Source of the DNA: Candidatus Aenigmatarchaeota archaeon
GTDB taxonomy: Archaea; Aenigmatarchaeota; Aenigmatarchaeia; CG10238-14; SCSR01
DNA: 17,944 nucleotides
NCBI GenBank assembly: GCA_039000165.1
Contig: JAWBTW010000014.1
Coordinates: 1-17,944 of the forward strand
Direction of reading: 5' to 3'
Position 1 is the stretch's first letter. Each line of letters opens with the position of its first letter. The notes under the pieces were generated by a model that did not search any database, was not told the origin of the DNA, and saw only the letters and a list, made by a program, of their open reading frames with translations. The position numbers were made by a program, and so were the translations under genes. This document shows positions 1 to 17,944 of the stretch, piece by piece.

Positions 1-234
1 GAAGAAAAAAATAAATTGTGCTTAAGCGAGAATGAAACTTTATACTCGAGATATGAAGGACCAGAAAAGGATAACGAATGCACAAAAGATGAAGATTGCA
101 AGATAAGCGGTTGTAGTTCGGAAATATGCCATTCTGAACGTTTATTTTCAGCCTGTGAATTAATTACTACTCCTATAGATTTAGGTTGTACTGCTTGCAA
201 GTGTGTTAAAGGAAAATGTAAATGGGTAAGATAA
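1..234 (+). CDS. 5'-truncated protein ending in an eight-cysteine-cluster-type domain (probably surface/secreted)
   Basis: Frame is open from base 1 (EEKNKLCLSE...), so the TTG at 16 is probably internal. C-terminal pattern C-x4-DC-x3-GCSSEIC...C...C-x2-C-x-C-x4-C-x-W resembles the archaeal eight-cysteine-cluster domain. Confidence 0.7.
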   Translation, partial: EEKNKLCLSENETLYSRYEGPEKDNECTKDEDCKISGCSSEICHSERLFSACELITTPIDLGCTACKCVKGKCKWVR

Positions 235-247
235 TTTTTGCAATCAG

Positions 248-275
248 CAGAAGTTAACTTCTGTAAATTTATATA
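248..275 (+). promoter_or_regulatory. Perfect 16-bp palindrome CAGAAGTTAACTTCTG followed by TATA-like TTTATATA
   Basis: Palindrome at 248-263 and TATA-like box at 268-275, in the intergenic gap before the 290..1222 ORF. Confidence 0.45.
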
Positions 276-289
276 GAAGTTTAATACGT

Positions 290-1222
290 ATGATATTTCC
301 AAGGCGAATTAAAAATGAATTTTATTTTAACTTTCGACGTACCAAGAAAGAATTCAGCGCTAGAAAAGGCAGCAACAACTTTAAAAATTTATTTTCAGTT
401 AATGAAATTGTGAAAGAATTAAAAAAACTAGTAGAACACTTAGAAAGAAGATTTGAAAAAAACGGTAAAAATTTTTTAAGTGAAATCTACGAAACCTGTA
501 AAATTGTAAAAAAAGTTAAAAATGAAATCTCTTGTGCTGTTAGTAATTTTTTAAAATGTGACACGGAGGCTGACTTAATCTTCAGTATATCTCCTTTTAG
601 AGATGATGACGACTTGATTTCTTTAGCAAGCATTACTGCACGTTCCCGTTCTAACTTAACTCCAGAGAATTTCGAATATGCTGAACCTTATTACTGTATT
701 TGTGTAAATCCACTCGCATTAACTACTTACGCAGAAGAAGCTTTTCCGATTCCAAAAGAAAAATGCATAAAAGCTGTTTTAGCCGAGGAGTTTGCACATA
801 TTGGCATCGAGAAAAAATACAAAATGGAAAAGCTAAAGCTTGAAATTTTCGTAAACAAAAGATTCAAAGGTAAAAAAGTCCCTCTTTGGTATGTAATCGA
901 CTATCTCTACATATTAGGTGGAAAAGAAGAAGCTTGTGCTATGTATGTAGCTAATCAAATAGTTGGTTTTAAATTTTACACTCCTGATAATATCTTGGAA
1001 AATATTTCACAAATTGAAATAAGAGAAGAGGATTATTTCAAGATTGGTGGCAAATTAACTACATGTTTTGAAAAAGCTTTTGCAGCTTATCTTTTGAGAA
1101 GAATAAAGAACCAAAAAGATTTTGAAAATTTTTTACTTGGAATAGATAATGTTACCAAAGAAGAGATTAAACTACTAGAAAAATCTTTACTTCTAGCTGA
1201 TTACTTTAGACTAAAAGAATAA
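290..1222 (+). CDS. Hypothetical protein with a zincin-like EExxH motif; real start may be GTG at 410
   Basis: 310-aa ORF. VLAEEFAHI (785-799) and downstream EEACA (926-940) resemble a gluzincin HExxH...E arrangement. A TATA-like TTTAAAA at 381-387 lies about 25 nt before an in-frame GTG at 410. Confidence 0.6.
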   Translation: MIFPRRIKNEFYFNFRRTKKEFSARKGSNNFKNLFSVNEIVKELKKLVEHLERRFEKNGKNFLSEIYETCKIVKKVKNEISCAVSNFLKCDTEADLIFSISPFRDDDDLISLASITARSRSNLTPENFEYAEPYYCICVNPLALTTYAEEAFPIPKEKCIKAVLAEEFAHIGIEKKYKMEKLKLEIFVNKRFKGKKVPLWYVIDYLYILGGKEEACAMYVANQIVGFKFYTPDNILENISQIEIREEDYFKIGGKLTTCFEKAFAAYLLRRIKNQKDFENFLLGIDNVTKEEIKLLEKSLLLADYFRLKE

Positions 1223-1251
1223 AAAATGAAGAAAAAAGACTTCATCCAAAT

Positions 1252-1608
1252 TTATTCAGTCTCTTCTTCGGTTTCTTCTTCTGGGATTTCTTCCGGCTCT
1301 TCCTCTGGCTCCTCGGTCTCTTCTTCCGGAACTTCTTCAGGCTCTTCTGTTTCTTCTTCAGTCTTAGCTTTTGAAATTTTTTCTCCTATTCCAAACCTGT
1401 TTCTCACTTCTTTTATTCTTATGTGAGCCTTTTCTCCTTTCTTTGTGTTTCCCACAAAGACTACAAAGTTCTTTATTCTTGCTATTCCGTCGCCTTTTGA
1501 GCCGACTTCATTTATTTCCACATCATATTCTTCCCCAACCTTTATCGGTTTGGGAAGGTTTGCATTTTGACCAAACCTTTTAAAACCCCTTCTTTCAAAC
1601 CTTGGCAT
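1252..1608 (-). CDS. Single-TRAM-domain RNA-binding protein (archaeal RNA chaperone type) with acidic C-terminal tail
   Basis: PIKVGEEYDVEINEVGSKGDGIARIKNFVVFV...GEKAHIRIKEV is the typical archaeal TRAM signature. GGAGG SD sits upstream of the ATG. Confidence 0.92.
   Translation of the reverse strand: MPRFERRGFKRFGQNANLPKPIKVGEEYDVEINEVGSKGDGIARIKNFVVFVGNTKKGEKAHIRIKEVRNRFGIGEKISKAKTEEETEEPEEVPEEETEEPEEEPEEIPEEETEEETE
1255..1362 (-). repeat. Low-complexity tandem repeat encoding (T/P)EE(E/V/I) units in the TRAM tail
   Basis: Translation TEEETEEPEEVPEEETEEPEEEPEEIPEEETEEETE; degenerate 9-12 nt units. Confidence 0.8.
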
Positions 1609-1627
1609 TTTAAAACCTCCTTTCCTT

Positions 1628-1657
1628 ATCTACTCAGAACTAGAAATCTGAGTAGAT
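1628..1657 (-). promoter_or_regulatory. Perfect 11-bp hairpin in the TRAM gene leader, just upstream of the SD
   Basis: ATCTACTCAGA (1628-1638) / TCTGAGTAGAT (1647-1657) with an 8-nt loop; on the minus strand it is followed by AAGGAAAGGAGG-N7-ATG. Confidence 0.6.
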
Positions 1658-1804
1658 TTAGTTAAGAAAAAGCATTATCCTTACTTCTCAACCTCCACTT
1701 TATTTCTTCTTGTTTGATATATTTAAGCTTATCGCTACTTAAAAGTGAGTAGATTTAAAAACAAGTTAGTAAAGTTTAAAGCTTTTACTTCCTAAGTTTT
1801 TTTG

Positions 1805-2362
1805 ATGCCCGAAAGCAATAAAGTAGAGGAAGTTTACATAGATGCTGTGAAAAAGCTAAGGGCAAGCTTTCCAAAGTTTGTTATCTTCTTGGGCTTAGCT
1901 TACATAGTATGGCTTCTTTATTCCCATTTCTTCTTCCAGCTAAGTAAAGAAAGCACTTTGGGAAATATAGAAGTTGCAAGGCTGGATAGCTTAATAATAA
2001 TCTCAGCAACTTTAATTTTAATTATTGCCTCTTTTATCGAGATAAAAAACGTTGCAGATGCTTGCGCAGGTTTAGTAACTTCTTACATTTCTTCAGAAGG
2101 AAAAATAGAAGAAATAAGAGTAGAAAAAGTAAGAAGAGCTTTCAGGACAACTTTTTACATTTTACCTTTCACTATAGCTTACTTAATTTTTTCTAAACTT
2201 TTTGAACAAGTTTTTCCTTTGTTAACAACCATAATTCCTTTGATTATAGTAATCTGGGTTGTTATAGCATCTATTATGCTAGCTATGGTTTTAGGTTTGG
2301 AATTGGAGGAAGCTGCAAAGAATTTTGTTGAAAGGTTAAGAAAAATTAAACCAAAAAAGTGA
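1805..2362 (+). CDS. Hypothetical integral membrane protein (about 4 TM helices)
   Basis: Four hydrophobic segments. ATG at 1805 preferred over TTG at 1802; TATA-like TTTAAAA at about 1775-1781 suggests a leaderless transcript. Confidence 0.75.
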   Translation: MPESNKVEEVYIDAVKKLRASFPKFVIFLGLAYIVWLLYSHFFFQLSKESTLGNIEVARLDSLIIISATLILIIASFIEIKNVADACAGLVTSYISSEGKIEEIRVEKVRRAFRTTFYILPFTIAYLIFSKLFEQVFPLLTTIIPLIIVIWVVIASIMLAMVLGLELEEAAKNFVERLRKIKPKK

Positions 2363-2423
2363 CGAATAGAAAAACTTATTAGCTTATTTTTTCATAATTT
2401 ATTTGATTAAAAATGAATAGAAT

Positions 2424-2482
2424 GCCCCATCTCAGGAAGTCATGTTATACTTTTTCTGGAAAAATTGACTTAGAGTTGGGGC
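2424..2482. other. Long imperfect stem-loop (possible structured leader or ncRNA)
   Basis: GCCCCA/TGGGGC, CTC/GAG, AAGTCA/TGACTT and TTTTT/AAAAA helices are nested around a CTGG loop. Confidence 0.5.
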
Positions 2483-2526
2483 TTTAAGGGATGATCCTTC
2501 TAAAAATTCTCTACTAAACGGGGACC

Positions 2527-2942
2527 ATGCAACTATAGACTTTTGTGAGATTTGCGAGCTTGAAACAGACGAGCTAATAAACGCAAATTCATTTGTAATC
2601 TGTAAAGACTGCGCAGAAGATTTCGATTTGAAAGAAGTTGAATACGATTCTTCTGAAAAATGTATAGTTTGCAACTGGCCTATAAACAGAAAGTTAAGCA
2701 AGGAAAACATAAAAAAATTCTTGGAAGGGATAAAGTCTTGGTTAAAAGAAAATTCCTCTCAAGAATTAAGAGAAAAAATTGAAAAAAAGCTAAAATTTCT
2801 AGAGAACAAAGAAATTAGTATTTGCAGGTATGACTTCTTCTTGACAGTAAAAGAAATTGTAGAGAGCGAAAGTGAAGAATTAAGCAAAAAATTCGAAAAA
2901 ATTTTGAAAGCTTTTGATTTTGGAGGAAGCTTAATAAGCTAA
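2527..2942 (+). CDS. Cys-rich probable zinc-binding protein; start unresolved (coding frame extends well upstream of the TTG at 2628)
   Basis: Frame of the 2628 ORF is open from 2469 and encodes ATIDFCEIC...VICKDC before CIVC...ICRYD. No in-frame ATG/GTG/TTG lies upstream; the ATG at 2527 is out of frame by one base. Confidence 0.6.
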
Positions 2943-2960
2943 AAGCTAAAATAAAAAAAT

Positions 2961-3656
2961 ATGACAAAAAAGCTTTTTTGGGAAGACTCTTACCTTAAAG
3001 AGTTTGAAGCAAGGGTCTTGAGAATAGAAGGAAATAAAGTAATTCTTGACCAAACATGCTTTTATCCTAGAGGTGGAGGCCAGCCTTGCGATACAGGAGA
3101 AATAGAAGGGATAAAAGTTTTGGAAACTTTAAAACAAGAAGAAGAGATAATTCATGTTCTAGAAAAAGAGCCTTCTTTTAAAATTAACGATTTGGTAAAA
3201 GGAAGAATTGACTGGGAAAGAAGATATAAGCTAATGAGAATGCATACCGCAGCCCACATCATAAGCGCAATAATCAATAAAGAAACTCAAGCTTTGATAA
3301 CAGGGAATCAACTTGACTTGCAAAAGTCAAGAATCGATTACAGCCTAGAAACTTTTGATAGAACTTTAATAGAGGATTGTATAAGAAAAGCTAACGAAAT
3401 AGCAGCTCAAGGCTTAGAGGTTAAAACTTACTTTTTAAAAAAGGAAGAAGCAGAAAAAATTCCAAGCATTACTAAACTCGCAAAAGGTTTGCCAAATTTA
3501 CAGGAATTCAGGATTGTTGAAATCGTTGGTTTAGATTTACAGGCTGATGGAGGAACTCATGTTAAAAATACAAAAGAAATAGGAAGGATAAAAATTGAAG
3601 GAATGGAAAACAAAGGGAAGGACAATAGAAGAATCTACTTTTCTCTTGAACCTTAA
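2961..3656 (+). CDS. alaX: AlaX-M-type trans-editing alanyl-tRNA deacylase (misacylated tRNA-Ala)
   Basis: LDQTCFYPRGGGQPCDTG, RMHTAAH and DGGTHVKNT zinc-binding motifs; 231 aa fits AlaX-M size. Confidence 0.93.
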   Translation: MTKKLFWEDSYLKEFEARVLRIEGNKVILDQTCFYPRGGGQPCDTGEIEGIKVLETLKQEEEIIHVLEKEPSFKINDLVKGRIDWERRYKLMRMHTAAHIISAIINKETQALITGNQLDLQKSRIDYSLETFDRTLIEDCIRKANEIAAQGLEVKTYFLKKEEAEKIPSITKLAKGLPNLQEFRIVEIVGLDLQADGGTHVKNTKEIGRIKIEGMENKGKDNRRIYFSLEP

Positions 3657-3687
3657 GGATTTAAGCTTTTTCTTTCGATTTTTAATC

Positions 3688-3918
3688 ATGAGTGAAGTTC
3701 CTTACTGGATGGAAAAGTCCGAGTTTAAAGAAATAGTCAAAAGACTTAGACAGCTGGAAAATTCTGAAGCTTATGAGAAAGCTGAAATTTACTGTAATAA
3801 AATTTGCAAAAAGTGGAGAATTAATCCTATGAGTTGCGCTTATAAGTGCGAAGTTTGGCTCTTGAAAAATGAAATCCTAAACAAAAAGAAATGCGCTCAA
3901 GTTTCCTCTTCAAAATAA
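3688..3918 (+). CDS. Small hypothetical protein with twin Cx3C motif (76 aa)
   Basis: ATG at 3688 follows the alaX stop and a TATA-like TTTAAG at about 3660-3666. The longer 3595 start overlaps alaX and is unlikely. Contains CNKIC-x9-CAYKC. Confidence 0.6.
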   Translation: MSEVPYWMEKSEFKEIVKRLRQLENSEAYEKAEIYCNKICKKWRINPMSCAYKCEVWLLKNEILNKKKCAQVSSSK

Positions 3919-6359
3919 CTTTCTTTAATTTCTGGTCTTACATAACCACACTTTTTACACTCGTATATTTCTATATTTCTTCCAGAATAGGTTTTTCTCA
4001 TTTTTATGAAACATCTTGGACAGATAACTTCTTTTTCCTCCAGGCTAATACTCTTTTTAGGTTTGAAAAGTTTTCTAAGGTATAAAACAAGAAGAACTAT
4101 TGGAACAAAAGCAAGTAAAGCCAAGCCAATATAAAGCAAGTTTAAGCCTTCTTCCTCCTTTTTTTCTTCCTCGCATTCTTGCTCTTCAACGTATTGTAAA
4201 CATGTAAAGTTTGTTTCTTCGCCACAATAATAAGATGTTCTATTCCTTCTTCCTTCTTTGCATTCGCTCCATCCACTTGATTCAGGACAAACAGGACATT
4301 CAGGTAAAGGTAAAGCTACTTTTTCCTCTCCTCCTATAGCAAAAAGAGAAAATCCTGGAAGTTCTGATTCAAAGTAAAGGTATAAAGAGTCTTCATCTAT
4401 TTTATAAGTTTCTAACTTTTCCCATGAAGTTGTTAGTCTGTAGAAGTTTATCGTACTTCCATTAATGTTTTTAGAATAGACCCAAGATTTTTCTACTTTA
4501 AACCCTGCGATTATTTTTTCAAGATTTTTCTCGTTCAAGTTTTCCTTAGAGAATTCAAGATAGTAATAAACTTTCTTATCTAGCCTTAAAGTTGGGTCTA
4601 TAAGAGATTCTGGTATTCTCTGAATTCTGATTATGAAATTGTAAGTTGAAACGTTTGCTTTTAAAGTCAGGTTGTACAAAAGAAAGTTAGAAAAAGTGAA
4701 ATTTCTTGTTTGATTCTTATCTATACATTTAACAACTAGAGTTGCATTTTTTTCTTCACTTAAAGTTATAAAGTCTTGGGAGCATGTTGGTGGAGAAGGA
4801 ATAGGAGAAGGTTGAGAAGGTTTTACACAATTATTATTTACACAAACATATCCTTCTGGACAGCCGCACCTGCTACCACAACATCCTGGTGAACCTGGAC
4901 AAGAGCAATCATCTAGGCAATTAAAACATGTTTCCCCTGAATCACATTTTCGATTTCCACAATAAACTTCTGGAAATGTTGTGAAAGAATAGATTAAAGA
5001 GGAATTCCAGTAGTTGTTTGAGTTGTTAGCATGGAAACGAAAAGCAATTTTTGCTCCTACTGTTGAGTTAATCACTTTTGTTACGTTAGACCAACACTCT
5101 TTATAAGGGTTTGAGCACACATCAGAAGTGAAAGGAACCCAGCTGTCAATTATCCAAGCACTTTCTTCTTCACCAAAGCTTATTGTTGGTTCTGGATAAG
5201 AGTACTTCCTTATTCTCACAAAATCCCAGTAAGCATCGTAAGAAATTATTCCATCACAACTCCACCAACAAGCTCCAGCGTTACTTACTAGTTGGAGCTT
5301 AAAAGGTAACTCAAAAATTCCTACAGGATTTCTGGTTGCAAAGTAATTACCTATCATCATTAGAGTAATGTTTTCTCCAAATTTTGTATAAGTAAAATTC
5401 TCTATAGCATTAGTGTAATCTGAAGGATTAGAAGACCCTGAAGCTCCATCTTCCCACCAATTAATCGCAACATAGTTGTCTCCTTGCAAGTTTATTCCAA
5501 TCCCCCAGTAATGGCTTTGATTATCTACAAGAATAGGAGCAATTACTGAACCAAATCCTCTACAATAATCTAAATTTGAATAATTTGCTAAAACTTCTAC
5601 TATAAAGTTTGAGGCTTCTATATAATTTGTGGTAAAAGTATAGCCGCACGACCCTGGACATGATTGATCTAGAACAGGGTCTTGAGACCAAGAATAAACA
5701 TGCAATTTCCCGTCTCTAACCTCATAATATTTACTGCAATTTTGCGTGGAATATTCAGTAACATTCCACTTGCTTAGATTCAAACTTGTACCAGCAAAAT
5801 CTTCAAAAAAATCAAAAGTTTCTTCTGGGTTTGAGGCAGAGCTCATTTCAGAATTTCCGTAGTATAGATAAATTGTCTTTTTACTTGAAGCAGGAATAGA
5901 AGGAACTTTTACCCAGATTATTGTTTGTGAAGTATTGCAACCAGACTCTATCCAATAACTCAAGAATTTATCATCATCCTTAAACCTTATATCCTCGCAA
6001 TCGCTTCGCATTTTACCTTGCGAAATTAAAGCTTGAGTATCTAAAACTATTCTTACCTGATAATCTGTTAAACCATTAGAGTTTGCAGTATTGTCTATTA
6101 CTAAAGCTTTCCTGTATAAAAAATTTGGGTCAAAGCTTAAACAATGACTTCCGTTCCATGTGCCGTTGCAAAATTGAAAAACAAAACCTGATAAACCAGA
6201 ATCGTCAAACCATTTAAGACTAAACAAGGTAGGTTTTCCCGCTACTGTTGAGTTTGTTGAATTACAACAATATTGAGGATAAGACTCGGGAGAAGCATAA
6301 GACTCGATAAAGAAAAATAAGATAAGAGTTAAAGTAACGAGCAGCATCAATACTTTCAT
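3897..6359 (-). CDS. Membrane-anchored surface glycoprotein: signal peptide, DUF2341 domain, Cys-rich repeats, PGF-pre-PGF domain, TM helix, cytoplasmic zinc ribbon
   Basis: Hydrophobic N-terminus. DYQV..LDT..LI..GKM..DC.DIRF...YWIE...IWVKVPSIP....TIYLYYGN is DUF2341-like. FKVEKSWV...ESELPGFSLFAIG is PGF-pre-PGF-like. TM LLYIGLALLAFVPIVLLVLYL, then CPRC...CKKC. Many N-x-S/T sequons. Confidence 0.85.
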   Translation of the reverse strand: MKVLMLLVTLTLILFFFIESYASPESYPQYCCNSTNSTVAGKPTLFSLKWFDDSGLSGFVFQFCNGTWNGSHCLSFDPNFLYRKALVIDNTANSNGLTDYQVRIVLDTQALISQGKMRSDCEDIRFKDDDKFLSYWIESGCNTSQTIIWVKVPSIPASSKKTIYLYYGNSEMSSASNPEETFDFFEDFAGTSLNLSKWNVTEYSTQNCSKYYEVRDGKLHVYSWSQDPVLDQSCPGSCGYTFTTNYIEASNFIVEVLANYSNLDYCRGFGSVIAPILVDNQSHYWGIGINLQGDNYVAINWWEDGASGSSNPSDYTNAIENFTYTKFGENITLMMIGNYFATRNPVGIFELPFKLQLVSNAGACWWSCDGIISYDAYWDFVRIRKYSYPEPTISFGEEESAWIIDSWVPFTSDVCSNPYKECWSNVTKVINSTVGAKIAFRFHANNSNNYWNSSLIYSFTTFPEVYCGNRKCDSGETCFNCLDDCSCPGSPGCCGSRCGCPEGYVCVNNNCVKPSQPSPIPSPPTCSQDFITLSEEKNATLVVKCIDKNQTRNFTFSNFLLYNLTLKANVSTYNFIIRIQRIPESLIDPTLRLDKKVYYYLEFSKENLNEKNLEKIIAGFKVEKSWVYSKNINGSTINFYRLTTSWEKLETYKIDEDSLYLYFESELPGFSLFAIGGEEKVALPLPECPVCPESSGWSECKEGRRNRTSYYCGEETNFTCLQYVEEQECEEEKKEEEGLNLLYIGLALLAFVPIVLLVLYLRKLFKPKKSISLEEKEVICPRCFIKMRKTYSGRNIEIYECKKCGYVRPEIKESYFEEET

Positions 6360-6398
6360 GAATATTAATTGTTGTTTTATTTGATTATTATTTTAAGC

Positions 6399-6932
6399 TC
6401 AAAATATCCAAGAATACAAACTTCTTTGCTTTTCTGTTGCATACTCAAAAAATATTTCTGAGAAATCGTAGCTTGATTTTAAGTAATTTTTATTTTGTGA
6501 GTACTCCTTAAGCAAACTTTCCAGTTTTACCTTTAAATCATTTAATTCCTTGTATCTAAAAAATTTTTTTATAGCAGGGTTTCCTATTATTGTAACGCTT
6601 ACATTAGCATCTTCTTTTGCTAAAGCTATTACGTCAATATCGTATTCGTCACAAATTCTTAGTTCTGCACCAACACCAAAAGAAGGGTTTGTTAGTTCTG
6701 CTATAACCAAATCACAACTTTTAACCTTTTCTAAATCAAAGTTGTAAAGGTTCTTTACTATTTCTTCTGCTTCTAGAAAAATTTTTTTCATCTCTTTTCT
6801 TGTGTCTCTGTGAGGAAGCCAAACCTCAAAACCTAAAGATTCACAAACTTCTGCAATAATTTCATAAATTTTTTGATTTTCTGGTTTACTTTGGTCAAGT
6901 CTTCCTGCAACAAAAACTTTAACTCTTTCCAT
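6399..6932 (-). CDS. Nucleoside 2-deoxyribosyltransferase-superfamily protein, Rcl/DNPH1-like nucleoside-5'-monophosphate N-glycosidase
   Basis: KVFVAG, D...V..CDLVIAELT.PSFGVGAE (catalytic Glu) and VSVTIIGNP match the NDT/Rcl family motifs. Confidence 0.85.
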   Translation of the reverse strand: MERVKVFVAGRLDQSKPENQKIYEIIAEVCESLGFEVWLPHRDTRKEMKKIFLEAEEIVKNLYNFDLEKVKSCDLVIAELTNPSFGVGAELRICDEYDIDVIALAKEDANVSVTIIGNPAIKKFFRYKELNDLKVKLESLLKEYSQNKNYLKSSYDFSEIFFEYATEKQRSLYSWIF

Positions 6933-6986
6933 AAAAAAGTGATTCGAGACTAAAGTTTAAATTTATATTTCTTCTTTCTTTAGAAG

Positions 6987-7124
6987 CGCCGGGGCTGGGA
7001 TTTGAACCCAGAAGGGGCAAAGCCCCAGTAGGTTTCTCAGAATTCAAGTATCATCATTATTCAGATACCTCAGGCTTCTTCATTCACTCGAGCCTACCGC
7101 GTTACCTTGTTCCGCCACCCCGGC
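6987..7124 (-). tRNA. tRNA-Ser(CGA) with a 53-nt intron at canonical position 37/38 (intron 7034-7086)
   Basis: Acceptor GCCGGGG/CCCCGGC plus discriminator G; anticodon stem GTAGG/CCTAC; loop CT-CGA-G^A; long variable arm GGGGC-TTT-GCCCC; T arm CTGGG-TTCAAAT-CCCAG. Strict bulge-helix-bulge: CUCG/UGAG central helix, two 3-nt bulges, GAAU/AUUC outer helix. No encoded CCA. Mature length 85 nt. Confidence 0.96.
7034..7086 (-). ncRNA. Putative C/D-box methylation guide sRNA formed by the tRNA-Ser intron
   Basis: C box AUGAAGA (7083-7077), 12-nt guide AGCCUGAGGUAU, D' CUGA (7064-7061), AUA, C' AUGAUGA (7057-7051), 10-nt guide UACUUGAAUU, D CUGA (7040-7037). Confidence 0.8.
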
Positions 7125-7149
7125 TCTAATTAAAATTACTTTGCTTAAC

Positions 7150-7545
7150 TTAAAAATTGTATTCTACTAATTCTCTTAAATCTTTTTCTCCAAAGTAAAC
7201 CAAATGACTTTTACAATTGCAATCAGAAGAGCCAAATCTTTTCACTAAAATTTTTGCTCCAGGCAAGCTTAAAACTATTTTGTTTAGCCTGCACTCAATT
7301 CTTTTTTTGCTTTGAAACCCAACCAAATGAACAATTTTAGCACTTTTTCTAGCTAGCAAGTAATCTATATGCCAAAACTTTTTCTTTTTCTTCCTTTTAT
7401 GTCTTTCCACTCTAGCTTCCAGATTTTTAAGAGCAGAACCAGAATAAACATAAAAACCTTTTTTGAAATCAAAACTTCCAAGCTTCCCAACTTTAATTCT
7501 TTCATCTTTTTCAAGTTTAATGAAAAGCAAATAAGCGCCTTTCAT
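7150..7545 (-). CDS. DUF123-type GIY-YIG (Uri superfamily) nuclease
   Basis: GAYLL...GFYVYSGSA...RVERH...FWHIDYLL...EC...FGSSDCNCKSHL signature. Confidence 0.88.
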   Translation of the reverse strand: MKGAYLLFIKLEKDERIKVGKLGSFDFKKGFYVYSGSALKNLEARVERHKRKKKKKFWHIDYLLARKSAKIVHLVGFQSKKRIECRLNKIVLSLPGAKILVKRFGSSDCNCKSHLVYFGEKDLRELVEYNF

Positions 7546-7580
7546 AAAAGGAATTATTTATTTAACACTTAAAACTATTT

Positions 7581-7991
7581 ATGAAAGTTTTCCAAGAAGA
7601 GTTTGAGGTTAAAAGTTCAAGAAAAAGGGAAGTAATTGACATTACAGAAGAAATTGAAAGAATAGTTGAAAAAAGCAAAATAAAAAATGGTTTATGTCTA
7701 ATTTTTCTTCCTCATGCAACTTCTGCCATAATTTTTGAAGAAAATGAAGGTGGTTTAATAGAAGATATAGAAAAATTTTTAGAAAAAAATTTCCCGAGAG
7801 GAGCAGGCTATAAGCATGATTTAATAGATGATAATGCTGATGCTCATTTGGCTAGCGGTTTTATAGGACAATCGAGAATTTATCCTATAGAAAACAGAAG
7901 AATAGTAAGAGGAACTTGGCAGCATGCTCTTTTAATTGAATTAGATGGACCAAGAAGAAGAAGCGTGCATATAACAATAATTGGAGATTAA
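7581..7991 (+). CDS. yjbQ: YjbQ/UPF0047 family protein
   Basis: IDIT..I...V.KS....G....F.PHAT, HD...DNADAHL, GTWQ....ELDGPR.R motifs. Confidence 0.92.
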   Translation: MKVFQEEFEVKSSRKREVIDITEEIERIVEKSKIKNGLCLIFLPHATSAIIFEENEGGLIEDIEKFLEKNFPRGAGYKHDLIDDNADAHLASGFIGQSRIYPIENRRIVRGTWQHALLIELDGPRRRSVHITIIGD

Positions 7992-8863
7992 TTTTTGAAC
8001 AAATTAGCAATCAAATCAGCTAGAGAAATCTTGCTGAACTTTGTTTCTACGCTATCAGTAGAAATTATTTCTTTTATTCCGGCTTTTAAAATATGTTTTT
8101 CGCTTTTTCTGTCTATTAAAGCATGAGTAACTACAGCATAAATCTCATCTATGCAATTTCTCAATTCTTTAGCTACTGGTATTAAAGTGCTTCCTCCTGA
8201 AGCTAAATCATCAACTATAACAGCACGTTTTTCTCTTTTAATATTCTTTAGATTTTTCAAAGAAGTTTCGTCGAAAAACACTCTTCCATTTTTGTCTCTT
8301 CTTTTCTCTAAATTAACATAACTAGAATCTAAAACTTTTGCTATAGTTATTGCTTTTCTTTCAGCATTTTTGTCTGGTGCTACTATTAAAGAATTGCTTA
8401 AACCTCTTTTCTTCAAATAGTTTGCTATAACATTGCTTGGGTCTAAACTACCTTTGTAGAAGGAATACTTTTGTAAAACAATTTCAGAATGAGGGTCTAC
8501 AGTATACAACTCTTTTATTCCAGAACTAGATAAAATTTCTAGAGCAACTTCCGCGTTCCTGCTTTCATTTTTTAGTGGTTTATCCTGCCTTTGGAAAGCA
8601 AGATAAGGGATAACAGCTTTAATACAAGAAACCTCATTATTTAACAAAAGATTTGTTACAAAGCAAGTACGAACTATTGAACCAAATTGGTCTGGATAAA
8701 AGCTTTGAATGTAAACTATTTCTTCGTTCCTTAAATTTTTGTTCAATACATATTTCCCTTCACCATCTTTAAAAGGAATGTAAGGAATGGTAACACATTC
8801 TATTCCTAACTTTTGAGCAACTTTTGGGGCCAACTTTCTTGAAGTTAAAGTAACTACTTTCAT
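7988..8863 (-). CDS. prs: Ribose-phosphate pyrophosphokinase (PRPP synthase), divergent
   Basis: FKDGE, IPYLAFQRQDK, TVDPHS, APD, EKRR, IVDDLASGGST and VTHA motifs. ATG at 8863 chosen over TTG at 8866. Stop overlaps the yjbQ stop (TTAA). Confidence 0.88.
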   Translation of the reverse strand: MKVVTLTSRKLAPKVAQKLGIECVTIPYIPFKDGEGKYVLNKNLRNEEIVYIQSFYPDQFGSIVRTCFVTNLLLNNEVSCIKAVIPYLAFQRQDKPLKNESRNAEVALEILSSSGIKELYTVDPHSEIVLQKYSFYKGSLDPSNVIANYLKKRGLSNSLIVAPDKNAERKAITIAKVLDSSYVNLEKRRDKNGRVFFDETSLKNLKNIKREKRAVIVDDLASGGSTLIPVAKELRNCIDEIYAVVTHALIDRKSEKHILKAGIKEIISTDSVETKFSKISLADLIANLFKN

Positions 8864-8907
8864 CAATTTTTCTTATAAAAATTAATTTTAAATATTCTAA
8901 ACTAAAA

Positions 8908-10449
8908 TTGAAACTTGTGGAATTAAGCCTTTTGAGAAAAGATTTGATAGAGCCAAGAGAATATCAGCTTAAAATAGCTGAAACTGCAAGCAGAAGAAAT
9001 ACCTTAGTGGTTTTGCCAACAGGCACAGGAAAAACTTTAATCTCTCTTTTAGTTGGTTTACATAGATTGGAAAAATTTCCTCAAAGCAAAATCCTAATAA
9101 CAAGCCCTACTAGACCATTAAACGCTCAACACAAAAAAACTTTTGAAAATTTCACGAACATAGAGCCTGAAAAAATTGTTTTAGTAACCGGAAAAATCAA
9201 GCCAGAAGAAAGAAAAAAGTTGTATGAAGTTGGAAAGGTAATAACAGGCACACCACAATGTTTTCAGAATGATTTGGAAAATGGGAGGCTTAACCTAGAA
9301 AACTTCAGTTTCATAACTTTTGACGAAGCACATAGAGCAGTAAAAGACTATTCTTATACTTTTATAGCAAAAAAGTATATCGAGCAAGCAAAAAATCCTT
9401 TAATCCTTGCTTTAACCGCTTCTCCTGGAGGAAGTTTTGAAAGAATAGAAGAAGTAAAGAAAAATCTTTTTATAGAAGCTGTTGAAATAAGAAGCGAAAC
9501 TGATGAAGATTTAAAAAAGTATGTCCATCCCATTAAAAAAGATTGGGTTTATGTCGAGTTACCAGAAGATTTCGAAAAAATAAAGGTTTTGCTGCAAGAA
9601 AAATTAAAAGAAACTCTTGTTTGGTTAAGAGACCATAATTTTCTTCAAACTCTTAGGCCAAGCAAAAAATCTTTGCTCATGCTCCAAGAAAAGTTTAGCT
9701 TAAGAGTAATGGAAGGTGCAAAAAACTATATAGCAGCAATAATGAAGGTTGCAGAAGCGATAAAGCTTGAGCATGCTTTGGAACTTTTGGAAACGCAAGG
9801 AATTTCTCCTTTGCTAGATTTCTTTAGCAAGATAGAAGCAAGTAAGAAAAGGAGTGATAAGCTGCTAGCAAAAGATTTGAGAATAAAAGAAGCCATAAAA
9901 ATTGCTCAAAAACTTTATTCAAAAGGAATAGAACATCCTAAGTTAGAAAAACTTTTGTTTATAGTTAAAGATTTGCTGAAAGAAAATTCTTCTAACAGAA
10001 TAATTGTTTTTGCAAATTACAGAAGCACTATTGACAAGATAAATGAGACAATGAGAAAAAATGGAATTAAATCTGAAATTTTGATTGGTCAAGCGATTAA
10101 AAAAGGTAAAGGATTAAGCCAAAAACAGCAACTTGAAATATTAAAAAGATTTTTAGACTGTGAATTTAATGTTTTATGCTGCTCAAGCATAGGCGAAGAG
10201 GGGATAGACTACTTTGCCGATATAGCAATATTTTACGACGCAGTCCCAAGTGAGATAAGAGAACTGCAAAGAAGAGGAAGAGTTGGAAGAAAAAAGGCAG
10301 GAAAAGTTATTTTCTTACTAACAAAAGGGACAAGAGACGAGGCTTACTATTGGGCTGCTTTTCACAGAGAAAAGAAAATGAAAGGGATTTTGTATGATAT
10401 GAAGGAAAAAAGTAAGAAAAAAACTTTACTAGACTGGATGAAAAAATGA
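8908..10449 (+). CDS. Hef/FANCM/Mph1-family SF2 DEAH helicase lacking the C-terminal nuclease
   Basis: IEPREYQ, LPTGTGKT, FDEAHRA, LTASPG, HPKL, GEEGID and QRRGRVGR motifs; ends at 513 aa. Confidence 0.92.
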   Translation: MKLVELSLLRKDLIEPREYQLKIAETASRRNTLVVLPTGTGKTLISLLVGLHRLEKFPQSKILITSPTRPLNAQHKKTFENFTNIEPEKIVLVTGKIKPEERKKLYEVGKVITGTPQCFQNDLENGRLNLENFSFITFDEAHRAVKDYSYTFIAKKYIEQAKNPLILALTASPGGSFERIEEVKKNLFIEAVEIRSETDEDLKKYVHPIKKDWVYVELPEDFEKIKVLLQEKLKETLVWLRDHNFLQTLRPSKKSLLMLQEKFSLRVMEGAKNYIAAIMKVAEAIKLEHALELLETQGISPLLDFFSKIEASKKRSDKLLAKDLRIKEAIKIAQKLYSKGIEHPKLEKLLFIVKDLLKENSSNRIIVFANYRSTIDKINETMRKNGIKSEILIGQAIKKGKGLSQKQQLEILKRFLDCEFNVLCCSSIGEEGIDYFADIAIFYDAVPSEIRELQRRGRVGRKKAGKVIFLLTKGTRDEAYYWAAFHREKKMKGILYDMKEKSKKKTLLDWMKK

Positions 10450-10718
10450 TTGAAAAGTTAAAAGAAATAAGCCGATATACAAGAAAAATTCCTGAAAACT
10501 CAAATATAGAGGAAATTATAATGTTTGGAATAAAAATTTTAAGCAAGGAAGAAAATAGCAATCCTATTTGTCTAACTTCTGAGCTTAGGATGGAAAAACA
10601 AGGAAACTTTTTTGTTATTGGTTTATATCAAGAGTTTTCAAACTATTCAAAACTTGAAAGGATATGGGTTTTAGACGAGAAAAAGATAAATGAAATTTGC
10701 TACAATAAAAAAAGTTAG
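10446..10718 (+). CDS. Hypothetical protein (90 aa)
   Basis: ATGA overlap with the helicase stop suggests translational coupling; no recognisable motif. Confidence 0.55.
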   Translation: MIEKLKEISRYTRKIPENSNIEEIIMFGIKILSKEENSNPICLTSELRMEKQGNFFVIGLYQEFSNYSKLERIWVLDEKKINEICYNKKS

Positions 10719-11476
10719 TTTATTCTGTTCTTATCCGTGATTAAACCTTTAATTATAAATACAAAACCACCTAATAGAAGCACTATTGGAATTATTAAAG
10801 ATAGAAGAAGTATGAGCGGCGCATATACTGTTTCTAGAGAAATTATATTACCAACAAAAGACGAATTTCCTAAAAATAAAAAAATAAAAGCTGGTATAGA
10901 AAGAGATATTAAGATAATCCCGTAAATAATAAGTTTTACCTCTATGTTATCCACTTTTATTTGACTAGTAGGTCTAACTATTAACCTATCGCCCAAAACA
11001 CTCCTTATAATGTTAACATATTTGTTAAGAAGCTCTCTACTTATCCCTGTAGATAAGAATCTGTTCACTAATTTATATTCATAGTACCTTTTTTCGTCTA
11101 CAAAAATTCTTATAAGAGTAGACCTCCAAAAACTACCAGCTATTATTTCGATTTTTGTTATATTTTCATAAGCTATAAAAAAGTTTGAGCTACTTGAAGC
11201 AAGTAATTCCTGTGGGCTAGAGTTTTTCATATTTTCTGCTGCTTCTTCTACAAGTTTACGTATCTCTTCTCTAATGCCTCCTGCCCTAATTTTTATTAAA
11301 AAAGTACTTCCTACCATTGCGCCTGGGATAATGGCTTCTAAACTTTTGCCAATCATTTTAAGAAAACTAACAACTTCCACTATTATAATTCGATTAGTTG
11401 TAAAAACTATGTTGTAAATAGGAGTGTTAGCTCTATTCTCAATCGCGTTATCTATAACTCCAACTACTGATTCCAT
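10715..11476 (-). CDS. Hypothetical membrane protein, possible PH-like N-terminal domain plus two C-terminal TM helices
   Basis: YNIVFTTNRIIIV and FFIAYENITKIEI resemble prokaryotic PH-like strands; two hydrophobic helices at the C-terminus. Confidence 0.65.
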   Translation of the reverse strand: MESVVGVIDNAIENRANTPIYNIVFTTNRIIIVEVVSFLKMIGKSLEAIIPGAMVGSTFLIKIRAGGIREEIRKLVEEAAENMKNSSPQELLASSSSNFFIAYENITKIEIIAGSFWRSTLIRIFVDEKRYYEYKLVNRFLSTGISRELLNKYVNIIRSVLGDRLIVRPTSQIKVDNIEVKLIIYGIILISLSIPAFIFLFLGNSSFVGNIISLETVYAPLILLLSLIIPIVLLLGGFVFIIKGLITDKNRIN

Positions 11477-11540
11477 CTTTTTATAATCTGGATTTTGAAT
11501 TTAAAATTATTGAAGACTTGTGTTGCTCATAGTGAAAAAT

Positions 11541-11577
11541 CTTTATATTCTTGCAAAAAATCAAGAAATTAAGGTGA
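11541..11577 (+). promoter_or_regulatory. Promoter (TTTATAT), short inverted repeat and SD (AGGTGA) of the ERCC4 nuclease gene
   Basis: A-rich BRE-like stretch then CTTTATAT at 11541-11548; TTCTTG/CAAGAA at 11548-11553/11562-11567; GGTG 5 nt before TTG 11582. Confidence 0.5.
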
Positions 11578-11581
11578 AATT

Positions 11582-12226
11582 TTGGACACACAAAAAATCC
11601 TTAAACCAAAAGAAAAAATTCTTATAGTTTGCGATTATAGAGAAAAAGAGGTTATAGAAGAATTGAAAAAACTTGGAGCCTTAGTTAATGTTCAAAGTCT
11701 AGAAATTGGGGATTTTATCCTTTCTGAAAAAGTTTGTGTTGAGAAAAAAACTCATTCAGATTTTATTTCTTCGATAATCGATGGAAGAATATTCGAGCAA
11801 GCCTCTTTGTTGAGAAAAAATTTTGAAAAACCGATAATTGTAATAGAAGGTTATTCAAACAGAGAAATTAACGATAATGCCTTAAAAGCTGCTTTGGCAT
11901 GCTTGCTAATAGATTTTGGAATTTCTTTAATAAGCACAAAAAATTCTTGCGATACTGCCAAGCTTATCTATTGGATCGCCAAAAAAGAACAGAGCGAAAC
12001 AAAAAGTGAAGTAGCGATAAAAGTTGGAAAAAAACCTAAGGATATAAGAAAAATTCAAGAATTTATTGTTTGCTCTTTACCAGGAGTTTCGACAAAAACT
12101 GCTATAAAGCTATTAAAAAATTTTGGAAGCGTTGAAAAAGTTTTTAGCGCAAGTGAAGATGAATTAAAAAAAGTTTTAGGCAAAAAGGCTGAAAAGATTA
12201 AAAAGATTCTAAGCGAGAAATATTAA
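11582..12226 (+). CDS. Stand-alone ERCC4/XPF-family structure-specific nuclease with HhH domain
   Basis: IVCDYRE, LEIGDFIL, CVEKKT (ERKx-like), DF..SI.DGR.FEQ, IVIEG, and C-terminal SLPGVS...A..LL..FGSVEKV HhH. Confidence 0.92.
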   Translation: MDTQKILKPKEKILIVCDYREKEVIEELKKLGALVNVQSLEIGDFILSEKVCVEKKTHSDFISSIIDGRIFEQASLLRKNFEKPIIVIEGYSNREINDNALKAALACLLIDFGISLISTKNSCDTAKLIYWIAKKEQSETKSEVAIKVGKKPKDIRKIQEFIVCSLPGVSTKTAIKLLKNFGSVEKVFSASEDELKKVLGKKAEKIKKILSEKY

Positions 12227-12237
12227 TTGGTGTTTAT

Positions 12238-12744
12238 CTGACGAAAGGAATTATTGTTGGAATTGATATTGGCTTAACAGTTGGTATAGCAATTCTTGAC
12301 ACGAAAGGAAATGTTGTTGAATTAACAAGCAAAAAGGAAGCTAAAAAAAGTGAAATAATAAGGCATATTTTGAAATTTGGTAAGCCTTTGGTAATAGCTT
12401 CTGACGTTAATCCTGTGCCAAAAACGATAGAAAAAATTGCAAGCTCTCTAGGAAGCAGGCTTTATTATCCAGAAGTTTCCTTGTCAAACGTAGAAAAAGT
12501 AAAGATAATTCAAAAGTATGAAAAAATTATAAAAGATTCCCATCAAAAAGATGCTTTGGCCGCTTGCCTAAAAGCTTTCAAGCATTACCATGAGCTTTTT
12601 TTAAGAATAGAAGAGTTTTTGAAGAAAATAAATAAAAAAGAAATTTACGAGAAAGTTGTGGAAGAGGTTATGAAAAGTGAGAGCGAAAATATAGTTAATG
12701 CTACTAAAAAAATTTTGGAGAGAAAGGATGAAAAAAATAAATGA
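12238..12744 (+). CDS. DUF460-type RNase H-like-fold protein, probably starting at a CTG codon
   Basis: In-frame region upstream of 12370 encodes the family N-terminus IIVGIDIGLTVGIAILDTKG, followed by GKPLVIASDVNP and HQKDALAA. GGTG lies 5 nt before CTG 12238. Confidence 0.8.
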   Translation: MTKGIIVGIDIGLTVGIAILDTKGNVVELTSKKEAKKSEIIRHILKFGKPLVIASDVNPVPKTIEKIASSLGSRLYYPEVSLSNVEKVKIIQKYEKIIKDSHQKDALAACLKAFKHYHELFLRIEEFLKKINKKEIYEKVVEEVMKSESENIVNATKKILERKDEKNK

Positions 12745-13249
12745 AAGGCTTTTGAAAGTTCTTTTATTTTTCATAAAATTGAACATCTTGGTTATTCCTC
12801 TTTATGTCATAATTTATCTTGATGTTTCCTTTCCCCAGCTTCAAAACTTTTTAGCATCAAGCTTGCATTTTATTCTCTCGAAGTTTAATCCAAGTGTTTC
12901 TTTTAAAGATTATTATCTCTATGTTCCCTTTAAAACAGAAAAGGGTTTACAAGTAGAAACTTTCATTATTTCTTTTGACTGCACTGGATGGAAAACTATG
13001 TACTTGTTTTTTGCCTTGGTTTTGGCAACTCCTTCTGAGCTGAAAAAAAAGTTCAAAGTTTTAGTTATTGGTTTGCCTTTTCTTTTTTTCTTGAATTTCA
13101 TAAGAATTCTCACCACTATTCTTTTTTGCATGAGCTTTGGCTTACAATACCTAGAAGTCATCCATACTTTTCTCTGGAGAGAAGGTTTAATTCTAGTAGT
13201 AATAGCTATATGGTATATATGGTTAAAAAAGGAAAATATAATTAGATAA
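12728..13249 (+). CDS. Exosortase/archaeosortase-family membrane protein
   Basis: Polytopic hydrophobic protein with the Cys-Arg-His triad: DCTGW, NFIRI, VIHTFLW. ATG at 12728 preferred over 12698. Confidence 0.85.
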   Translation: MKKINERLLKVLLFFIKLNILVIPLYVIIYLDVSFPQLQNFLASSLHFILSKFNPSVSFKDYYLYVPFKTEKGLQVETFIISFDCTGWKTMYLFFALVLATPSELKKKFKVLVIGLPFLFFLNFIRILTTILFCMSFGLQYLEVIHTFLWREGLILVVIAIWYIWLKKENIIR

Positions 13250-13251
13250 AA

Positions 13252-14187
13252 ATGGATTTTGAAGCTTACCCTGAAAAACAAACCGAAGGTTTTAACCAAC
13301 CTGAAACTTTTGAAAAAAGTCAAGATGTTGAAAGTAGAATTTTATTTCTTGAAAGAAGGGTAGAAAGAATCCTTGCTGAACTAGAAAAAATAAGAGAGAA
13401 GCCTAATGTTGAGCAAATAATAGTAGATTTTCTTGAAGACTTAGAAAAAATCAAAAAAGAGTGGAAAAAAGAAGAAGAAAAAATCAACTTCATAAAAGGT
13501 TTTATCGAAGAATTTGATAGAAAAATTGAAGAAATAAGAAAAATTGATATAAAAGGTTTTGAAGAAAAAGTTGAAATGCTAAATCAAGCTTTAAAAAAGC
13601 TGGAAGAGCAAAAAAAGATGATAGAAGGGGTATACGATACTATTTTTTCAACAACAAAACCTTTAAACGAAAGGATAACTGTAATAGAAAATGAAATTAA
13701 AAATCTAGAAGCAAAATCATTGGAAATAAAAGAATTTGATCCTTACAAAATAAATGAGTTGGAAAACAGAATGAATTCTTTAGAAGAAGATGTAAGGAAA
13801 CTAGGGTCAACTCTTTCCTTGGCATCATCAATAGAAAGCAAAGAATTAGAAAAAAGGGTGGAGGTTTTAGAGAAGAAGGTTTCAGGAATAGAATTAGGCT
13901 TGAGTAGTTTCACTTCAGAAGAAACTAAAAGTGGCGCCCCGCCAGAAGAAATTGTCAAGAATTTTTCAACTTTAAACTCAAGGATGGACGAGATTGAAAA
14001 GAAAATCAAACTTTTAGAAGAAAGTTTTGAAAAAAGTTTGAACGAAATCAAGTCTTCCTTCCAAGCGGTGAAAGAAGCAAAAAAAGCTGAGCTATTTTCC
14101 TTAGTTGAGGAAATGTCAAAAAAGATTTCTAACCTAGAGGAAAAAATAGAAGCGAAAAAGAAAGCTGTACCTATAGTAATAGAGTAA
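13252..14187 (+). CDS. Long coiled-coil protein (311 aa)
   Basis: E/K-rich heptads throughout; repeated R-h-x-x-h-E motifs; no TM segment. Confidence 0.8.
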   Translation: MDFEAYPEKQTEGFNQPETFEKSQDVESRILFLERRVERILAELEKIREKPNVEQIIVDFLEDLEKIKKEWKKEEEKINFIKGFIEEFDRKIEEIRKIDIKGFEEKVEMLNQALKKLEEQKKMIEGVYDTIFSTTKPLNERITVIENEIKNLEAKSLEIKEFDPYKINELENRMNSLEEDVRKLGSTLSLASSIESKELEKRVEVLEKKVSGIELGLSSFTSEETKSGAPPEEIVKNFSTLNSRMDEIEKKIKLLEESFEKSLNEIKSSFQAVKEAKKAELFSLVEEMSKKISNLEEKIEAKKKAVPIVIE

Positions 14188-14208
14188 GGTTTAAAAGCTT
14201 ATTCTGCT

Positions 14209-14235
14209 ATAATTATCATAATTATCATAATGATT
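14209..14235. repeat. Three tandem 9-bp units ATAATTATC/ATAATTATC/ATAATGATT between TATA and SD
   Basis: Read directly; TTTAAAA at 14190-14196 and GAGGTGA at 14236-14242. Confidence 0.6.
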
Positions 14236-14248
14236 GAGGTGAAAAAAG

Positions 14249-14552
14249 ATGGAGAAAAAATTTGAAAGTAACTGGGAAAATTATGAAATATCCCCCCTGG
14301 GTGGATAATCTTTCCACAATCTGGGCAGTTTGTGTGGGGATAGTAAAAGATAGCTTAGGGATAAGGAAGTTGAGAATCGCTAAAGGTAAGATTAGAGGGA
14401 AAGTTTTCAGGGACGAAAATGGTAAAATTAATTTTGAACTAACTGACAAGAAAAATCCAATAACTCAGGTTAATAGGTTAAACATCAAAAGCTACGAAGA
14501 ATGGGAAAAAATTAAAAGTCTCGTCGAGAAATGGATTAAAAAACTCAAGTGA
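14249..14552 (+). CDS. Hypothetical protein of about 100 aa interrupted by a +1 frameshift in a C6 run
   Basis: Strong SD GAGGTGA precedes ATG 14249, whose frame (MEKKFESNWENYEISP) stops at 14306-14308. Skipping one C in 14292-14297 joins it to WVDNLSTIWAV...KWIKKLK. Confidence 0.6.
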
Positions 14553-16630
14553 AACTTATGGGATATACTCTAATAATAGCTGAAAAACCTGATGCAGCCA
14601 GAAGAATAGCTGAGGCTCTAGCTGATAAAAAACCAAAAGTTGTTAGAAAGAGGGAAGTAGAATATTACGAGTTCACTGTTAACGGAAAAAAGCATGTTTG
14701 CGTTCCTGCTGTTGGCCATCTATTTACTCTTTCTCCTTTATCCAAAAGTAAAAAATGGAACTACCCAATTTTTTCTTACGAATGGACTCCCACTTATACA
14801 AAAAAAGGAACTGAATGGACAAAGAAGTACTTTGAGAATATTGTGGATTTAGCAAAAGGTGCTGACGAGTTTATAGATGCTGCAGATGTTGACACAGAAG
14901 GAGAAGTTTTGCTTTACAATATTTTAAGGTTTATTTGTAAGGTGAAAGATGCTAAAAGAATGCAATTTTCAACCCTCACCAAGGATGAGCTTGTTGAGGC
15001 ATACAGAAATATGTCAAACCATATTCTTTTTCCAATGCTTGAAAGCGGTTTAACAAGGCATGAGCTTGATTGGCTCTGGGGAATTAACTTAACTCGAGCT
15101 CTAACTCTTGCTCTAAAAAATCATAGCAATAAAGCTTTTGCTATTCTATCAGCAGGAAGAGTTCAAAGCCCAACTTTGAACCTTCTTTTGGAAAGAGAAA
15201 TTGAAATAAGAAATTTTAAACCAAAACCTTTCTGGCAACTCGAGTTAAGGGCAAAAGTTGACAATCAAGAAATAATCGCGATCCATGAAAAGGATAAATT
15301 TTGGAAGAAAGAAGAAGTTGATAAAGTTTTGAATGAGTGTAAAGGAAAGGATGCTTTGGTAAAGGATGTGAAAAAAAGAGAGTATAAGCAAAAACCTCCT
15401 TTTCCTTTTAATACTACTGATTTGCAAGCAGAAGCTTATGCTTGCTTTAAGTTCTCTCCCACTCAAACCCTACAAATTGCTGAATCACTTTACCAGCAAG
15501 GTTTTATTTCTTACCCAAGATCTTCAAGCCAAAAATTGCCTCCAGTAATAAATTATGAAAAGATTTTGAAAGCTTTAGCAAGTTTAAAACCTTATGAAAA
15601 GTTTGCTAAGGAATTACTAGAAAAAGAAAAACTCATTCCTAATGAAGGTCCAAAAGAAGATCCTGCACACCCAGCAATTTATGCTACTCATGAAGTTCCA
15701 GATTTAAGTAAGCTTACTCCTCAACAAAGGAAGCTTTATGATTTGATTGTGAGAAGAACCTTAGCAACATTTGCCGAAGAAGCTTTAAGGGAAAGTATAA
15801 ACGCAATTTTGGCAATTGGAGAAAACAAGTTTATTGCAACTGGAAAAAGAACAATAAAGCCTGGATGGACAGAAATCTACTCTCCTTATTTGACTTTTGA
15901 AGAACAAATCCTTCCTGAGCTTAAAGTTGGGCAAACTGTTAAAGTTATTAAAATCAACTTGCTTTCAAAACAAACTCAACCCCCTCCGAGATATACTCAA
16001 GGAAGTATAATAAAAGAACTTGAAAAAAGGAATCTCGGGACAAAAGCAACTAGAGCAGAAATTTTGCAAACTCTTTACGATAGAAGATATATTGTTGGGA
16101 AGAGCATTCAAGTAACAAAGTTAGGAGAAGTTGTAGCCAAAACTTTGAAGGAATTTGTTCCAAGTATAGTTAGCGAAGAACTCACAAGACACTTTGAAGA
16201 AGAAATGGAACAGGTTTTTAACGGAAAGAAGAAAAGAGAAGAAGTTGTAGAAGAAGCAAGAAAAGTCTTAACCAAAATTCTTGAAGAATTTAAGAGCAAG
16301 GAAGAAAGAATTGGAAAAAAATTGCTAGAAGGTTTGATGATTTCCAGAAAAGAAGAAAGGAAGCTTGGGGTTTGTCCAAATTGTAACGGCGAACTAAGAA
16401 TTGTTTTTTCTAGAAGCACTGGTAAACGCTTTGTAGGCTGTTCTAACTACCCAAAATGCAAGACAGGCTATCCCTTACCCTTAGATGGACAAATAACTTC
16501 GTTGAACAAAAATTGTGAAATTTGTGGTTTGCCCATGATTCAAGTTTGGAGGAAAGGTAAAAGACCTTTTAGAATGTGTATCAATCCTAACTGCAAAACA
16601 AAGGAAAGTTGGGATAAAAACAAAAGCTAA
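14549..16630 (+). CDS. topA: DNA topoisomerase IA with C-terminal zinc ribbons
   Basis: LIIAEKP, GHL, DVDTEGE (TOPRIM), SAGRVQSP, catalytic Tyr in GFISYPRS, LGTKATR, CPNC...CSNYPKC and CEIC...CINPNC. Start is GTG 14549 or ATG 14558. Confidence 0.97.
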   Translation: MKLMGYTLIIAEKPDAARRIAEALADKKPKVVRKREVEYYEFTVNGKKHVCVPAVGHLFTLSPLSKSKKWNYPIFSYEWTPTYTKKGTEWTKKYFENIVDLAKGADEFIDAADVDTEGEVLLYNILRFICKVKDAKRMQFSTLTKDELVEAYRNMSNHILFPMLESGLTRHELDWLWGINLTRALTLALKNHSNKAFAILSAGRVQSPTLNLLLEREIEIRNFKPKPFWQLELRAKVDNQEIIAIHEKDKFWKKEEVDKVLNECKGKDALVKDVKKREYKQKPPFPFNTTDLQAEAYACFKFSPTQTLQIAESLYQQGFISYPRSSSQKLPPVINYEKILKALASLKPYEKFAKELLEKEKLIPNEGPKEDPAHPAIYATHEVPDLSKLTPQQRKLYDLIVRRTLATFAEEALRESINAILAIGENKFIATGKRTIKPGWTEIYSPYLTFEEQILPELKVGQTVKVIKINLLSKQTQPPPRYTQGSIIKELEKRNLGTKATRAEILQTLYDRRYIVGKSIQVTKLGEVVAKTLKEFVPSIVSEELTRHFEEEMEQVFNGKKKREEVVEEARKVLTKILEEFKSKEERIGKKLLEGLMISRKEERKLGVCPNCNGELRIVFSRSTGKRFVGCSNYPKCKTGYPLPLDGQITSLNKNCEICGLPMIQVWRKGKRPFRMCINPNCKTKESWDKNKS

Positions 16631-17160
16631 AGTTCAATCATCTCTCTTCTTCTCAAATCGTAAAGCATTCCTTGAAGAATTTTAGCAATATCTTCCGAAG
16701 AAAGTTTTACCGTTAGTTTTCGCTTAACTAATTTTCCAACTTTTTGTTTTGTTTTGTAAATTCCGTTGTATCCTCTATAACCTCTGTGAGTTACTGGCAC
16801 CATTCTTTTGACCAAGCTTTTAATTTCTCTTGTCGGACTCTTAAAAGAAAGAGCTGCTTTCATCACATAAAAAGCGATTTGGTTGCAAACATAAACTTTT
16901 TCCGGTTTATAATCGTGACTTTTGTTAAGAATTAATTCAAGGGTTTCTTTTCCTAGCAAGCTCCAATAACCATTTCCATTCTTAAATTTATTGTTTCCGT
17001 TAGGCTGATAATAAGCTATTCCTCGCCAGTCAAGTAGCTCAACGTTATCAGTTTTTATTCCAACTCCAGCTCCTATAATGGTAATTTTTCTTTTTTGCTT
17101 GTCTTGTAAATTTAAAGTTTTAACGCTTTCGTCAACGTAAAAATTTCCGTCCCAACTCAT
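16627..17160 (-). CDS. Hypothetical basic protein with a possible RNase H-like N-terminal motif
   Basis: ATG at 17160 (MSWDGNFYVDES) preferred over the TTG at 17184. FYVDES followed by a hydrophobic strand KITIIGAGV. Confidence 0.6.
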   Translation of the reverse strand: MSWDGNFYVDESVKTLNLQDKQKRKITIIGAGVGIKTDNVELLDWRGIAYYQPNGNNKFKNGNGYWSLLGKETLELILNKSHDYKPEKVYVCNQIAFYVMKAALSFKSPTREIKSLVKRMVPVTHRGYRGYNGIYKTKQKVGKLVKRKLTVKLSSEDIAKILQGMLYDLRRREMIEL

Positions 17161-17346
17161 CCAGATTAAAATTTGGAAGACCAATTAAAATCGAATTTCG
17201 TGAAAGAAAAAATATTTTTAAAAACAAAAAAATTTATTTTTTTCTTGCTAAAAAAATTAAATGTATCGACTTTAGAGCTTATTTCAACGTCTTTCCTTCC
17301 ATCTTTCTTAGCTTTGAACAATTTTAATTTGTTTCGGTTCGCAAAG

Positions 17347-17943
17347 TTATTTCTTCCTTTCTACCTTTATCGTTAACAATACCAATATTATAACCAGAAA
17401 AATCAAGAAAATTAAAAAGGCAGTTATTGGATTAAAAAATAGAGCTACTAACATACCAGTTATCCCTAAAGGCACTTCTTCTGGCTTAACTTCTTCCTCA
17501 CATTCTTCAATTTCTATAGGTTTATTAAGAGTCGTGTTACAGTTGTTCAAGTCAAAACAAAATCTTGTTCTTGTTTTGTTTGTACATTCGCTCCAATCTG
17601 TACAGAACCAACTCTCTTCACAAGTTACAGGCTTGAAATAAACGCAAGACTGAACTTCTTTTGGTTTCGTTTCATTTTTCCCGCAATTGTTTTTATCGTA
17701 GCAAACTCTTGTTTGAATTCCATTTATACATTCGCTCCACTCTGAGCAAACCCACTCAGGAACACAAACCTCAATATAATATACAAGAGCTTCAGGTTTT
17801 TTCGCTAAAGGTTTTGGTTCAGTAGTCACATTTATTACCGAAGAGTTTGCTGAATTTCCTGAAGTATCAAAAACAGAAACAAAGTAATGATAAGTTTTGC
17901 TGTATTGCAAGCCAGAATCTACAAAGCTTGTTTGGTTTGGGCT
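17347..17943 (-). CDS. 5'-truncated surface protein: end of a fibronectin type III domain, two Cys/Trp-rich repeats, C-terminal TM anchor
   Basis: Frame open to the window edge (SPNQTSFVDSGLQYSKTYHYFVSVFDTSGN, FN3-like). Two C-x3-W-x-C-x2-WSEC-x4-(Q/R)TR-x-C-x-D-x-NNC-x5-KP-x-E-x3-C repeats. GITG motif, hydrophobic helix, ERKK end. Confidence 0.85.
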   Translation of the reverse strand, partial: SPNQTSFVDSGLQYSKTYHYFVSVFDTSGNSANSSVINVTTEPKPLAKKPEALVYYIEVCVPEWVCSEWSECINGIQTRVCYDKNNCGKNETKPKEVQSCVYFKPVTCEESWFCTDWSECTNKTRTRFCFDLNNCNTTLNKPIEIEECEEEVKPEEVPLGITGMLVALFFNPITAFLIFLIFLVIILVLLTIKVERKK

Positions 17944-17944
17944 C

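Follow-up and report, generated by a model that had tools for sequence, protein, structure and literature searches.

A probable box C/D guide RNA in the tRNA-Ser(CGA) intron of a reduced aenigmatarchaeal genome

We consider it likely that the minus strand of positions 7034 to 7086 of the window (the whole 17,944-nt stretch of DNA that was analyzed) encodes a genuine archaeal box C/D guide RNA, lodged within a tRNA-Ser(CGA) gene, in its canonical intron, and acting by the mechanism set out below. This reading is carried by the boxes themselves, by their conservation, by the protein genes found in the genome, by the feasibility of a BHB splice motif, and by a guide-target match with covariation, all of which were observed. 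C/D guides located in tRNA introns are already known as a kind. What is new is the tRNA-Ser host, the putative rRNA target, and the splice helix between box D and the serine anticodon loop, as well as the lineage-wide conservation, a tRNA-free copy with its BHB, and the apparent confinement of the guides of this genome to two introns. A full-text literature search, covering few subscription journals, returned no paper dealing with C/D RNAs of Aenigmarchaeota or of tRNA-Ser introns.

Gene, boxes, and splice motif

The tRNA-Ser(CGA) gene lies on the minus strand at positions 6987 to 7124 and has a long variable arm and the discriminator G. It scored 42 bits with the Rfam tRNA model (gathering score, 29), and ARAGORN in intron mode called it tRNA-Ser(cga) with an intron of 53 nt. 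In the output for the whole window of ARAGORN in default mode and of Rfam in gathering mode, this tRNA was absent, and since such default scans miss the tRNA, they would leave the guide unreported too. According to the sequence and the ARAGORN structure, the 5' exon (7087 to 7124) ends in C32 U33 C34 G35 A36 G37 and the 3' exon covers positions 6987 to 7033. The intron coordinates given in the first-pass annotation, 7034 to 7086, match the canonical 37/38 splice placement. The flanking genes are ordinary (nucleoside deoxyribosyltransferase-like, DUF123, UPF0047, and PRPP synthetase).

The minus-strand sequence of the intron is UGA-AUGAAGA-AGCCUGAGGUAU-CUGA-AUA-AUGAUGA-UACUUGAAUU-CUGA-GAA. It contains box C (AUGAAGA, 7077 to 7083), the 12-nt D' guide AGCCUGAGGUAU (7065 to 7076), box D' (CUGA, 7061 to 7064), the 3-nt D'-C' linker AUA (7058 to 7060), box C' (AUGAUGA, 7051 to 7057), the 10-nt D spacer UACUUGAAUU (7041 to 7050), and box D (CUGA, 7037 to 7040). 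The order and spacing reported earlier (C, 12 nt, D', 3 nt, C', 10 nt, D) agree exactly with this reading. Boxes C, D', and C' were also identified by the box scan and in alignment A1, box C being kept in alignment A2 as well, and box D was placed by the constrained fold and the pair counts of an alignment. The internal arrangement CUGA-AUA-AUGAUGA, with its short linker that may form a K-loop, is conserved across the order. Box C deviates from RUGAUGA at a single position (U5 to A) and retains G3 and A4. In the K-turn geometry, these two residues are expected in sheared pairs with box D, which likewise has G3' and A4', as the sheared G.A pairs of C/D require. The A at the U5 position presumably allows a pair with U2 of box D. 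The intron lacks a terminal stem, as the 5' UGA and the 3' GAA allow one pair only. It had been proposed that circularization would join D to C through a 6-nt linker, and the arithmetic is correct (GAA plus UGA gives GAAUGA); the predicted circle junction reads CUGAGAA followed by UGAAUGAAGA.

The box pattern TGATGA / 10-13 nt / CTGA / 2-9 nt / TGATGA / 10-13 nt / CTGA was searched on both strands of the 25 contigs of the genome (783,037 bp, 33% G+C), with 20 first-order Markov genome shuffles as the control. At no more than one mismatch, the tRNA-Ser(CGA) intron was the sole match, and none of the 20 shuffles contained any. Allowing two mismatches gave two matches (shuffle mean, 0.25), namely, the tRNA-Ser(CGA) intron and the intron of a tRNA-Ser(UGA) gene. 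The same two introns, and nothing else, were found in the whole genome at an E value of ≤1 by RF00095, a generic Pyrococcus C/D model. The four-box architecture is not a product of chance. In a local Rfam scan by E value, C/D families fell on the intron stretch in 13 of the 20 matches listed. Every Rfam C/D match was below the gathering score (best, 23.2 bits versus 38 for sR12 and 45 for snoPyro_CD), and the intron is therefore C/D-like by class and belongs to no curated family. No free-standing C/D sRNA was found in the window's own genome.

At position 37/38, an hBHBh' motif with two 3-nt bulges lying 4 bp apart can be drawn. The anticodon stem is GUAGG/CCUAC, the 5' bulge is AG/U, and the 3' bulge is AA/A. 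In the central 4-bp helix, C32 U33 C34 G35 of the anticodon loop (7089 to 7092, 5' strand) pair with UGAG, that is, with the UGA of box D and the following G. In helix h', GAAU at the intron 5' end, which reaches two letters into box C, pairs with AUUC, made up of the last three letters of the D spacer and the C of box D. The BHB-constrained fold has an energy of -12.4 kcal/mol, compared to -12.9 kcal/mol for the minimum, so that the motif costs 0.5 kcal/mol. This fold confirmed the view that box D and part of box C are tied up in the BHB helices; because both pair in hBHBh', box D and the start of box C would stay locked until splicing. In a 59-row alignment, which was fitted by a model and is hence biased towards the model's own structure, the wobble base 34 and the G of box D are paired as CG in 31 rows, UG in 11, UA in 6, and GC in 3, and the anticodon stem shows full covariation. 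The serine anticodon loop (CU-NGA-G) complements box D plus G, and a C/D RNA inserted at position 37/38 of a tRNA-Ser would therefore build its own splice motif. In the predicted fold of the naked RNA, the 3' part of the D' guide is hidden in a hairpin of 7 bp (AGGUAUC/GAUACUU).

The genome (0.78 Mb, 91.6% complete) has genes for L7Ae (109 bits) and, on contig C6, for Nop5 (231.4 bits) followed immediately by fibrillarin (283.6 bits). All three exceed the Pfam cutoffs, which answers the check for C/D sRNP genes suggested in the first-pass annotation. The splicing endonuclease EndA (95.1 bits, contig C4) and RtcB (549.3 bits) are encoded as well. We propose that, in the pre-tRNA, the UGA of box D and the adjacent G would pair with residues 32 to 35 of the anticodon loop while the intron 5' end pairs with the end of the D spacer, giving the BHB. 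The splicing endonuclease would cleave both 3-nt bulges, and RtcB would ligate the exons and may also circularize the intron. The freed, stemless RNA, which we infer to be stable or circular, would be bound by L7Ae at C/D and C'/D' as K-loops and then by Nop5 and fibrillarin. Its D' guide would pair over 9 bp with 23S rRNA just 5' of GGGGAUAA in the peptidyl-transferase ring, and the resulting 2'-O-methyl group would lie on the second C of UACC, nucleotide 2734 of the own 23S rRNA (E. coli U2441 equivalent). In its own genus, the D spacer would be a structural remnant and not a second guide.

The sequencing runs that carry the locus are hot-spring metagenomes, and 4 of the 20 runs listed were examined for it. 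In the RNA-library run X12, a single 269-nt unspliced contig was recovered at a depth of 4; it contains no 53-nt skip and no back-joint. Two runs labeled "probably DPANN-holding metatranscriptomic WGS" behave like DNA.

Conservation and copies outside tRNAs

Using the pre-tRNA as a BLAST query against 40 relatives, we obtained full-length matches including the intron in 3 genomes of the genus, in 3 of the family (one of them, G012, with two loci), and in 2 genomes of another family. Sixteen of the sequences made up alignment A1, from which CM R1 was built. At an E value of ≤0.001, this model detected the unit in 58 of the 118 genomes of the order, which belongs to the Aenigmatarchaeota (DPANN), and in all 7 families; the tRNA/intron unit of the window scored 82.3 bits. 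The box conservation in orthologous introns that had been named as a check thus holds in the genus, the family, and the order. The boxes are constant, and the linkers and the distal part of the guide are variable.

Among the 59 aligned rows, 30 are of a type (type A) in which the D' guide ends in GAGGUA-N or GGGGUA-N, and 29 of these come from tRNA-Ser(CGA) and 1 from tRNA-Ser(UGA). Guide positions 2 to 7 occur in two forms only in these 30 rows (GAGGUA and GGGGUA), compared to 15 forms for the 5 nt upstream. A second type (type B, 18 rows) is found in tRNA-Ser(UGA) and has GGCUUGAC within the D' guide, accompanied in 15 of the 18 rows by a D guide with GGAGGUG. The other 11 rows comprise 4 tRNA-Ser(GGA) introns, 3 tRNA-Ser(CGA) introns with different guides, and 4 free-standing units. 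When the search was extended beyond the order at an E value of ≤1e-4, 25 of the 151 genomes sampled gave a match, 12 of them outside the order, and both of the two type B matches inspected in other orders of the class are tRNA-Ser(UGA) introns. To the first-pass annotation it has to be added that this intron is no isolated case: the genome has a second one, and hosting such units is a habit of tRNA-Ser genes throughout the class.

We also searched the 118 genomes with a three-box pattern that is blind to tRNAs (TGAWGA / 10-13 / CTGA / 2-8 / TGATGA). It matched 53 places in 40 genomes, compared to 6 for a reversed control pattern. In 18 of the 41 loci examined, the fourth box is present too, and the match falls within a tRNA called with an intron and having the anticodon loop of serine (14 with CUCGAG, 3 with CUCGAA, and 1 with UUCGAG). 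ARAGORN labels 4 of these 18 serine-loop tRNAs wrongly, as Leu or Ala. Free-standing C/D sRNAs exist additionally in other genera of the order. Taken together with the three-box scan, this means that intron hosting is the rule for the D' guide unit, not for every guide.

One genome of the same genus, G005, has a tRNA-Ser(CGA) gene with no intron at position 37/38, and the same sRNA lies some 50 nt upstream of this gene. The flanks of this copy can pair as CCGAG/CUCGG, and CUCA/UGAG, two AGA bulges, and GAAU/AUUC are possible as well. This BHB lies within a longer hairpin with a folding z-score of -3.2, the bulges being placed slightly differently in the minimum-energy fold. That the BHB is kept without a tRNA argues that the endonuclease release is itself selected and needed by the sRNA; the G005 copy thus points to selection on this release.

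A pattern scan with one genome per prokaryotic species yielded 89 loci. Among the 80 of these that were listed, 21 have the tRNA-hosted form, and the titles of their contigs name only Aenigmatarchaeota, Aenigmarchaeota, or "uncultured archaeon." In MAGs titled Thermoplasmata, Methanobacteriota, and Nitrososphaerales, four-box sRNAs sharing the D' guide core were found in free-standing form. Four of these free-standing sRNAs were compared to Rfam; three came near the C/D gathering scores and the fourth was well below. The presence of the same D' core in free-standing RNAs of other phyla suggests that its target site may be old and widely used. In five MAG assemblies of other phyla bearing such look-alike sRNAs, no 23S rRNA was found.

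Guides and their rRNA matches

The complement of the D' core, UACCUC, is found in the own 23S rRNA at positions 2731 to 2736, within GAAAAGCUACCUCGGGGAUAAUG. Positions 2 to 10 of the D' guide can pair with 23S positions 2731 to 2739 through 8 Watson-Crick pairs and 1 G.U pair, placing the fifth guide position opposite the second C of UACC in GCUACCUCGGGG, nucleotide 2734. By alignment to E. coli 23S rRNA (GGGG from 2444), this is the U2441 equivalent, and the GGGGAU-AAC stretch that belongs to the peptidyl-transferase ring begins three nucleotides further on. We know of no report of a 2'-O-methyl group at this 23S position. With regard to the target, the first-pass annotation can be supplemented, as the D' pairing points to 23S rRNA and not to the host tRNA.

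In the own genome, this pairing is not significant, since 77 of 1,000 shuffled guides reach a 9-bp rRNA site with positions 2 to 10. Similarly, when the four spacers of both introns were compared in a crude scan to the rRNAs and 44 ARAGORN tRNA calls, the best scores were within the range of shuffled guides, and the 23S site of the D' guide did not rank near the top. The case for this putative target is carried by comparative evidence across genomes. Guide positions 2 to 7 are Watson-Crick complementary to the homologous 23S site in all 12 genomes for which both parts were available, and in 10 of these the pairing reaches as far as position 10 or 11; guide position 8 is mismatched in G025 and G056. 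Position 6 forms an A:U pair in 8 genomes and a G:C pair in 4 genomes of one genus, where the 23S sequence CUACCCC (U to C) is matched by a guide with GGGGUA (A to G). Because this co-change represents one evolutionary event in one genus, the covariation is supportive, not overwhelming.

We also considered the 16S trailer as a D' target. In reverse complement, the guide is similar to the processing stem of the 16S rRNA on its 3' strand; in G000, 7 bp and 4 bp are separated by a 1-nt bulge. This candidate was ruled out, as the guide extension is unmatched in G001, which has the same trailer, and only 5 to 6 bp are formed in G006. The 16S rRNA of the relatives was found in 6 of 10 genomes and was complete in 2.

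The crude scan and the shuffled-guide test gave no rRNA or tRNA target for the own D spacer. In the five copies of the same genus, it reads UACUUGAAUU twice and UACUUAAAUU, UACUUUAAUU, and UGUUGGGCUU once each. While the D spacer has 10 nt here, it has 12 nt, as the D' guide does, in relatives of other families, where it is conserved within the family and pairs with the own rRNA loci. The pairing comprises 9 bp with 23S rRNA in G037 and G043. In G056 there are 10 bp, some 55 nt downstream from where D' pairs, and in G025 there are 10 bp in its 23S locus. In G006 the pairing has 12 bp, including 2 G.U pairs, and the locus contains the 3' part of the 16S rRNA as well. A search in four genomes for exact or one-mismatch matches to the 12 nt of the relatives' conserved D guide returned scattered matches and the intron loci themselves only. 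The own 23S rRNA is unusually divergent just downstream of GGGGAUAA. In our reading, the D spacer of the own genus has decayed as a guide and is retained for the splice motif, where it mainly closes the splice helix. The description of the intron as a complete guide RNA therefore stands for the four boxes but not for the guides, of which only the D' half looks working in the genus.

A role of the D spacer as a Cm56 guide was considered as well: with T-loops carrying G59, UACUUGAAUU pairs over 8 to 9 bp, and C56 then falls on position 5. As a conserved function this was rejected, because guide position 5 is A or U in UACUUAAAUU and UACUUUAAUU of the same genus. A search of the genome, which is 91.6% complete, yielded no Trm56.

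The sister intron has 59 nt, carries C/D boxes at two mismatches or fewer in the box scan, and lies in the tRNA-Ser(UGA) gene of contig C1 (43454 to 43599). Positions 2 to 10 of its D' guide can form 9 bp with CGUCAAGCCAAU of 16S rRNA, with the E. coli A1408 equivalent, own position 1428, at position 5. According to PMC4644070, sRNAs of N. equitans and S. acidocaldarius had earlier been predicted to act at A1408. With its D guide, the sister intron can form 8 bp with UCACCUCC at the extreme 3' end of 16S rRNA, where the predicted target would be own position 1545, 6 nt from the end. In type B introns, box C is AUGAUAA or AUGAGAA and co-occurs with a box D that reads UUGA. G6-C1' is the second-stem pair of the K-turn, and it would thus be replaced by A6-U1'.

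We put forward, tentatively and as a view that we hold with somewhat less than even confidence, that the tRNA-Ser genes of this lineage are a dedicated cradle of rRNA guides. The detectable repertoire of the genome, two RNAs with three working guides, would then be made solely by the splicing endonuclease and be aimed at the peptidyl-transferase ring, the A1408 equivalent, and the anti-Shine-Dalgarno end of 16S rRNA. If this is true, modification of the three functional centers of the ribosome is coupled to the processing of serine tRNAs.

Alternative readings and known systems

According to the accessible sections of PMC7994747 and PMC3326292, which cite Clouet d'Orval 2001 and Singh 2004 for the pre-tRNA-Trp intron sRNA, the introns of euryarchaeal tRNA-Trp direct the Cm34 and Um39 modifications of the tRNA that hosts them, and such self-targeting is the sole experimentally established role of a tRNA-intron C/D RNA. 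By analogy, the C/D RNP could methylate its own host tRNA-Ser in cis or in trans, for example, at position 32, 34, or 39, and not rRNA; here, too, the guide adjoins its would-be substrate. Neither spacer is complementary to the host exons, though, and the host pre-tRNA, one of the 46 targets scanned, was not among the six best matches of either spacer. Moreover, the D' guide is constant while the anticodon stem differs by family (for example, GUAGG, CCGAG, CCGGC, and CUGGA), and we regard methylation of the host as very improbable. An equally improbable reading is that of an ordinary tRNA intron, in which the box-like words are by-products of a BHB with a serine anticodon loop and nothing functions after splicing. 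Indeed, box D overlaps the central BHB helix, and helix h' largely accounts for the D spacer. In line with this reading, the G of box D is changed (CUCA) in the type C introns of tRNA-Ser(GGA), and the helix is thereby kept. What the needs of a BHB leave unexplained are C', D', box C, and the invariant D' core, and the absence of the box pattern from all 20 shuffles, the persistence of the same RNA outside a tRNA in G005, and the free-standing RNAs with the same D' guide core in other phyla also speak against such a by-product.

Somewhat less improbable, yet still unlikely, is a chaperone role, in which the L7Ae-bound boxes and the 23S pairing would serve the assembly or folding of the ribosome or the rRNA introns of relatives, methylation being absent or incidental. 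The pairing site lies only a few nucleotides from insertions in the 23S rRNA of relatives, which directly follow GGGGAUAA or GGGGAUAG in G012 and G037. The D guides of relatives find complementary stretches elsewhere in the rRNA of the same loci, suggestive of two-point tethering, and the sister intron pairs with the 3' end of 16S rRNA. On the other hand, fibrillarin has been kept in a genome of 0.78 Mb, and the pairing register fixes the nucleotide at position 5 in 12 of 12 genomes. The two roles are compatible, so that a guide for methylation, the reading that we prefer, may also act in folding.

The first-pass annotation had named two known cases, tRNA-Trp and the tRNA-Met of Nanoarchaeum equitans, and both are correctly described in the accessible text of PMC3491384 and PMC7994747. 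In the pre-tRNA-Trp intron (Haloferax volcanii and Pyrococcus sR50), a complete guide with C/D and C'/D' is likewise contained in a canonical BHB intron, as far as these sources describe it. There it is released by the endonuclease and forms a stable circle in Haloferax. The host here is a tRNA-Ser of a DPANN lineage, the conserved guide matches 23S rRNA and none matches the host tRNA, one of the two spacers looks functional, and the intron is shorter (53 nt, against the 105 nt given for Haloferax). A second known case is the elongator tRNA-Met intron of N. equitans (Randau 2012, PMC3491384), which also belongs to a reduced genome of the DPANN type. In the accessible part of that paper, it is a stable RNA of 66 nt with C/D features, a box D, a mutated box C, and no named target, and the sRNAs of the genome are linked with tRNA genes; the intron of the window has four boxes and a proposed target. 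About 26 to 27 mostly free-standing sRNAs are given for N. equitans, whereas here two introns are the only C/D RNAs detected. Such a near-minimal C/D system, two RNAs in 0.78 Mb, may indicate which rRNA methylations are retained by a reduced cell.

With the free-standing double-guide sRNAs of archaea (snoPyro_CD, RF00095; sR12, RF01147), the intron shares the box order, the spacer of about 12 nt in its D' half, the C'/D' linker of K-loop size, and a target at position 5 upstream of D'. Unlike them, it has neither a terminal stem nor a promoter of its own, its biogenesis presumably being via tRNA splicing. Eukaryotic snoRNAs come from spliceosomal introns by exonuclease trimming. Their freeing follows the same principle, with different hosts and enzymes, and the tRNA-Ser introns would provide a concrete archaeal parallel to these intron-encoded snoRNAs. 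A functional small RNA freed by processing of a host transcript is also seen, with another host, among the noncoding RNAs circularized through a BHB, such as the SRP RNA of Thermoproteus as described in the accessible text of PMC4731332.

A second intron-encoded C/D sRNA and other tRNA-Ser introns

The window's own genome (G000) carries a second intron-encoded C/D sRNA outside the window, in a tRNA-Ser(UGA) gene located on the minus strand of contig C1 (43454-43599). Its 59-nt intron displays the box order AUGAUAA / AAUGGCUUGACU / CUGA / CUA / AUGAUGA / GUCGGAGGUGAG / UUGA. The D' guide is predicted to form 9 bp with the 16S rRNA at the A1408 equivalent, and the D guide 8 bp with the 16S 3'-terminal UCACCUCC. 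Both guide cores are kept across families, and the D' core is also kept in other orders of the class.

We also found boxes C, D' and C' in tRNA-Ser(GGA) introns of the order, at L125 (G025), L131 (G031), L135 (G034) and L137 (G030). In three of these four introns, box D reads CUCA, which retains the bulge-helix-bulge (BHB) helix with G34 and loses the D-box G. These units may be degenerate or differently folded guides.

C/D sRNAs outside tRNAs

In a genome of the same genus as G000, a type-A sRNA, that is, one of the class found in the window's tRNA-Ser(CGA) intron, does not reside inside a tRNA (L045, G005:C1:33560-33800, minus strand). It is housed in a stand-alone hairpin, in which a BHB motif is predicted to be still able to form. 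The tRNA-Ser(CGA) gene lies about 50 nt downstream of this hairpin and has a short intron at another position.

Free-standing four-box C/D sRNAs were found in other genera of the order (L103:1627-1682, L107:1391-1448, L101:48-108, L270-L272, L258, L260 and L256), with guides such as AUGCCGCCGCAU, AGCCGGUAUUAU and CAGGCAUCACG. Some of the order's free-standing sRNAs are encoded on the strand opposite to tRNA-Ser(CGA), at most about 60 nt away from that gene. Free-standing C/D sRNAs were also recovered from distant archaea, at loci L153, L200, L184 and L203, in MAGs titled Methanobacteriota, Thermoplasmata and Nitrososphaerales. In their D' guides the core, CUGGGGUAU or CUGAGGUAG, agrees with that of the type-A guide, which suggests that these archaea would target the same 23S site. 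No assembled 23S gene was found in these four loci's MAGs.

The 23S rRNA around the D' guide site

Interrupted 23S genes were found in several relatives, at L058 (G012), L061 (G037), L062 (G015) and L063/L068 (G006). The insertions in G012 and G037 begin immediately 3' of GGGGAUAA or GGGGAUAG, only a few nucleotides to the 3' side of the D' guide pairing site, and the 23S BLAST pieces of G015 and G006 are separated by tens to hundreds of bases. The interruptions in these four genomes are probably rRNA introns or expansions. The G000 23S gene (contig C8, 296-3556) is itself strongly divergent directly 3' of GGGGAUAA, at about 2745-2800 of the rRNA, where a longer unlike stretch stands in place of the usual ...CCAAGAGCUCAUAUCGACG....

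tRNA annotation, D spacer and 16S flanks

The tRNA at 6987-7124 of the window was missed by default ARAGORN and by an Rfam gathering-mode scan of the window. Running ARAGORN -i on the G000 genome returned 44 calls, several of them with doubtful anticodons or introns and none for Met, Asn, Asp or Gln tRNAs.

T-loops around C56 are a possible pairing partner for the D spacer in the window's intron, but guiding there was rejected as a conserved function, since the pairing is not kept across the genus. Trm56 (PF01994) had no match in the whole G000 genome, which is 91.6% complete.

Finally, on contig C8 of G000 (near 7890 (+) and 6306 (-)), an 11-nt inverted repeat, CCUAGAGGUAU ... AUACCUCUAGG, lies on either side of the 16S gene and forms its processing stem. 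The 5' strand of this stem has GAGGUAU in common with the D' guide of the window's intron, a sharing that looks coincidental.

Follow-up and report, generated by a model that had tools for sequence, protein, structure and literature searches.

Introduction

In the literature searched, and as far as the excerpted sources extend, archaeal box C/D RNAs carried by tRNA introns amount to a special case of tRNA-Trp, in which the RNA acts on its own tRNA, with the addition of one putative case in the tRNA-Met of Nanoarchaeum. In Euryarchaeota (Haloferax volcanii; Pyrococcus, where the RNA is known as sR50), the BHB-flanked intron at position 37/38 of pre-tRNA-Trp is a C/D sRNA that, according to the available portions of the two reports, forms an RNP with L7Ae, Nop5 and fibrillarin and uses shared nucleotides for a guide conformation and a splicing conformation, the guide pairing being alternative to the BHB (PMC7994747, PMC4090602). 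The tRNA-Met intron of Nanoarchaeum equitans yields a stable C/D-like RNA, for which the excerpted report names no confirmed target (PMC3491384).

Guides of this class are judged by their pairing around N+5, the fifth nucleotide upstream of the box, where a Watson–Crick pair is needed, and a credible prediction comprises nine Watson–Crick pairs, as stated in the excerpted parts of Lui et al. 2018 (PMC6009581). In the Pyrobaculum sRNAs treated there, 28% of guides are orphans, some of which arose through a few substitutions in former dual-guide sRNAs (PMC6009581). A C/D sRNP is also the source of Cm56 in Pyrobaculum aerophilum, as the accessible section of another paper records (PMC7912444).

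The present work concerns the intron of a tRNA-Ser gene from a Candidatus Aenigmatarchaeota archaeon whose DNA occurs in sequencing runs labelled hot springs metagenome. A sequence-only reading of this locus had proposed that the intron encodes a C/D sRNA whose D guide directs methylation of C56 in the T loop of many tRNAs. The window, that is, the whole stretch of 17,944 nucleotides analysed, was compared with the rest of the genome (G000) and with related genomes of the same order.

The tRNA-Ser(CGA) intron and its box C/D sRNA

Neither ARAGORN with default settings nor Rfam with gathering thresholds gave any hit in the window, and the tRNA-Ser(CGA) gene was thereby missed; its detection required the intron mode of ARAGORN and the E-value mode of Rfam. 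The gene scored 42 bits against the Rfam tRNA model at 6987–7124 (gathering score 29), and the ARAGORN call reads c[6986,7124], anticodon cga, i(37,53). The features of the locus, all on the minus strand, are as follows.

6986..7124 (−): tRNA-Ser(CGA) gene with a long variable arm and a single intron at 37/38 (Rfam and ARAGORN intron mode)
7085..7094 (−): host anticodon region, G30 to intron base 2, GGCUCGAGUG, with C34 (7090) at N+5; alternative target in cis (pairing pattern ::x||:|||:, −6.3 kcal/mol)
7034..7086 (−): 53-nt intron, a complete box C/D sRNA (boundaries by inspection)
7077..7083 (−): box C, AUGAAGA (pattern, orthologues)
7065..7076 (−): D′ guide, 12 nt, AGCCUGAGGUAU (conservation and covariation)
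7061..7064 (−): box D′, CUGA (pattern, orthologues)
7058–7060 (−): 3-nt loop AUA between D′ and C′ (sequence)
7051..7057 (−): box C′, AUGAUGA (pattern, orthologues)
7041..7050 (−): D guide, 10 nt, UACUUGAAUU, with G at N+5 (7045) and its 3′ AUU in the outer helix of the BHB (sequence, inspection)
7037..7040 (−): box D, CUGA, which doubles as a strand of the central BHB helix (sequence, inspection)
7000..7008 (−): host T-arm segment G52–U60, GGUUCAAAU, with C56 at 7004; target proposed in the sequence-only reading (alignment)

The intron ends were chosen by inspection and give a mature anticodon loop CUCGAGA, to be compared with CUGGAGA in the intron-less tRNA-Ser(GGA); ARAGORN places the same 53-nt intron one base earlier. 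Inspection likewise reveals a BHB motif, in which C32–G35 pairs with UGAG (box D plus one base) to form a central helix of 4 bp (CUCG/UGAG), flanked on either side by 3-nt bulges (A36-G37-U and A-A-A38) and followed by an outer helix GAAU/AUUC. The minimum-energy fold contains a related helix that is not identical to the one drawn by inspection. The locus thus shares with tRNA-Trp introns, as judged by inspection, a C/D sRNA inside a 37/38 intron with a BHB motif, and the splicing endonuclease would be expected to free the intron at this canonical motif.

The order of the boxes, AUGAAGA, CUGA, AUGAUGA and CUGA, is that of archaeal C/D sRNAs (RUGAUGA and CUGA with internal D′ and C′), and the spacers of 12 nt (D′) and 10 nt (D) fit the guide spacing of about 10–12 nt typical of the class. 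The assignment of 7037–7050 to box D (7040–7037) and the D guide (7050–7041) of an intronic C/D sRNA, made from the sequence alone, was confirmed. With a strict C/D pattern, this intron was the sole locus matched in the 783-kb genome. No curated Rfam C/D family reached its gathering score (sR12, 23.2 bits against 38; snoPyro_CD, 23.2 bits against 45); since these models are lineage-specific, the sub-gathering scores bear on those families and not on membership of the class. A second intron, in tRNA-Ser(UGA), bears another C/D RNA with a match to 16S rRNA.

The genome encodes fibrillarin (PF01269, 283.6 bits), Nop5 (PF01798, 231.4 bits) and L7Ae (PF01248, 109 bits), the genes for the first two adjoining each other on C6. 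The freed intron RNA may assemble with these three proteins and act in trans on the ribosome. The one RNA-library contig that carries the locus (X9) is unspliced, has a depth of 4 and may be DNA; the sequencing runs revealed neither a splice joint nor RNA ends and carry no strand signal.

A covariance model of the sRNA (R1) detected it in 35 of the 118 genomes of the order; among the 69 further members of the family that were searched, 59 gave no match. From the 35 carriers, 30 orthologues were aligned. A looser pattern scan of contigs returned at least 120 stretches, mostly bacterial chance matches, with three real homologues among the 80 loci listed. Among the relatives are G001, 98% identical to the genome under study, and G004, the pre-tRNA of which is 97% identical. 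Most of the 30 orthologues have four recognizable boxes, box D being degenerate in genus g31 (AAGA, GAGA); box C usually reads AUGAAGA, AUGAGGA, AUGAUGA or AUGAUAA and is more degenerate in three orthologues (GUGAAGA, AUGAGAG, AUGAUUA). The anticodon stems of the hosts vary (GUAGG, CCGAG, CCGGC, CUGGA), and in G005 the sRNA lies outside any tRNA.

The D′ guide and 23S rRNA

The core of the D′ guide, G(A/G)GGUA, is present in all 30 orthologues, and its last seven nucleotides occur in only six forms, all of them G(A/G)GGUA(U/G/A). This guide pairs over 9–11 bp with 23S rRNA GCUACCUCGGGGAUAA; in the genome under study the target is CUACCUCGGG (LSU about 2730–2739), N+5 faces the second C of ACC and the duplex is worth −15.7 kcal/mol. 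Guide and LSU site could be compared in 15 genomes (G006 was tried as a sixteenth, but its site was not matched by the pattern). The N+5 position forms a G–C pair with 23S rRNA in all 15, and 11 of them have at least nine contiguous pairs; in G037, G053 and G073 the pairing consists of six plus three pairs around one mismatch. Moreover, a compensatory change from A–U to G–C links guide and 23S rRNA in all four genomes of genus g31: the guide GGGGUAG is found with LSU ACCCCGG in G040, G045, G110 and G111, and the guide GAGGUAU with LSU ACCUCGG in G108 and nine others. G075 is a counter-case, in which a guide A stands opposite an LSU C and the covariation is broken, its LSU match being only 72% identical. 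As 56% of shuffled guides reach the simple ungapped score of the D′ guide, the case for this target rests on conservation and covariation and not on the score.

The D′ guide may accordingly be pictured on the 23S segment GCUAC[C]UCGGGGAUAA, where it would direct 2′-O-methylation of the bracketed C. A BLAST transfer of the site to E. coli numbering found no match. The predicted C lies three bases ahead of the GGGGAUAA strand of the peptidyl-transferase region.

Other placements of the D′ guide were set aside. At the threshold used, the host tRNA offered no site; the sequence AAACCU at the 3′ splice junction, aligned by hand with five of six pairs, was rejected, as the guide does not track the anticodon stems of the orthologues; and the complement AUACCUC in a 16S trailer/leader processing stem, a 7-mer with 58 occurrences in the genome, was dropped in favour of the covarying 23S site.

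The D guide and the T arm of tRNAs

In the sequence-only reading it was the D guide that mattered: the excised intron sRNP would use it in trans on the T arms of many tRNAs, yielding Cm56 in place of the missing aTrm56. The pairing on which this idea was built is real. Against the host T arm (G52–C61, GGUUCAAAUC) the ungapped alignment has the pattern ::|||||x|x, with G7045 opposite C56 (7004), and the duplex is as short as had been cautioned, five Watson–Crick pairs and two terminal G·U pairs, with −4.3 kcal/mol at 37 °C. The Watson–Crick pair between N+5 and C56 is available in all 44 tRNAs predicted by ARAGORN, as are the announced seven contiguous pairs (at least seven in 44/44), and the nine pairs foreseen for certain loops occur in 3/44 (..UUCAAGU or UUCGAGU). 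Continuous Watson–Crick pairs number five in 33 of these tRNAs, three in nine and seven in two, the three-pair tRNAs being those with loops UUCGA, in which G57 forms a G·U pair beside C56. The duplex therefore falls below the nine continuous Watson–Crick pairs adopted in the excerpted text of Lui et al. 2018 (PMC6009581). Hot-spring temperatures would weaken it further, and the T arm has to unfold for the pairing to form. In the genome under study the D guide reaches −4.3 kcal/mol with the host T loop, −8.1 with the best T loop, −6.3 with the anticodon region of its own precursor and −4.6 with its best site in 23S rRNA, values to be read against −15.7 for D′. The AUU end of the guide is, as had also been cautioned, held by the BHB, where it pairs with GAAU at the 5′ end of the intron (by inspection, with a similar helix in the computed fold).

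When the T loop is treated as a pre-specified site, the match is equalled by 211 of 200,000 random AT-rich 10-mers, and in this restricted sense it exceeds chance. Our first target scans demanded a Watson–Crick pair at N+5, and under that rule the top-scoring targets are the T loops of three tRNAs; the rule masked a site at LSU 431, and the scans were repeated without it. In the search for the best complement among all tRNAs and rRNAs, the T loops, with a score of 15, then come below the best ungapped score of 16, and these scores are reached by 62% and 33%, respectively, of 1000 shuffled guides. Fifty chance sites of the type 'box + 9–14 nt + CTGA' elsewhere in the genome score 8–19, and none of the 50 places C56 at N+5, as a dedicated Cm56 guide would. 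A perfect rRNA target, which would have spoken against the proposal, is absent from the genome under study, and in domain V there, around the D′ target, no site for the D guide exceeds score 12. Genome-wide, perfect 10-mer targets number two besides the antisense strand of the guide itself, which is about the chance number.

The last ten nucleotides of the D guide form 22 distinct strings among the 30 orthologues, and the T-loop type of match is confined to two, those of G000 and G001. Within the genus the base at N+5 varies between G, A and U. It is G in these two genomes, A in G004, G035 and G075, and U in G005 and G012; A (G004) and U (G005) abolish the pair at C56 itself. Relatives with UACUU[A/U]AAUU are one base change away from the T-loop match. 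G000, G001 and two metagenomic contigs (X9; X8 record 15) share one and the same guide, which is thus stable at least within the species-level lineage. In other clades the D guide has credible rRNA targets: G053 and G049 show 11 and 9 Watson–Crick pairs, each with its own 23S rRNA, those of G037 and G006 form 10–11 pairs with 23S UAUCAAGGGCGC, and that of G012 pairs at 10/10 positions (nine Watson–Crick, one G·U) with 16S ACUUAAGGGA, taken from G000 because the 16S rRNA of G012 is unassembled. Complementarity that is conserved and centred on N+5 was found for the D′ guide and not for the D guide.

In the proposed check for aTrm56, a profile search (PF01994) gave no candidate in the 91.6%-complete genome, and tblastn with a Trm56 from the same family gave a best E of 1.7, as the proposal had anticipated. 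However, 34 of the 36 further family members tested, and all five others of the genus, likewise lack the gene, and its absence is thus not tied to the D guide. Among the 11 sRNA carriers that lack PF01994 (G000, G001, G002, G004, G005, G012, G015, G035, G037, G043 and G045), nine have a D guide unable to pair with C56. Most family members searched give no match to the sRNA, as noted, yet nearly all of those tested lack the enzyme.

That the genome encodes all three RNP proteins speaks for Cm56 formation by this sRNP, as does the hot-spring label of the runs, ribose methylation of the tRNA elbow being thought useful under such conditions in the part of the source at hand (PMC7912444). Taken with its occurrence in two of 30 orthologues, its variable N+5 base and scores no better than those of shuffles, the action of the intron on T loops in trans nevertheless appears improbable. 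If it did occur, the G000/G001 lineage would have gained it recently by a single base change at N+5. A variant, in which the decaying second guide became a minimal pan-tRNA Cm56 guide with a 7–9 bp duplex after the loss of aTrm56, seems to us unlikely to the same degree. As a whole, the sequence-only reading is partly supported.

Other candidate targets of the D guide

Alternatively, the D guide might act within its own precursor, on the anticodon loop of pre-tRNA-Ser between G30 and intron base 2, to give Cm34 in the manner of the tRNA-Trp intron, whose guide pairing, in the passages available, also alternates with the BHB (PMC7994747, PMC4090602). Nine of ten positions pair, N+5 forms a G–C pair with C34, and the duplex is stronger than that with the host T loop. 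Yet four of the nine pairs are G·U, a C32×A mismatch lies two positions from the target, and G004, G005, G035 and G075 lack the N+5 pair despite the same or nearly the same loop; on inspection, guides of the widespread CGCUCUUGAU type do not pair in this way. The D′ core, for its part, stays constant while the anticodon stems differ, so that guide and host do not change together, and in G005 the sRNA lies outside any tRNA. We regard Cm34 formation in cis as very improbable.

The D guide might also have kept a contact with 23S rRNA at AAUUUGGGUG (LSU 431–440, N+5 facing U435), where it would serve as a weak methylation guide or assist folding. This is its best rRNA target, and all ten positions pair in G000 and G001 (six Watson–Crick, four G·U), in G004, where N+5 becomes A–U, and in G035. 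G000, G001 and G049 have the same sequence at LSU 431, and the three substitutions among the pairing guides (G/A, U/C and A/G) all retain pairing to it. Such apparent compensation is weak evidence, because, opposite a target composed largely of G and U, a guide can undergo any transition without loss of pairing. In G000, moreover, one of the four G·U pairs falls on N+5 and only four Watson–Crick pairs are contiguous; N+5 is a U×U opposition in G005 and a G×G mismatch occurs in G075; and the assemblies of G004, G035, G002 and G005 contain no LSU, so that own-site comparison extends to the other genomes only. With a score matched by a third of shuffles, a persisting contact at LSU 431 is rather unlikely.

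Discussion

The observations are probably best accounted for by an intron-borne, trans-acting rRNA methylation guide RNA in which D′ is live, whereas D is drifting and probably an orphan. The D guide would be the fast-evolving second guide of the sRNA family, which in this genus may have drifted by point changes away from an rRNA guide and would now have no target satisfying accepted criteria, while its 3′ end would be preserved by the splicing helix. On the sequence comparisons, the fit to the T loop is most likely a one-base accident of this drift and not the mark of a conserved Cm56 guide. Very few C/D sRNAs are apparent in the genome, and to keep a guide without any use may look wasteful, which counts against drift.

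An order of small-genome archaea thus keeps a tRNA-Ser intron with a conserved guide that covaries with 23S rRNA beside the peptidyl-transferase strand. This suggests that, where free-standing sRNA genes are nearly absent, tRNA introns carry the few remaining guides for rRNA methylation. The D guide also illustrates that a 10-nt guide finds a tidy tRNA target by chance, and that only comparison across relatives separates live guides from drifting ones. That most of the family lives without aTrm56 raises the question of whether these archaea have Cm56 at all. Were T-loop methylation by this sRNP to be borne out, it would represent an independent re-invention of RNA-guided Cm56, from a tRNA intron, in a hot-spring DPANN archaeon. 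Renalier et al. (2005) reportedly established that a C/D sRNP makes Cm56 in Pyrobaculum aerophilum.

Compared with that system, the D guide likewise places C56 opposite N+5 in a genome without aTrm56, as far as the excerpted account goes (PMC7912444), but with five Watson–Crick and two G·U pairs, and the pairing is not conserved in relatives lacking Trm56. The resemblance to the pre-tRNA-Trp intron RNA is closer: here too, a BHB-flanked C/D sRNA fills a 37/38 intron, splicing and guide elements share nucleotides and the same three proteins are encoded, from which we infer RNP assembly (PMC7994747, PMC4090602). In contrast to that RNA as it appears in the excerpts, the host is tRNA-Ser(CGA), the conserved D′ guide targets 23S rRNA instead of host positions C34 or U39, the D guide, able to reach C34, is unconserved, and in G005 the same sRNA stands outside a tRNA. 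Nanoarchaeum equitans offers a parallel in another small-genome DPANN archaeon with a C/D-like RNA in a non-Trp intron, although the host tRNA differs and the RNA described here, unlike that one in the excerpted report (PMC3491384), has a conserved and covarying 23S target. Finally, the Pyrobaculum dual-guide families, in the sections of the study at hand, include sRNAs with one guide on target and the other brought below threshold by a few substitutions, as here, and show N+5 mismatches even inside otherwise conserved families (PMC6009581). What distinguishes the tRNA-Ser(CGA) intron from the orphans of those families is that its diverging D guide overlaps a splicing helix, by which the 3′ end of the guide is held constant.

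Host tRNA gene and intron architecture

The tRNA-Ser(CGA) gene was missed when the window was scanned with ARAGORN in default mode and with Rfam at gathering thresholds, and was called at 7124-6986 by ARAGORN in intron mode as Ser(cga) with a 53-nt intron. The source genome (G000) comprises 783 kb in 25 contigs, with 33% G+C and a completeness of 91.6%; the window is its contig C14. We set the intron boundaries from the mature loop, because it then reads CUCGAGA, resembling the CUGGAGA of the intron-less tRNA-Ser(GGA).

7124-6986, minus strand: tRNA-Ser(CGA) gene with long variable arm (Rfam tRNA, 42 bits; gathering score 29; large insert in the anticodon loop)
7086-7034, minus strand: intron, 53 nt, boundaries set by the authors from the mature loop

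The intron reads UGA-AUGAAGA-AGCCUGAGGUAU-CUGA-AUA-AUGAUGA-UACUUGAAUU-CUGA-GAA. Its elements are, in order, box C, the D′ guide (AGCCUGAGGUAU, 12 nt), box D′, a loop of 3 nt, box C′, the D guide (UACUUGAAUU, 10 nt) and box D. By inspection, it forms a canonical BHB motif, in which a helix of C32-G35 with UGAG (box D plus one base) is flanked by the bulges A36-G37-U and A-A-A38 and the outer helix, GAAU/AUUC, takes in the final three bases of the D guide. The RNAfold structure of the intron region is related to this fold inspected by eye, not identical to it. The sequence-only reading is correct in its coordinates, its sequence, its choice of G7045 as the fifth guide nucleotide upstream of box D (N+5) and its caveat that the BHB helix also constrains the guide end.

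The D′ guide and its 23S rRNA site

As a whole, the locus is best read as a C/D sRNA carried in an intron to serve the ribosome, not its host tRNA. In 23S rRNA the partner of the D′ guide is GCUACCUCGGGGAUAAU (about position 2730 of the G000 LSU), three bases ahead of the strand GGGGAUAA, a site which we take to lie near E. coli 2440. A 261-nt query from the region at about 2740-2860 matched nothing in E. coli genomes at the sensitivity of blastn; this part of domain V (C8 about 700-820, minus strand, 3′ of GGGGAUAAU) is strongly unlike the usual archaeal consensus.

Guide and site were compared in 16 genomes and both were found in 15, the site in G006 having been missed by the search pattern. 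Pairing is contiguous over 9-11 bp in eleven of these 15; in G037, G053 and G073 it is 6 + 3 around a single mismatch, and in G075, whose LSU match was only 72% identical, position 6 is mismatched. N+5 forms a G-C pair in 15/15. All four genomes of genus g31 with an LSU (G040, G045, G110, G111) combine rRNA ACCCCGG with guide GGGGUAG, while G108, from the same family, and nine others combine ACCUCGG with GAGGUAU. The difference is a compensatory A-U to G-C change, and no other result here argues as strongly that the intron RNA works in trans as an rRNA guide.

In the processing stem made by the 16S leader AGAGGUAU with the trailer AUACCUCU (G000:C8:6312, minus; C8:7890, plus), the leader strand equals the D′ guide core. 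The D′ guide could pair with the trailer over 7 bp, probably by chance, because the genome holds 58 copies of this 7-mer.

Contrasting behaviour of the two guides

Intron-bearing orthologues in relatives were first found by BLAST with the pre-tRNA; a covariance model (R1) of the anticodon arm plus intron, run on 118 genomes of the order, matched in 35, of which 30 were aligned. In this alignment the two guides behave in opposite ways. There are six variants of the final seven bases of the D′ guide, all G(A/G)GGUA(U/G/A), and 22 of the final ten of the D guide among the 30 genomes. A T-loop-type D guide occurs only in G000 and G001, whose pre-tRNAs are 98% identical. Within the source genus and its sister genera the D guide is UACUUGAAUU in G000 and G001, UACUUAAAUU in G004, UACUUUAAUU in G005, UGCCUAAAUU in G035, UGGUUAAAUU in G075 and UCCUUUAAGU in G012, forms that differ by point changes and carry G, A or U at N+5; that of G002, UGUUGGGCUU, is a different sequence, not a point-change variant. 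Among metagenomic contigs matching the window, one has the G075-type changes, including 7045 C>T, and two have the G000 D guide. The matching runs are labelled hot springs metagenome, and some are possibly the source of the assembly.

Run X8, from a hot spring, holds two intron alleles over window 7039-7083, one G001-like at depth 41.7 and one G075-like at depth 6, the latter with CAGA as box D and with N+5 being A; relatives that differ in the D guide are thus present together. Among the matches listed, the same sRNA family is also found in public records titled 'Candidatus Aenigmatarchaeota archaeon' and 'uncultured archaeon'. A record titled Methanothrix sp. MAG (L158, 102-143, minus) contains CUGAGGUAUCUGA-UAG-AUGAUGA, at 20.5 bits against the model, which may be a euryarchaeal C/D sRNA with the same D′ guide or an effect of the search pattern. 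In G005 the sRNA lies outside any tRNA (L040, G005:C1:33580-33800, minus), between CCGAG and CUCGG, which form an anticodon-arm-like helix with loop CUCAAG, about 70 nt upstream of a tRNA-Ser(CGA) gene whose own intron has only 12 nt. It may be what is left of a decayed tRNA copy, or else a free-standing sRNA processed via the BHB.

Probable past and candidate present rRNA targets of the D guide

D guides of other clades have credible predicted rRNA partners. Those of G053 and G049 form 11 and 9 Watson-Crick pairs, respectively, with their own 23S rRNA, and those of G037 and G006 form 10-11 pairs (one G.U) with 23S UAUCAAGGGCGC. The G012 guide pairs at 10/10 positions, one G.U, with 16S ACUUAAGGGA, the 16S being that of G000 because G012's own is not assembled. 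The guides of the G000 group are two or three point changes from that of G012, and their common 3′ AAUU closes the BHB outer helix. An ancestral dual-guide sRNA would thus have had a D guide that slipped off its target in the genus of G000. We lean, with moderate confidence, towards a G000 D guide that is drifting and probably orphan beside a live, 23S-directed D′ guide.

That the guide keeps a residual contact with LSU 431 is unlikely. The D guides of G000, G004 and G035 pair with this site at 10/10 positions, and none of the three differences between them disrupts the pairing; however, with a target made up mostly of G and U the same would hold for any transition. The N+5 pair in G000 is G.U, and one pair is lost in G005 and one in G075; these relatives have no assembled LSU.

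The D guide and tRNA C56

The sequence-only reading proposed that the D guide may direct Cm56 of tRNAs. Its geometry stands: against host G52-U60 (GGUUCAAAU), ungapped, the pattern is ::|||||x|, with G7045 facing C56, and at least 7 contiguous pairs in this register are present in 44/44 ARAGORN tRNA predictions of G000 (9 pairs in 3/44). The absence of the usual enzyme, aTrm56, which that reading would count in its favour, stands as well: a PF01994 profile search of the G000 genome gave no candidate, and tblastn with Trm56 from a same-family genome reached a best E-value of only 1.7. The RNP proteins are encoded, with fibrillarin and Nop5 adjacent on C6 and L7Ae also present. What is not supported is the function. 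Only 2/30 orthologues match the T loop, and a D guide unable to pair with C56 is carried by 9 of the 11 sRNA-bearing genomes that gave no PF01994 hit. Among 60 relatives, Trm56 (PF01994) is present in 2/36 of the same family and 0/5 of the same genus as against 9/9 in family f4 (f2, 0/3; f5, 2/9), so that the loss is an old one shared across the family. The usual Cm56 enzyme appears to be missing from most of this lineage, an absence that, on this distribution, does not discriminate between readings of the D guide. Cm56 direction is, in our estimate, decidedly unlikely.

At 37 C the predicted duplex energy of the D guide is -4.3 kcal/mol with the T loop of the host and -8.1 with the best T loop, that of Tyr; with the anticodon region of the host, which puts C34 at N+5, it is -6.3, and with 23S AAUUUGGGUG (LSU 431-440) -4.6. 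The D′ guide reaches -15.7 kcal/mol at its own 23S site.

Over all rRNA and tRNA sequences, 33% of 1000 shuffles attain the best ungapped score of the D guide (16, at LSU 431) and 62% attain its highest score on a T loop (15); scores range over 8-19 for fifty chance 'box + 9-14 nt + CTGA' sites of the genome. As a T-loop match this good arises in 211/200,000 random AT-rich 10-mers, it is rare at one named site, not for any tidy target, and the D guides of relatives make it less remarkable still.

Excerpts of Lui et al. (PMC6009581) set the threshold at nine Watson-Crick pairs in a row near N+5 and point to work in which a Watson-Crick pair at N+5 is essential. By this yardstick none of the three candidate targets qualifies: the T loop offers 5 Watson-Crick pairs, LSU 431 has its G.U at N+5, and the C34 duplex is broken by a mismatch. 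Cm34 direction in cis is very improbable. The remaining probability falls to something not considered here.

Other tRNA introns

A strict C/D pattern scan of the G000 genome yielded no sRNA besides the tRNA-Ser(CGA) intron. A second serine intron has C/D-like boxes:

G000:C1:43454-43599, minus strand (locus L034): tRNA-Ser(UGA), 59-nt intron with boxes AUGAUAA, CUGA, AUGAUGA and UUGA

The target matched by its D′ guide, over 9 contiguous Watson-Crick pairs, is 16S GUCAAGCCA, part of the decoding-centre strand CCGCCCGUCA, and its D guide forms 8 such pairs with the 3′-terminal UCACCUCC; the intron is kept in G001, G002, G004 and G012.

By inspection, other G000 tRNA introns (Trp, Cys, Leu and others; C4:46763, C8:10369, C9:15028, C9:26832, C13:14410 and C6:33224) end in a common U(U/C)UGA...AGAUGA, like a D′/C′ K-loop, and may be half-size guides. 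In the tRNA-Trp intron, CUGGAGC before the motif complements the anticodon loop, with C34 five bases ahead of AUGA. At G000:C4:35665-36557, ARAGORN joined two tRNA-like halves over about 800 nt containing an open reading frame, which may be a long protein-encoding intron or two genes falsely joined.

Comparison with known systems

The literature searched described no tRNA-Ser intron C/D RNA and, for DPANN lineages, intron C/D RNAs in Nanoarchaeum only, where excerpts of PMC3491384 report a putative sRNA in the tRNA-Met intron of N. equitans. The C/D RNA of the tRNA-Trp intron is called unique in a passage of PMC4090602, and a section of the review PMC7912444 gives a precedent for Cm56 made by an sRNP. 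In Pyrobaculum, according to the same excerpts of Lui et al. (PMC6009581), 28% of guides are orphans, some by a few substitutions, the same pattern of drift as that of the D guide in the genus of G000.
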